Part shown: positions 1-37,363 of the stretch, one piece after another
How positions within the stretch are numbered: the first letter of the stretch is position 1
Layout of the letters: each line of letters opens with the position of its first letter
Virus record (IMG/VR): IMGVR_UViG_2718218309_000005
Location: 1 to 37,363 of that record
Direction: 5' to 3' (one strand)
Length of the DNA stretch: 37,363 bases
Source: a virus
Taxonomy: Duplodnaviria; Heunggongvirae; Uroviricota; Caudoviricetes
Position numbers and translations under genes: made by a program
Notes under the pieces: generated by a model
What the model saw: only the letters and a program-made list of their open reading frames with translations
Told to the model about the DNA's origin: nothing
Databases searched by the model: none

Positions 1-258
1 ATGCAAACCGTTATTTTTGGTCGTCCGGGTTGCCCTTACTGTGTGCGTGCAAAAGATCTGGCTGAGAAATTGAGCAATGAACGCGATGATTTTCAGTATC
101 AGTATGTAGATATTCGTGCGGAAGGGATCACTAAAGAAGATCTACAACAAAAGGCAGGTAAACCCGTAGAAACCGTGCCGCAGATTTTTGTCGATCAGCA
201 ACATATCGGCGGCTATACCGATTTTGCTGCATGGGTGAAAGAAAATCTGGACGCCTGA
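1..258 (+). CDS. grxA: glutaredoxin 1
   Basis: 85-aa product with CPYC active-site motif; matches E. coli GrxA as I recall it over its full length. Confidence 0.9.
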   Translation: MQTVIFGRPGCPYCVRAKDLAEKLSNERDDFQYQYVDIRAEGITKEDLQQKAGKPVETVPQIFVDQQHIGGYTDFAAWVKENLDA

Positions 259-268
259 TCGTCTGACA

Positions 269-300
269 AGCCCTCGCGTTGAGGGCTTTACTGATTTTTT
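269..300 (+). terminator. hairpin plus T-run downstream of grxA
   Basis: Stem agccctc / gagggct with 5-nt loop, followed by a T-run at 295-300; lies between convergent grxA and ybjM. Confidence 0.45.
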
Positions 301-665
301 CTGTGCTGTGGTTTAAACAAACTACTGATAAATAAGAAACACAGTGCCCCCAGCGCACACCAGAACACCGCGCTTAGTAACCATGCCAGCTCTTGCCAGA
401 ATGAGCGCGTCGGTGAAAAAAACAGCCGCATAATGAGCATCGAACAGGGTGCCGCCAGCATTGCGCCAAACAGAGGTTTCAGGACTTCTCTACGCTGTGA
501 AAAGAAGCTGGCGACTGCTCCAGGAAGAATGAAAAATAGCAAGCCGATTTCAGGATGCCCGGCAGCCCGAAAAGCGCCTTTCATGTGCGTCGCCAGAAAA
601 AGGCACACCACAATGAAGAGGACAAAACAGCAGATTGCCCCCGCCCAACGTTGTTTATGTTTCAC
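288..665 (-). CDS. ybjM: inner membrane protein YbjM
   Basis: 125-aa hydrophobic protein; size and position between grxA and ybjL match the E. coli arrangement. Confidence 0.8.
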   Translation of the reverse strand: MKHKQRWAGAICCFVLFIVVCLFLATHMKGAFRAAGHPEIGLLFFILPGAVASFFSQRREVLKPLFGAMLAAPCSMLIMRLFFSPTRSFWQELAWLLSAVFWCALGALCFLFISSLFKPQHRKNQ

Positions 666-934
666 TCGTTCCTCCTGACACTGCGTCTATCGAACACATT
701 TTTCGCCAGTGTGGCGTTCAGTAAGATAAAGCCGCTTCGCATTCCATGCTAATATAGGCCAACGCAATTCATATAGCCGTTGATACCTAATGTGATTACA
801 CTAGTAAAATATATTGTTACTTTACTATCGTTTAGGTGCGCTGAATGAATCTGCGCCCTGAATTCTGGTAAAAAACATTATCGTAAATTACCATTTCTTT
901 CAACAGCTTACTAGTAAACAAGAAGTTAGCCTCC

Positions 935-2620
935 GTGAATATAAACGTCGCCGAATTGTTAAATGGGAATTACATTCTGTTATTATTTGTGGTCCTCGCG
1001 CTTGGGCTATGTCTCGGAAAGTTACGACTTGGTTCGATCCAACTGGGTAATTCCATTGGCGTTTTAGTCGTATCGCTGTTATTAGGCCAACAACATTTCA
1101 GCATTAACACCGATGCGCTTAATCTTGGCTTTATGCTGTTTATTTTCTGCGTCGGGGTCGAAGCCGGACCGAACTTTTTTTCCATTTTTTTTCGCGATGG
1201 GAAAAATTACCTAATGTTAGCACTGGTGATGGTTGGCAGTGCGCTGGTGATCGCCTTAGGGTTAGGTAAGCTGTTTGGCTGGGATATTGGCCTGACGGCC
1301 GGTATGTTAGCAGGCTCTATGACGTCGACACCGGTTCTGGTCGGTGCTGGCGATACACTGCGTCATTCCGGCATGGAAAGCAGGCAGCTCTCACTGGCAC
1401 TGGATAATCTGAGCCTCGGGTATGCCTTAACCTATTTAATCGGTCTGGTGAGTTTGATTGTTGGTGCGCGTTACTTGCCGAAATTGCAGCATCAGGACTT
1501 ACAGACCAGCGCCCAGCAAATCGCCCGCGAACGTGGCCTGGACACTGATGCCAACCGTAAGGTTTATTTACCGGTGATCCGCGCCTATCGCGTCGGCCCG
1601 GAGCTGGTGGCCTGGACCGACGGCAAAAATCTGCGTGAACTGGGTATTTATCGACAAACCGGCTGCTACATTGAACGTATTCGACGTAACGGGATTCTGG
1701 CAAATCCAGACGGTGATGCCGTGCTACAAATGGGCGATGAAATAGCGTTGGTAGGCTATCCCGACGCCCATGCCCGACTCGATCCCAGCTTCCGTAACGG
1801 TAAAGAAGTTTTCGATCGTGACCTTCTCGACATGCGTATCGTCACTGAAGAAGTGGTCGTTAAAAACCATAACGCTGTAGGTAAACGTCTCGCACAACTG
1901 AAGTTGACCGATCACGGTTGCTTCCTTAACCGCGTCATTCGTAGCCAGATTGAGATGCCGATAGATGACAACGTCGTGCTTAACAAAGGTGACGTTTTAC
2001 AAGTCAGCGGTGATGCCCGTCGCGTAAAAACCATCGCCGATCGCATCGGCTTTATCTCGATTCACAGCCAGGTCACTGACCTGCTGGCATTTTGCGCCTT
2101 CTTTGTTATTGGGCTGATGATCGGGATGATCACCTTCCAGTTCAGCACATTCAGTTTCGGCATGGGGAACGCTGCCGGGTTGTTATTCGCCGGAATTATG
2201 CTGGGCTTTATGCGTGCTAACCACCCGACCTTCGGTTACATTCCGCAAGGTGCATTAAGCATGGTGAAAGAGTTCGGCTTGATGGTGTTTATGGCAGGCG
2301 TTGGTCTGAGCGCCGGTAGCGGTATTAATAACGGCCTGGGCGCGATTGGCGGTCAGATGTTGATTGCCGGATTAATTGTCAGTCTTGTGCCCGTGGTTAT
2401 CTGTTTCTTGTTCGGTGCTTATGTATTGCGAATGAACCGCGCACTGTTGTTCGGCGCAATGATGGGCGCACGCACCTGCGCGCCGGCAATGGAGATCATC
2501 AGTGATACAGCTCGCAGTAACATCCCTGCGCTGGGCTACGCGGGCACCTACGCAATCGCCAACGTCCTGCTGACGCTGGCAGGGACAATCATCGTCATGG
2601 TATGGCCAGGATTAGGATAA
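935..2620 (+). CDS. ybjL: putative AAE-family transporter YbjL
   Basis: 561-aa polytopic membrane protein with duplicated transporter halves around a central soluble domain; length matches E. coli YbjL. Confidence 0.85.
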
Positions 2621-2732
2621 AACTGAAGTTGCCCTGAAAATGAAATTTTTTTGCACAACCGCAGAACTTTTCCGCAGGGCATCAGTCTTAATTAGTGCCA
2701 CTGCTTTTCTTTGATGTCCCCATTTTGTGGAG

Positions 2733-2776
2733 CCCATCAACCCCGCCATTTCGGTTCAAGGTTGATGGGTTTTTTG
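2733..2776 (+). terminator. rho-independent terminator downstream of ybjL
   Basis: Perfect 10-bp stem cccatcaacc / ggttgatggg followed by tttttt (2770-2775). Confidence 0.6.
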
Positions 2777-2855
2777 TTGCCTGAAATTTATTCTTTTTAA
2801 AATCATGATGTTAGACGCACTGTTTTTTAATGATGGCGACAAATTGGCGGCAGAG

Positions 2856-3071
2856 TCAAAGAGAGAGCGCCCCCTGTCCTGATTTCATTGGATGCGGCTG
2901 AACCGGATTTGACTCTTTTGGCGTTGCAATCGAACGAACAAAAGTTTCATGGGTTACAAAAGTATGGCTGCAGTTAATATTCTGGCACTGGTTGTAACGC
3001 TCTTTGGTCAATGAAGATACCTGAAAACTGCTGCGAGTATGGGCGGCACTTCCACACAGTGGGCAAATCAT
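2856..3071 (-). CDS. ogr: Ogr/B-family zinc-finger late-gene activator
   Basis: CPLCG...C-x2-C zinc-finger pattern (MICPLCGSAAH...ERYNQCQNINCSHTF); start chosen at internal Met (ORF-track codon 13) to give ~71 aa like P2 Ogr. Confidence 0.85.
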   Translation of the reverse strand: MICPLCGSAAHTRSSFQVSSLTKERYNQCQNINCSHTFVTHETFVRSIATPKESNPVQPHPMKSGQGALSL

Positions 3072-3164
3072 CATTTTTCGAGTTCTCCCCATTTTTGCTA
3101 AATTCACAATAATGATACCGCATTATTCCATTTTGCAAACTTAAAAGTTCTCCATTGCGAAGAA

Positions 3165-4265
3165 TCATTCCATTTCGAAATCATCAATCCTCACTTCAAG
3201 CTCCAGACTGGTCGTAAAACCATTATCCGGGCTGACGGTATGTGTCAGAGTCGTAATGGTCCATTCCGCATCATCTATCGGCTGTTTAAAACCACTGACC
3301 TTCACAGGCATTTCCGTGTAGAGATCTGCCCGCCCTTCTGCCAGTTGTAGAGAAAATGACGCAACGCCGCGTTGCAGGCGTTCCCACTGCATTTTCGCTG
3401 CTCGTTCGGCGTTGCTCCGGTTGGCATAAGTGCGATTAAGTACCAGCACGTTTTCATCCGTACCCACCAGGTAATCGCCCTGCTTCGCTTCTGGCTCTTT
3501 CTTCTGCTTCTTAGTTCTGCGCTTACGCTTCACCGTGGTGCTTTCTTTCTTCGCAGGTTCGCGGGTATGCAACCAGCTGGCAATTACGCCCGTGTAGGCT
3601 CCGCGATCTGCCAGGGTAAAGCGGTGACTGTCGCCGTCCTTACGTGTGATAGTGATCACCGGCAGTGGTTTACCGCTAGCACTTTTACCCTGTCCCTGCC
3701 GGATGAATAACAGATTGCCATTTTTCACCGACGCAATAGCACCGTACTGGCGCGCCAGCCGCATCAGAAAACTGCCGTCACTCTCATTAGTCTGGTCTAT
3801 ATGCTCCACAGGCTTATCCGACAGGTCTTTACCCAGTGCCATCTTCAGCTTGTGACGTACGGCTATTTCCTTCACTACTTCCCCGACGGTGGTCTTGTGC
3901 CACGACTTTTCACGGCGGGTATTCAGCGTTTCACGAAAATCAGCACTTCGCGCCCGAATAGTCAGGCGGTCCGGTGCGCCAGTGTGTTCAATCTCGTCCA
4001 CCGTGAATGCCCCTTTCGGGAAAAGCGGCTGCCCCTTCCAGCCCAGCGCCAGCGTAATGACCGCACCACGGCGCGGCAGCACGATTTTTCCGTCGGCGTC
4101 GTCCAGCTCCAGATCAAGCTGGTCCGCTTCAAAGCCCCGATTGTCCGTCAGCGTCAGACTCATCAGACGGTTATCCAGCACAGTGGTGATATCCCTGCCC
4201 TCAATACTGATACTGAATGCCGGAGTTTTGTTGCCTTTGTTAAGCAGTTCAGAGCTGAAATTCAC
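3165..4265 (-). CDS. D: tail protein gpD
   Basis: 366-aa product located between U and ogr as in P2; sequence resembles P2 gpD as recalled. Confidence 0.85.
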   Translation of the reverse strand: MNFSSELLNKGNKTPAFSISIEGRDITTVLDNRLMSLTLTDNRGFEADQLDLELDDADGKIVLPRRGAVITLALGWKGQPLFPKGAFTVDEIEHTGAPDRLTIRARSADFRETLNTRREKSWHKTTVGEVVKEIAVRHKLKMALGKDLSDKPVEHIDQTNESDGSFLMRLARQYGAIASVKNGNLLFIRQGQGKSASGKPLPVITITRKDGDSHRFTLADRGAYTGVIASWLHTREPAKKESTTVKRKRRTKKQKKEPEAKQGDYLVGTDENVLVLNRTYANRSNAERAAKMQWERLQRGVASFSLQLAEGRADLYTEMPVKVSGFKQPIDDAEWTITTLTHTVSPDNGFTTSLELEVRIDDFEME

Positions 4266-4747
4266 GGCAGCAGCCCTCCCACCGTTTTACTGATATCGCT
4301 TAAGGCAGATGTTGCCATGTCCTGCAGATTATTCAGCTGCGCACTGAGATCACCAAACATATCGGACAGGGATTCATCCACCCGTTTGAGCGACAGGGTG
4401 AACTCAATCCGGCGCGGCATACCGTCGCGGAAAAACTCCGTTTTGGTCTGATTCAGTCCCTCAATCACATACATGCCGTAAATCGTGCCGCTGCCTTCAA
4501 TCAGGGGCCATGCTTTCCCCTGCTCTGCCATCTGCTCCAGTGCCAGCAATGACAGCCTGCCGCCTGTTATCTCCGGCATAAGAACACCAGAAAGCGTCAG
4601 CATGTCGTTGTCCGGTCCCAGAAACTGCGTGGATGGACGACGATTTACCCGACTGTTAGCCGCATGTCGCCAGCTGCGCTGATACTGCAGTTCCTGATAC
4701 GGCACGGTGCGCAGCATAAACACGTACAATCCCAGCACCATCATCAT
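4262..4747 (-). CDS. U: tail protein gpU
   Basis: 161 aa; P2 gpU-like; stop overlaps D start. Confidence 0.85.
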   Translation of the reverse strand: MMMVLGLYVFMLRTVPYQELQYQRSWRHAANSRVNRRPSTQFLGPDNDMLTLSGVLMPEITGGRLSLLALEQMAEQGKAWPLIEGSGTIYGMYVIEGLNQTKTEFFRDGMPRRIEFTLSLKRVDESLSDMFGDLSAQLNNLQDMATSALSDISKTVGGLLP

Positions 4748-7700
4748 GCGTCGTATCCCCCCTGATCGCTGTAGTTACTCCTGGCTTTTGCCTTCAGCCT
4801 GCGTTCACGTTCATCAAGCTGGCGGGCCACCTCCCGCGCAATATCCTGCGCACTTTGTCCTGGCTGCGTCTGAATGATGATCTGCGTCGGTGCCTCAATC
4901 CGTTGAACGGGCGGCACAGTGGCTGCACGACTCACCATCGCTTCGCCGCCTTTCGCGGGAAGTGCCAAAGGATGTAACGGTGGAAGCTCTGTAGGCGCGG
5001 CAGCAACGCCCATCATTCCGGCAACAACCGCAGCCAGTGCAGCGGTATTTCTCCGGCTGGTCACGTTTGCCGGGCCGTTGACAATTTCCGGCCCGTTTTC
5101 ACCGACGATGCCAAACTGCCCGCGCGGGATATAGCCGCCGCTGTCATACATCCCCGCAAAGCCATATCCCCATGACGGAAAACCACCCGATGGCATCATC
5201 ACTTTACCGTCTGCATTCACCGTCGCAGGTTGCTGACGCGTCACGCTTTCCGGCAGTTTCGCCTTTGCGGCCTCTTTACTGACAATGCCGAGCTTCTCCA
5301 GCAACCAGGAAACGCCGGATTTCAGTGAGTCCAGCGGATGCATGACCATATTCAGCCCTTCCGCCAGTGCCTCCCCGAATCGTCGCCCCATTGCCGCTGC
5401 ACTCTGCAGTTCGGCAGAGGTCGACTTAACGGGCGTCAGCAGATCAGTAAACCAGCCCCACAGCGCCTGCACTTTGTCGCCAATCCACTGAAACACAGGC
5501 TTAAGTGGTTCGAATGCAGCACTGATGGGACCTGCCGCCGCTTTGAATCCTTCCACCACGCCACCGAGAAATGCGGTGATGGGTTGCCAGTATTTCCAGA
5601 CAACCAGCGCCACGCCCGCCAGTGCAGTAACCACAAGACCTATCGGACTGAGCAGAGCACCTAACAGACCAGATACGGCATACAGAGCAACGCGCAGCAT
5701 CGCCAGCGGACCGGATGCCAGCACTCGCAGCACCGCGCCTGCGGCGGTCAGTCCACCGCGCAGTACCGCCAGTGGATTCATAAACATCACAGCAACCGCA
5801 CGTAAACCGGATAATCCAGACCGCAATAGTGCAACCGGCGCACCTGCTACAGTTTTCAGGACATTTCCCGTCAGTGATGCCGTACGGCGCAAAGACGACA
5901 ACGGCGCAGTAAGTAAACCCGCTGCGTTACCCGATGAAGCAAGCCCGCGTCGCAGCACTGCCAGTGGAGCGCCAGCCAGCCAGGACAACGCGCTGCTGGT
6001 TCGTGTTACTGCTGCCGTAACGGAAGGTAACGTTTTGATGCCCAGCACAGAGAATCCCAGACGGATGACTGCCAGCGGCCCCAGCACTGCAGCCAGCGCC
6101 ACAGCCAGGGTGCCGAGTCCTACGGTAACCGCAGCCACAATAGCGGCTACTTTCATCAGTGTGCCCGTCAGTTCCGGGTTAGCTTCCACCCAGCGACGCA
6201 ACGCTCCCGTAACGCTTTTCACCGTGTACAGAATATCCATCAGCGGCTGGCGCAGCGTTTCGCCCAGGCTGCTGAAGGTATTCTGCGCTCCGGTTTTAAC
6301 CAGCAACCACTGAGCAGAAAGTGAGTCCTTGTTGATGTCGGATTCTTTCTGCATGGAACCGAGCGCATCATTGCCCGCTGTCAGTTTTAGCTGGCGCTGC
6401 AGTTCCGGCAGGTTGTTTGCCAGTTTCGCCGCGTCATCACCAAACTCTTTACCAAACAACATGGTCATGGCAGCCAGACGCTTGTCCTGCGGCAGTGCGT
6501 TCACCTTCTCCAGCACACGCTGGATAGTTCCCATCGCATCCTTCGTCATCTGCTTTTCAATCACTTCAGGATTGAGTTTCAGCAGATTCATCCCTTCAAA
6601 GAAACTCTTGCTTTGCATGGTGGCAATGGACAATTCACGCACCATCGCGTTTGCTGCACTGGCTGCAACCTCCGGCGCAGCGCCCAGTGTCAGAAAGGTG
6701 GAACCCAGTGCCGCCGCTTTACGATAATCCAGACGGTCAGCCACACCGCCCAGACGTTGCATCACATCAATGATGTCCGCCCCTTTCGACATGGCGTTAT
6801 CATCCAGATAGTTCAGTGCATCGCCGAGCTGTTCAATATTGCGGGTAGGTATTTTGTAGAGCTGGGCGATTTTCCCCAGACTTTCTGACAGTTCATCCGC
6901 TGGCAGCTCAAAGGCTGTTGCCGCCTTTGCTGCCGTACTGGCGAAGGCCAGCAGGTCACGTTTCTGGTCTTCCCAGCTGTCGTCAGGGTTTGCGACGTTC
7001 ATGCGCGCACCACCTTCAACCAGTGCAGCGAAATCCACCGCACCGTTTTCCATCGGCAACTGTTCGCTGGCAGCCTTGATGGCATCCTGCATTTCATAAA
7101 AACGTGCAGTGCGGTTGCCATTATCGTCACGCAGACCATTGACCTGCTTTGCCACACCTTTCATGGCATCTTCCATGCTGGTATAGCTTTTTACTGCCGC
7201 CATCACTGGCGCACCCATTGCCAGCCCTGCAGCCGTGGTGGTGGCTCCGGCACCTGCAATACGATCACGCACCTCCAGCGAACGGGCATAACTGGCACGC
7301 GCTGCATTCATCCTGCGCTGAGCTTCCCCCAGTCGCTTCAGCCGCGCCTCCTGTTTCGAAAGTTCCTGGTTATAACGTGATGTTTCACGGGCTAAACGGG
7401 CAGTTGCTCCCGCATCGTCTTTCGCAGAAATTCCCGCCCGGTACAGTTCAGCACGCACAAGCGCCGTCTGCTGCTGCAGCTTTTTCTGGCGTTCTTCCAG
7501 GCGCTGAACAGCCAGCCGTTGACGGCCCAGAGCAACAACCTGACGTTGCGAAGGCGGCCCCATCGCTCCCAGTTCCTGACTGAGCAAATTTGCACGCTGG
7601 CGGGCATAGTTCAGCCTGTCGCCTAATTTCTGATTTTCTGCCTGCAGCTTTCGGAAGCTGTCCAGACTGCTCCCGGCCTGATCAAGCTGCTTTATTGCAT

Positions 7701-7821
7701 CGCGGGATTTTTTGACAGCAGCAGCCAGTTCTCTTGAACTGGCCTGCGCAGATCGAAATGGGCGGGTGAGCTTGTCAACCGCATTAAGAATGACCTGCAG
7801 ACGCAGGTTGTTATCACTCAT
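4744..7821 (-). CDS. T: tail tape measure protein gpT
   Basis: 1025 aa, coiled-coil N-terminal part and Ala/Gly/Leu-rich repeats typical of tape measure proteins; sits after E/E'. Confidence 0.85.
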   Translation of the reverse strand: MSDNNLRLQVILNAVDKLTRPFRSAQASSRELAAAVKKSRDAIKQLDQAGSSLDSFRKLQAENQKLGDRLNYARQRANLLSQELGAMGPPSQRQVVALGRQRLAVQRLEERQKKLQQQTALVRAELYRAGISAKDDAGATARLARETSRYNQELSKQEARLKRLGEAQRRMNAARASYARSLEVRDRIAGAGATTTAAGLAMGAPVMAAVKSYTSMEDAMKGVAKQVNGLRDDNGNRTARFYEMQDAIKAASEQLPMENGAVDFAALVEGGARMNVANPDDSWEDQKRDLLAFASTAAKAATAFELPADELSESLGKIAQLYKIPTRNIEQLGDALNYLDDNAMSKGADIIDVMQRLGGVADRLDYRKAAALGSTFLTLGAAPEVAASAANAMVRELSIATMQSKSFFEGMNLLKLNPEVIEKQMTKDAMGTIQRVLEKVNALPQDKRLAAMTMLFGKEFGDDAAKLANNLPELQRQLKLTAGNDALGSMQKESDINKDSLSAQWLLVKTGAQNTFSSLGETLRQPLMDILYTVKSVTGALRRWVEANPELTGTLMKVAAIVAAVTVGLGTLAVALAAVLGPLAVIRLGFSVLGIKTLPSVTAAVTRTSSALSWLAGAPLAVLRRGLASSGNAAGLLTAPLSSLRRTASLTGNVLKTVAGAPVALLRSGLSGLRAVAVMFMNPLAVLRGGLTAAGAVLRVLASGPLAMLRVALYAVSGLLGALLSPIGLVVTALAGVALVVWKYWQPITAFLGGVVEGFKAAAGPISAAFEPLKPVFQWIGDKVQALWGWFTDLLTPVKSTSAELQSAAAMGRRFGEALAEGLNMVMHPLDSLKSGVSWLLEKLGIVSKEAAKAKLPESVTRQQPATVNADGKVMMPSGGFPSWGYGFAGMYDSGGYIPRGQFGIVGENGPEIVNGPANVTSRRNTAALAAVVAGMMGVAAAPTELPPLHPLALPAKGGEAMVSRAATVPPVQRIEAPTQIIIQTQPGQSAQDIAREVARQLDERERRLKAKARSNYSDQGGYDA

Positions 7822-8250
7822 CGTTGGCCCCGCTTCTCTGAATCGCTTTATACCGCCATTCCAGCACTTCGGTCAGCGGCATAACGTCAGTAACGGATGG
7901 CGGCCAGTGAAAAATGGTGGCGATATCAGCCACCAGATCGTCAACCGTCAGGCTGTCGGTAAACCGGCAAGCACCGACTTCTTCAACAAAAAAGTGACAA
8001 CCTCAACCGACATGGCAGTGAGATCTGCCGGGTCCATCTCTGCAATTTCCTGTGCAGTCAGTGCCGGACTGGAGATGCGGGGGATCACGGTCATCATCGC
8101 GTTCACATCCATATCCATAATGGCCTGCAGGCGTGTACCGCGCAGCGCACCGGACTGCGGTTTACGCAGCACAATTTCGGTGATTTCTGTTTTACCTCGC
8201 TTGATGGGGGTATCCAGTTGAATAGTCTTTTCAGTCTGCTTATCGCTCAT
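7814..8250 (-). CDS. gpE+E' programmed -1 frameshift fusion product
   Basis: The -1 frame is open from the slip site (7987) to a TGA at 7814-7816 and overlaps the T start codon; it encodes ...VEEVGACRFTDSLTVDDLVADIATIFHWPP...GANDE. Confidence 0.6.
7948..8250 (-). CDS. E: tail assembly chaperone gpE
   Basis: 100 aa ORF immediately upstream of T; contains the T TTT TTG slippery heptamer near its 3' end. Confidence 0.8.
   Translation of the reverse strand: MSDKQTEKTIQLDTPIKRGKTEITEIVLRKPQSGALRGTRLQAIMDMDVNAMMTVIPRISSPALTAQEIAEMDPADLTAMSVEVVTFLLKKSVLAGLPTA
7987..7993 (-). other. -1 ribosomal frameshift slippery heptamer T TTT TTG
   Basis: E codons ACT TTT TTG (Thr-Phe-Leu) read on the minus strand; same X XXY YYZ class as the P2 E/E' and lambda G/GT sites. 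Confidence 0.65.
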
Positions 8251-8304
8251 TTTGCTGTCCTGTAAATTGGGTTCTGGCGCGGTATCCCGCGCCGTTCAGA
8301 TACA

Positions 8305-8820
8305 TCAGAGGCCGAGGGCGTTGCGGTGCGCTTCCATCAGGTCCACACCGTCCACAATTTCCACCATGTTGATAAGGTCCACTTCATAGAGCACCTCACC
8401 ATTTATAGTCAGCTTCGCGTAGCTGTTGGTACTGGTCACTTTGGTGGTGTTGCTTTCGCCCGTCTTCCACTCTCCGGAATCCACTTCTTTGTGACGTCCA
8501 CGCACCACAAGCTCCACAGCCTGCACTTCCCCGGTATCGTCACGCTGGATAGAGCCGGTAAAGCGCAGCTGGATGCCATCCACCGTAGCTTTGCCCATCT
8601 GTTTAAACAGCAGCAGTTCAGTACCACCAATGGAAAATTCTGTGTCCAGCGCACTGTCATCAAGCCCCAGATCCACATCCACTGCACCCGGCATTCCGCC
8701 GCCGCGATACTTCTCATATTTGCGGGTGAATTTCGGCAGCGTCAGCGACTCAACGATCCCCTGCCAGTTGTTCCCGTCATTAAACAGGTTCAGGTGTTTT
8801 AATTTGCGTGGTAAAGCCAT
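8305..8820 (-). CDS. FII: tail tube protein gpFII
   Basis: 171 aa; P2 FII-like sequence and position. Confidence 0.9.
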   Translation of the reverse strand: MALPRKLKHLNLFNDGNNWQGIVESLTLPKFTRKYEKYRGGGMPGAVDVDLGLDDSALDTEFSIGGTELLLFKQMGKATVDGIQLRFTGSIQRDDTGEVQAVELVVRGRHKEVDSGEWKTGESNTTKVTSTNSYAKLTINGEVLYEVDLINMVEIVDGVDLMEAHRNALGL

Positions 8821-8829
8821 GTTGTCCCC

Positions 8830-10002
8830 TTACGCGCTGACCTGGCTGGAGAAATTCACCAGGTACTGATCGGTGATGCGCTGACGCAGCATCAGGTTTT
8901 CAAGTGGCGGCACTGGCGTGTAGTCGTAATCGATGGTGAGTTTTCCGGCTTTCAGGGTGTCTTTGTCGTTCACCGACTCGTCCAGCCAGCAATCACCACC
9001 AATGAGATACCCCTGACTTACCAGGCTGCGCATTTTGGCGCGGATACCCTCGATAATGTCGCGCGCCAGCGACGGGTTCAGCGGTTTGTCCACCGCCCAC
9101 ATGTGCGCTTCTGCCATTGTGTCCGTCAGCACCTGCGCCGTGCGAGTGTAGTTTTCGAAAGCAAAAAGCGGATCATCGCTCAGACAGCGGGAACCCCAGA
9201 AGCGGAAACCATCCTTGCGCACAAGCGTGGTGACGTCGTTCTGGTTAAGCAGTCCCGCATCGGTTGCCGGGTCCTGCAGATCCCAGAACACATCAGCAGA
9301 AATTCCGGTGACACCGTTCACGCCCACGTTGGACAGGCTTTTGTGCCATCCGGTCTGCTCGTCAATTTTGGCGCGCAGACCAAGCGCTCGGGCGGTGGCA
9401 TATGCCGTTGCTTCGGCATTCAGCACCGTGTCCCAGCCAGTAAAGTCAGGCCAGATCAGCATCCCTTCGCGCTGGCTAAAGTTTTCACGGTAAGTGATCG
9501 CCTCCTGTACCGTCTTGCAGCCATACGCTGACAGGTAAGCAAATCCACGCAGGCTTTGCGCCACGCTCAGCAACTCAGTAGCTACCGCCTTGGTGTCGTG
9601 GCCTGGCACGCCGAGAATGCGCGGTTTAACGCCGAGCTGTGACTGGGCAGATAACAGGGCTTTCATACCTGTTTTTTTACCTTCAGCAGTCACTGCGCCG
9701 ATGATATTGGTCGTGGTTTCGTCTTCCGTTTCACCCTGCGGCACACGCACAACAACGGTCACGGGTTTTGCCTGGTCAGCGATGGCATCCAGCGATCGGG
9801 CCAGAGTACCGGACTCACCCGCTTTACCGCTGGCAGTCAGCACATCAGTGATCAGCACGGGTTTATTAAGAGGAAACATTTTTGCATCGGCATCATCGCC
9901 CGTGCAGACCATACCCACGATGGCGGTGCTCACCGTGGTAATAGATCGGGTGCCTTCGTTGACTTCAACAACGCGCACCCCGTGGTGGTAATCCTGAGCC
10001 AT
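8830..10002 (-). CDS. FI: contractile tail sheath protein gpFI
   Basis: 390 aa; P2 FI-like; first gene of the FI-FII-E-T-U-D operon. Confidence 0.9.
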
Positions 10003-10078
10003 AGTGGCGAACCTCCTGATTGGATTAGGCTTCGCCCTATGTTGAAGTGATTGTGCCTGACAAACAGCTAAGCGCAGT

Positions 10079-10096
10079 TGTGTCGTTATTCACACA
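10079..10096 (-). promoter_or_regulatory. candidate Ogr/B activator site (TGT-N12-ACA) of late promoter PF
   Basis: tgt gtcgttattcac aca, centred ~85 bp upstream of the FI start codon. Confidence 0.5.
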
Positions 10097-10144
10097 AAAC
10101 AACGGTATTTGTCTGCTTGCAGGGATAATCAACATAATGCTGAT

Positions 10145-10711
10145 TCAGGGGGATTCATTGATCTTATTTGCCGGAAATTTTCTATAAATGGTAGAAACGC
10201 CTACATCAAAAATCAGTGCAATACGCTGTCTTGATTCTCCGGCCTCGAGTAAACGCCCAATCTGTGCCCACTGTTCGGTGGTCAACTTAGGACGGCGTCC
10301 ACCTACTCTGCCTTTGGCACGAGCTGCAGCCAGCCCTGCCCTGGTACGTTCAACTATCAGTTCGCGTTCCATTTCAGCCAGGGCACCCATGACATGAAAA
10401 AAGAAACGGCCCATTGGGGTACTGGTATCAATACTGTCAGTCAGGCTTCTGAAATTCACACCACGCTGGCGCAACTCTTCTATCAGCGTAACAAGATGCC
10501 GCATACTGCGCCCCAACCTGTCCAGCTTCCAGACAACCAGCGTGTCTCCTGCCGATAGTGTCCTGAGTAGTTTTTTCAGCCCCGGTCTGTCGGACTTAGT
10601 GCCACTGATTTTGTCCTCAAAAATCTGCTCACATCCCGCGCAGTTCAGTGCATTACGTTGCAAATCGGTGTTCTGGTCATTTGTTGACACGCGTACATAG
10701 CCAATAAGCAT
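10145..10711 (-). CDS. serine DNA invertase (Hin/Gin/Cin/Pin family)
   Basis: N-terminus MLIGYVRVSTNDQNTDLQ with the catalytic Ser motif, plus a C-terminal HTH; lies directly outside the invertible segment. Confidence 0.85.
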   Translation of the reverse strand: MLIGYVRVSTNDQNTDLQRNALNCAGCEQIFEDKISGTKSDRPGLKKLLRTLSAGDTLVVWKLDRLGRSMRHLVTLIEELRQRGVNFRSLTDSIDTSTPMGRFFFHVMGALAEMERELIVERTRAGLAAARAKGRVGGRRPKLTTEQWAQIGRLLEAGESRQRIALIFDVGVSTIYRKFPANKINESP

Positions 10712-10738
10712 GATCATCCCCCTGAATAAAAACCGGAG

Positions 10739-11233
10739 ATGATGCCAGTTAGCTGTTACCTCTGCATTTTCTTAAACGTTGGTTTGGGAGAAGCGGCAAA
10801 ACGGAATGTGGGCAACGGGGAAAACCAAATCCCTGATATGTCTTTCTGGACGGTTACTGGTGGCAATGGAAATTTTGTGATTCGTCAACCTGACGGGCTA
10901 ATCATTCAGATGGTTACTGTAAGTATAAGCGGCCCAGTGGCGATGAATGGAATGACTGATAATGCTTATGCCATCACAGGTTCTAATAAGTCTTATATTG
11001 CCACAGCCACATTGCCCTTTGTATTTCCTAATAAGGTGCTGGGCGTTATCCCTCTGGTATCAACAACAGCCTATGGTGGTGTATCCAGTAATATTACAGG
11101 TTCATACGCGACGGCGGTTTGTTCTTTTGCCGCTGTCAGGGGGAATAATACGATTGTGTTCAAAGTCGACAAACCACTGAATGCAGCCTTTCCTTCAGAT
11201 ACCAGCGTCTCAGCGTTAATCATTGGACGGTAA
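10739..11233 (+). CDS. alternative tail-fibre C-terminal cassette (silent in this orientation)
   Basis: The ORF reads through the left crossover site (..IFLNVGLGE..) and has no plausible own start context; it would be fused to the constant H N-terminus after inversion. Confidence 0.6.
   Translation: MMPVSCYLCIFLNVGLGEAAKRNVGNGENQIPDMSFWTVTGGNGNFVIRQPDGLIIQMVTVSISGPVAMNGMTDNAYAITGSNKSYIATATLPFVFPNKVLGVIPLVSTTAYGGVSSNITGSYATAVCSFAAVRGNNTIVFKVDKPLNAAFPSDTSVSALIIGR
10767..10792. repeat. invertase crossover site, left (26 bp, hix/gix-like)
   Basis: ttttcttaaacg tt ggtttgggagaa; its right half-site ggtttgggagaa (coding G-L-G-E) is repeated in inverted orientation at 12712-12723. Confidence 0.7.
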
Positions 11234-11235
11234 GA

Positions 11236-11679
11236 ATGAACTCAGTATTCTTTTCACCCGGAAGTAAAAGTTTTTATCTGCAAGAATTGTTTCCAGAATA
11301 TGAGGATGCGGGAACGCTTCCTGATGATGTTATTGAAATTACCCGAGAAACATATGAGCAATTTCTTGGGCTGCATCCAGAAGGGAAAGAAATTGGCGCT
11401 GACAGTTCAGGACGGCCAATATGGATTAATTCCCCGCCGCCTTCAAAAGAGGATGAGGTGCTGGCGGCTGAAATGAAAAAAATATCTTTGGTTTCAGAAG
11501 TCAATACCTACATCAATACCCATCAGTGGCCTGGCAAAGCTGCTATTGGTCGTCTGAAAGGTGACGAGCTGGAACAATATAATTTATGGCTGGATTATCT
11601 GGACGCACTGGAACTGGTTGATACCTCCAGTGCTCCAGATATTGAATGGCCTACGCCTCCAGTAGTTCAGGCCAGATGA
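11236..11679 (+). CDS. alternative tail-fibre assembly chaperone (Tfa/U'-like)
   Basis: 147 aa with the C-terminal motif LDYLDALELVDTSSAPDIEWP shared with the G product; partner of the alternative fibre cassette. Confidence 0.7.
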   Translation: MNSVFFSPGSKSFYLQELFPEYEDAGTLPDDVIEITRETYEQFLGLHPEGKEIGADSSGRPIWINSPPPSKEDEVLAAEMKKISLVSEVNTYINTHQWPGKAAIGRLKGDELEQYNLWLDYLDALELVDTSSAPDIEWPTPPVVQAR

Positions 11680-12256
11680 CATCCGGCGCGGTGCTGATAT
11701 CTGTTGCAGTCACCGCGTCAATGTAATCCAGCACAGCGTTAAGCCGGGTTGTTTCTGCCTGCGTCAGCTTCCGCCCGGCCTGCAATTTCAGCTGAATCAG
11801 ACTAATGGAAGCCATAGCCGCATCAATCAGTGACTGGCGCCGTACTTCTGCCGCGTCTACTGCGGCGTTATGCTGTGCCTCAGTGTCGGTCACCCATTTC
11901 TCACCATCCCATTTATCGTATGACGTTAACGGGGCGATAGTGGTTGTATTTTCAGGGTAATCACCCGGAACTGTGATTTCTTTTGATTCTCCTGTTTCGG
12001 TGCTATAGACGATTTCACCGCGATGGTCTGGCACATATTCCCATGAGTTAAAATCTGCAGAACGGCAAATTGCATAACCAGCTTTATATGAGCCAGGAGC
12101 ATCTAAACAGGAACATGCCGGGATACCGACACCCACAGCAAGATATTCAGTTGATGTGGAAATATATTCCCGTGTTTCACCATCATAATTATAAACGGTA
12201 ATGTCTCCGGCCTTTGTGGCGATGAGTTCATTATTTAATACAGCTTTACTTATCAT
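11651..12256 (-). CDS. G: tail-fibre assembly protein gpG
   Basis: 201 aa, C-terminal LDYIDAVTATDISTAPDVIWPE motif; immediately downstream of H. Confidence 0.8.
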   Translation of the reverse strand: MISKAVLNNELIATKAGDITVYNYDGETREYISTSTEYLAVGVGIPACSCLDAPGSYKAGYAICRSADFNSWEYVPDHRGEIVYSTETGESKEITVPGDYPENTTTIAPLTSYDKWDGEKWVTDTEAQHNAAVDAAEVRRQSLIDAAMASISLIQLKLQAGRKLTQAETTRLNAVLDYIDAVTATDISTAPDVIWPELLEA

Positions 12257-13773
12257 GCAGCCCTCACAATATAATTAAAGGCGATGTTACGGGAGCGGGT
12301 TTCAGATGCTGTGCGAACTGAGCGAGATGCGTCGAATGTCCAGTTATAAGCGCCATAACCCTCAATAATTTCGGCTTCCTTTAGACCTGTAGATAATACT
12401 TGCCCATGTTGACTAAATGGCCCTGAACTAAGTACGTCTCTAAAAAGCTGGGTACGCCCAAAAGAACCAACAATATTCTGAATTGCATCATTCTGTGCAG
12501 ATAATAAGTTACGACCAGAGTCAATCCCGCGCCCATCATCCCAGCCACGAATAAATTCACCGCGTAAATCTGGTAATTTTAATGTTGGGTAAGCCTTTGC
12601 CAGATTTGGGTACTTTTCAGAAGAAAATACTGCTCCGTTACATTTTAGCCACCCCATTGGCGGAGTGGCTGAAGGCCACGGAACAGGCACACCAACCGGT
12701 AATGCAGAGCCTTCTCCCAAACCAAGGTATGTGAGAAGACCAGCTACATCCTTTCCACTCAAATTGGTAAGCGTATTGTCCAGCGGTTGTTTACCTGCCA
12801 GCGCATTAAGCATTGTCGTGGCAAAGTTCGGATCATTCCCCAGTGCCGCCGCCAGTTCGTTCAGTGTATCCAGTGCAGCAGGTGCAGAACCCACCATTCC
12901 TGCAATCGCCGATTTCACAAAAGCCGTAGTGGCAATCTGTGTATTGTTGACCGACTGCGCCGCCGTGGGGGCTGTTGGCGTTCCGGTGAGTGCCGGACTC
13001 GACAACGGTGCTTTTAGTGCCAGCGCATTGTTAATGGTGGTACTGAAATTCGGATCATTGTTAATGGCTGCGGCTATTTCTTTCAGCGTGTCCAGCGTGG
13101 CTGGCGCACCATTAATAAGGGCCGTCAGTGCCGCCTGTACAAACGCAGTGGTCGCAACCTGCGTGGTATTATTCCCCGCCGCTGGCGTTGGCGCTTTGGG
13201 GGTTCCGGTAAATGTCGGGCTGGCTTTTGGCGCGTACTGTGAATGCGGGTCCGGTGCGGCAAGATGTTTTGCCATCTGATCATCCGCGTAAACCTTCAGC
13301 TCCAGTGCCTTGTCATCCACATACTTGCGGGTTGCCAGCACTACAGCAGGGTCGATTTTCAGGGTGATATTGTCCGTGCTGCTGGTAATCAGCACCATGC
13401 GCACGGTCTGAGTGCGCCCGCTACCTTCAGCCAGTTGCGGCTTATAGCTTTCCGGGCAGTTGCCCACGGCAATCAATGCCCCGGACTCATCAAACAAGCC
13501 CACTTCACGTATCCACCAACCGCCCTCGTTTTCAGGGATCACCTGTTCGGCAATAATCTGGCTGCTGTTCTGCGGGTCGATATAAAGCATATTCAGCGCA
13601 GCCCGGCGTTTCTCATTTACCAGTGCCGTCTGCTTTGCGTCCGGCGTTGGCAATACTCCACCGCCATCGCCCACCGCCATATGGGTAATTTTTAGCGGCA
13701 CACCGAGCGCGGCGGCGCTGGCAAGTTTCGCCGCGCCAATATCCGTCAGCAGGGTATAAAATTTTGTGCTCAT
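12253..13773 (-). CDS. H: tail fibre protein gpH (constant N-terminus + currently expressed variable C-terminus)
   Basis: 506 aa; the right crossover site lies inside the ORF at the ..LTYLGLGE.. position. Confidence 0.85.
   Translation of the reverse strand: MSTKFYTLLTDIGAAKLASAAALGVPLKITHMAVGDGGGVLPTPDAKQTALVNEKRRAALNMLYIDPQNSSQIIAEQVIPENEGGWWIREVGLFDESGALIAVGNCPESYKPQLAEGSGRTQTVRMVLITSSTDNITLKIDPAVVLATRKYVDDKALELKVYADDQMAKHLAAPDPHSQYAPKASPTFTGTPKAPTPAAGNNTTQVATTAFVQAALTALINGAPATLDTLKEIAAAINNDPNFSTTINNALALKAPLSSPALTGTPTAPTAAQSVNNTQIATTAFVKSAIAGMVGSAPAALDTLNELAAALGNDPNFATTMLNALAGKQPLDNTLTNLSGKDVAGLLTYLGLGEGSALPVGVPVPWPSATPPMGWLKCNGAVFSSEKYPNLAKAYPTLKLPDLRGEFIRGWDDGRGIDSGRNLLSAQNDAIQNIVGSFGRTQLFRDVLSSGPFSQHGQVLSTGLKEAEIIEGYGAYNWTFDASRSVRTASETRSRNIAFNYIVRAA
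12712..12737. repeat. invertase crossover site, right (26 bp, inverted relative to left site)
   Basis: ttctcccaaacc aa ggtatgtgagaa; the first 12 nt are the exact reverse complement of 10781-10792. Confidence 0.7.
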
Positions 13774-14375
13774 GGATTCACTCTCATTGTGTCAATAACA
13801 TGGACCGCCCCGCCTTCATGCGCGGTGCCACCGGAAATAATCGTTTCGTTGATATAGGGATAGATCGTGATTTCTTCGCCAAGATAGCTGGCGGCTCCCA
13901 CCCAATGCGGGCCGCTGGTCTGCAGATTGATGGACATGCCGATCATGTGACGGCTACATGGTTTGGCATCGCTTATCAGTCGCTCAAGTTCCAGATAGGT
14001 ATCTTCAGTGATGCCCTGGTCCTGCACACCAATGTCCAGACGAAACGTGCCCGGTGTTTCTCCGGTCTGCCACCACTCAATAATGCGGATCAGGAAGCCG
14101 AACGGCTCCACCACCCGCCGTACGGCACTGGTGGTTCCTTTGTGCTGATGAATATAAAAAGCATCCTTCACTACCTGGCGTTTGACGCTTTCTGTCCAGC
14201 CCTCGTCCCAGCGATCCACAGAGAACGCCCAGGCGAGATAAGGCAGGAAACTGATCGGACAGGTTGCCGGATTCCACAAGTCACGCAGCGGCACCTGCAG
14301 ATCAGTAATCCCGCTGCAGGTTTGCGCCAGTCGGCGCTCCAGTGAAGTTGAACCCGGTGGCAGCAGACTATTCAT
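13770..14375 (-). CDS. I: baseplate protein gpI
   Basis: 201 aa, P2 I-like N-terminus (..SLLPPGSTSLERRLA..). Confidence 0.85.
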   Translation of the reverse strand: MNSLLPPGSTSLERRLAQTCSGITDLQVPLRDLWNPATCPISFLPYLAWAFSVDRWDEGWTESVKRQVVKDAFYIHQHKGTTSAVRRVVEPFGFLIRIIEWWQTGETPGTFRLDIGVQDQGITEDTYLELERLISDAKPCSRHMIGMSINLQTSGPHWVGAASYLGEEITIYPYINETIISGGTAHEGGAVHVIDTMRVNP

Positions 14376-15276
14376 CCGTTCCTCCGTTGGTTACGCTCCA
14401 CTGCGTACATGATGCCGCCTGCGTTTTGTTCAGAACCACATCCGCCAGCGGAGAAGCCAGTTCCACACGTTGAACACCCTCAACATGCAGCGCGGCAAAA
14501 ATGGCGCTACGGCGAATATCCCGACCAAGCCGCGTCTGACTGGCAATGTACCTCTGCAGGCTGGCTTTTGCCGCTGCCATTACCGGCTCTGCTTCCGGTC
14601 CCGGATAGAGAAAAATGGTGGCTTCCACGCGGTACGGGATGATTTCCGCGCTGCGAACCGTCAGACGGTCAGCCACCGGGCGGACATTCTCACTGTTCAG
14701 TGCTTTCTCCACCACATCCAGCAGGTCTTTTTCTGCTGTTCCGTCGCCTTCGCGGCTAAGGACTGTCAGCACCACCTCTGCAGGTGCCGGACTGGTTGCA
14801 CTGGCATCCGCCACCCGACCGTCGGCGCTTCGGGCATGAAATTCATAAGCGGCAGTTGGCCCCGCAACAGAAAGCCCTTCAAAGGCTGCGGGCACACGCA
14901 GGCGTAACGCTTCATCGCTTTCCATCACAGCCGCAACGGGTGGCACAGCGTCATTATCAGCAGGCGTCACCGTCAGGCGTTTCACGTTGTAGTTGGCAGC
15001 GAGCTGGTCAAGATCGCCGCCCATCGCGTAAGCCACCATCACCGCCTGCGCGGCTTCGTTAATGCGCTGGCGCAGAAGCAACTCACGGTAAGCGTTCTCC
15101 TGCAGCAATTTGGTGACGGGTTCAGATTCCAGTTCCAGCGTGCGGATCACGGCTTCCTGCTCATCTTTCGGATGAAGCGCAACAAATTCGGCCTTGCGTT
15201 CGGCAAGCAGCGTCTCAAAGTCCGGCACATCGACAATCTGCGGCGCAGGCAACTGCGAAAGGTCAATCACTGCCAT
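14368..15276 (-). CDS. J: baseplate protein gpJ
   Basis: Start placed at the internal Met (MAVIDLSQLPAP...), giving 302 aa; P2 J-like. Confidence 0.85.
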   Translation of the reverse strand: MAVIDLSQLPAPQIVDVPDFETLLAERKAEFVALHPKDEQEAVIRTLELESEPVTKLLQENAYRELLLRQRINEAAQAVMVAYAMGGDLDQLAANYNVKRLTVTPADNDAVPPVAAVMESDEALRLRVPAAFEGLSVAGPTAAYEFHARSADGRVADASATSPAPAEVVLTVLSREGDGTAEKDLLDVVEKALNSENVRPVADRLTVRSAEIIPYRVEATIFLYPGPEAEPVMAAAKASLQRYIASQTRLGRDIRRSAIFAALHVEGVQRVELASPLADVVLNKTQAASCTQWSVTNGGTDE

Positions 15277-15622
15277 TCTCTGCTCCTGTTGATACGAAAA
15301 GGGAAACAGGCACACCGTTATTACGCCGCCCGGTCAGCCCCACCACCATTGAACCGTCAAAATTGCTGTTAATGGTGATGGAATCCAGCGTCAGCCGTGG
15401 CTCCCAGCGACTCAGCGCCACATACACTGCCGACATGACCTGCAGGCGTAATGCCGGATTTTGTGGCTGGTCTATCAGTGCCGACAGCAGGGAACCATAT
15501 TCCCGACGGGCAATGCGGCTACCCTGCGGCGTCAGCAAAATGTCCCGCACCGACTGGCGCAGATGGTCAATATCAGTAATGGCTTTACCGCTGGTATTGT
15601 TCATCCCGCTATAAAGCGTCAT
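15263..15622 (-). CDS. W: baseplate wedge protein gpW
   Basis: 119 aa; P2 W-like. Confidence 0.85.
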   Translation of the reverse strand: MTLYSGMNNTSGKAITDIDHLRQSVRDILLTPQGSRIARREYGSLLSALIDQPQNPALRLQVMSAVYVALSRWEPRLTLDSITINSNFDGSMVVGLTGRRNNGVPVSLFVSTGAENGSD

Positions 15623-16197
15623 ACCGGGCCTCCGGTTGTGTCGCCGCCTTTCAGGACGCCAGTATGCTGATGTGCATCAACCACAATTCCGTTAGAACTC
15701 ATTGCACCGCCGCCCTGGGTAACACCACCATTGATCACTACTTCGCTGTTAATGCGTGTGCGGTCAGCCTCCAGTACAAACTCACTGGTTTTCATGGTGA
15801 TATTGTCGGCGGTCTCAATGACCATTGATTTGATGCCCCTGACATACCAGCGCCCGGTGGCGGGTTCGTATTCAAACCAGCCTCCGTCCGGGTATTCCGT
15901 CACGTTGCCGTCCTCAGAGCCTGAAGGTGGCGGAAACTGGTTTGAGTAGACCGCAGGCAGGGCAAACGCGGTTTCCAGATTACCGCCCAGACTCAGCAGC
16001 ACCACCTGCTCACCTTCCGATGGTCGCCACCATGTCCGGGCATTTCCTGCACGCAGCGTCAGCCAACTGATCCAGTTAGTTTCAAGGTCGCCCGTTTTCA
16101 CTCGGCAAAGCCAGTTTTCCCTGTCCACTTCGGTGACTACCCCAGTGCGGATCAGGTTGGTGATAAGGCGCATGATTTCGGTTAATTGTGCGTTCAT
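15619..16197 (-). CDS. V: baseplate spike protein gpV
   Basis: 192 aa; P2 V-like. Confidence 0.85.
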   Translation of the reverse strand: MNAQLTEIMRLITNLIRTGVVTEVDRENWLCRVKTGDLETNWISWLTLRAGNARTWWRPSEGEQVVLLSLGGNLETAFALPAVYSNQFPPPSGSEDGNVTEYPDGGWFEYEPATGRWYVRGIKSMVIETADNITMKTSEFVLEADRTRINSEVVINGGVTQGGGAMSSNGIVVDAHQHTGVLKGGDTTGGPV

Positions 16198-16242
16198 GTA
16201 AAAATGTTAAACTAAATGGAATTTCAGTCGATAACATACCGT

Positions 16243-16260
16243 TGTATGATGGATGGCACA
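16243..16260 (-). promoter_or_regulatory. candidate Ogr/B activator site (TGT-N12-ACA) of late promoter PV
   Basis: tgt atgatggatggc aca in the V upstream intergenic region. Confidence 0.45.
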
Positions 16261-16304
16261 TTACAACTGAAAATTAACGATAAATAAAATCAACGGAAAA
16301 AATA

Positions 16305-17120
16305 ATGCACTGCAGATATTGCGAACAAGATGGAATAATAGAAAGAGAACATATTATCCCTAAATTTATATATAAATATCAAAAAGAATCTGGAGATCGT
16401 TTTATAGGCTGGAACGAGAGAGCAAATGATATAATTGGTGGTGAGGCAACAATTGCCGATGTTTGTAAAACATGCAATGGTGGAGCATTAAGTTTTTTAG
16501 ATGATTATGGAAGTCAGTTTTTAGCCAGAAACGGTTTCTTAACCCAACTTTATCTAAAGACAAAAACGACTATAACTTATGATTATCATTTATTGCTACG
16601 CTGGTTAATGAAAATTTCTTACAACTCGGCAAGCGCGGTCAATGATCCATCCACACATATTTTTGGCGCATATAAAGATTATATTCTCCGCGGAGAACCT
16701 TTGCCTTCAGAAAAAGATGTCATGCTCTTCGCTGGACTGCTCATGCCTCTTAAACTTACTGACGAGCAAAAAAGCGAACTTAATATACCTACAAGTGAAG
16801 ACAACCTTTGCTCTCCCTTTAAAATGAGAATAACCAAAAATGACCCTGTTCTGTTACGCAGCGGTATTATTTTAAAAGGTATATTTTTTGGAAGCATATT
16901 TTTTTATCTCGTTATAACTGAAAAATCAGCCTTAATAAGTAAAAGTTATTTGAAAAACAAAATTATAAAGAATGAAAAAGTAAAACTTATCAATCCGTCA
17001 AGTAGCGAGATGCTTCTACCAAACTGTGGAAAAAACTGGATAACTGCAAGTGAAACCCAGCTAAAAAAAGAGATATCTAATTTAGGGATGGAGCATATCC
17101 ATAAAAAATTAAAAATATGA
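16305..17120 (+). CDS. HNH-motif protein (cargo gene, opposite strand to the late operons)
   Basis: N-terminus C-x2-C ... EHIIPK ... C-x2-C-N arrangement typical of HNH nucleases; AT-rich; ~210-aa C-terminal extension of unknown fold. Confidence 0.55.
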   Translation: MHCRYCEQDGIIEREHIIPKFIYKYQKESGDRFIGWNERANDIIGGEATIADVCKTCNGGALSFLDDYGSQFLARNGFLTQLYLKTKTTITYDYHLLLRWLMKISYNSASAVNDPSTHIFGAYKDYILRGEPLPSEKDVMLFAGLLMPLKLTDEQKSELNIPTSEDNLCSPFKMRITKNDPVLLRSGIILKGIFFGSIFFYLVITEKSALISKSYLKNKIIKNEKVKLINPSSSEMLLPNCGKNWITASETQLKKEISNLGMEHIHKKLKI

Positions 17121-17164
17121 TATTCGTTAACAACGAATAAATTAGATTAACCAAATTAGTTGGC

Positions 17165-17611
17165 TCATTTAAACAGCCACTGATGCAATATATCTCCAAT
17201 GACAGACTGCATCTTGTTATTGATACCAAGCAACCGCCGCTCTGCATAACGCACTTCCGGTCCTTTGCGACTGACGCGATCGCGCAGGCCGTAATGGTGA
17301 ACACGGGCAATACGCTGTACCTTACCTTCAAACTGCACGCTGGCAGAGTCGGCGCTGGCAGCAGTTTTCAGGTATTTTGTGGTGCGCAGCTTTGCAAACA
17401 TCTGACGTTTGATGCGCCCTTTTTTACTTCGTGCTGTTACCCGTCGCGGTTCATAGCTGCTGCCGTCAGGGTTGCGCTGCATCCTGATATTCTGCTGCTG
17501 TGTCCGGCGCAGTTCCTGCGCCAGCTGGCGCATCATGCGGCTTCTCGTGGCTGGTTCCAGATTCGCCAGCAAGGCACTCAGCCAGTCGACCACCTTCTGC
17601 AGTTCAGCCAC
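17165..17611 (-). CDS. S: tail completion protein gpS
   Basis: 148 aa; P2 S-like. Confidence 0.85.
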   Translation of the reverse strand: MAELQKVVDWLSALLANLEPATRSRMMRQLAQELRRTQQQNIRMQRNPDGSSYEPRRVTARSKKGRIKRQMFAKLRTTKYLKTAASADSASVQFEGKVQRIARVHHYGLRDRVSRKGPEVRYAERRLLGINNKMQSVIGDILHQWLFK

Positions 17612-18056
17612 GTTTCACCGTCCACATTTCTTCAGGTTCATCGGGTTCTGCTACAGCTTCAACGCTCGACACACTGCCGTCAGTACTGACCAGCACACGT
17701 TCCGTCAGTTGCAGGTTAAGGCTGATATCACAGACATCGTTGCGCAAAATATCCACCTCAAAGGTGAATAGCTTTTCCCGTAACGCCGGGTTATTGATGG
17801 CATCGGGCTGGTTATCCCGAAGCCACAGTAAAACCGGGGCCATCAGCAGATTTTGGTCGCCGCTGAAATCCTCTATCACCACGTTCAGGGTATAGCGGTA
17901 CTCCCATGACATGGAGCTGGCCCCCGTGGCAACCAGCGAACCGTTATCCACAAACAGATGCAGTTTGTCCGGGTTATTGCGGACATAAGGCACCGCTTTA
18001 TTGAGGGCGTGGCGCAGGGATTGTGGTTTGTTCACTGTTTCGCTCCTGACACGCAA
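17604..18056 (-). CDS. R: tail completion protein gpR
   Basis: 150 aa; P2 R-like; the true start may be a few codons downstream. Confidence 0.8.
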   Translation of the reverse strand: MRVRSETVNKPQSLRHALNKAVPYVRNNPDKLHLFVDNGSLVATGASSMSWEYRYTLNVVIEDFSGDQNLLMAPVLLWLRDNQPDAINNPALREKLFTFEVDILRNDVCDISLNLQLTERVLVSTDGSVSSVEAVAEPDEPEEMWTVKRG

Positions 18057-18288
18057 TAATCATGTCCACTTTGTCTGCACAGACCGCCCAGGCGGCCTCC
18101 GTTTCATCCAGCAACGCGTTCAGGTCACCGTTAGTGCGCGGCGCTGCCTGCCCCAGCCGACACGGCGTCACTCGCGGACAACCACTGACGGTAAGCTGCA
18201 CCTCCGGTGAGTGTGGGGCGTTCCCGCAGCCGGATAATATCAGCAGGCAAAGGAGTATCAGCCCAGCGGCGTAAATCCTCGTTCTCAC
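17998..18288 (-). CDS. lysC: o-spanin LysC (Rz1-like lipoprotein)
   Basis: Signal peptide with lipobox LSGC, proline-rich; overlaps the 3' end of lysB out of frame. Confidence 0.65.
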   Translation of the reverse strand: MRTRIYAAGLILLCLLILSGCGNAPHSPEVQLTVSGCPRVTPCRLGQAAPRTNGDLNALLDETEAAWAVCADKVDMIIACQERNSEQTTIPAPRPQ

Positions 18289-18559
18289 GTTTCAGTTCCT
18301 CAATCCGGTGTTGTCGTTGTCTCAGCAGTACACTGGTCTGTTCTGCTTCGGCATAGAGCCGCGCCTGCTCCCGGTTATTGGTTTCAGTCAGAATGGACAG
18401 GCTGATAAGCTGGCTGTTGCTCTTTGCCAGTGCCTGGCTTTTGCTCCGAAGCTCGTCTGCCTGCGTGCTGATGGTCTGGCTGGCATCAGCCAGCCGCCAC
18501 GTCTGCCAGCCCAGCGCCGCCAGTAATAACGCCAGCACAACCAGCAGCAACCGGTTCAT
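18131..18559 (-). CDS. lysB: i-spanin LysB (Rz-like)
   Basis: N-terminal TM helix followed by charged coiled-coil; 142 aa. Confidence 0.7.
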   Translation of the reverse strand: MNRLLLVVLALLLAALGWQTWRLADASQTISTQADELRSKSQALAKSNSQLISLSILTETNNREQARLYAEAEQTSVLLRQRQHRIEELKRENEDLRRWADTPLPADIIRLRERPTLTGGAAYRQWLSASDAVSAGAGSAAH

Positions 18560-18933
18560 GCTGCTACCTGTTGCGCCATCTGATTACGGGTGATCCAGAA
18601 GGCAATAACGGTCAGTAGATAAAAGACCAGGGTAATAGCCCACCCCGTCCAGGCGAGACTGACGACAATCAGCAATCGCATCATCCAGCTGATAAATACG
18701 TTTACTTTTCGGGTAATTGTCTTCAGCAAAGATGCCCTCAACTCCTGCCAGAGCGGGCCGTTCTTAATTAACGCAGCCAGTGCTACCGGAATTACTGCCC
18801 ATGTCAGCAGACAGGCTACCCAAACGCCGGATGCTGCCAGTACCGGAAAAATTCCCTGCGGATACATCATTGCTGCGATTAACAGCGCCATCCATAACAT
18901 CAGAAACAGCCAGCTGATTAATTTCTTTTTCAT
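18556..18933 (-). CDS. lysA: LysA-like membrane protein (lysis timing)
   Basis: Start placed at MKKKLISWLF (internal Met directly after the K stop); multiple TM helices. Confidence 0.6.
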   Translation of the reverse strand: MKKKLISWLFLMLWMALLIAAMMYPQGIFPVLAASGVWVACLLTWAVIPVALAALIKNGPLWQELRASLLKTITRKVNVFISWMMRLLIVVSLAWTGWAITLVFYLLTVIAFWITRNQMAQQVAA

Positions 18934-18934
18934 T

Positions 18935-19447
18935 TCAGTTTGCTCCCTGTAAGCACCAGGCCATCTCCCGCGCACGGCGGTTATCCAGCCCCTGATTAAA
19001 CACACCTTTTACATACACCCAGCGCGGCAACTGTCGGCACGCATCCGCCCAGCGTCGCTGGTTGAGTAATTTCACCAGTGTGGAACTGCAGGCATTGCCC
19101 GTTCCCACGTTGAAGGCAAACGACACTGCAGCGTCATACACCTTCTGCGGCGGCTGTTGCTTTACACACCTTTCCAGCGCCCGCTCCACACGCAGTACGT
19201 TGGAGATCAGCCCTTCCGCTGCCTGTCGTTCCGTAATGGTTTTGCCCGGGATGACGCCCGATGTATTACCAATGCCGTCGGTCCAGACACCCGCGCTGCA
19301 CTGATACGGCTGCAGACGACAGCCTTCGTAATCAGCAATCAGTTTCAGTCCCTCCACGGAGGTGTGAAGCTGCTGAAAACCCGGCAGCGTGGCAGCAATA
19401 GCCAGCACGACCCCGACAAGGCAGCGTTTAACGATTGATGGATTCAT
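18935..19447 (-). CDS. K: endolysin gpK (lysozyme)
   Basis: 170 aa with hydrophobic N-terminus and lysozyme-like core; P2 K position. Confidence 0.8.
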   Translation of the reverse strand: MNPSIVKRCLVGVVLAIAATLPGFQQLHTSVEGLKLIADYEGCRLQPYQCSAGVWTDGIGNTSGVIPGKTITERQAAEGLISNVLRVERALERCVKQQPPQKVYDAAVSFAFNVGTGNACSSTLVKLLNQRRWADACRQLPRWVYVKGVFNQGLDNRRAREMAWCLQGAN

Positions 19448-19643
19448 AGTCCTCCCGCGAGATCTGCCCGTCGCGCAGAAGCTGGTATGCTTTGTGTTTG
19501 TAGTACCAGTTGATAGCCAGCATCAGCACACCAATCATCAGGCCGCCCAGCGTTGAGGCATCCTTGATGGACAAATCGCCCAGCCAGGCCAGCACGACGG
19601 CGATGCAATACGTGATAAAGGCGCTGATTCGCTCAAGCGTCAT
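19428..19643 (-). CDS. holin (gpY position)
   Basis: 71 aa with two hydrophobic helices and a charged C-terminus, directly upstream of the endolysin. Confidence 0.55.
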   Translation of the reverse strand: MTLERISAFITYCIAVVLAWLGDLSIKDASTLGGLMIGVLMLAINWYYKHKAYQLLRDGQISREDYESINR

Positions 19644-19646
19644 AAT

Positions 19647-19850
19647 TCAGTCCCATAGCTGGACGGTCTGCACGGTGGTGGTTGTCGGAATGTCCGGCAG
19701 CTCCACCTGCAGCCCGTGAGGTAAAAAGGGGCCGTATTCGGCAAGCCCCGGATTTGCCTTCAGTACCTGCTCCGTGACACCCTGCGTGCGCCCGTAATGC
19801 CGCCAGCAAAGCGCGTCCACCGTGTCATACTGATGCGCACGCACTTTCAT
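19647..19850 (-). CDS. X: tail protein gpX
   Basis: 67 aa; P2 X-like. Confidence 0.75.
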   Translation of the reverse strand: MKVRAHQYDTVDALCWRHYGRTQGVTEQVLKANPGLAEYGPFLPHGLQVELPDIPTTTTVQTVQLWD

Positions 19851-20377
19851 CAGATAAGCTCCACTGTGCAGTGCGGCGCATCCTGTACCCGGCTGATGGC
19901 CCAGCGGGCGTCACGCCACAAATCACCGCTTGCTTCCGCCTGTTCCTCGCCCCGCTTCACACCGGACGCCGTGGCGTCATAGTCCTGATAACGCTCATTG
20001 AGCATGGCGCGTGCCCAGCAGTAAACCGCGTTGAAATAGTGATGAATGCGCTCACTTTTGCCGTCCAGCTGTTCCGCCGGAACCTCTGCCAGCGAGGCAT
20101 ACCCCAGCATCTGCTGGCGTCTGCGAAACTCATACAGCTCTGCGTTGACCTCCGAAATTGCCGACAGCGCAACCTGCTTTAAACGCGGCTGCGTCACCGT
20201 GCCGTCAGTGCGCATGACACTGCGAAACTCCGACAGGTCCACATCAGGCCAGAACGGCGTATTTCTGATGATTTCCGCCTGTTCCGGTGCCTGTTCTGGC
20301 GCAACAAACTTCATGCTGCTTTCTCCTGAAATAAAGGGCGGTGGACGGGGTTTTGATGTGGCAGTGCCTTTCGCCAC
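19850..20377 (-). CDS. L: head completion protein gpL
   Basis: 175 aa; ..IIRNTPFWPDVD.. and ..LWRDARWAISRVQ.. resemble P2 L. Confidence 0.8.
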   Translation of the reverse strand: MAKGTATSKPRPPPFISGESSMKFVAPEQAPEQAEIIRNTPFWPDVDLSEFRSVMRTDGTVTQPRLKQVALSAISEVNAELYEFRRRQQMLGYASLAEVPAEQLDGKSERIHHYFNAVYCWARAMLNERYQDYDATASGVKRGEEQAEASGDLWRDARWAISRVQDAPHCTVELI

Positions 20378-20409
20378 CCCGTGCCGCCCGTGCGCGGGGG
20401 CACGTTCTG

Positions 20410-21060
20410 TCAGCGGCTGTCATTGCGCAGTCTGCGCTCCAGCTGCTGTTTGTCTTTTTTCACGCCACAGCGGGGATCGAGCTGTAACGCATGGTTGAGA
20501 TGATTAAGGGCGGAAGCCGGATTGCTTTCACTCAGGACAGCGCCAATCGCTTTATGCAGACGCGCCCGTGACTGGTCCGGCATATCCAGACCGTCTGTCA
20601 GCTCCAGCGTCTGCAGCAACAGATCGGCATCAAAGCCGGTGGCGGCAAGCATTGCGCTCTGCGCTGCATCTGCCATTTCCTCTGCCAGCACGGTCTGCAC
20701 GTTGCGGTTACCCAGCGGCATCACCCAGCCATGACGCAGGGCATGACGCCCGATCTCCAGCGCCCCGGCATAATCTCCGGCATCAATGCGCCACAGCATC
20801 ACGTACATCAGCACGTCATCCTGTTGAGCGCCTCCGGCAGCCAGGACGCCCTCCGCCCAGGCGGCATATTTCGGCAGCAGCTCCACCTTGATTTCCGCTT
20901 TTTTCACCGTGGACTGAACGCCCTTGAGACGGCGGCGGTCTTCCGCCAGTTGCAGCAGCATCAGGTCATAGCCCGACGCGTGGCGAACGCTGCCGCCCTC
21001 GCGGGCGGCCTGTTCAGCCTGAACGCGCAGGCGATGCTGCCGTGCGGGACTCAGGCTCAT
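20410..21060 (-). CDS. M: terminase endonuclease (small) subunit gpM
   Basis: 216 aa; P2 M-like (..GAQQDDVLMYVMLWRIDAGDYAGALEIGRHAL..). Confidence 0.85.
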   Translation of the reverse strand: MSLSPARQHRLRVQAEQAAREGGSVRHASGYDLMLLQLAEDRRRLKGVQSTVKKAEIKVELLPKYAAWAEGVLAAGGAQQDDVLMYVMLWRIDAGDYAGALEIGRHALRHGWVMPLGNRNVQTVLAEEMADAAQSAMLAATGFDADLLLQTLELTDGLDMPDQSRARLHKAIGAVLSESNPASALNHLNHALQLDPRCGVKKDKQQLERRLRNDSR

Positions 21061-21063
21061 GGG

Positions 21064-22122
21064 TTACGCTCCGGCTTCTGCTGCGGCGGCGCTGAAATCG
21101 CCAATCTGGATGTTTTCCACCAGCGCAGCGCAGCGGTAGTCCTCAACCACATAGGCTTCGTTAACAGATTCAAAGTTTTCAATCCGGTCACGTTTCGGGT
21201 TGTCGATAACTGAACGGCGGCGGGTGTCTTCCTGCCAGTAGATGGACAGGTTATCCAGACGGGTGATCAGCAGCGCATTCGGCGGGAAGAACGGCGCACG
21301 CACGGCCTGCAGACCGCCCATGCGTTTCTGACTGATAATCATATCGGCTGCCAGTTTTTCACTGTTTTCCTGCTCTTTGTTGACCAGCGGGAAATACTTG
21401 TCAGACAGCAGTTCACGACCGCAAATCACCATCAGATCGTCATCATCCTGGTAGACCACGTCGATAAGCTCATTGACCGCATCCATCACTACAGCGTCCA
21501 GGTTGGCATATTCGCCACCTTTCCCGACTTTCACCGCACCCGGTGTGGTTTCGCCGCCCGTGGTGGTGCTGCCCATGACGTGATCCGGTGCATCCTCACG
21601 GATTTTCTGCAGCCAGCCTTTGTTCACATCCTGCAGCAGCGGGTTTTCACTACGGTTGGAGGTTTTCGCACGCTTCACGCCGTTAAAGCCGATCATGATG
21701 CGGTCCAGTGCCTGACGTTTCACGATGGCGTCACGGATACGCACCTGGAAATCCTGAAACTTCGCCCACAGGTCCAGCTTCGCGTAGGTCAGCACCGTGT
21801 CAAAGTTGGTCTGCTCGCATTTATATTCCACATCGACCATCAGCGTCGGATCGACAGGTTCACGCTCTTTCGCGGTGGTGTCAGTGGTTCCGGCAATGGT
21901 GCTGCCAACACCCAGCCCCAGCAACTGACCGGACTGCTCAGTCACTGGCGTGACGTTAATCAGCGTCAGGAAGGCGGCGGACTGCTGGATCTGGTCTTCC
22001 AGCGTCTGCTGCACAGACGGCTCCACAGTGAATTTGCTGGACAGTTCTTCAACTGCCACACCGTTCAGACGCGCCAGCTGCTGCAGGTAAGCGTTAAAAG
22101 CAAAGCGGGTATTCTTCTTCAT
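21064..22122 (-). CDS. N: major capsid protein gpN
   Basis: 352 aa; P2 N-like. Confidence 0.9.
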   Translation of the reverse strand: MKKNTRFAFNAYLQQLARLNGVAVEELSSKFTVEPSVQQTLEDQIQQSAAFLTLINVTPVTEQSGQLLGLGVGSTIAGTTDTTAKEREPVDPTLMVDVEYKCEQTNFDTVLTYAKLDLWAKFQDFQVRIRDAIVKRQALDRIMIGFNGVKRAKTSNRSENPLLQDVNKGWLQKIREDAPDHVMGSTTTGGETTPGAVKVGKGGEYANLDAVVMDAVNELIDVVYQDDDDLMVICGRELLSDKYFPLVNKEQENSEKLAADMIISQKRMGGLQAVRAPFFPPNALLITRLDNLSIYWQEDTRRRSVIDNPKRDRIENFESVNEAYVVEDYRCAALVENIQIGDFSAAAAEAGA

Positions 22123-22138
22123 CGGGTTTTGTGCTCCA

Positions 22139-22972
22139 TCAGCAATTGGTCAGAGTGTCAGCGGGGGCGTTACCGCCTGTTGCACGCTGGCGGTAGTCCT
22201 GGCGGCTGTCTTCATGACTCAGCTTGTCCACCAGTTCGTTAAAGGCGGTCTGCTGTGCCTGCAGGGCAGTCTCCAGCTCAGACAGGCGTTCTTCCTGCTC
22301 AGACAGGGATTTTTCGGTGCGTGCGCTCAGGTTCTGCTGCTCAGTGGCGACCAGCTCCACGGCCTTATGCACATCAGAGAACCGGGCGTCATCGGACTGC
22401 TCTTTTTTGGTAAACAGCGCCGTGACGCGGGCAAACAGGGACGGTTTGTCGTCCTGGACTTCTTCCAGTTCGATCACCGTTTCCTCTGCAGCGGTAAAAA
22501 GATTGGCGGGATTCTGCTTGCGGTTTGCCAGCGGGTTATGGGCTGCACTGGCGCTGAATGTCAGCATTTCCGTACCCAGACTGGCGGGATCATCAGTGGC
22601 AGCCAGGCCGACCAGATAGGCTTTGCCCGTATCAGCGAACTTCGGGCTGACTTCCATAGAGGTGAATAATTTCTGGCCTTTTTTCACCAGTTCCACCAGG
22701 GACTCCGTTGGCTCAACGTCGGCATACAGCGCCATCTTGCCTGCCAGCGGACCTTCCGTGATTTCTTCAGCAAACAGCGCCGTCACCTTGCCGTAGCGGT
22801 TAAAGGTGCTGTCCGGCAGATAAGACTTGATGTGCTCAAGGTTAATCAGCGCGGTATACACCGCCGGGTTGTAGCTGGCTGCCATCTGTTCCAGCCATTC
22901 ACGCTGGATTTCGCGTCCGTCGGTGGTGGCACCTTCCACCCCGATGCGAAAACGCTTTGCTTTCACTGTCAT
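22139..22972 (-). CDS. O: capsid scaffold protein gpO
   Basis: 277 aa; P2 O-like. Confidence 0.85.
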   Translation of the reverse strand: MTVKAKRFRIGVEGATTDGREIQREWLEQMAASYNPAVYTALINLEHIKSYLPDSTFNRYGKVTALFAEEITEGPLAGKMALYADVEPTESLVELVKKGQKLFTSMEVSPKFADTGKAYLVGLAATDDPASLGTEMLTFSASAAHNPLANRKQNPANLFTAAEETVIELEEVQDDKPSLFARVTALFTKKEQSDDARFSDVHKAVELVATEQQNLSARTEKSLSEQEERLSELETALQAQQTAFNELVDKLSHEDSRQDYRQRATGGNAPADTLTNC

Positions 22973-23050
22973 GAGCCGTGCTCCGTTAGAAAAAACTTAC
23001 TGGAGCCTTATGGTTGCGGTGATAGGGGCAGTGAAACAATGCGCGGTATT

Positions 23051-23068
23051 TGTACCGACAACCACACA
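23051..23068 (-). promoter_or_regulatory. candidate Ogr/B activator site (TGT-N12-ACA) in the divergent O/P late promoter region
   Basis: tgt accgacaaccac aca; shares the extended ..CACACAAA.. with the PF site. Confidence 0.5.
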
Positions 23069-23114
23069 AACCGCAGGCGGGGAAAGCCTTCATTCAAGGC
23101 TGTAGGTTTGTGCC

Positions 23115-24881
23115 ATGAACACCACACTGACACCCGCAGATCTCGATCCCCGTCGGCAGGCCATGCTGCTGTACTTTCAGGGATACCGCGTCGCCCGCAT
23201 TGCTGAAATGCTGGGCGAGAAAGTTGCAACCGTTCACAGCTGGAAAAAACGCGACAAGTGGGGTGACTATGGGCCGCTGGATCAGATGCAGCTCACCACC
23301 GCCGCACGCTACTGCCAGCTCATTATGAAGGAGCACAAAGAAGGGAAAGATTTCAAAGAGATTGACCTGCTGGCGCGCCAGTCGGAGCGCCACGCGCGGA
23401 TCGGCAAGTTTAACAATGGCGGCAACGAAGCCGACTTAAACCCTAACGTCGCCAACCGCAACAAAGGCCCACGCCGTCAGCCGGAAAAGAATGTTTTCAC
23501 CGATGAGCAGATTGAGAAGCTGGAAGAAATCTTCCATTCCTCCATGTTCAACTACCAGCGCCACTGGTGGGAAGCCGGAAAAACCAACCGCATCCGCAAC
23601 CTGCTGAAGTCACGCCAGATCGGCGCGACCTTTTACTTTGCCCGTGAAGCCCTGATTGACGCTCTGCTTACCGGACGTAACCAGATTTTCCTTTCTGCCA
23701 GTAAGGCACAGGCCCACGTCTTCAAGCAGTACATCATCGACTTCGCCAAAGAAGTCGAGGTGGAGCTGAAAGGCGATCCGATGGTGCTTCCTAACGGGGC
23801 CACGCTTTACTTCCTCGGCACCAATGCCCGCACGGCGCAGAGTTACCACGGCAACCTGTATCTGGATGAATATTTCTGGATACCGAAATTCCAGGAGCTG
23901 CGCAAAGTGGCTTCCGGTATGGCTATTCACAAAAAATGGCGACAAACCTATTTTTCCACGCCATCCAGCCTGACCCACAGTGCTTATCCGTTCTGGTCCG
24001 GTGCGCTGTTCAACCGTGGACGCAACAAAGCTGACAAGGTGGACATCGACCTGTCCCACAGCAATCTGGCCCCCGGCCTGCTGTGCGCAGACGGGCAATA
24101 CCGCCAGATAGTCACCGTGGAAGATGCGGTGCGCGGCGGCTGTAACCTGTTCGACCTCGACCAGCTACGCATGGAGTACAGCCCGGACGAATACCAGAAC
24201 CTGCTGATGTGCGAGTTCGTGGACGATCTCGCGTCCGTGTTCCCGCTCAGCGAACTGCAGGCGTGCATGGTGGACAGTTGGGAAGTCTGGACCGACTTTC
24301 ATGCACTGGCCCTGCGCCCGTTTGGCTGGCGCGAGGTGTGGATCGGTTATGACCCGGCAAAAGGTACGCAGAACGGCGACAGCGCCGGATGCGTGGTGGT
24401 GGCACCGCCAGCCGTGCCAGGCGGTAAGTTTCGCATTCTTGAGCGTCACCAGTGGCGCGGGATGGACTTCCGCGCCCAGGCGGACGCCATCAAAAAACTG
24501 ACCGAACAGTACAACGTGACCTATATCGGCATCGACTCGACAGGTGTCGGTCACGGGGTTTACGAGAACGTGAAAGCGTTTTTTCCAGCCGTCCGGGAGT
24601 TTGTCTACAACCCCAACGTTAAAAACGCCCTGGTACTCAAGGCCTACGACATTATCAGCCACCGCCGTCTGGAGTTTGACGCCGGACACACCGACATAGC
24701 GCAGTCATTTATGGCAATCCGTCGCGCCACCACCGCCAGCGGCAACCGCCCGACCTATGAAGCCAGCCGCAGCGAAGAAGCCAGCCACGCCGATCTGGCC
24801 TGGGCAACGATGCACGCTCTGTTTAACGAACCGCTGCAGGGCGAATCCGCCAATACCAGCAATATTGTGGAGATTTTTTGA
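23115..24881 (+). CDS. P: terminase ATPase (large) subunit gpP
   Basis: 588 aa; P2 P-like. Confidence 0.9.
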   Translation: MNTTLTPADLDPRRQAMLLYFQGYRVARIAEMLGEKVATVHSWKKRDKWGDYGPLDQMQLTTAARYCQLIMKEHKEGKDFKEIDLLARQSERHARIGKFNNGGNEADLNPNVANRNKGPRRQPEKNVFTDEQIEKLEEIFHSSMFNYQRHWWEAGKTNRIRNLLKSRQIGATFYFAREALIDALLTGRNQIFLSASKAQAHVFKQYIIDFAKEVEVELKGDPMVLPNGATLYFLGTNARTAQSYHGNLYLDEYFWIPKFQELRKVASGMAIHKKWRQTYFSTPSSLTHSAYPFWSGALFNRGRNKADKVDIDLSHSNLAPGLLCADGQYRQIVTVEDAVRGGCNLFDLDQLRMEYSPDEYQNLLMCEFVDDLASVFPLSELQACMVDSWEVWTDFHALALRPFGWREVWIGYDPAKGTQNGDSAGCVVVAPPAVPGGKFRILERHQWRGMDFRAQADAIKKLTEQYNVTYIGIDSTGVGHGVYENVKAFFPAVREFVYNPNVKNALVLKAYDIISHRRLEFDAGHTDIAQSFMAIRRATTASGNRPTYEASRSEEASHADLAWATMHALFNEPLQGESANTSNIVEIF

Positions 24882-25903
24882 TGAAAGAACATATCGCGCC
24901 AGACGAAACCGTAACTGCAGAAGAAACTAAAAAATCCGTTGCGGAGGCTTTCAGCTTTGGTGATCCCATTCCTGTACTGGACCGCCGCGAACTGCTGGAC
25001 TATGTGGAATGCGTACAGATGGATCGCTGGTATGAGCCGCCCGTCAGCTTTGACGGACTGGCGCGCACCTTCCGCGCCGCCGTGCACCACAGCTCCCCGA
25101 TCAGTGTTAAGCGTGACATTATCAGCAGTACCTATATTCCACATCGCCTTCTCAGCCAGCAGGCATTTACCCGTTTTGTGCAGGACTATCTGGTTTTTGG
25201 TAACGCCTACCTGGAGAAACGCACGAACCGCTTTGGTGAAGTTATTTCGCTGGAACCTGCACTGGCAAAATACACCCGGCGCGGACTTGACCTTGAAACA
25301 TACTGGTTTGTGCAATACAGCCTGACGACACAGCCGTATCAGTTCACAAAAGGTAATGTCTTCCACCTGATGGAGCCGGATATCAACCAGGAGATTTATG
25401 GTCTGCCGGGTTACCTTTCTGCCATTCCGTCAGCTCTGCTCAACGAATCCGCCACGCTGTTCCGCCGCAAGTATTACATCAACGGCAGTCATGCAGGCTT
25501 CATCATGTACATGACCGACGCCGCGCAGAACCAGGAGGATGTAAACAACCTCCGTAACGCGATGAAAAGCGCCAAAGGTCCAGGCAACTTCCGTAATCTG
25601 TTTATGTACTCGCCTAACGGCAAAAAAGACGGGCTTCAGATTATCCCGTTATCAGAAGTCGCAGCGAAGGATGAGTTTCTGAATATCAAGAACGTGAGCC
25701 GGGACGACATGATGGCAGCACACCGAGTGCCGCCGCAAATGATGGGGATTATGCCGAATAATGTTGGTGGATTTGGGGATGTGGAGAAAGCGAGTAAAGT
25801 TTTTGTGAGAAATGAACTGATCCCGCTGCAGAAGAGATTATTCGAGATAAATGTATGGCTAGGAGAAAATGTCATTACTTTCCAGCCATACAACTTAGAT
25901 TAA
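24878..25903 (+). CDS. Q: portal protein gpQ
   Basis: 341 aa; P2 Q-like; divergent from O-N-M-L as in P2. Confidence 0.9.
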   Translation: MMKEHIAPDETVTAEETKKSVAEAFSFGDPIPVLDRRELLDYVECVQMDRWYEPPVSFDGLARTFRAAVHHSSPISVKRDIISSTYIPHRLLSQQAFTRFVQDYLVFGNAYLEKRTNRFGEVISLEPALAKYTRRGLDLETYWFVQYSLTTQPYQFTKGNVFHLMEPDINQEIYGLPGYLSAIPSALLNESATLFRRKYYINGSHAGFIMYMTDAAQNQEDVNNLRNAMKSAKGPGNFRNLFMYSPNGKKDGLQIIPLSEVAAKDEFLNIKNVSRDDMMAAHRVPPQMMGIMPNNVGGFGDVEKASKVFVRNELIPLQKRLFEINVWLGENVITFQPYNLD

Positions 25904-25910
25904 TACTATT

Positions 25911-25936
25911 ACAGACACTTTCGTGAAAGTGTCTGT
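25911..25936. terminator. 12-bp perfect hairpin between convergent Q and toxSAS genes
   Basis: acagacactttc gt gaaagtgtctgt; no clear U-tract on either strand. Confidence 0.35.
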
Positions 25937-25951
25937 AATCAAAAAATGAAA

Positions 25952-26956
25952 TTATTCTTCTGAATCATCATAAACATCCATTCCTTCGGTCTGATTTCTA
26001 ATATAAGAAGTCCCCATAGAATTAGCAATCGCAGTCCGAATTAACCCTACATGAGTGAAAAACACCCCTAACCTAGCACGCTTTAACTCAGACTCATCAT
26101 CATAGTCATCTTCATTACTTATAATTCTTCTAACCATTGCCTTATCTTCGTCAATAGCCGAAGGTAGCCCACTCTTTAAAGCGTCAATACACTCACCTAC
26201 AGTTATAATTTTATTTTTAATTAATTCAGAAAGCAAATCATCATAATTTTCATCATCAGATTTATTATCAGGTGGTAATTCACTTGCAGCTATCATTTTC
26301 AGCAATTCTACGTCAAGCATAGTTCCTCTATCTAGTCTGCTTGTCTCAACATACCCCTCACGCTCTGATAACACTCTTTCAAATTCGAAATCAACGACTT
26401 CAAGCAAAGCAGATACTCTATTAATTGCTCGCCTAAGAGGAAGTGGAACACTTTGCTCTTTTTTGTATTGCAGTTTATGAGATGCTGCAGCCCAAATATG
26501 CTGAGAAAGCGTTCGTATTTGCACCTCCACTTTCATATTTTTAAAATCACTAAAGGATGGAACTCTTAGCCATTCTTCTGGAGGTTGTATTACATAATGA
26601 TGAGATTGGTACCCAAATCTATCCTCATCCAGTTCATCAAGTTTATTCTCTTGCTTCAAAATAATGAAATGTTCTTTCAGACAAGATATAACCTTTTCAA
26701 CATCTCGCTTAAATAGCATTATTAATCGGATTCCAACATAATCATCCAAGTCAACTATTGACTCAATCTTTAGAGGTTTTCGGTTATCCTTATTAATAAT
26801 AGAACTTAATGTTTTGACACGGCTTTCAATTGGAACCCCTAAAGACAATTTATTCTCCGACAAAATAACATCAATTTGCTCAACCATAACTCGTCTGAAC
26901 AATTCCGCAACTGAGCCGTAAATTGAATGCTGTTCTTTTAATTCTTCGTCTGTCAT
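25952..26956 (-). CDS. RelA/SpoT-domain nucleotidyltransferase (toxSAS-like; candidate CapRel-type fused toxin-antitoxin)
   Basis: Synthetase-domain signature ..RVKTLSSIINK..RK..IVDLDDYVGIRLI..GYQSHHYVI..VEVQIRTLSQHIWAAASHKLQYK; ~140-aa acidic C-terminal extension; AT-rich; no adjacent small antitoxin ORF. Confidence 0.65.
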   Translation of the reverse strand: MTDEELKEQHSIYGSVAELFRRVMVEQIDVILSENKLSLGVPIESRVKTLSSIINKDNRKPLKIESIVDLDDYVGIRLIMLFKRDVEKVISCLKEHFIILKQENKLDELDEDRFGYQSHHYVIQPPEEWLRVPSFSDFKNMKVEVQIRTLSQHIWAAASHKLQYKKEQSVPLPLRRAINRVSALLEVVDFEFERVLSEREGYVETSRLDRGTMLDVELLKMIAASELPPDNKSDDENYDDLLSELIKNKIITVGECIDALKSGLPSAIDEDKAMVRRIISNEDDYDDESELKRARLGVFFTHVGLIRTAIANSMGTSYIRNQTEGMDVYDDSEE

Positions 26957-27073
26957 CTATCTTACCTAACTTATATAAATGAATCAGATATAAAACATTG
27001 CATAATTTTAATTCAAGTGGACAACATATAAATTATCCGATCTAAACCACTTAAACAACAGGTTTTGCGCGCG

Positions 27074-27092
27074 CTCGTATCCCCGCCACGCC
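27074..27092 (-). other. candidate cos site (P2-type 19-nt cohesive end)
   Basis: Minus strand reads GGCGTGGCGGGGATACGAG followed by GCGCGC; about 14 of 19 match the P2 cos sequence as I recall it. Confidence 0.35.
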
Positions 27093-27135
27093 TGCCCGCT
27101 TTATGTAGTGGTTTTCATGCACCTGCATGATCTAC

Positions 27136-27161
27136 GCAAAAGCCCGCCAGTTCTGGCGGGC
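27136..27161 (-). terminator. hairpin terminator downstream of the DinI-like gene
   Basis: gcccgccag / ctggcgggc stem followed on the minus strand by a short U-run. Confidence 0.45.
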
Positions 27162-27296
27162 CTTAGCAAAAACGATCCTCAAACGATCATGCGATCTCAT
27201 GCGGCATAGACATGCACTACAGAGCTAACGCCTCGCAAGGGCTCGTTGTTCAACCTTGCTGACGCCAGAAGCAAGTTCAGACGCCAGCAACGTTTC

Positions 27297-27530
27297 TTAA
27301 TGCAGCCAGCTGTCGTCTTCCCACACCTTCTGCATAATTTTCATCACTTGTTTTCTTTCTTCGTCCAGTTGCAGTCCGGTTAGTTCCACACCGTTAGAGC
27401 TACCTTTGCGAATGCGAATTACCGTTTTGGGATACAGGGGGCGCAGATTGCGGTAAAGCTCGGATTCAAGGGCGTCCAGGGTAGACTGGCTAATCTTCTG
27501 CTCTTTATCGATCATTATTTCAATGCGCAT
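27297..27530 (-). CDS. DinI-like protein
   Basis: 77 aa MRIEIMIDK...VWEDDSWLH with clear DinI-family layout; start at the internal Met of the track ORF. Confidence 0.8.
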   Translation of the reverse strand: MRIEIMIDKEQKISQSTLDALESELYRNLRPLYPKTVIRIRKGSSNGVELTGLQLDEERKQVMKIMQKVWEDDSWLH

Positions 27531-27540
27531 AAAAGTCACC

Positions 27541-27729
27541 TCAGCTGATGACATCCATTGAGCGGTTGTATTCGTGGGTTCTGATTTTTGCCATGAGTTC
27601 ATCAGTCAATTCAGAAACCCACTGCAGAGCCAGCCCCTTCTCTTCATCACTACACTCACTAGCCGCTACAAGCTTAAGAAAAAAATCAATGCGCTGGAGC
27701 TTCAAAGACTCCAAAAAATAGTCCTGCAT
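27541..27729 (-). CDS. small acidic protein, candidate SOS-induced antirepressor (Tum/Gfo-like slot)
   Basis: 62 aa from MQDYF..; strong RBS AGGAGG 4-5 nt upstream; LexA box ~45 bp upstream; function inferred from context only. Confidence 0.4.
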   Translation of the reverse strand: MQDYFLESLKLQRIDFFLKLVAASECSDEEKGLALQWVSELTDELMAKIRTHEYNRSMDVIS

Positions 27730-27772
27730 CTTTCCTCCTATGACACCACACGCAATACTGTATGTATAACCA

Positions 27773-27788
27773 CTGTTTATATTTACAG
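27773..27788. promoter_or_regulatory. LexA box (CTGT-N8-ACAG)
   Basis: ctgtttatatttacag with flanking a...ta, close to the consensus TACTGTATATATATACAGTA. Confidence 0.7.
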
Positions 27789-27882
27789 TATATAATAATC
27801 TTACTGATGTAAAACGTTTTTTTACGTTCATCAGCCTGATATGCCTGGTATTATTAAGAGCACGAATTGTTAACCCGCGTAA

Positions 27883-36310: not shown

Positions 36311-37363
36311 ATGGCAGTACGAAAACTCACCACAGGAAAATGGCTTTGCGAATGTTACCCCGCCGGACGTAGTGGACGTCGTGTGCGTAAACAATTCGCC
36401 ACCAAAGGCGAAGCTCTGGCTTTTGAGCGTCACACGATGGAAGAAACCGAAGCAAAACCCTGGCTGGGTGAATCAGTGGATCGTCGAACACTGAAAGACG
36501 TGGTTGAGCTATGGTTCAAACTACATGGTAAATCTCTGACGGCTGGGCAGCATGTCTATGACAAATTGCTGTTGATGGTTGACGCTCTGGGAAATCCCAT
36601 TGCAACCGATCTCACCTCTAAAATGTTTGCCCACTATAGAGATAAACGCCTGACAGGAGAGATCTACTTCAGCGAAAAATGGAAGAAAGGAGCAAGCCCG
36701 GTCACCGTTAACCTGGAGCAAAGCTATCTAAGTAGTGTTTTTAGCGAACTATCCCGCCTGGGCGAATGGTCGTATCCGAACCCACTGGAGAACATGCGAA
36801 AATTCACCATCGCAGAAAAAGAGATGGCATGGCTTACCCATGAACAGATTGTTGAATTGCTGGCTGATTGCAAACGTCAGGACCCAATTCTGGCCCTGGT
36901 AGTCAAGATCTGCTTAAGCACAGGCGCACGCTGGCGAGAAGCAATAAATCTTACCCGTTCACAGGTGACTAAATACCGAATTACCTTTGTCAGAACGAAA
37001 GGGAAGAAAAACAGAAGCATCCCTATCAGTAAAGAGCTTTACGAAGAGATCATGGCGCTTGATGGGTTCAATTTCTTCACAGACTGCTATTTTCAATTTT
37101 TATCCGTGATGGAAAAAACGTCTATCGTGCTCCCTCGCGGTCAACTCACACACGTTCTGCGCCATACGTTTGCGGCGCACTTCATGATGTCGGGTGGAAA
37201 CATTCTGGCCTTACAAAAAATTCTCGGACACCACGATATAAAAATGACGATGCGTTACGCACATCTGGCACCGGATCATCTGGAAACGGCGCTCCGTTTC
37301 AATCCTCTGGCAACGCTGCCAAGTGGCGACAAAGTGGCGGCAGCGGTTGGCATTACCCCGTAA
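36311..37363 (+). CDS. int: tyrosine integrase (P2/186 family)
   Basis: 350 aa with ..HVLRHTFAAHFMMSGG.. and ..MRYAHL.. catalytic region; GGAGGG RBS. Confidence 0.9.
   Translation: MAVRKLTTGKWLCECYPAGRSGRRVRKQFATKGEALAFERHTMEETEAKPWLGESVDRRTLKDVVELWFKLHGKSLTAGQHVYDKLLLMVDALGNPIATDLTSKMFAHYRDKRLTGEIYFSEKWKKGASPVTVNLEQSYLSSVFSELSRLGEWSYPNPLENMRKFTIAEKEMAWLTHEQIVELLADCKRQDPILALVVKICLSTGARWREAINLTRSQVTKYRITFVRTKGKKNRSIPISKELYEEIMALDGFNFFTDCYFQFLSVMEKTSIVLPRGQLTHVLRHTFAAHFMMSGGNILALQKILGHHDIKMTMRYAHLAPDHLETALRFNPLATLPSGDKVAAAVGITP

Follow-up and report, generated by a model that had tools for sequence, protein, structure and literature searches.

The DNA analysed here (37,363 nucleotides, hereafter the window) is a complete P2/186-like (Peduoviridae) myovirus prophage of E. 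coli, and it very probably carries an invertase-operated host-range switch with two states, of the kind represented by the e14 P-segment, the Mu G-segment and the P1 C-segment. The window holds two crossover sites, an intact invertase gene and an alternative fibre that is read in frame, and both orientations of the segment occur naturally, with breakpoints at the sites. The assignment to Peduoviridae is based on Pfam Tail_P2_I and sheath domains and on the RefSeq annotation of the 98% identical prophage in strain EA7, whose genome is the closest one (99.7% identical). The late genes are arranged as in P2 (V-W-J-I-H-G ... FI-FII-E-T-U-D-ogr), and G and the sheath gene FI (8830-10002) flank the switch. 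The invertase gene lies between the invertible segment and FI, where P2 has Z/fun; the earlier note had placed it in this slot, and a published survey of P2-like prophages describes the Z/fun hotspot at the same location (bioRxiv 10.1101/2024.10.15.618418).

Crossover sites and the fibre cassettes between them

Two 26-bp sites in mutually inverted orientation had been proposed at 10767-10792 and 12712-12737, and these proved to be the sole such pair in the window. The invertase-proximal site, L (10767..10792), reads TTTTCTTAAACG-TT-GGTTTGGGAGAA, and the site within H, R (12712..12737), reads TTCTCCCAAACC-AA-GGTATGTGAGAA, the reverse complement of which is TTCTCACATACC TT GGTTTGGGAGAA. A repeat search over 9900-13900 ranked this pair first by length among the inverted repeats (27 nt, 81% complementary, arms 1917 nt apart). 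The 12-bp half-site is shared perfectly, as the earlier note stated, but the perfect repeat is longer, at 15 bp (TTGGTTTGGGAGAAG), and holds the half-site encoding GLGE together with the TT/AA core. Exactly two copies of the 12-mer TTCTCCCAAACC occur in the 37 kb window, one per strand and both at these sites, where by our own arithmetic about 0.005 would be expected by chance for one perfect 12-mer. The core dinucleotides are TT in L and AA in R and are therefore identical once the sites are aligned. Both sites agree with pix of e14, cix of P1 and gix of Mu in their length, their palindromic layout and the position of the core. Their outer halves differ from each other (L, TTTTCTTAAACG; reverse complement of R, TTCTCACATACC), as they also do in e14 and P1, whose sites are functional. 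The R site is also present in two relatives, L002 and L004.

The invertible segment (10781..12723; 1,943 bp from one core dinucleotide to the other) contains two convergent cassettes, each consisting of a fibre C-terminus and its own Caudo_TAP chaperone, and the constant part of H lies outside it in the late operon V-W-J-I-H. This arrangement bears out the likeness to the Mu G- and P1 C-segments drawn previously. On the minus strand, the complete H gene (12253-13773, 506 aa) comprises the constant N-terminal part (12724..13773, residues 1-350; Pfam Phage_tail_fib, 6.5e-65) and the expressed, StfE-like variable C-terminal part (12253..12723, 156 aa including GLGE; Pfam Collar, 6.5e-15), which is identical to the e14 StfE remnant at 97/170 residues. 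The expressed TfaE-like chaperone follows in the position of P2 gpG (11651..12256, minus strand, 201 aa; Caudo_TAP, 1.1e-30). Its start codon and the stop codon of H overlap in ATGA, RefSeq relatives annotate it as tfaE, and it matches e14 TfaE at 180 of 198 residues.

On the plus strand, the silent alternative C-terminus (10781..11233, 150 aa from GLGE to the stop) is part of a promoter-less ORF (10739-11233) and is gp53-like, with a Pfam Gp53-like_C match that is weak at 24.2 bits, below the cut-off of 24.9. It is followed by a silent TfaP-like chaperone (11236..11679, plus strand, 147 aa; Caudo_TAP, 4e-28; 69/125 residues identical to e14 TfaP). None of the five ORFs is interrupted, and neither cassette is truncated. 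The shared half-site, GGT TTG GGA GAA, is read in frame as G-L-G-E in both H (residues 351-354) and the plus-strand ORF, as had been claimed. In the orientation found in the window, the 506-aa H therefore ends in a Tail-Collar (StfE-like) tip and is followed by the TfaE-like chaperone, and inversion in silico yields an in-frame 500-aa fibre with the gp53-like tip, followed by the TfaP-like chaperone. The two tips are unrelated in sequence (best local alignment, 6 identities over 11 residues), as is expected if their receptor specificities differ.

The invertase and its putative enhancer

The invertase gene (10145..10711, minus strand, 188 aa) lies outside the segment and is transcribed away from it. 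The product matches Pfam Resolvase (2.3e-53, profile positions 2-144 of 145) and HTH_7 (1.5e-15, 1-44 of 45) over its full length, and it aligns without gaps to the Mu Gin structures 3UJ3 and 4M6F over residues 1-184 (E 3e-93), in agreement with the earlier placement of a Hin/Gin-family invertase just outside the segment. It is identical to the invertase of phage 500465-1 (100%), and shares 157 of 188 residues (84%) with e14 PinE and 79.1% with P1 Cin. Its likely start is the ATG at 10711 (MLIGY...) rather than 10717, and RefSeq gives the same start in strain EA7.

Mutation of the catalytic serine had been named as an observation that would count against a working switch. We found this residue in place: Ser9 (Gin Ser9, Hin Ser10; YVRVST motif) lies in MLIGYVRVSTNDQ, which aligns without gaps to Gin 4M6F, and it is aligned with an alanine in the 3UJ3 chain. 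The residues of Hin that contact Fis and the enhancer are K47, K/R48 and K/R51, and Q151, R154 and L155 (PMC3798978). The window's enzyme keeps these positions as K46, K47 and R50, and Q150, R153 and L154; the offset of +1 in Hin numbering was confirmed by the match to 1HCR (query 141-185 to chain 4-48). Judged from its sequence, the enzyme is thus a full-length, intact homologue of Gin, Cin and Pin, the Fis/enhancer-dependent small serine recombinases. Our search for an invertase promoter found no convincing sigma-70 promoter.

Homology to the enhancer annotated in P1 cin points to a putative recombinational (Fis) enhancer within the 5' end of the invertase gene (10622..10693, ORF nt 19-90), at the position that corresponds to cin nt 19-90 in the P1 record. 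Identity over this stretch is 78% with cin and 88% with pinE, figures that are confounded because protein constraint alone would conserve coding sequence. Within it are two Fis-core-like 15-mers, GTGTCAACAAATGAC (10676-10690) and GCGCGGGATGTGAGC (10627-10641), which lie 49 bp apart in coding-region sequence and both have G at -7 and C at +7. The first is centred about 97 bp from the centre of L, a distance reported as about 100 bp for Hin; the second departs from the high-affinity Fis motif in that its centre is rich in G/C. Synonymous codons were invariant at 5/19 in codons 7-30 versus 7/75 in codons 31-135, an excess that is only suggestive.

Taking the family as a guide, we propose that dimers of the 188-aa serine invertase would bind both 26-bp sites and that the bound sites would be brought into synapsis at an enhancer occupied by Fis, within the initial ~90 bp of the invertase gene. 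Ser9 would then cut all four strands at the 2-bp TT/AA core, one pair of subunits would turn by 180 degrees, and religation of the strands would leave the segment reversed. By analogy with Mu and P1, flipping would be slow and take place mostly in the lysogen, and induced virions would be a mix of two receptor specificities, so that the expected consequence is a change of host range.

Both orientations in related genomes

Among complete E. coli genomes with at least 80% coverage, the segment was in the window's orientation in 27 and flipped in 19. In strain 1916D18 the flipped segment is covered at 100% in one piece (98.3% identity), and its annotated fibre is identical at 499 of 500 residues to the fibre that we obtained by inverting the segment in silico, including all 150 residues of the window's silent tip. 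The silent cassette of 1916D18 is in turn the window's active cassette but for one amino acid. These observations agree with the earlier statement that inversion would swap both the C-terminus of H and its chaperone. Furthermore, in the clonal sibling isolates 1504D004 and 1604D011 the chromosome is the same (5,198,112 bp), with 0 mismatches in ~18 kb of flanks, yet precisely this segment is turned round in one relative to the other, and the breakpoints fall within TTGGTTTGGGAGAAG. At homologous loci, both orientations co-exist in clonal cultures, as reported from PCR and paired-end sequencing for e14 and two P2-like loci of EPEC E2348/69 (Goldberg et al. 2014, PMC4272514). On this evidence from close relatives and published homologous loci, we conclude that the segment inverts in close relatives and would very probably do so in the window as well.

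The copy of the segment in 1504D004 carries 16 odd substitutions, hinting at assembly or polishing trouble or at recombination at the locus. Between the sibling isolates, these are confined to the invertible segment, and 13 of them in one isolate match another cassette lineage. On a speculative and unlikely reading, which concerns these relatives and not the window, they could reflect real gene conversion linked to switching rather than an assembly or polishing artefact, and silent cassettes may serve as landing pads for the exchange of receptor-binding modules between co-resident prophages.

The alternative that survives best is that the architecture is invertible but the switch is dead in this prophage, with an unexpressed invertase or a defect in the enhancer or a site, which would make the plus-strand cassette a permanently silent fossil. 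The search that returned no clear invertase promoter, an enhancer known by homology only and the orientation of the closest genome, EA7, which is that of the window, are all compatible with such a frozen state. However, the five ORFs and both cassettes show no decay, the invertase retains Ser9 and the Fis-contact residues and is the same protein as that of a deposited phage genome, the same pair of cassettes is flipped in 1916D18 with a near-identical fibre, and a truncated P2 remnant in EPEC, with an invertase that is 76% identical, still flips in culture. We therefore regard a dead switch as quite improbable.

A further alternative is that the orientation differences arise from RecA-dependent recombination between inverted repeats, or from assembly artefacts, and not from the invertase. 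The odd substitutions in 1504D004 would fit this explanation, but the perfect repeat of just 15 bp is well under the length generally required for efficient RecA recombination. The breakpoints also fall on canonical invertase sites, the 19 and 27 independent complete genomes give clean single-piece alignments for each orientation, and co-existing orientations at homologous loci have the published PCR and paired-end support. Taken together, these points leave this explanation with hardly any probability. A multi-site shufflon, in which additional crossover sites would generate three or more fibre variants (known examples of multiple inversion are p15B Min, the R64-type shufflon and the EPEC P2-like locus with three repeats), does have precedents in P2-like prophages but is extremely unlikely here: there are only two C-terminal cassettes, and when the whole 37 kb window was scanned with the degenerate invertase-site palindrome TTNTCNNAAACCNNGGTTTNNGANAA, with shuffled sequence as a control, L and R had 1 mismatch each, the next-best matches had 5, which is the level of shuffled sequence, and no third crossover site was found, where multiple inversion takes at least three.

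A two-state switch driven by the invertase is not new in this setting. The arrangement has already been described and experimentally shown in E. coli P2-like prophages, near-identical copies are present in public genomes, and the mechanism, the enzyme family and the location in P2-like prophages are all documented, so that scientifically nothing new is added by this copy. Its interest lies in bet-hedging, by which a lysogen population would release phage with two receptor-binding tips and thereby reach a wider range of hosts. In practical terms, the locus gives orientation heterogeneity in assemblies and results in inconsistent annotation, with RefSeq naming the silent tip 'hypothetical protein'; for these reasons, the expressed fibre should be checked when P2-like phages or tailocins are used.

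Comparison with known inversion systems

Among the closest known systems is Escherichia phage 500465-1 (Peduoviridae, Wadgaonvirus; NC_049342), in which the invertase is annotated as 'DNA invertase' and the genes follow the order of the window (sheath, invertase, silent tip, tfa', tfa, fibre). Over 75% of its length the region shows 95.6% identity, and part of the query is uncovered because this phage has another silent tip cassette. A P2-like locus of EPEC E2348/69 occupies the same position, from the tail-fibre genes to FI, with the invertase adjoining FI, and the invertase-proximal site of the experimentally phase-variable locus is identical to L. The locus at 2977580-2979467 sits, however, in a truncated prophage without the constant part of H, and its invertase is identical to the window's at 146 of 192 residues (76%). 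In the other EPEC P2 locus there are three repeats, with four states, in contrast to the two sites of the window.

The Pin/P-segment of e14 in E. coli K-12 (pinE, stfP-tfaP / tfaE-stfE) has the same layout, with a constant part, the two opposed units of C-terminus and Tfa, and then an invertase pointing away. Its inner half-site GGTTTGGGAGAA and TT core are identical to those of the window, and its pin-proximal site is one base off L. The window's active tip is StfE-like, its active chaperone TfaE-like and its silent chaperone TfaP-like, whereas StfP is unrelated to the silent gp53-like tip. The e14 element is a defective lambdoid element and the window a complete P2/186-like prophage, and the constant part of the window's fibre is P2 gpH-like (Phage_tail_fib), unlike that of e14.

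The Gin/G-segment of Mu (S-U / U'-S') likewise combines a constant Sc with two convergent Sv-U cassettes, and gin is external to the segment, its 5' end beside a site, as in the window. The gix sites are also 26 bp, but their core is TC/GA rather than TT/AA and their half-sites differ. Mu is a transposable phage, and its fibre and chaperone sequences are essentially unrelated to those of the window. The Cin/C-segment of P1 shares the TT core and has similar half-sites. In P1, cin is adjacent to cixL by its 3' end and so points toward the segment, opposite to the window's invertase, the 5' end of which abuts the site, and the P1 segment is larger (4.2 kb versus 1.94 kb). Finally, the Hin/hix system of Salmonella shares the enzyme family, the 26-bp site architecture and the Fis/enhancer contact residues, but what Hin inverts is a promoter, and its gene is within the segment, whereas the window's system swaps a coding C-terminus and keeps its invertase outside.

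Crossover sites, cassettes and orientation in related genomes

The invertible segment is bounded by two 26-bp sites, which lie exactly where the earlier note had placed them: an invertase-proximal left site at 10767-10792 (plus strand, TTTTCTTAAACG-TT-GGTTTGGGAGAA) and a right site at 12712-12737 inside the tail-fibre gene H (reverse complement, TTCTCACATACC-TT-GGTTTGGGAGAA). No inverted repeat in 9900-13900 is longer than the one formed by this pair (27 nt, 81% complementary). The perfect stretch common to both sites is 15 bp, and the inner 12-mer half-site occurs twice in 37 kb, only at these sites. The half-site was proposed to encode GLGE, and GGT-TTG-GGA-GAA is indeed in frame both in H (residues 351-354) and in a promoter-less plus-strand ORF.

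Between the two core dinucleotides lie 1,943 bp (10781-12723) containing two convergent cassettes. The expressed cassette, on the minus strand, supplies H with a Tail-Collar C-terminus that shares 57% identity with the StfE remnant of e14; next comes a chaperone that is 91% identical to TfaE and has a start overlapping the stop codon of H. On the plus strand, the silent cassette encodes a 150-aa gp53-like tip, unrelated in sequence to the expressed one, and a 147-aa Caudo_TAP chaperone that is 55% identical to TfaP. When the segment was flipped in silico at the core, H remained in frame with a length of 500 aa, in line with the proposal that inversion swaps the H C-terminus together with its chaperone.

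To count orientations, we searched complete E. coli genomes with a 3.9-kb query, of which at least 80% had to be covered; the native arrangement was found in 27 genomes and the flipped one in 19. In E. coli strain 1916D18, the flipped arrangement was recovered as one alignment (100% coverage, 98.3% identity), the annotated fibre matched the predicted fusion at 499 of 500 residues (150 of 150 in the swapped part), and the silent cassette agreed with the active tip of the window at all but one residue. The sibling isolates 1504D004 and 1604D011, from pig at one site and both with chromosomes of 5,198,112 bp, differ by an inversion of exactly this segment: they have zero mismatches across the ~18 kb flanking the locus, and divergence begins directly after TTGGTTTGGGAGAAG on both sides. 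In clonal cultures, paired-end sequencing and PCR have revealed co-existing orientations at e14 and at two P2-like loci of EPEC E2348/69 (PMC4272514).

After the sibling segments were flipped back into register, 16 substitutions were present, all within the segment (loci L002 and L003, 8795-10699 of each; NZ_CP149565.1 / NZ_CP149553.1). The segment haplotype of 1604D011 has 100% identical copies in unrelated strains. That of 1504D004 is unique; at 13 of the 16 substitution positions it agrees with the window-type cassette lineage, and its sequence resembles a mosaic with another lineage of the cassette. The substitutions could be a polishing artefact from a paralogous cassette or real gene conversion. 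Separately, the E. coli record NZ_OU342919.1 contains two copies of the locus (4890951-4894875 and 7165-11089), one per orientation and both 93.5% identical to the window, with ~19 kb between them across the origin of the record; they may represent two prophages, or orientation heterogeneity may have caused a duplication in the assembly.

Since every ORF is intact and the segment has flipped in near-identical copies, it is unlikely that the switch is a frozen relic that no longer works in this exact molecule. It is likewise unlikely that RecA-mediated inversion or an assembly artefact accounts for the two orientations, given a repeat of just 15 bp and breakpoints that fall cleanly at canonical sites. 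Scanning the whole window for the palindrome of invertase sites excludes a multi-site shufflon: the two sites were recovered at 1 mismatch each, there was no third crossover site, and all other positions had at least 5 mismatches, the same as in shuffled sequence.

The invertase and its putative enhancer

The Hin/Gin-family invertase that had been noted outside the segment (10145-10711, minus strand) is an intact ORF with full-length Resolvase and HTH_7 domains and a likely start at the ATG at 10711 (MLIGYVRVST...), which is also the RefSeq start in EA7, the closest E. coli genome. Its residues 1-184 align without gaps to crystallised Mu Gin (E 3e-93), and in this alignment Ser9 occupies the catalytic position, so that the serine whose mutation had been named as evidence against a working switch is present. 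The protein is identical to e14 PinE at 157 of 188 residues, is 79.1% identical to P1 Cin, and matches the annotated DNA invertase of Escherichia phage 500465-1 (Wadgaonvirus, Peduoviridae) at 100% identity. All positions corresponding to the specific residues of Fis/enhancer-dependent invertases (in Hin, K47, K/R48, K/R51, Q151, R154 and L155; PMC3798978) are filled, by K46, K47, R50, Q150, R153 and L154.

In the P1 record, nt 19-90 of cin are annotated as the Cin enhancer. The homologous stretch of the window, 10622-10693, shares 78% identity with cin and 88% with pinE, and it contains two 15-mers, GTGTCAACAAATGAC and GCGCGGGATGTGAGC, spaced 49 bp centre to centre. Both show the G (-7) and the C (+7) that characterise a Fis core. 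The distance between the left-site centre and the first Fis-like core is ~97 bp, close to the ~100 bp that separate hixL from the proximal Fis site in the Hin system (PMC3798978). In a four-gene comparison, which has too few sequences, invariant synonymous codons made up 5 of 19 in codons 7-30 versus 7 of 75 in codons 31-135, an excess suggestive of DNA-level constraint beyond coding. Because the catalytic N-terminus is encoded here too, conservation would be expected in any case; given this coding constraint and a codon excess that is only suggestive, we infer a putative enhancer at 10622-10693.

From knowledge of this family, invertase dimers would bind both sites and form a synapse with the Fis-bound enhancer where the supercoiled DNA branches; Ser9 would cut the TT/AA cores, the subunits would rotate by 180 degrees and the DNA would be religated. 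With identical cores, as observed here, religation would occur only in the inverted configuration. Two fibre genotypes would thereby coexist in the lysogen population, and induction would yield two virion types.

A consensus scan upstream of 10711 for an invertase promoter overlapping the left site, of the kind suggested for gin and hin, gave nothing convincing, and promoter-like matches in the region were as numerous as expected from shuffled sequence. Between the left site and the invertase start, a weak terminator-like hairpin with a T-run (10731-10750, minus strand; 6 pairs, 3 of them G-C) might limit late-operon read-through into the invertase gene. The invertase ORF is also exactly bracketed by a perfect 12-nt inverted repeat (ATTCAGGGGGAT / ATCCCCCTGAAT; 10143-10154 and 10716-10727), which is found only in the window and phage 500465-1, shortens to 8 nt in relatives with 95% identity and is missing from e14, Mu, P1 and EPEC. 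Given this limited spread among relatives, we rejected the repeat as a sign of a mobile invertase cassette, and it is probably a product of chance.

Prophage setting and cargo slots

The window carries the E. coli chromosomal genes grxA, ybjM, ybjL and the RybB sRNA gene, and then a complete P2/186-like prophage, with ogr at one end and the integrase gene at the other. As the RybB gene (2700-2778, plus strand; Rfam 105 bits) directly adjoins the prophage at the end that carries ogr (~2856-3074), we suggest that the attachment site is the 3' end of rybB or a position close to it. The minus-strand late genes are ordered D, U, T, E, FII, the sheath gene FI (8830-10002), a 142-bp spacer, the invertase gene, the invertible segment, H (12253-13773, minus strand), I, J, W and V. 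Within the spacer, between the invertase stop and FI, is a TGT-N12-ACA dyad (TGTGTCGTTATTCACACA, 10080-10097), which resembles the pattern of Ogr-dependent P2 late promoters and may be PF. If this is correct, the invertase gene would lie upstream of PF and close the V-H-G transcription unit.

Positions 1-25818 are 98% identical to the EA7 prophage, from which the window differs in two cargo regions. One is the P2 old/tin hotspot (25952-26956 and 27297-27602, both minus strand), between the portal gene Q and the replication gene, and it encodes a 334-aa protein that we consider a candidate toxSAS/CapRel-like defence protein from its matches to the RelA_SpoT nucleotidyltransferase domain (Pfam 7.5e-20) and to PADLOC candidate PDC-S33 (1.8e-16). 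A DinI-like gene is found nearby; the otherwise 98% identical EA7 prophage has a TIR-domain gene in this slot instead. The other region (33718-36232, plus strand), between the CI repressor gene (33036-33689) and the integrase gene (36311-37363), holds three cargo genes, where EA7 has an IS5-family element. The first product (354 aa) is without a family match, and the second (359 aa) and third (123 aa, with an ASCH domain) match PADLOC PDC-M11A (9.6e-134) and PDC-M11B (2.2e-49), making them a candidate two-gene PDC-M11 defence system. A 271-aa ORF on the opposite strand (16305-17120, plus), between baseplate gene V and a virion morphogenesis gene, is called hypothetical in the EA7 annotation, and its one domain match, to HNH_5, is below threshold. 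Since L002, one of the sibling loci, carries a TIR-domain gene in its place, this slot looks like another cargo hotspot.

Comparison with known inversion systems

The P2 Z/fun hotspot often contains a DNA invertase along with inversion of adjacent genes (bioRxiv 10.1101/2024.10.15.618418), and the assignment of the window invertase to the Z/fun slot agrees with this phage hotspot survey. Phage tail and tail-fibre proteins are given as known targets of programmed inversions in a domain-wide survey (PMC9881135), whose enriched annotations also include 'Phage tail protein I' and 'tail fiber assembly protein'. As invertible loci of P2-like prophages have also been described, at the same position as the window locus, the finding of an invertible tail-fibre switch is correct, but already known.

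The EPEC two-state locus has the layout of the window, with its invertase adjoining the sheath gene FI, and its invertase-proximal site is the same as the left site, but its invertase is only 76% identical. The layout of Mu G is also similar, and in both Mu and the window the invertase 5' end abuts the site, whereas in P1 it is the cin 3' end that abuts cixL. In sites, invertase and one cassette, the closest system is the e14 P-segment.

Follow-up and report, generated by a model that had tools for sequence, protein, structure and literature searches.

Probable assignment of a canonical PV late promoter to an exchanged S/V cassette of a P2-like prophage

Does a dyad-symmetric activator site that lies between two divergent phage genes control one of them or both? 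The question is raised by a P2-like (Peduoviridae) prophage with late genes V and S on the minus strand, analysed here over the whole 37,363 nt of IMG/VR record IMGVR_UViG_2718218309_000005 (the window). Gene V (15619-16197, minus strand), which encodes the baseplate spike and is the first gene of the V-W-J-I-H operon, was recognized by the Phage_base_V (65.7 bits) and GpV Apex (26.5 bits) profiles. The ORF map places a cargo ORF of 271 aa with an HNH_5-like N-terminal motif (16305-17120, plus strand) divergent from V and convergent with S. The V-cargo intergenic region (16198-16304) measures 107 bp, and reading its sequence directly gives the dyad TGTATGATGGATGGCACA at 16243-16260, in which the spacer ATGATGGATGGC separates the two half-sites (TGT-ATGATGGATGGC-ACA). 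Between the dyad and the V ATG lie 45 nt, and between the dyad and the cargo ATG 44 nt; counted from the dyad centre (16251.5), the distances are 54.5 nt and 53.5 nt, respectively. An earlier sequence-only reading had this location and these distances right, its 46 and 45 bp being the same gaps counted to the first base of the start codons, and it was also right that dyad and cargo gene occupy a single short intergenic region, the cargo (AT-rich, as it turns out) pointing away from V. It had gone on to suggest that the cargo could be driven divergently by the same activator-bound site, or that the insert had pushed PV closer to V than is usual.

The motif alone is no evidence of a promoter, because bare TGT-N12-ACA is not enriched in the window: eight matches were found, against 9.66 ± 3.1 expected from shuffles. 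Three of the eight nevertheless fall at places where late promoters are expected, namely 16243 (PV), 10079 (PF) and 23051 (PO/PP). We therefore turned to relatives, and compared 84 loci (labels including L001, L002 and L006-L085) consisting of the window, 3 GenBank phages and 80 IMG/VR contigs. A locus was included if its V homologue was at least 94% identical to the window V, and the IMG/VR contigs are the best 80 of about 600 or more matches per V lineage. The lineage of the window phage includes Escherichia phage 500465-1 (Wadgaonvirus), Cartapus (Elveevirus) and the Klebsiella phages KP12 and 4LV2017.

In 84/84 loci, the best 80 IMG/VR contigs included, the V ATG is preceded by an exact TGT-N12-ACA whose near end lies 45-48 nt away, and this conserved position spans 10 mutually unrelated upstream sequences. 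The S-V junction is empty in 65 loci, with a gap of 68 bp, and L060 has the same upstream sequence as the empty sites with an S-V gap of 120 bp. The remaining 18 loci carry nine different cassettes of 550-2129 bp, with V-proximal sequences that are mutually unrelated. The site stands 46 nt from the V ATG in the 66 empty-junction relatives, 45-48 nt in the other cassettes and 45 nt in the window. An 11th version of PV was found separately in L089, beside a cargo homologue of 46% identity, and there too the dyad is 46 nt from V. Since a match at one of the four allowed positions has a chance of ~0.001 per independent sequence, and yet every sequence has one, the dyad must be under selection. As far as conservation can tell, the comparison shows that the PV dyad is functional.

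These data bear directly on the view that TGT-N12-ACA arose at random in AT-rich DNA and that the true PV lies elsewhere. The count of bare motifs (8, with 9.7 expected) is what such a view would predict. It is hardly credible all the same, given the retention of the position across unrelated sequences in all 84 loci, the presence of the motif at the same distance in the 68-bp S-V gap of cargo-less relatives, a matching -10 element (see below), and the agreement of the annotated site and start in P2. For P2, site positions and transcription starts were taken from the RefSeq annotation (NC_001895). In that record positions 10239-10266 are labelled 'activator binding site; activation of pV promoter', and position 10308, where the V CDS begins, is labelled 'transcription start site for V operon'. 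The identification of the dyad as the PV late-promoter activator site in the sequence-only reading is thus borne out, both by the position conserved in 84/84 loci and by the like geometry annotated in P2. The supposed displacement of PV towards V is refuted by the relatives, in which the spacing is normally 45-48 nt (46 nt in empty sites), against 45 nt here. P2 agrees: from the centre of its PV site to the annotated start there are 55.5 nt, as against 54.5 nt from centre to V ATG here.

The ORF map places PV immediately upstream of the V-W-J-I-H operon, a position kept in 84/84 loci. In a weight-matrix scan, the best sigma-70 candidate on the minus strand was the hexamer TAACAT (16204-16209, read from 16209 to 16204), which spans -12 to -7, counted from the A of the V start codon, and puts the predicted start at 16197. 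Its best partner at -35, TCGACT, stands 16 bp away, and together the two score no higher than random sequence does. A at -11 and T at -7 from the V ATG are found in 10/11 unrelated PV versions. In the remaining version, as in P2 and 186, the -10 positions are off by one base and the dyads lie 1-2 nt further away. None of 13 versions has a Shine-Dalgarno sequence ahead of V; in contrast, FI in the window has an AGGAGG Shine-Dalgarno. The P2 annotation and the absent Shine-Dalgarno place the predicted PV start on the first base (16197) of the V start codon (16195-16197, minus strand). With the start predicted on the first base of V and a Shine-Dalgarno in no version, V is most likely read from a leaderless message throughout the family.

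The region was also inspected for other signals. A promoter and terminator scan of the intergenic region found none, and an Rfam search of 15900-17400 gave nothing relevant. Imperfect inverted repeats surround the dyad (16222-16280). A repeat search gave arms at 16228-16246 and 16262-16280, which are 74% complementary and weak as DNA. At the RNA level, a hairpin of the form TTTCAGT...ACTGAAA can be drawn around the dyad at ~16222-16272, and the minus strand of 16198-16304 gives an RNA whose predicted fold is stronger than that of shuffled sequence (z = -2.9, 2/200).

The promoter does not stand alone but belongs to an inserted block. In blastn comparisons with the cargo-less relatives KP12 and 500465-1, homology ends at 16197 and restarts at 17219, inside S. 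These breaks and a GC content of 33%, against 55-60% in the flanks, define a variable cassette at the position of P2 orf30 (16198-17218, the end being approximate). The cassette comprises the whole PV, the cargo ORF, a spacer and an alternative 3′ end of S (approximately its last 18 codons, AT-rich). Gene S itself (17165-17611, minus strand; Phage_tail_S, 140 bits) encodes a tail completion protein, is the last gene of the PO operon and converges with the cargo. Each of the nine cassettes has its own PV of unrelated sequence, in which only the dyad, the 45-48 nt distance and the A-11/T-7 pair are kept. Dyad and cargo would share the intergenic region as a result of cassette architecture: with PV supplied by the cassette itself and the junction falling at the first base of V, there is no 5′ leader to conserve.

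The cargo is divergent from V in 9/9 cassettes of the window V lineage and in 5/8 of the P2-V lineage. As the other 3/8 cassettes of the P2-V lineage run along V, we dropped a universal divergent orientation of the cargo; divergence is a strong tendency and no rule. In these three cassettes the co-directional cargo lies upstream of an unchanged PV core. Among the empty-site relatives of the P2-V lineage (L093 and 51 other loci), the dyad is imperfect (TGTGCCATTCCCGACACC), with ACC instead of ACA. At the other end of the cassette, the sole hairpin between S and the cargo (17121-17139) has an AT-rich 8-bp stem (UAUUCGUU/AACGAAUA) and is a weak terminator candidate. The S-cargo region folds at -11.4 kcal/mol (z = -1.7). 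With so weak a hairpin, transcription from PO might run on into the cargo in the antisense direction.

The cargo is a member of a rare protein family, which comprises 11 clusters among 5.8 billion proteins. It was found in 9/5426 complete E. coli genomes, where it is annotated as 'hypothetical protein' and whose strains include EA7 (NZ_CP069709) and EC5502 (NZ_CP092647), and a pattern scan of GTDB representative genomes found no relatives. The sequence-only reading had called it an HNH gene. In favor of this label, a CxxC...EH...CxxCN motif is conserved in the family, with E15, H16, D52, C54, C57 and N58 invariant in 11 sequences and C3 and C6 at least 90% conserved, and 8/11 family members match HNH_5 (E<=0.01, best E 5.5e-6). 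Against it, the window protein itself scores 20.3 bits with Pfam HNH_5 (PF14279), below the cut-off of 27.5, and over residues 43-67 only. We therefore keep 'HNH-like' as a weakly supported lead suggested by these profile matches, and no classification. Searches of the cargo against PADLOC and NCBIfam gave no match. A confident structure model was obtained (pLDDT 81.5, pTM 0.86). It had no fold neighbor in the PDB and one in BFVD, an uncharacterised Myoviridae protein.

The presumed binder of the dyad is also encoded in the window. An Ogr/Delta-type zinc-finger late activator was found at 2856-3107 (minus strand; Pfam Ogr_Delta PF04606, 77.6 bits, cut-off 26.3). P2 Ogr, P4 Delta and 186 B bind such dyads and act via the alpha subunit of RNA polymerase, and transcription from P2-type late promoters is activator- and alpha-dependent, as seen in the rpoA109 phenotype. 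By homology with these proteins, the prophage activator would bind the dyad at 16243-16260, a prediction with which the dyad sequence, its 84/84 positional conservation and the P2 geometry are consistent. Bound there, it would bring in RNA polymerase at a promoter whose -35 is poor and whose -10 reads TAACAT (16209-16204). The predicted start is 16197, the A of the V start codon, or the base beside it, and the resulting V-W-J-I-H message, made during late lytic growth, would be leaderless. The cargo would most likely be under its own weak promoter, located in the same short region and unphased with the activator site. All in all, we consider it probable that the feature is a canonical PV carried in an exchanged cassette, and that the cargo is a separate gene with a likely promoter of its own, unphased with the dyad.

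The other late promoters of the window can be placed in the same way. By motif search, the PF activator site (TGTGTGAATAACGACACA on the minus strand) lies at 10079-10096, upstream of the FI sheath gene, with a -10 CAACAT at 10044-10039 and a predicted start near 10032, a geometry like that of PV. Similarly, the motif search gave a single activator site between the divergent genes O and P (PO/PP, 23051-23068), and P2 likewise has one site there. The 23051-23068 dyad has its centre 55.5 nt away from the P ATG (23115), and TAGGTT is found at 23103-23108. Gene P may also be leaderless in the window phage, unlike in P2, where the annotated PP start lies 23 nt before P. A second TGT-N12-ACA at 23109-23126, overlapping the P start codon, is probably there by chance.

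On the cargo side, the promoter assignment is tentative. Scanning both strands for sigma-70 promoters gave no candidate that beats shuffles, the best on the cargo side scoring 7.1-7.6 against a shuffled median of 6.8 and a 95th percentile of 10.4. As no cargo promoter scores above shuffled sequence, the promoter of its own that we ascribe to the cargo is an assumption. The best candidate is TTACAA-18-TAAAAT, a low-confidence assignment with the -10 at 16285-16290 (plus strand) and the -35 at 16261-16266, abutting the dyad. The TAAAAT candidate scores 7.1; its counterparts in the alignment are GAAAAT (L086) and a consensus TATAAT (L089). In L086, the closest homologous cassette (cargo 87% identical), the dyad is identical and the V-proximal half nearly so, and the cargo side has a 7-nt insertion and a GGAG Shine-Dalgarno. 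From dyad centre to cargo ATG, the three homologous cassettes measure 53.5, 60.5 and 49.5 nt. Relative to the starts predicted from the aligned -10 candidates, the dyad would sit at about -45.5, -52.5 and -38.5, that is, on different helical faces. Among unrelated cassettes the distance from dyad centre to cargo ATG ranges from 13 to 230 nt.

These observations bear on how far the dyad can be credited with a role in cargo expression. The activator bound at the dyad might recruit RNA polymerase in both directions, making the cargo a late gene or one inducible by Ogr/Delta. Such activation is mechanistically legitimate, because a single P2 Ogr site serves both PP and PO, with annotated starts 56 and 55 nt either side, and in the window, too, just one dyad stands in the O-P interval. 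Moreover, the distances from centre to ATG on the two sides of PV nearly mirror each other, with 53.5 nt for the cargo and 54.5 nt for V, which could be more than coincidence. However, the -12 to -7 stretch before the cargo ATG reads ACGGAA, with no -10 at the mirror position and without the A-11/T-7 pair of the late promoters. A mirrored start, 55 nt from the centre, would fall inside the cargo start codon (16306-16307), and C3 and C6 of the protein are conserved; the insertion and the Shine-Dalgarno of L086 indicate instead a leadered mRNA. Both spacing and helical phase vary among homologous cassettes, and in 3/8 cassettes of the P2-V lineage the cargo runs along V. The divergent drive of the cargo from the same site, as put forward in the sequence-only reading, is therefore not supported: it lacks a mirror -10, a conserved spacing and a sigma-70 match above shuffles, and we regard it as very unlikely.

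Alternatively, the two genes could be linked by competition, with a cargo promoter that overlaps the dyad, is on in the lysogen and goes off when the activator binds, and with PO read-through antisense to the cargo adding to the effect. Two forms can be drawn, one with a -35 abutting ACA and one with TATGAT inside the dyad as the -10. Such a promoter would suit the window, where TTACAA-18-TAAAAT begins one base after ACA, and L089, where the consensus TATAAT is 17 bp from TACACA in the cargo-proximal half of the dyad. In P2 orf30 and some other cassettes the distance from dyad centre to cargo ATG shrinks to 13-40 nt, which leaves no room there for a cargo promoter clear of both the dyad and the PV core. 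The weakness of the sole S-cargo hairpin, AT-rich as it is, would allow for the antisense part. On the other hand, every candidate promoter is at chance level, the -35 candidate of L086 is 7 nt further from the dyad, and TATGAT may merely reflect a preferred half-site TGTATCA/TGTATGA. We judge the switch a reasonable but unlikely alternative, and control of the nuclease-like cargo by the dyad in either sense, on or off with the late activator, to be about as unlikely. The canonical PV with an independent cargo gene remains the preferred assignment. From their positions in the various cassettes, cargo promoters are nonetheless likely to overlap PV control elements.

Several other features were noted in the rest of the prophage. 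The segment 10145-12256 holds a serine invertase (Resolvase + HTH_7, 180 bits) that adjoins an ORF resembling a tail-fibre C-terminus, together with two oppositely oriented tail-fibre assembly genes (Caudo_TAP), an arrangement reminiscent of the invertible host-range segments of Mu (G) and P1 (C). In the main P2 defence hotspot, next to the portal gene, an ORF of 334 aa (25952-26956, minus strand) contains a RelA_SpoT nucleotidyltransferase domain (71.7 bits); its product is a candidate for a toxic small alarmone synthetase or for a defence protein like CapRel. Replication gene A (27883-30298, minus strand) is split into two overlapping ORFs, of which 29180-30298 corresponds to GPA profile positions 1-174 and 27883-29220 to positions 174-321. 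This split suggests a frameshift, and the prophage may be replication-defective, or gene A may contain a sequence error. Finally, a host-type Asp-Al_Ex / TrkA_C permease gene (935-2620, plus strand) adjoins the ogr end of the prophage, which places one prophage boundary near 2650-2850.

What these results bring is mainly clarification, as the spacing is nowhere unusual. The exchangeable unit between S and V includes the entire PV and has its edge precisely at the first base of V, which fits a leaderless V message. This explains how unrelated cassettes can be swapped without disturbing late expression, since all that must be retained is the dyad, its spacing and two positions of the -10. Where cargo genes lie close to the dyad, the overlap of their promoters with PV elements makes regulatory coupling experimentally tractable. 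If the dyad did control the cargo, cassettes with their own PV would be regulatory modules as well as passengers. Were the cargo switched on, it would be a defence or abortive-infection gene triggered by Ogr, by the Delta of a P4-type satellite or by the activator of a superinfecting P2-like phage; were it switched off, Ogr would silence it by occupying a promoter that overlaps the dyad.

The closest known system is P2 itself. Its PV region (NC_001895, 9439-10308) has the same order of S, a reverse AT-rich nonessential ORF, the activator site and V. The ORF in question, orf30, is nonessential and on the opposite strand, with its ATG 15 nt from the activator site, and the P2 record has a putative terminator between S and orf30. 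In both phages the site centre is ~55 nt from the V ATG, V has no Shine-Dalgarno and an Ogr-type activator is encoded by the phage itself. The two differ in that the cargo protein of the window is unrelated to Orf30 and the window V is ~40% identical to P2 gpV. In addition, the dyad is a perfect TGT-N12-ACA here, whereas the P2 PV site is imperfect (TGT-N11-ACA, or N12-CAA), and the distance from dyad centre to cargo ATG is 53.5 nt here, as against 27 nt in P2.

P2 PP/PO resembles the locus in having a single dyad-symmetric Ogr site between divergent genes, as is also the case at 23051-23068 in the window. Unlike PP/PO, the cargo side of PV has no late-type -10, and the cargo spacing varies among homologous cassettes. 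The cargo and defence hotspots of P2-like phages (the TO, Z/fun and orf30 regions) offer a further parallel, the S/V insert being likewise AT-rich, of a single gene and absent from close relatives; the window cargo, however, matches no known defence family in PADLOC. PMC3091744 counts orf30 as one of three P2 regions holding horizontally acquired genes. The feature studied here is thus the known P2 PV arrangement (orf30, activator site, V), found in another Peduoviridae lineage with a different cargo.

Follow-up and report, generated by a model that had tools for sequence, protein, structure and literature searches.

In P2-like phages the S-V region is one of three moron regions (PMC6823313), and the gpA-gpQ hotspot carries variable AT-rich cassettes (old, tin, DUF4238, DprA-PRTase and others) that are swapped between similar phages (PMC9122126). 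Rousset et al. 2022 treat only the gpA-gpQ hotspot (PMC9122126). The genome record of P2 itself places Orf30, annotated as "nonessential", between the S terminator and the activator site of pV, on the opposite strand.

McrA of the e14 prophage is a stand-alone Type IV HNH enzyme of about 270-280 aa; it has a non-catalytic domain besides the HNH module and lacks a partner methyltransferase. Phages also carry HNH nucleases for their own purposes, and the genes of phage HNH homing endonucleases of the T4 Mob and I-HmuI type lie between conserved phage genes, with insert-free alleles. HNH effectors are found as well in Septu PtuB and other systems partnered with ABC ATPases. The Pfam family PF14279 (HNH_5) has been used to annotate such HNH partners of ABC ATPases (PMC11464382), and a classification of the HNH/His-Me superfamily is available (PMC5714182).

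The gene studied here occupies positions 16305..17120 of the window, that is, of the whole 37,363-nucleotide stretch of phage DNA that was analysed, which is a P2-like prophage. It is an ATG-initiated frame of the ORF list, on the plus strand and with its stop codon included in these coordinates, and it encodes 271 aa between the minus-strand genes V and S, exactly as the sequence-only reading had described. Its left flank is gpV, the baseplate spike and first gene of the V late operon (15619..16197, minus strand; PF04717, 5e-18; PF18946 Apex, 6.7e-6). Its right flank is gpS, involved in tail completion and virion morphogenesis and the last gene of the upstream late operon (17165..17611, minus strand; PF05069, 6.8e-41), with gpR beyond it (17604-18056, minus strand; PF06891). 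P2 Orf30 shares this position, with the end of S on one side and the pV activator on the other, and is likewise a single gene of about 260-270 codons on the strand opposite the late operons; both its annotation and the published account of moron regions (PMC6823313) uphold the earlier statement that the S-V junction is a known moron slot. Unlike the protein encoded here, Orf30 lacks an HNH motif and contains long hydrophobic stretches. Orf30 (NP_046770) was rejected as a homologue, with a best BLASTP E of 3.7; location and orientation alone are common to the two.

The gpA-gpQ hotspot resembles the S-V locus in its AT-rich exchangeable cassettes and holds one relative of the cargo protein, whereas the cargo gene itself lies in S-V, a single-gene slot. 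The cargo protein was not found in the searchable parts of the supplementary tables of Rousset et al. (PMC9122126), and a literature search returned no description of it. In the window's own gpA-Q hotspot there is a RelA/SpoT-like gene.

The AT-richness recorded from the sequence was borne out. The cargo gene has a GC content of 0.336 (about 34%) and a GC3 of 0.276, against 0.553 for V and 0.546 for S (flanks about 55%), and GC over positions 16150-17200 is 0.29-0.39 compared with 0.51-0.61 on either side. The gene shares 99.9% nucleotide identity with NZ_CP069709, and the protein is that of E. coli WP_001748178.1 save for K87Q. It is labelled "hypothetical protein" in every source, and its cluster has 93 members, of which the named ones examined are all labelled hypothetical. 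Measured against the 87%-identical allele of the prophage L007, dN/dS for the gene is 0.10 with a dS of 0.65, and 0.07 for aa 136-271; every E. coli copy examined has an intact ORF. Based on this dN/dS, we conclude that the gene is genuine and subject to purifying selection.

The sequence-only reading had also credited the gene with its own upstream region. The region exists, as 107 bp of DNA, while a consensus scan for a sigma-70 promoter found none in it. A pattern search located there the TGT-N12-ACA dyad TGTATGATGGATGGCACA (16243..16260), which we take, from the consensus and the -55 position in the established P2 literature, to be the Ogr/Delta-type late-activator site of pV; the P2 record annotates an activator site at the equivalent place. 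Its centre is 54 bp upstream of the V start codon, and the dyad itself lies 44 bp from the cargo ATG. The dyad stands 54-55 bp from the V ATG in L004, in L007 and in the empty-slot prophage L002, and six further cargo variants have it at a comparable distance from the V start, whereas its distance to the cargo ATG is about 50, 54 and 61 bp in three phages. The idea that one activator dyad serves both V and the cargo gene was therefore rejected, and a shared bidirectional late promoter is disfavoured.

On the 3' side, a 44-bp spacer (17121..17164) with two weak AT-rich hairpins separates the stop codon of the cargo gene from that of S, the two genes being convergent. Its folding is not significant (z = -1.7 on both strands; 13 of 200 shuffles were at least as stable), a scan for an intrinsic terminator 3' of the cargo gene found none, and a terminator role for these hairpins is not supported. 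Rfam gave no match at the locus.

Pairwise blastn against L002 defined the limits of an exchangeable AT-rich cassette (16198..17218). Similarity to this empty-slot prophage breaks off at position 16197, the V start codon, and picks up again within S at 17219; by these breakpoints, the cassette comprises, besides the cargo gene, the pV upstream region and the final ~18 codons of S (17168-17221). Alternative cargos each bring their own S C-terminal tail, which follows a conserved ...AERRLLG, and all cargos are AT-rich and share the same cassette boundaries. A search for flanking direct or inverted repeats (att sites, transposon ends) found only short AT-rich chance matches.

Presence and absence of the insert were compared among related prophages, as the first reading had suggested, and both empty and alternative-cargo junctions were found. 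The cargo gene is present in 9 of approximately 1,036 E. coli genomes with these S and V flanks. In a spread sample of 60 E. coli records, about 30 had an empty junction and 17 had another single gene, such that about one third of the sampled records with both flanks bear a cargo; the empty junction, of 68 bp, is common. A conserved P2-like tail or assembly component would not be distributed in this manner, and the gene is accessory cargo and no part of the tail. The other single-gene cargos of the slot are annotated as TIR, FRG, DUF2971, DUF6216 and DUF5677. Three of six alternative cargos tested match PADLOC defence or candidate models: the FRG cargo matches PDC-S15 (8.5e-32), the DUF2971 cargo matches PDC-S31 (2e-24) and the TIR cargo has weak matches to PDC-S66 and SpbK. 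By its alternative cargos, the S-V slot appears to behave as a defence hotspot. In the window, the cargo gene stands alone in the slot, with no methyltransferase, ATPase or antitoxin partner.

The first 75 residues of the cargo protein (16305..16529, plus strand) form an HNH, or His-Me finger, module, as indicated by motifs, the HNH_5 match and the structural model. Its motifs C3-x2-C6, E15-H16-I-I-P-K and C54-x2-C57-N58 all fall within the first 58 residues, in the HNH order that had been read from the sequence. In a 65-sequence alignment of relatives (22-87% identity to the cargo protein), E15, H16, C54, C57 and N58 show no variation, and conservation of C3 and C6 is 98%, which argues that the motifs are not due to chance. 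The catalytic histidine, H16, is thus kept in 65 of 65 aligned relatives; neither of the outcomes that the first reading had named as refuting it, a conserved tail or assembly component and a missing catalytic histidine, was observed. The two cysteine pairs, C3/C6 and C54/C57, are predicted to form a structural zinc site. In the AlphaFold model, E15-H16 lie on a strand (aa 12-16), a further strand spans aa 49-54, and helices are found at aa 55-59 and 61-75. C54xxC57-N58 leads into this helical segment (aa 55-75), and D52, L62 and D66 are invariant as well. A loop of about 25 aa (aa 21-46) is inserted in the module and is poorly conserved, with a pLDDT of about 60.

The profile search that had been called for detected Pfam HNH_5 (PF14279) on aa 43-67 with 20.3 bits and an E of 5.5e-4, below the gathering threshold of 27.5. 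The family matches 63 of the 65 relatives at E<=1 and 49 at E<=0.01 (best E 2.6e-7), and it is the sole Pfam family detected in the cargo protein and its relatives; one relative carries the UniRef name "HNH endonuclease 5 domain-containing protein". The HNH motif aligns to HNH_5 in its second half only, since the finger is interrupted by the ~25-aa insertion. Given that the cargo protein scores below threshold, with the motif and the relatives in support, membership is assigned at the level of the superfamily. The hallmarks of HNH_5 nucleases, namely two CxxC pairs, a (D/E)H general base and a metal-binding Asn right after the second CxxC, are all present in the cargo protein. In contrast, the helix at aa 93-111 and the ~160-aa domain that follows it lie outside HNH_5.

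That helix (16581..16637, plus strand; consensus DY..LLRW..K.SYNSAR) was identified from the alignment and the model, where it spans aa 94-111. Its conservation is on par with that of the catalytic blocks, the mean top-residue frequency being 0.71 in aa 93-111 versus 0.23-0.33 in aa 112-271. Residues R99, W100, K103 and N107 are spaced by 3-4 residues and so would fall on one face of the helix; at family position 110, 91% of relatives have Arg, and the cargo protein has Ser. We regard aa 93-111 as a putative nucleic-acid-contacting helix that may work together with the HNH site.

The remainder of the protein is a variable C-terminal alpha/beta region (aa 112-271; 16638..17117, plus strand) that includes a hydrophobic beta-hairpin at aa 188-205. 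All that follows the HNH module (aa 76-271) has a pI of 9.4, and the AlphaFold model has a pTM of 0.86. The hydrophobic stretch pointed out in the first reading, GIFFGSIFFYLVI, is present at aa 192-204, and the model places it in a buried core beta-hairpin with strands at aa 188-195 and 198-205; a transmembrane helix was rejected on these grounds. The same reading had called the domain after the HNH motifs unknown, and this agrees with our searches, in which the ~200 aa after the module had no counterpart among the families of Pfam, NCBIfam or PADLOC or among solved structures. The cargo protein as a whole gave no match in NCBIfam or, at E<=1, in PADLOC-DB 2.0, and three weak matches in PHROGs, all to families of unknown function. 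A search of PDB sequences with the single protein returned only a chance match to frataxin (E 1.3), and a search with the 65-sequence profile returned nothing at E<=10.

A profile of the family recovers 858 relative clusters at E<=0.001, most of those among the matches listed being full-length; for the genome-collection scan an 11-sequence alignment was used, the 65-sequence one being too diverse. The relatives travel on mobile elements, often beside defence genes. One occupies the gpA/ogr-portal hotspot of a P2-like prophage from Aeromonas, in which DarTG is present as well; another has QatABCD plus a reverse transcriptase on one side and DUF2971/DUF4238 genes on the other, and a third adjoins TIR_2 and PIN7 genes. 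One further relative is cargo of a Tn7-like element with GmrSD_N, HicAB and HEPN genes and an Eco57I-type methyltransferase, one adjoins a P4-type integrase and is followed by Beta_protein and P4 cII genes, one adjoins a dCTP deaminase and an integrase, and one is cargo of a Tn5053-like element on a plasmid. Others occur on plasmids or as single genes amid chromosomal housekeeping genes in several phyla. The GC content of the gene is below that of its surroundings in 25 of 27 loci. In six chromosomal relatives from species-representative genomes the neighbours are mainly housekeeping genes, and among 62 such neighbours there are one clear Shedu gene and a few weak candidate matches, which weakens guilt by association for these six. 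Across the 65 relatives, PADLOC gave two marginal single matches only, PDC-M01B (0.0027) and PDC-M14A (0.0053).

Taken together, these observations lead us to favour, at a likelihood a little above even, the reading that the cargo is a candidate single-gene prophage nuclease for anti-phage defence, as judged from its context. We infer a zinc-stabilised HNH (beta-beta-alpha-metal) nuclease fused to a basic-rich helix and a variable basic domain of ~160 aa. Transcription would start in the region upstream of the gene and run antisense to the late operons, which would make the enzyme available in the lysogen. The C-terminal region might sense a feature of the infecting phage or of its DNA, or might restrain the enzyme until infection. 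H16 would then act as the general base, with E15 and N58 (perhaps also D66) holding the metal, and DNA would be cut; superinfecting phages would be blocked either by destruction of phage DNA as the substrate or by abortive infection. Septu PtuB offers a parallel for an HNH effector, the defence role being a candidate one for the cargo; the cargo gene differs from it in that no ATPase gene lies beside it and no PADLOC model, PtuB included, matches.

The case for a defence or exclusion gene, put forward by the sequence-only reading, is thus strengthened by the slot's other cargos and by the contexts of the relatives, and weakened by the lack of a defence model match for the cargo protein and by the housekeeping neighbours of the six chromosomal relatives. 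The HNH_5 score below threshold, the negative sigma-70 consensus scan upstream and a tblastn search that found no relative in 50,697 deposited phage genomes also count against it. Moreover, a homing endonuclease, too, would be expected to show up as one nuclease family recurring at a single phage site.

A free-standing selfish HNH homing endonuclease is the main rival. Such an enzyme would cut the empty S-V junction of a co-infecting P2-like phage and be copied in by recombinational repair together with the adjacent end of S. The HNH motif, the position of a lone AT-rich gene between conserved phage genes and the existence of insert-free alleles fit this reading. Diverged alleles (87, 52, 46, 45, 44 and 38% identity) are found in the same S-V slot and orientation in at least seven other P2-like lineages, and the last ~18 codons of S, which travel with the insert, resemble a co-conversion tract. 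The L007 nuclease is 87% identical to the cargo protein compared with 82% for the flanking V and 80% for S, which suggests lateral movement between phages. However, unrelated cargos that are not annotated as nucleases share the cassette boundaries and bring their own S tails; since TIR, FRG, DUF2971, DUF6216 and DUF5677 cargos use the same cassette, its exchange does not depend on this nuclease. The NUMOD, IENR1 and AP2-type modules typical of HNH homing enzymes, and helix-turn-helix modules, were not detected in the cargo protein and the 65 relatives at a Pfam E<=1. The relatives, unlike the T4 Mob and I-HmuI type, are widespread outside phages, in Tn7-like and Tn5053-like cargo, defence islands, plasmids and chromosomes as well as at gpA/ogr-portal, and a frequency of about 1% at the site in E. 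coli is low for an efficient homing element. We consider homing unlikely.

We hold a similarly low opinion of the proposal that the nuclease serves the phage's own lytic growth or competition, through degradation of host DNA, attack on a satellite (P4) or rival prophage, or counter-defence. The gene is phage-borne and sits beside the pV late promoter with the activator dyad 44 bp from its start codon, and the consensus scan for a sigma-70 promoter was negative, all of which count in favour of this proposal. Against a lytic role stand the variable distance from dyad to cargo ATG, compared with the fixed one to V, and the finding that ~99% of related prophages do without the cargo gene. Additionally, many relatives reside in non-phage elements or defence islands, where a role in the phage life cycle would make no sense.

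A narrower form of the defence reading, that of a Type IV (McrA-like) modification-dependent restriction enzyme, has the C-terminal domain read a modified base and the HNH module cut, while unmodified host DNA is spared. The protein resembles McrA in being prophage-borne, stand-alone and of similar size (271 aa), with no cognate methyltransferase in the cassette, and its non-catalytic domain is basic (pI 9.4). One relative, in the Tn7-like cargo, lies beside GmrSD_N and the Eco57I-type methyltransferase. In contrast to McrA, where the HNH module is C-terminal, that of the cargo protein is N-terminal, and no solved structure matches the protein. Searches for a modified-base reader domain (SRA, PUA-like or McrA N-terminal) found none in it. 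As a specific account, this sub-case appears improbable to us. Finally, that the ORF is a decaying or functionless passenger in AT-rich filler, as its hypothetical label, sub-threshold Pfam score and undetected promoter might suggest, is highly improbable and effectively refuted by the selection data and intact copies described above, the 858 relative clusters with invariant catalytic residues and the confidently predicted fold.

Returning to the defence nuclease, a broader two-part proposal can be made, to which we assign a probability somewhat short of even. First, the cargo protein may be the first noticed member of an unrecognised family of immune nucleases that act as single proteins; the family, spread over several phyla, comprises ~860 clusters at 50% identity. 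Its members would combine an HNH finger, the conserved helix rich in basic residues and a fast-evolving domain, of a fold unseen in solved structures, that would serve as sensor or specificity element. Second, the S-V junction may be another hotspot for single-gene defence cassettes, the third and one hardly mined so far; each exchange would take with it the final ~18 codons of S and the pV activator spacer.

Were homing the correct explanation, temperate phages would possess an HNH homing enzyme of a new class. Should the cargo instead serve in defence, it would be a compact nuclease system made of a single 271-aa protein, whose sensor or specificity domain has not been seen before, and a family of ~860 clusters, whose members checked are now called "hypothetical" or generic HNH endonuclease, would become annotatable. 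The S-V slot of P2-like prophages would then be a place to mine for one-gene systems, and would provide a natural experiment on cassette swapping in which one boundary is fixed inside a structural gene and the other at a late-promoter element.

The open reading frame at 16305..17120 on the plus strand begins with ATG and encodes 271 aa, as the sequence-only reading had described. Its neighbours gpV (15619-16197; PF04717, 5e-18, with the Apex motif), gpS (17165-17611; PF05069, 7e-41) and gpR (17604-18056; PF06891, 4e-47) all lie on the minus strand, bearing out the proposed opposite orientation to the flanking structural genes, and the window is a P2-like prophage. The claimed AT-richness was also recovered: sliding-window GC was 0.29-0.39 over 16150-17200 compared with 0.51-0.61 on both sides, and the gene itself has a GC of 0.336 (GC3 0.276), against 0.553 for V and 0.546 for S. 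Across the cargo region the window is 99.9% identical to the prophage of E. coli EA7 (NZ_CP069709), whose copy of the gene encodes WP_001748178.1, annotated 'hypothetical protein'. Comparison with an 87%-identical protein allele from another P2-like prophage (L007) gave a dS of 0.65, a dN of 0.068 and a dN/dS of 0.10; along the protein, the ratio falls from 0.22 (aa 1-75) to 0.09 (aa 76-135) and 0.07 (aa 136-271). The five further E. coli-type copies that were inspected are all intact, with differences of 1-4 nucleotides. The cargo ORF is a real gene under selection. Scanning revealed neither a consensus sigma-70 promoter nor a convincing terminator for it.

The motifs named earlier are all present in the protein: C3xxC6, E15-H16-IIPK and C54xxC57-N58. 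In the His-Me finger layout, two CxxC pairs hold a structural zinc, an (E/D)H provides the general base and the Asn after the second CxxC is a metal ligand (PMC5714182). The cargo protein motifs follow this standard layout, and by analogy with the superfamily its residues would play the same roles. In an alignment of 65 sequences with 22-87% identity to the cargo protein, residues E15, H16, D52, C54, C57, N58, L62, D66 and K103 were invariant, so that the catalytic histidine is present throughout as H16, and C3, C6, P19, R99, W100, N107 and R175 were at least 90% conserved. The sole Pfam family reported was HNH_5 (PF14279), at 20.3 bits against a gathering threshold of 27.5 and aligned to aa 43-67 only. 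Among the 65 relatives, HNH_5 matched 49 at E<=0.01 and 63 at E<=1, and classic HNH (PF01844) matched six. Because the single sequence falls under the Pfam threshold, we file it as 'HNH_5-like', a label backed by the motif and the relatives and not by a curated family call. At the superfamily level, the protein is thus predicted to be an HNH (His-Me finger) nuclease of HNH_5 type.

A word-indexed search of 5.8 billion proteins returned only 11 clusters. When 1.84 billion cluster representatives were searched exhaustively with a profile, 858 relatives came up at E<=0.001, of which 594 reached E<=1e-10 and 155 reached E<=1e-30. Among the matches listed, most relatives were 255-280 aa long and matched over near-full length, and the two-part architecture therefore belongs to a conserved family rather than to a one-off fusion. 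All named database members that were read are called 'hypothetical protein' save two, a UniRef 'HNH endonuclease 5 domain-containing protein' and a plasmid copy named 'HNH endonuclease'. Conservation is concentrated in aa 1-20, 47-75 and 93-111 (mean top-residue frequency 0.66, 0.60 and 0.71), and aa 112-271 are variable (0.23-0.33). The third block corresponds to a helix (94-111) in a confident AlphaFold2 model built from 11 input sequences (pTM 0.86, mean pLDDT 81.5), with the family consensus DY..LLRW..K.SYNSAR. Since R99, W100, K103 and N107 are spaced 3-4 residues apart, they would share one helix face; position 110 is Arg in 91% of relatives and Ser in the cargo protein. The HNH module has a pI of 5.2 and the remainder of the protein one of 9.4. 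We infer that helix 94-111 touches nucleic acid and acts jointly with the HNH site. The hydrophobic stretch remarked on earlier is there (aa 192-204) and is modelled as a beta-hairpin (strands 188-195 and 198-205) rather than as a membrane helix.

The gene had been assigned to the slot of orf30 in P2, at the junction of tail gene S and baseplate gene V (the S-V slot), and this placement is exact. The window has a TGT-N12-ACA dyad (16243-16260) whose centre is 54 bp away from the V ATG. The distance is 54-55 bp in the empty-slot phage, as it is in two other nuclease-carrying phages, and six prophages with other cargos have the dyad about as far from the V start. The P2 record places the pV activator-binding site at the equivalent position, with Orf30 on the opposite strand between this site and the terminator after S, and thus the cargo gene sits precisely where orf30 does. 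The S-V site is one of three moron regions in P2-like phages (PMC6823313).

In the empty-slot prophage L002, the S-V intergenic region is 68 bp. Similarity of the window to L002 stops at the V start codon (16197) and restarts within S at 17219, which defines an exchangeable cassette of 16198-17218 that includes the last ~18 codons of S. The flanks were found in 1,036 of 5,426 complete E. coli genomes and the cargo gene in nine, so the gene is no conserved tail component. A spread sample of 60 of the 1,042 matching records contained ~30 empty junctions, 17 with another single gene of ~0.8-1.0 kb and 12 with one-flank matches only. These other cargos are annotated as TIR, DUF6216 (the BL21 allele), FRG, DUF2971, DUF5677 or hypothetical. 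Six of them were examined: all have a GC of 0.32-0.37, five lie opposite to S and V and the TIR gene is co-oriented. Each carries its own S C-terminal tail after a conserved ...AERRLLG and its own spacer inside the dyad. Three of the six matched PADLOC models, FRG to the candidate model PDC-S15 (8.5e-32), DUF2971 to PDC-S31 (2e-24) and TIR, weakly, to PDC-S66 and SpbK. Based on these swapped cargos with their own S tails and on the PADLOC matches, we conclude that the S-V slot is a genuine exchange hotspot for one-gene cassettes and that part of its content is defence-like.

The last ~18 S residues (17168-17221, minus strand) change with every cargo (L002, L038-L043) and the ...AERRLLG before them is constant, placing the cassette recombination boundary within a structural gene. 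The slot in the P2-like prophage of BL21(DE3), a standard laboratory strain, of Rosetta2 and of several other strains holds the DUF6216 gene, which has no PADLOC match; in strain 500111 (L039) this gene encodes 268 aa and its 3' end convergently overlaps the end of S. In a clinical E. coli isolate (NZ_CP157327; L044, 1581-2278), IS1 lies between an intact nuclease ORF and S, annotated at 438 nt. Internal deletions in prophage remnants (L047, 3168-3884; L002, 87-1797; L037) fuse gene D or the tape-measure gene to a truncated V and retain the S-V junction. The nuclease gene is kept in L047 and L037, and thus the cargo persists in defective prophages.

Relatives of the nuclease occupy the same slot in the same orientation in other P2-like phages, at 87% (L007), 52% (L050), 46% (L004), 45% (L052/L053) and 44% (L051) identity, and L037, a degraded prophage, has a 38% allele there. 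Nuclease identity departs from that of the flanks: 52% against 86% (V) and 91% (J) in L050, and 87% against 82% (V) and 80% (S) in L007. This discordance indicates, from sequence divergence, repeated cassette swapping over simple vertical descent. The main rival, a homing endonuclease, would fit as well with a single nuclease family returning to the same phage site, with insert-free alleles and with an S tail that travels along with the insert. We consider homing unlikely, since unrelated cargos with no nuclease annotation share the cassette boundaries and bring their own S tails, the family is common outside phages and no homing-type DNA-binding module was detected in the protein or its 65 relatives.

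Relatives also lie outside the S-V slot. One sits between gpA and ogr/portal Q in a P2-like prophage of Aeromonas, which has DarTG as well. Another (P0018; L058, 8001-13099) immediately follows a P4-type integrase and precedes Peptidase_M78, Beta_protein and P4 cII, a layout that, with its gop-beta-cII-like module, recalls the psu-int defence hotspot in P4-like satellites. A further relative shares an island with QatABCD, a large reverse transcriptase, a BrxL fragment, an integrase, DUF2971 and DUF4238, and one neighbours an integrase, TIR_2 and PIN7. In a Tn7-like transposon, a relative heads the cargo genes, which also include GmrSD_N, HicAB, an Eco57I-type methyltransferase and a HEPN protein. 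Others adjoin a dCTP deaminase and an integrase in Brenneria or a reverse transcriptase on a short contig. On plasmids, one belongs to Tn5053-like cargo (Citrobacter) and one to an island that bears an integrase (E. coli IncF). Of 27 loci, 25 had the gene at lower GC than its surroundings, with a gap of as much as 28 points. A nuclease serving the phage's own lytic growth or competition, the second rival, is improbable given the relatives in non-phage contexts and the variable distance from the activator dyad to the start of the cargo gene.

The proposal of a defence gene stands in that the gene is stand-alone, exchangeable cargo of a partly defence-like slot. It is weakened by chromosomal relatives in six species-representative genomes (Pseudidiomarina, Shewanella, Ottowia, Undibacterium, Ralstonia and Polaromonas), where the 62 neighbours within 5 kb were mostly housekeeping genes, with one clear Shedu gene (2e-61) and a few weak candidate matches. 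Since the neighbour counts have no matched background control, guilt by association is suggestive of a defence role and not quantitative.

Together, the results describe a selected, stand-alone gene whose HNH active-site and zinc residues are conserved and which travels as exchangeable cargo with mobile elements of various types. We lean, with modest confidence, towards a defence nuclease that blocks superinfection. The lysogen would express the gene antisense to the late operons, which are silent there; a feature specific to the infecting phage would be bound or sensed by the conserved helix together with the variable, basic C-terminal region; and the HNH site would then cut DNA, so that superinfection is blocked either directly or through abortive infection. 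One special case of defence, a McrA-like modification-dependent enzyme, would agree with the lack of a methyltransferase partner and is itself doubtful, as no reader-domain similarity was found. A functionless ORF is scarcely credible, being excluded by the selection data.

The other cargo hotspot of the prophage, between replication gene A and portal Q (gpA-gpQ), holds a 334-aa ORF (25952-26956, minus strand) with a RelA/SpoT nucleotidyltransferase domain (PF04607, 7.5e-20; PADLOC candidate PDC-S33, 1.8e-16). This ORF may be a defence gene of the toxic small-alarmone-synthetase type, perhaps CapRel-like. EA7, otherwise near-identical, has a TIR-domain gene and a hypothetical gene at this position. 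A DinI-like gene (27297-27602, minus strand; PF06183, 1.3e-22) separates the RelA/SpoT-like cargo from gene A, and DinI is among the P2 gpA-gpQ gene arrangements in the supplementary tables of Rousset et al. 2022 (PMC9122126). Gene A (27883-30298, minus strand) apparently consists of a pair of overlapping ORFs, one at 29180-30298 (372 aa) and one at 27883-29220 (445 aa), the second of which matches Phage_GPA profile positions 174-321. Together they cover 2416 nt compared with 2415 nt for the intact gene in EA7; the split thus looks like a 1-nt frameshift, reflecting either a replication-dead prophage or a sequencing error. At 10145-11679, a minus-strand recombinase-family (invertase-type) gene adjoins two plus-strand ORFs, annotated in EA7 as hypothetical and as a tail-fibre assembly protein, with the main tail-fibre genes just after. 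This arrangement suggests an invertible host-range segment in the prophage.

P2 Orf30 was rejected as a homologue (BLASTP E 3.7); it looks like a membrane protein. Unlike Septu PtuB, the cargo protein has no ATPase partner and is not PtuB-like. Searches of PADLOC, NCBIfam and PHROGs gave no informative match, and a PADLOC-listed system was rejected on this ground. No earlier account of the protein was found in open-access literature text, although a supplementary table may mention it, and Rousset et al. 2022 treated the gpA-gpQ hotspot alone (PMC9122126). The gene appears to be a prophage-borne single-gene candidate defence nuclease in a known moron slot, which is a familiar kind. What is new is a family with a split HNH finger, a basic-rich conserved helix and a domain without a solved-structure match, and an S-V slot that swaps defined one-gene cassettes carrying the end of S. 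The cargo gene is thus a well-founded and cheaply testable defence candidate, one of many such uncharacterised candidates.

What the first reader, a model, noticed from the sequence alone, without database searches (positions are those of the whole stretch)
27297..27790. LexA box upstream of a small ORF plus DinI-like gene: candidate SOS-inducible antirepressor operon
A near-consensus LexA box (27773-27788) lies ~45 bp upstream of a 62-aa ORF with a strong RBS, followed 10 bp later by a DinI-like gene and a terminator hairpin. This is the arrangement of LexA-controlled antirepressor modules (phage 186 tum, Gifsy-type antirepressors). It implies the prophage is SOS-inducible, unlike P2 itself.
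Basis: partly seen in the sequence, partly recalled or inferred. Interest (0 to 1): 0.5.

Follow-up and report, generated by a model that had tools for sequence, protein, structure and literature searches.

The report
SOS-controlled tumA–tumB prophage antirepressor operon
This is the well-known DNA-damage switch of 186/Fels-2-type P2-like prophages: a LexA-repressed promoter drives a small antirepressor (TumA) and a DinI-like protein (TumB), so the finding is real and correctly read, but ordinary.

Summary
On the minus strand there is a LexA box at 27790-27771, then a 62-aa ORF (27729-27541) with an AGGAGG ribosome-binding site. Ten nt later comes a 77-aa DinI-family gene (27530-27297).

The interpretation also holds, but the module is already known. 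It is the split tumA/tumB form of the phage 186 tum SOS operon, annotated in PSP3 and present in Fels-2. A published in-frame deletion of this ORF in the E. coli HS prophage abolished mitomycin-C induction, as did lexA(Ind-). The knockout primers match the window's start and stop codons exactly. The module occurs in about 1,140 of 5,426 complete E. coli genomes.

The prophage carries a 186-type CI with no autocleavage domain, so it needs an antirepressor.

- The operator is a double, overlapping LexA box of the colicin E1 type. The second box is at 27775-27756. Both boxes are conserved in 27 distinct promoters.
- A second conserved LexA box lies inside a near-consensus promoter just upstream of int (36258-36286).
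- This copy has a private +1 frameshift in replication gene A. SOS derepression may therefore not yield phage.

The parts
27808..27813 (-). -35 hexamer TTTACA of the tum promoter, preceded by a conserved A-tract
   Evidence: Read from the sequence. Column conservation is 0.97 across 27 distinct homologous promoters, against 0.55-0.70 in the flanks. The layout matches the annotated 186 p95 promoter.
27785..27790 (-). -10 hexamer TACTGT, 17-nt spacer; it is also the left arm of LexA box 1. The alternative TATACT (27792-27787) would give a 15-nt spacer.
   Evidence: The 186 GenBank record annotates the same TACTGT as the p95 -10 inside its LexA site. Conservation is 0.99. The consensus scanner does not report it because only 3 of 6 positions match.
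27771..27790 (-). LexA box 1 (distal): TACTGTAAATATAAACAGTG
   Evidence: It is 3 mismatches from consensus, seen in 0 of 100 shuffles, and is conserved in 41 of 42 homologous loci.
27756..27775 (-). LexA box 2 (proximal): CAGTGGTTATACATACAGTA. It starts 15 nt after box 1, so the 16-mer cores share one base.
   Evidence: The geometry and left arm are the same as the proximal SOS box of ColE1 cea; the Fels-2 version is identical to it. Both arms are conserved at 0.96-0.99 in 27 distinct promoters. The offset is a fixed 15 nt in all dual-box loci.
27734..27739 (-). Shine-Dalgarno AGGAGG of tumA, 4 nt before the ATG
   Evidence: Sequence. Conserved in the promoter alignments.
27541..27729 (-). tumA: 62-aa antirepressor, homologous to PSP3 TumA and to the N-terminal half of 186 Tum
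   Evidence: PHROG phrog_698 at E 3.6e-38. Cross-hits to the 186 Tum N-terminal families phrog_8554 (2.4e-08) and phrog_1993 (0.0022); 186 Tum residues 1-70 hit phrog_698 at 6.7e-06. It is 98% identical to Fels-2 STM2728. The HS delta-tum primers match its start and stop. AlphaFold2 predicts a two-helix hairpin, pLDDT 91.6.
27297..27530 (-). tumB: 77-aa DinI-like protein, preceded by SD-like GAGGTG at 27542-27537
   Evidence: Pfam PF06183 at E 6.6e-23. 41% identical to 186 Tum residues 71-145. E. coli DinI structure 1GHH at E 2.7e-06. Identical to the E. coli HS protein.
27252..27294 (-). Strong hairpin directly after tumB, with no U-tract. Followed by the motif GGTTGAACAACGAGCC, also found downstream of 186 orf97.
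   Evidence: Fold of -23.5 kcal/mol, z -4.83. 186 has a different-sequence hairpin followed by the same motif.
27138..27164 (-). Canonical intrinsic terminator, the probable end of the SOS operon (same position as 186 t95b)
   Evidence: Fold of -25.1 kcal/mol, z -4.24, followed by UUUUG. It lies in a segment conserved in E. coli HS and Fels-2 downstream of their extra third gene.
33036..33689 (+). cI: 186-type immunity repressor, the presumed target of TumA. The true start is probably about 30 codons inside the listed ORF.
   Evidence: PF07022 + PF16452 with no S24 peptidase domain. 186 CI structure 2FJR at E 7.8e-26. 50% identical to E. coli HS CI.
36258..36286 (+). Second SOS-controlled unit (candidate): promoter TTGACA-N17-AAAAAT with LexA box CACTGGTTATACATACAGTA (36262-36281) filling the spacer, 30 nt upstream of the int ATG (36311)
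   Evidence: Score scan, sequence, promoter scan 10 of 12 matches. CTG/CAG arms are invariant and the spacer variable in 6 divergent int leaders. The leader occurs in about 1,100 E. coli genomes.

Best explanation
This is the SOS operon of a 186/Fels-2-type P2-like prophage, in its split tumA-tumB form.

In a lysogen, two LexA dimers occupy two overlapping SOS boxes. These cover the -10 hexamer and the transcription start of a sigma-70 promoter just downstream of replication gene A, and they keep the operon silent. DNA damage activates RecA, LexA cleaves itself, and the promoter fires.

The first product, TumA, is 62 aa and predicted to be a two-helix hairpin. It binds the 186-type CI repressor non-covalently and stops it binding DNA. 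CI here has no autocleavage domain. The early lytic promoter, which drives apl, cII, fil, B and A, is thereby derepressed.

The second product, TumB, is a DinI homologue and is accessory. It probably damps RecA co-protease activity and so tunes the length of the SOS signal.

Transcription probably ends at the intrinsic terminator around 27164-27138.

Shown here or in cited experiments:
- the sequence anatomy;
- homology to 186 Tum and PSP3 TumA/TumB;
- the CI type;
- conservation of both boxes;
- the genetic requirement for this ORF and for cleavable LexA in the near-identical E. coli HS prophage.

Inferred:
- physical LexA occupancy of both boxes;
- direct TumA-CI contact with this window's CI, which is only 50% identical to HS CI;
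- the role of TumB.
For: Anatomy:
-.

LexA boxes:
-.
- Conserved in 41 of 42 loci; the only exception has a decayed tumA.
- 27 distinct dual-box promoters have box arms conserved at 0.96-0.99, against 0.55 downstream.
- Almost no other boxes occur in 504 kb of related loci.

Comparison with 186:
- 186 p95 has the same layout of -35, TACTGT -10 within a LexA site, then tum.

Homology:
- PHROG cross-hits link TumA to the 186 Tum N-terminus.
- TumB is 41% identical to the Tum C-terminus and belongs to the DinI Pfam family.
- PSP3 GenBank annotates tumA ('similar to 5' end 186 tum; UV induction of prophage') and tumB.
- Fels-2 STM2728 and STM2726.1 are 98% identical to the window genes.

Literature:
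- tum is split by a stop codon in Fels-2 and PSP3, and the upstream gene is the antirepressor (PMC3121763).
- 186 Tum sequesters CI after LexA derepression of p95 (PMC7708051).
- In E. coli HS, delta-tum and lexA(Ind-) abolish MMC induction (PMC11195241). The primers match the window's ATG and TGA.
- The HS promoter is identical from -35 through box 2, HS TumA differs by 1 aa, and HS TumB is identical.

Repressor:
- CI is 186-type with no S24 domain.

Double box:
- The ColE1 double SOS box has the same geometry.
- Colicin double boxes bind two LexA dimers (PMC2994835).

tumB:
- It is missing from about 13 of 34 loci, while tumA is always present.
Against: - Pairwise BLASTP finds no alignment between TumA and 186 Tum. 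The homology rests on profile searches and conserved position.
- TumA matches no Pfam or NCBIfam model and no solved structure.
- The window's CI is only 50% identical to the HS CI and 31% identical to 186 CI. Recognition of this CI by TumA is therefore extrapolated.
- Box 2 lacks the canonical CTG in its left arm (GTGG) and would be weak on its own.
- The -10 hexamer matches consensus at only 3 of 6 positions, and the generic scanner does not find it.
- Gene A is frameshifted in this copy, so the downstream outcome of induction may be abortive.
Confidence: 0.9

Rival explanations
1. The DinI-like protein TumB, alone or together with TumA, is the real inducer. On this view the 62-aa ORF is only a leader or coupling peptide.
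For: In 186 the two parts are fused into one 146-aa Tum, so activity could in principle need both. The HS deletion fuses the tumA start and stop codons just upstream of the tumB RBS, so reduced tumB translation cannot be strictly excluded.
Against: tumB is absent from about 13 of 34 homologous loci and from ESSI-2-type phages, yet these keep the LexA box and tumA. For PSP3, the upstream gene is reported to carry the antirepressor activity (PMC3121763). The 186 record annotates the DinI-only short forms as 'modulates SOS induction', not as inducers.
Confidence: 0.05
2. In this particular copy the module is a remnant in a defective prophage. It still answers to LexA, but the result is only CI inactivation and possibly toxic early gene expression or SOS modulation, not phage production.
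For: A +1 A insertion at about 29199-29200 splits gene A into 372-aa and 445-aa ORFs. None of 1,217 E. coli genomes carrying this segment shares the insertion; the best match is 98.8%.
Against: The insertion may be a sequencing or assembly error, since it merely doubles a single A. The rest of the prophage looks intact and is 95-97.5% identical to the functional HS phage. This rival concerns the consequence of induction, not what the tum operon is.
Confidence: 0.3
3. The LexA-like sequence is a chance AT-rich palindrome and the operon is expressed constitutively or under CI control.
For: CTGT-N8-ACAG alone is expected 0.44 times per window by chance.
Against: No shuffle produced a 20-mer this close to consensus. 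The box arms are near-invariant while the spacers and flanks drift across 27 distinct promoters. The one locus that lost the box also lost tumA. lexA(Ind-) blocks induction in HS.
Confidence: 0.01

Closest known systems
Phage 186 SOS operon (p95-tum-orf97)
   Same: Same position after gene A. Same promoter design, with the -10 TACTGT inside a LexA site. Homologous N-terminal antirepressor part and DinI-like C-terminal part. Same 186-type CI target without autocleavage.
   Different: In 186, tum is one fused 146-aa ORF with internal starts; here a TGA and 10 nt split it into two genes. 186 has one LexA box; this operon has two overlapping boxes. The 186 third gene, orf97, has no counterpart here.
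PSP3 tumA/tumB and Fels-2 STM2728/STM2726.1
   Same: Same split two-gene arrangement. The Fels-2 proteins are 98% identical to the window's, and Fels-2 has the same double box.
   Different: PSP3 TumA is only about 14% identical in the alignment, and PSP3 has a single box. Fels-2 and E. coli HS carry an extra lipoprotein-like gene after tumB that is absent here.
E. coli HS P2-like prophage tum (Phollow study, PMC11195241)
   Same: Same chromosomal site (rcdA/rybB/ybjL). Promoter and operator identical. TumA differs by 1 aa and TumB is identical. Shown experimentally to be required for SOS induction.
   Different: The immunity region differs: CI is 50% identical. The cargo genes differ. The window copy has a frameshift in gene A.
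Double overlapping SOS boxes of colicin operons (ColE1 cea)
   Same: Two 20-mers offset by 15 nt. The proximal box begins CAGTGG...ACAGTA, and the Fels-2 version is identical to the ColE1 proximal box. In colicins this design binds two LexA dimers and suppresses basal expression of a lethal function (PMC2994835).
   Different: The downstream genes are unrelated. Here box 1 overlaps the -10 hexamer, whereas in ColE1 the boxes lie just downstream of it. Cooperative LexA binding is not tested here.
Gifsy/Fels-1 LexA-controlled antirepressors (GfoA, GftA, FsoA)
   Same: Same logic: a LexA-repressed small antirepressor co-transcribed with a dinI homologue, acting on a non-cleavable repressor (PMC3121763).
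   Different: The gene order is reversed, with dinI first. The repressor family differs (Gifsy GfoR/GtgR type). Sequence relatedness to TumA was not tested here.

Membership tests
186 Tum / PSP3 TumA-TumB SOS antirepressor operon | Located immediately downstream of replication gene A, in the same orientation, at the right end of the early region | tested here: met
   Gene A (PF05840) ends at 27883 and tumA starts at 27729. The order is the same in 186, Fels-2, PSP3 and HS.
186 Tum / PSP3 TumA-TumB SOS antirepressor operon | Sigma-70 promoter overlapped by a LexA operator | tested here: met
   Met at the sequence level. LexA binding itself is not testable with these tools. lexA(Ind-) blocks induction of the identical HS promoter.
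186 Tum / PSP3 TumA-TumB SOS antirepressor operon | Product homologous to the N-terminal (antirepressor) part of 186 Tum | tested here: met
   Reciprocal PHROG profile hits: window TumA to phrog_8554 at 2.4e-08 and phrog_1993 at 0.0022; 186 Tum residues 1-70 to phrog_698 at 6.7e-06. Pairwise BLASTP is negative. Cys26 and Ala34 are invariant in the alignment.
186 Tum / PSP3 TumA-TumB SOS antirepressor operon | DinI-like domain or gene directly following | tested here: met
   PF06183 at E 6.6e-23. 41% identical to Tum residues 71-145.
186 Tum / PSP3 TumA-TumB SOS antirepressor operon | Cognate 186-type CI repressor lacking a LexA-like autocleavage domain | tested here: met
   PF07022 + PF16452 only. 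PDB 2FJR at E 7.8e-26.
186 Tum / PSP3 TumA-TumB SOS antirepressor operon | Protein binds CI and prevents operator binding | not testable with these tools
   Shown biochemically for 186 Tum (Shearwin 1998, cited in PMC3121763 and PMC7708051) and genetically for the HS orthologue. Not shown for this CI allele.
DinI family | Match to the DinI profile over its full length | tested here: met
   PF06183 covers profile positions 1-63 of 63. 1GHH at E 2.7e-06. The score is below the NCBIfam equivalog cutoff (42.7 vs 111 bits), so it is a paralogue, not host DinI.
DinI family | Binds RecA filaments and modulates co-protease activity | not testable with these tools
   Inferred from family membership only.
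Colicin-type double overlapping SOS box | Two LexA 20-mers offset by 15 nt, so the 16-mer cores share one base, both under selection | tested here: met
   The ColE1 reference sequence was verified in NC_001371, upstream of the cea ORF.
Colicin-type double overlapping SOS box | Simultaneous or cooperative binding of two LexA dimers | not testable with these tools
   Known for colicins (PMC2994835). Not tested for tum promoters.
Gifsy-type antirepressors (GfoA/GftA) | Sequence homology to GfoA/GftA and the gene order dinI-antirepressor | not tested
   No Gifsy sequence was compared. The literature says the order is reversed relative to tum. This is therefore an analogue and is not claimed as a member.

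The most novel reading that the evidence does not exclude
SOS control of this prophage lineage may be two-pronged and threshold-tuned, in ways that have not been described.

1. The tum promoter carries a colicin-style double LexA operator. This would give very low basal expression and late, high-damage induction, unlike the single box of 186 and PSP3.
2. The integrase has its own LexA-repressed promoter. Int would then be supplied on induction even though defence cargo has been inserted between cI and int.
3. TumA is nearly invariant (71-100% identity) while the CI it serves is highly divergent (32-64%). CI is more conserved in its DNA-binding N-terminal domain than in its C-terminal domain. 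This suggests TumA targets a conserved N-terminal surface and could cross-induce heteroimmune P2-like prophages.
Probability: 0.4. Interest if true: 0.35.

Novelty: already known. Interest (0 to 1): 0.15.

Why it matters
The main value is in annotation. RefSeq labels this 62-aa gene 'hypothetical protein' in more than 1,100 complete E. coli genomes, and Pfam and NCBIfam have no model for it. Yet it is the switch that makes this large class of P2-like prophages inducible by DNA-damaging antibiotics. Recognising it predicts which P2-like prophages respond to SOS, unlike P2 itself. These prophages also carry anti-phage defence cargo.

The double LexA operator and the LexA box in front of int are small, testable refinements to how tightly and how completely induction is wired to LexA.

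Tried and rejected
- BLASTP of TumA against full-length 186 Tum gave no alignment. Homology had to come from PHROG profiles.
- Pfam and NCBIfam have no model for TumA, and there is no PDB sequence relative.
- Foldseek of the AlphaFold2 hairpin against the PDB returned only generic helical hairpins, none at E <= 0.001.
The single protein was used instead.
- The terminator-like hairpin at the tumA/tumB junction (27552-27535) was considered as an attenuator or a structure that sequesters the RBS. It was rejected: z is only -1.0 with 31 of 200 shuffles folding as well, and the junction sequence is not conserved in relatives.
- Rfam found nothing in or near the operon.
- Bunny et al. 2002 and the Christie & Calendar P2 review are not held in the library. 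The Fels-2 statements are therefore taken second-hand from Lemire et al. 2011.
- My heterology-index-like score uses 23 E. coli LexA sites recalled from memory, and it reproduces published HI values only roughly:
  - recA: 4.7 vs 4.31;
  - umuDC: 1.0 vs 2.77;
  - ColE1: 4.4 and 11.8 vs 7.48 and 11.06.
  It is used only to rank sites, not as a measure of affinity.
- Literature searches for a LexA-controlled int in P2-like phages found nothing.

Full report
**1. What is in the sequence**

The feature lies on the minus strand. Reading 5' to 3':

| Element | Coordinates | Sequence / note |
|---|---|---|
| End of replication gene A | 27883 | preceded the promoter; an A-tract follows |
| -35 hexamer | 27813-27808 | TTTACA, followed by a 17-nt spacer |
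| LexA box 1 | 27790-27771 | TACTGTAAATATAAACAGTG |
| LexA box 2 | 27775-27756 | CAGTGGTTATACATACAGTA, overlapping box 1 |
| Shine-Dalgarno | 27739-27734 | AGGAGG |
| 62-aa ORF | 27729-27541 | ATG to TGA |
| Gap | 10 nt | contains GAGGTG |
| 77-aa ORF | 27530-27297 | coordinates and translations verified |

- CTGT-N8-ACAG occurs only here in the window. That pattern alone is weak evidence: 0.44 matches are expected by chance.
- The 20-mer is within 3 mismatches of the LexA consensus, and no shuffle reached that.
- The 77-aa protein is a DinI-family member: PF06183 at E 6.6e-23, and E. coli DinI 1GHH at E 2.7e-06.
- The 62-aa protein has no Pfam or NCBIfam model.

**2. Context**

The window is a P2-like prophage with a 186-type regulatory region.

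- The cI product has the 186 CI N- and C-terminal Pfam domains (PF07022, PF16452) and no S24 peptidase domain. It matches the 186 CI crystal structure 2FJR at E 7.8e-26.
- cII (PF06892), fil (PF10893) and DUF5347 genes lie on the opposite strand.
- The host flank has ybjL and the RybB sRNA at 2700-2778.
- The E. coli HS P2-like prophage sits at the same rcdA/rybB/ybjL site and is 95-97.5% identical over most of its length.

**3. Identity of the module**

- Phage 186: GenBank annotates p95 (-35; -10 TACTGT inside a LexA site), the 146-aa tum with internal starts, a partial terminator, orf97 and a final terminator, all directly after gene A.
- TumB is 41% identical to 186 Tum residues 71-145.
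- BLASTP does not align TumA with the Tum N-terminus. PHROG profiles link them in both directions:
  - Window TumA hits its own family phrog_698 (3.6e-38), and also phrog_8554 (2.4e-08) and phrog_1993 (0.0022).
  - 186 Tum residues 1-70 hit phrog_1993 (2e-23), phrog_8554 (3.3e-12) and phrog_698 (6.7e-06), over the same columns.
- A multiple alignment shows a shared helix-turn-helix-like pattern with invariant Cys26 and Ala34.
- PSP3's GenBank record annotates exactly this split arrangement: tumA ('similar to 5' end 186 tum; UV induction of prophage') and tumB.
- Fels-2 STM2728 and STM2726.1 are 98% identical to the window genes.
- Lemire et al. 2011 state that Fels-2 and PSP3 have tum split by a stop codon. 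They add that in PSP3 the upstream gene is the antirepressor and the downstream gene the DinI homologue (PMC3121763).

**4. Direct experimental evidence already exists**

- The Phollow study made an in-frame deletion that fuses the start and stop codons of 'tum' in the E. coli HS P2-like prophage. It also made a lexA(Ind-) host. Both abolish mitomycin-C-induced lysis and virion foci (PMC11195241).
- The deletion primers (…GTGGTGTCATAGGAGGAAAGATG | TGAGGTGACTTTTATGCGCATTG…) match the window perfectly at 27749-27727 and 27543-27521. These are the ATG and TGA of the 62-aa ORF.
- In HS the promoter is identical from -35 through box 2. HS TumA differs by one residue (T51S) and HS TumB is identical.

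**5.

I collected 33 genomic loci from about 15 enterobacterial genera plus 9 phage loci.

- A LexA box precedes tumA in 41 of 42 loci. The exception, Siccibacter L043, has a truncated 20-codon tumA and a decayed box.
- Twenty-seven loci, all with distinct promoter sequences, have two boxes at a fixed 15-nt offset.
- Ten genomic loci have a single box, including Pantoea, Erwinia and Tatumella. 186, PSP3 and the ESSI-2-type phages also have one box.

Column conservation in the dual-box set:

| Region | Conservation |
|---|---|
| -35 hexamer | 0.97 |
| Box arms | 0.96-0.99 |
| Promoter spacer | 0.66 |
| Downstream of the boxes | 0.55 |

- A position-weight scan of all 504 kb of these loci found boxes essentially only at the tum promoter.
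- The double box has the geometry of colicin operators. The ColE1 sequence TGCTGTATATAAAACCAGTGGTTATATGTACAGTA was verified in NC_001371, directly upstream of the cea ORF.
- Its proximal box is identical to Fels-2 box 2 and differs at two positions from the window's.
- Colicin double boxes bind two LexA dimers and suppress basal expression of a lethal function (PMC2994835).
- By inference, the double box keeps this lethal switch quieter than the single box of 186.

**6. TumB is accessory; TumA is the constant part**

- tblastn finds tumB in only about 21 of 34 loci. tumA is present in all of them except the decayed one.
- ESSI-2-type phages have a LexA box and tumA but no dinI-like gene.
- TumA is predicted with high confidence to be a two-helix hairpin (pLDDT 91.6). 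Fold search was uninformative.

**7. TumA compared with its presumed target**

- TumA is 71-100% identical across loci, while the linked CI is only 32-64% identical to the window's.
- Phages with 100% identical TumA carry CIs that are 41-54% identical.
- Within CI, the N-terminal DNA-binding domain is more conserved than the C-terminal domain: mean pairwise identity 0.57 versus 0.38.
- This is compatible with TumA contacting a conserved N-terminal surface and with cross-induction between immunity types. That is an inference only.

**8. The 3' end**

- A canonical terminator follows at about 27164-27138.
- Fels-2 and HS have an extra lipoprotein-like gene between tumB and the conserved terminator segment. 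It is absent here.
- 186 has a hairpin of different sequence, followed by the same GGTTGAACAACGAGCC motif, after orf97.

**9. Caveat for this copy**

- Gene A is split into two ORFs by one extra A at about 29199-29200, relative to phage vB_EcoM-813R9.
- None of 1,217 E. coli genomes with this segment shares the insertion.
- It is either a private inactivating mutation or a sequencing error. If real, SOS derepression would not give productive replication.

**10. Verdict**

The module is already known and is experimentally validated in a near-identical prophage.
- It occurs in 1,143 of 5,426 complete E. coli genomes, usually annotated 'hypothetical protein'.
- Interest is low. The double LexA operator and the LexA-boxed int promoter (see Noticed in passing) are modest, apparently unreported refinements.

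Noticed in passing
window 36258-36313 (+): A second strong LexA box, CACTGGTTATACATACAGTA (36262-36281), matches tum box 2 at 19 of 20 positions. It fills the 17-nt spacer of a near-consensus promoter, TTGACA-N17-AAAAAT, 30 nt upstream of the integrase ATG. In six divergent int leaders (E. coli BL21, 1EC187, phages 813R9, 4LV2017 and ESSI2_ev129) the CTG/CAG arms are invariant while the spacer varies. The leader occurs in about 1,100 E. coli genomes. Loci with a different int type lack the box. This is a candidate LexA-repressed int promoter. I found no report of one.
   Followed up: partly
window 29199-29200 (gene A, minus strand): One extra A (cttAAtcg versus cttAtcg in relatives) frameshifts replication gene A into 372-aa and 445-aa ORFs. 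The insertion is not shared by any of 1,217 E. coli genomes that carry this segment. It is either a private mutation or a sequencing error.
   Followed up: yes
window 25952-26956 (-): A 334-aa RelA/SpoT-domain protein (PF04607 at E 7.5e-20; PADLOC candidate PDC-S33 at E 1.8e-16) occupies the variable cargo slot between tumB and the portal gene. HS, Fels-2 and other relatives carry unrelated genes there. It may receive read-through from the SOS operon, as 186 orf97 does.
   Followed up: partly
window 33718-36232 (+): Three genes are inserted between cI and int: an unknown 354-aa ORF with no Pfam, PHROG, PADLOC or NCBIfam hit, plus PADLOC candidate defence pair PDC-M11A (E 9.6e-134) and PDC-M11B (E 2.2e-49). 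In 186 and many relatives int directly follows cI.
   Followed up: partly
window 2700-2778 (+) and 935-2620 (+): The RybB sRNA (Rfam RF00110, 105 bits) and ybjL mark the host flank. The prophage occupies the same rcdA/rybB/ybjL site as the E. coli HS P2-like prophage. The int gene runs off the window end at 37363.
   Followed up: partly
window 27224-27294 (-); L001 4345-4414: The hairpin after tumB is followed by GGTTGAACAACGAGCC..GCGAGGCGTTAGC. Phage 186 has a hairpin of different sequence followed by the same motif downstream of orf97, and it is unannotated there. It could be a conserved boundary or RNA element flanking the cargo slot. Its function is unknown.
   Followed up: partly
loci L013-L045, compared with window 33036-33689 and 27541-27729: TumA is far more conserved (71-100% identity) than the linked CI (32-64%). 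CI's N-terminal domain is more conserved than its C-terminal domain (0.57 versus 0.38 mean pairwise identity). Phages with identical TumA carry heteroimmune CIs.
   Followed up: partly
locus L043 (Siccibacter turicensis), about 7890-8180: This is the only homologous locus without a recognisable LexA box. It also has tumA truncated to 20 codons, so operator and gene appear to have decayed together.
   Followed up: no
window 27541-27729 (-): tumA is annotated 'hypothetical protein' in RefSeq and in most phage records; one Klebsiella phage record calls it 'levan regulatory domain protein'. No Pfam or NCBIfam model exists, despite published genetics. This is an annotation gap affecting more than 1,100 E. 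coli genomes.
   Followed up: yes
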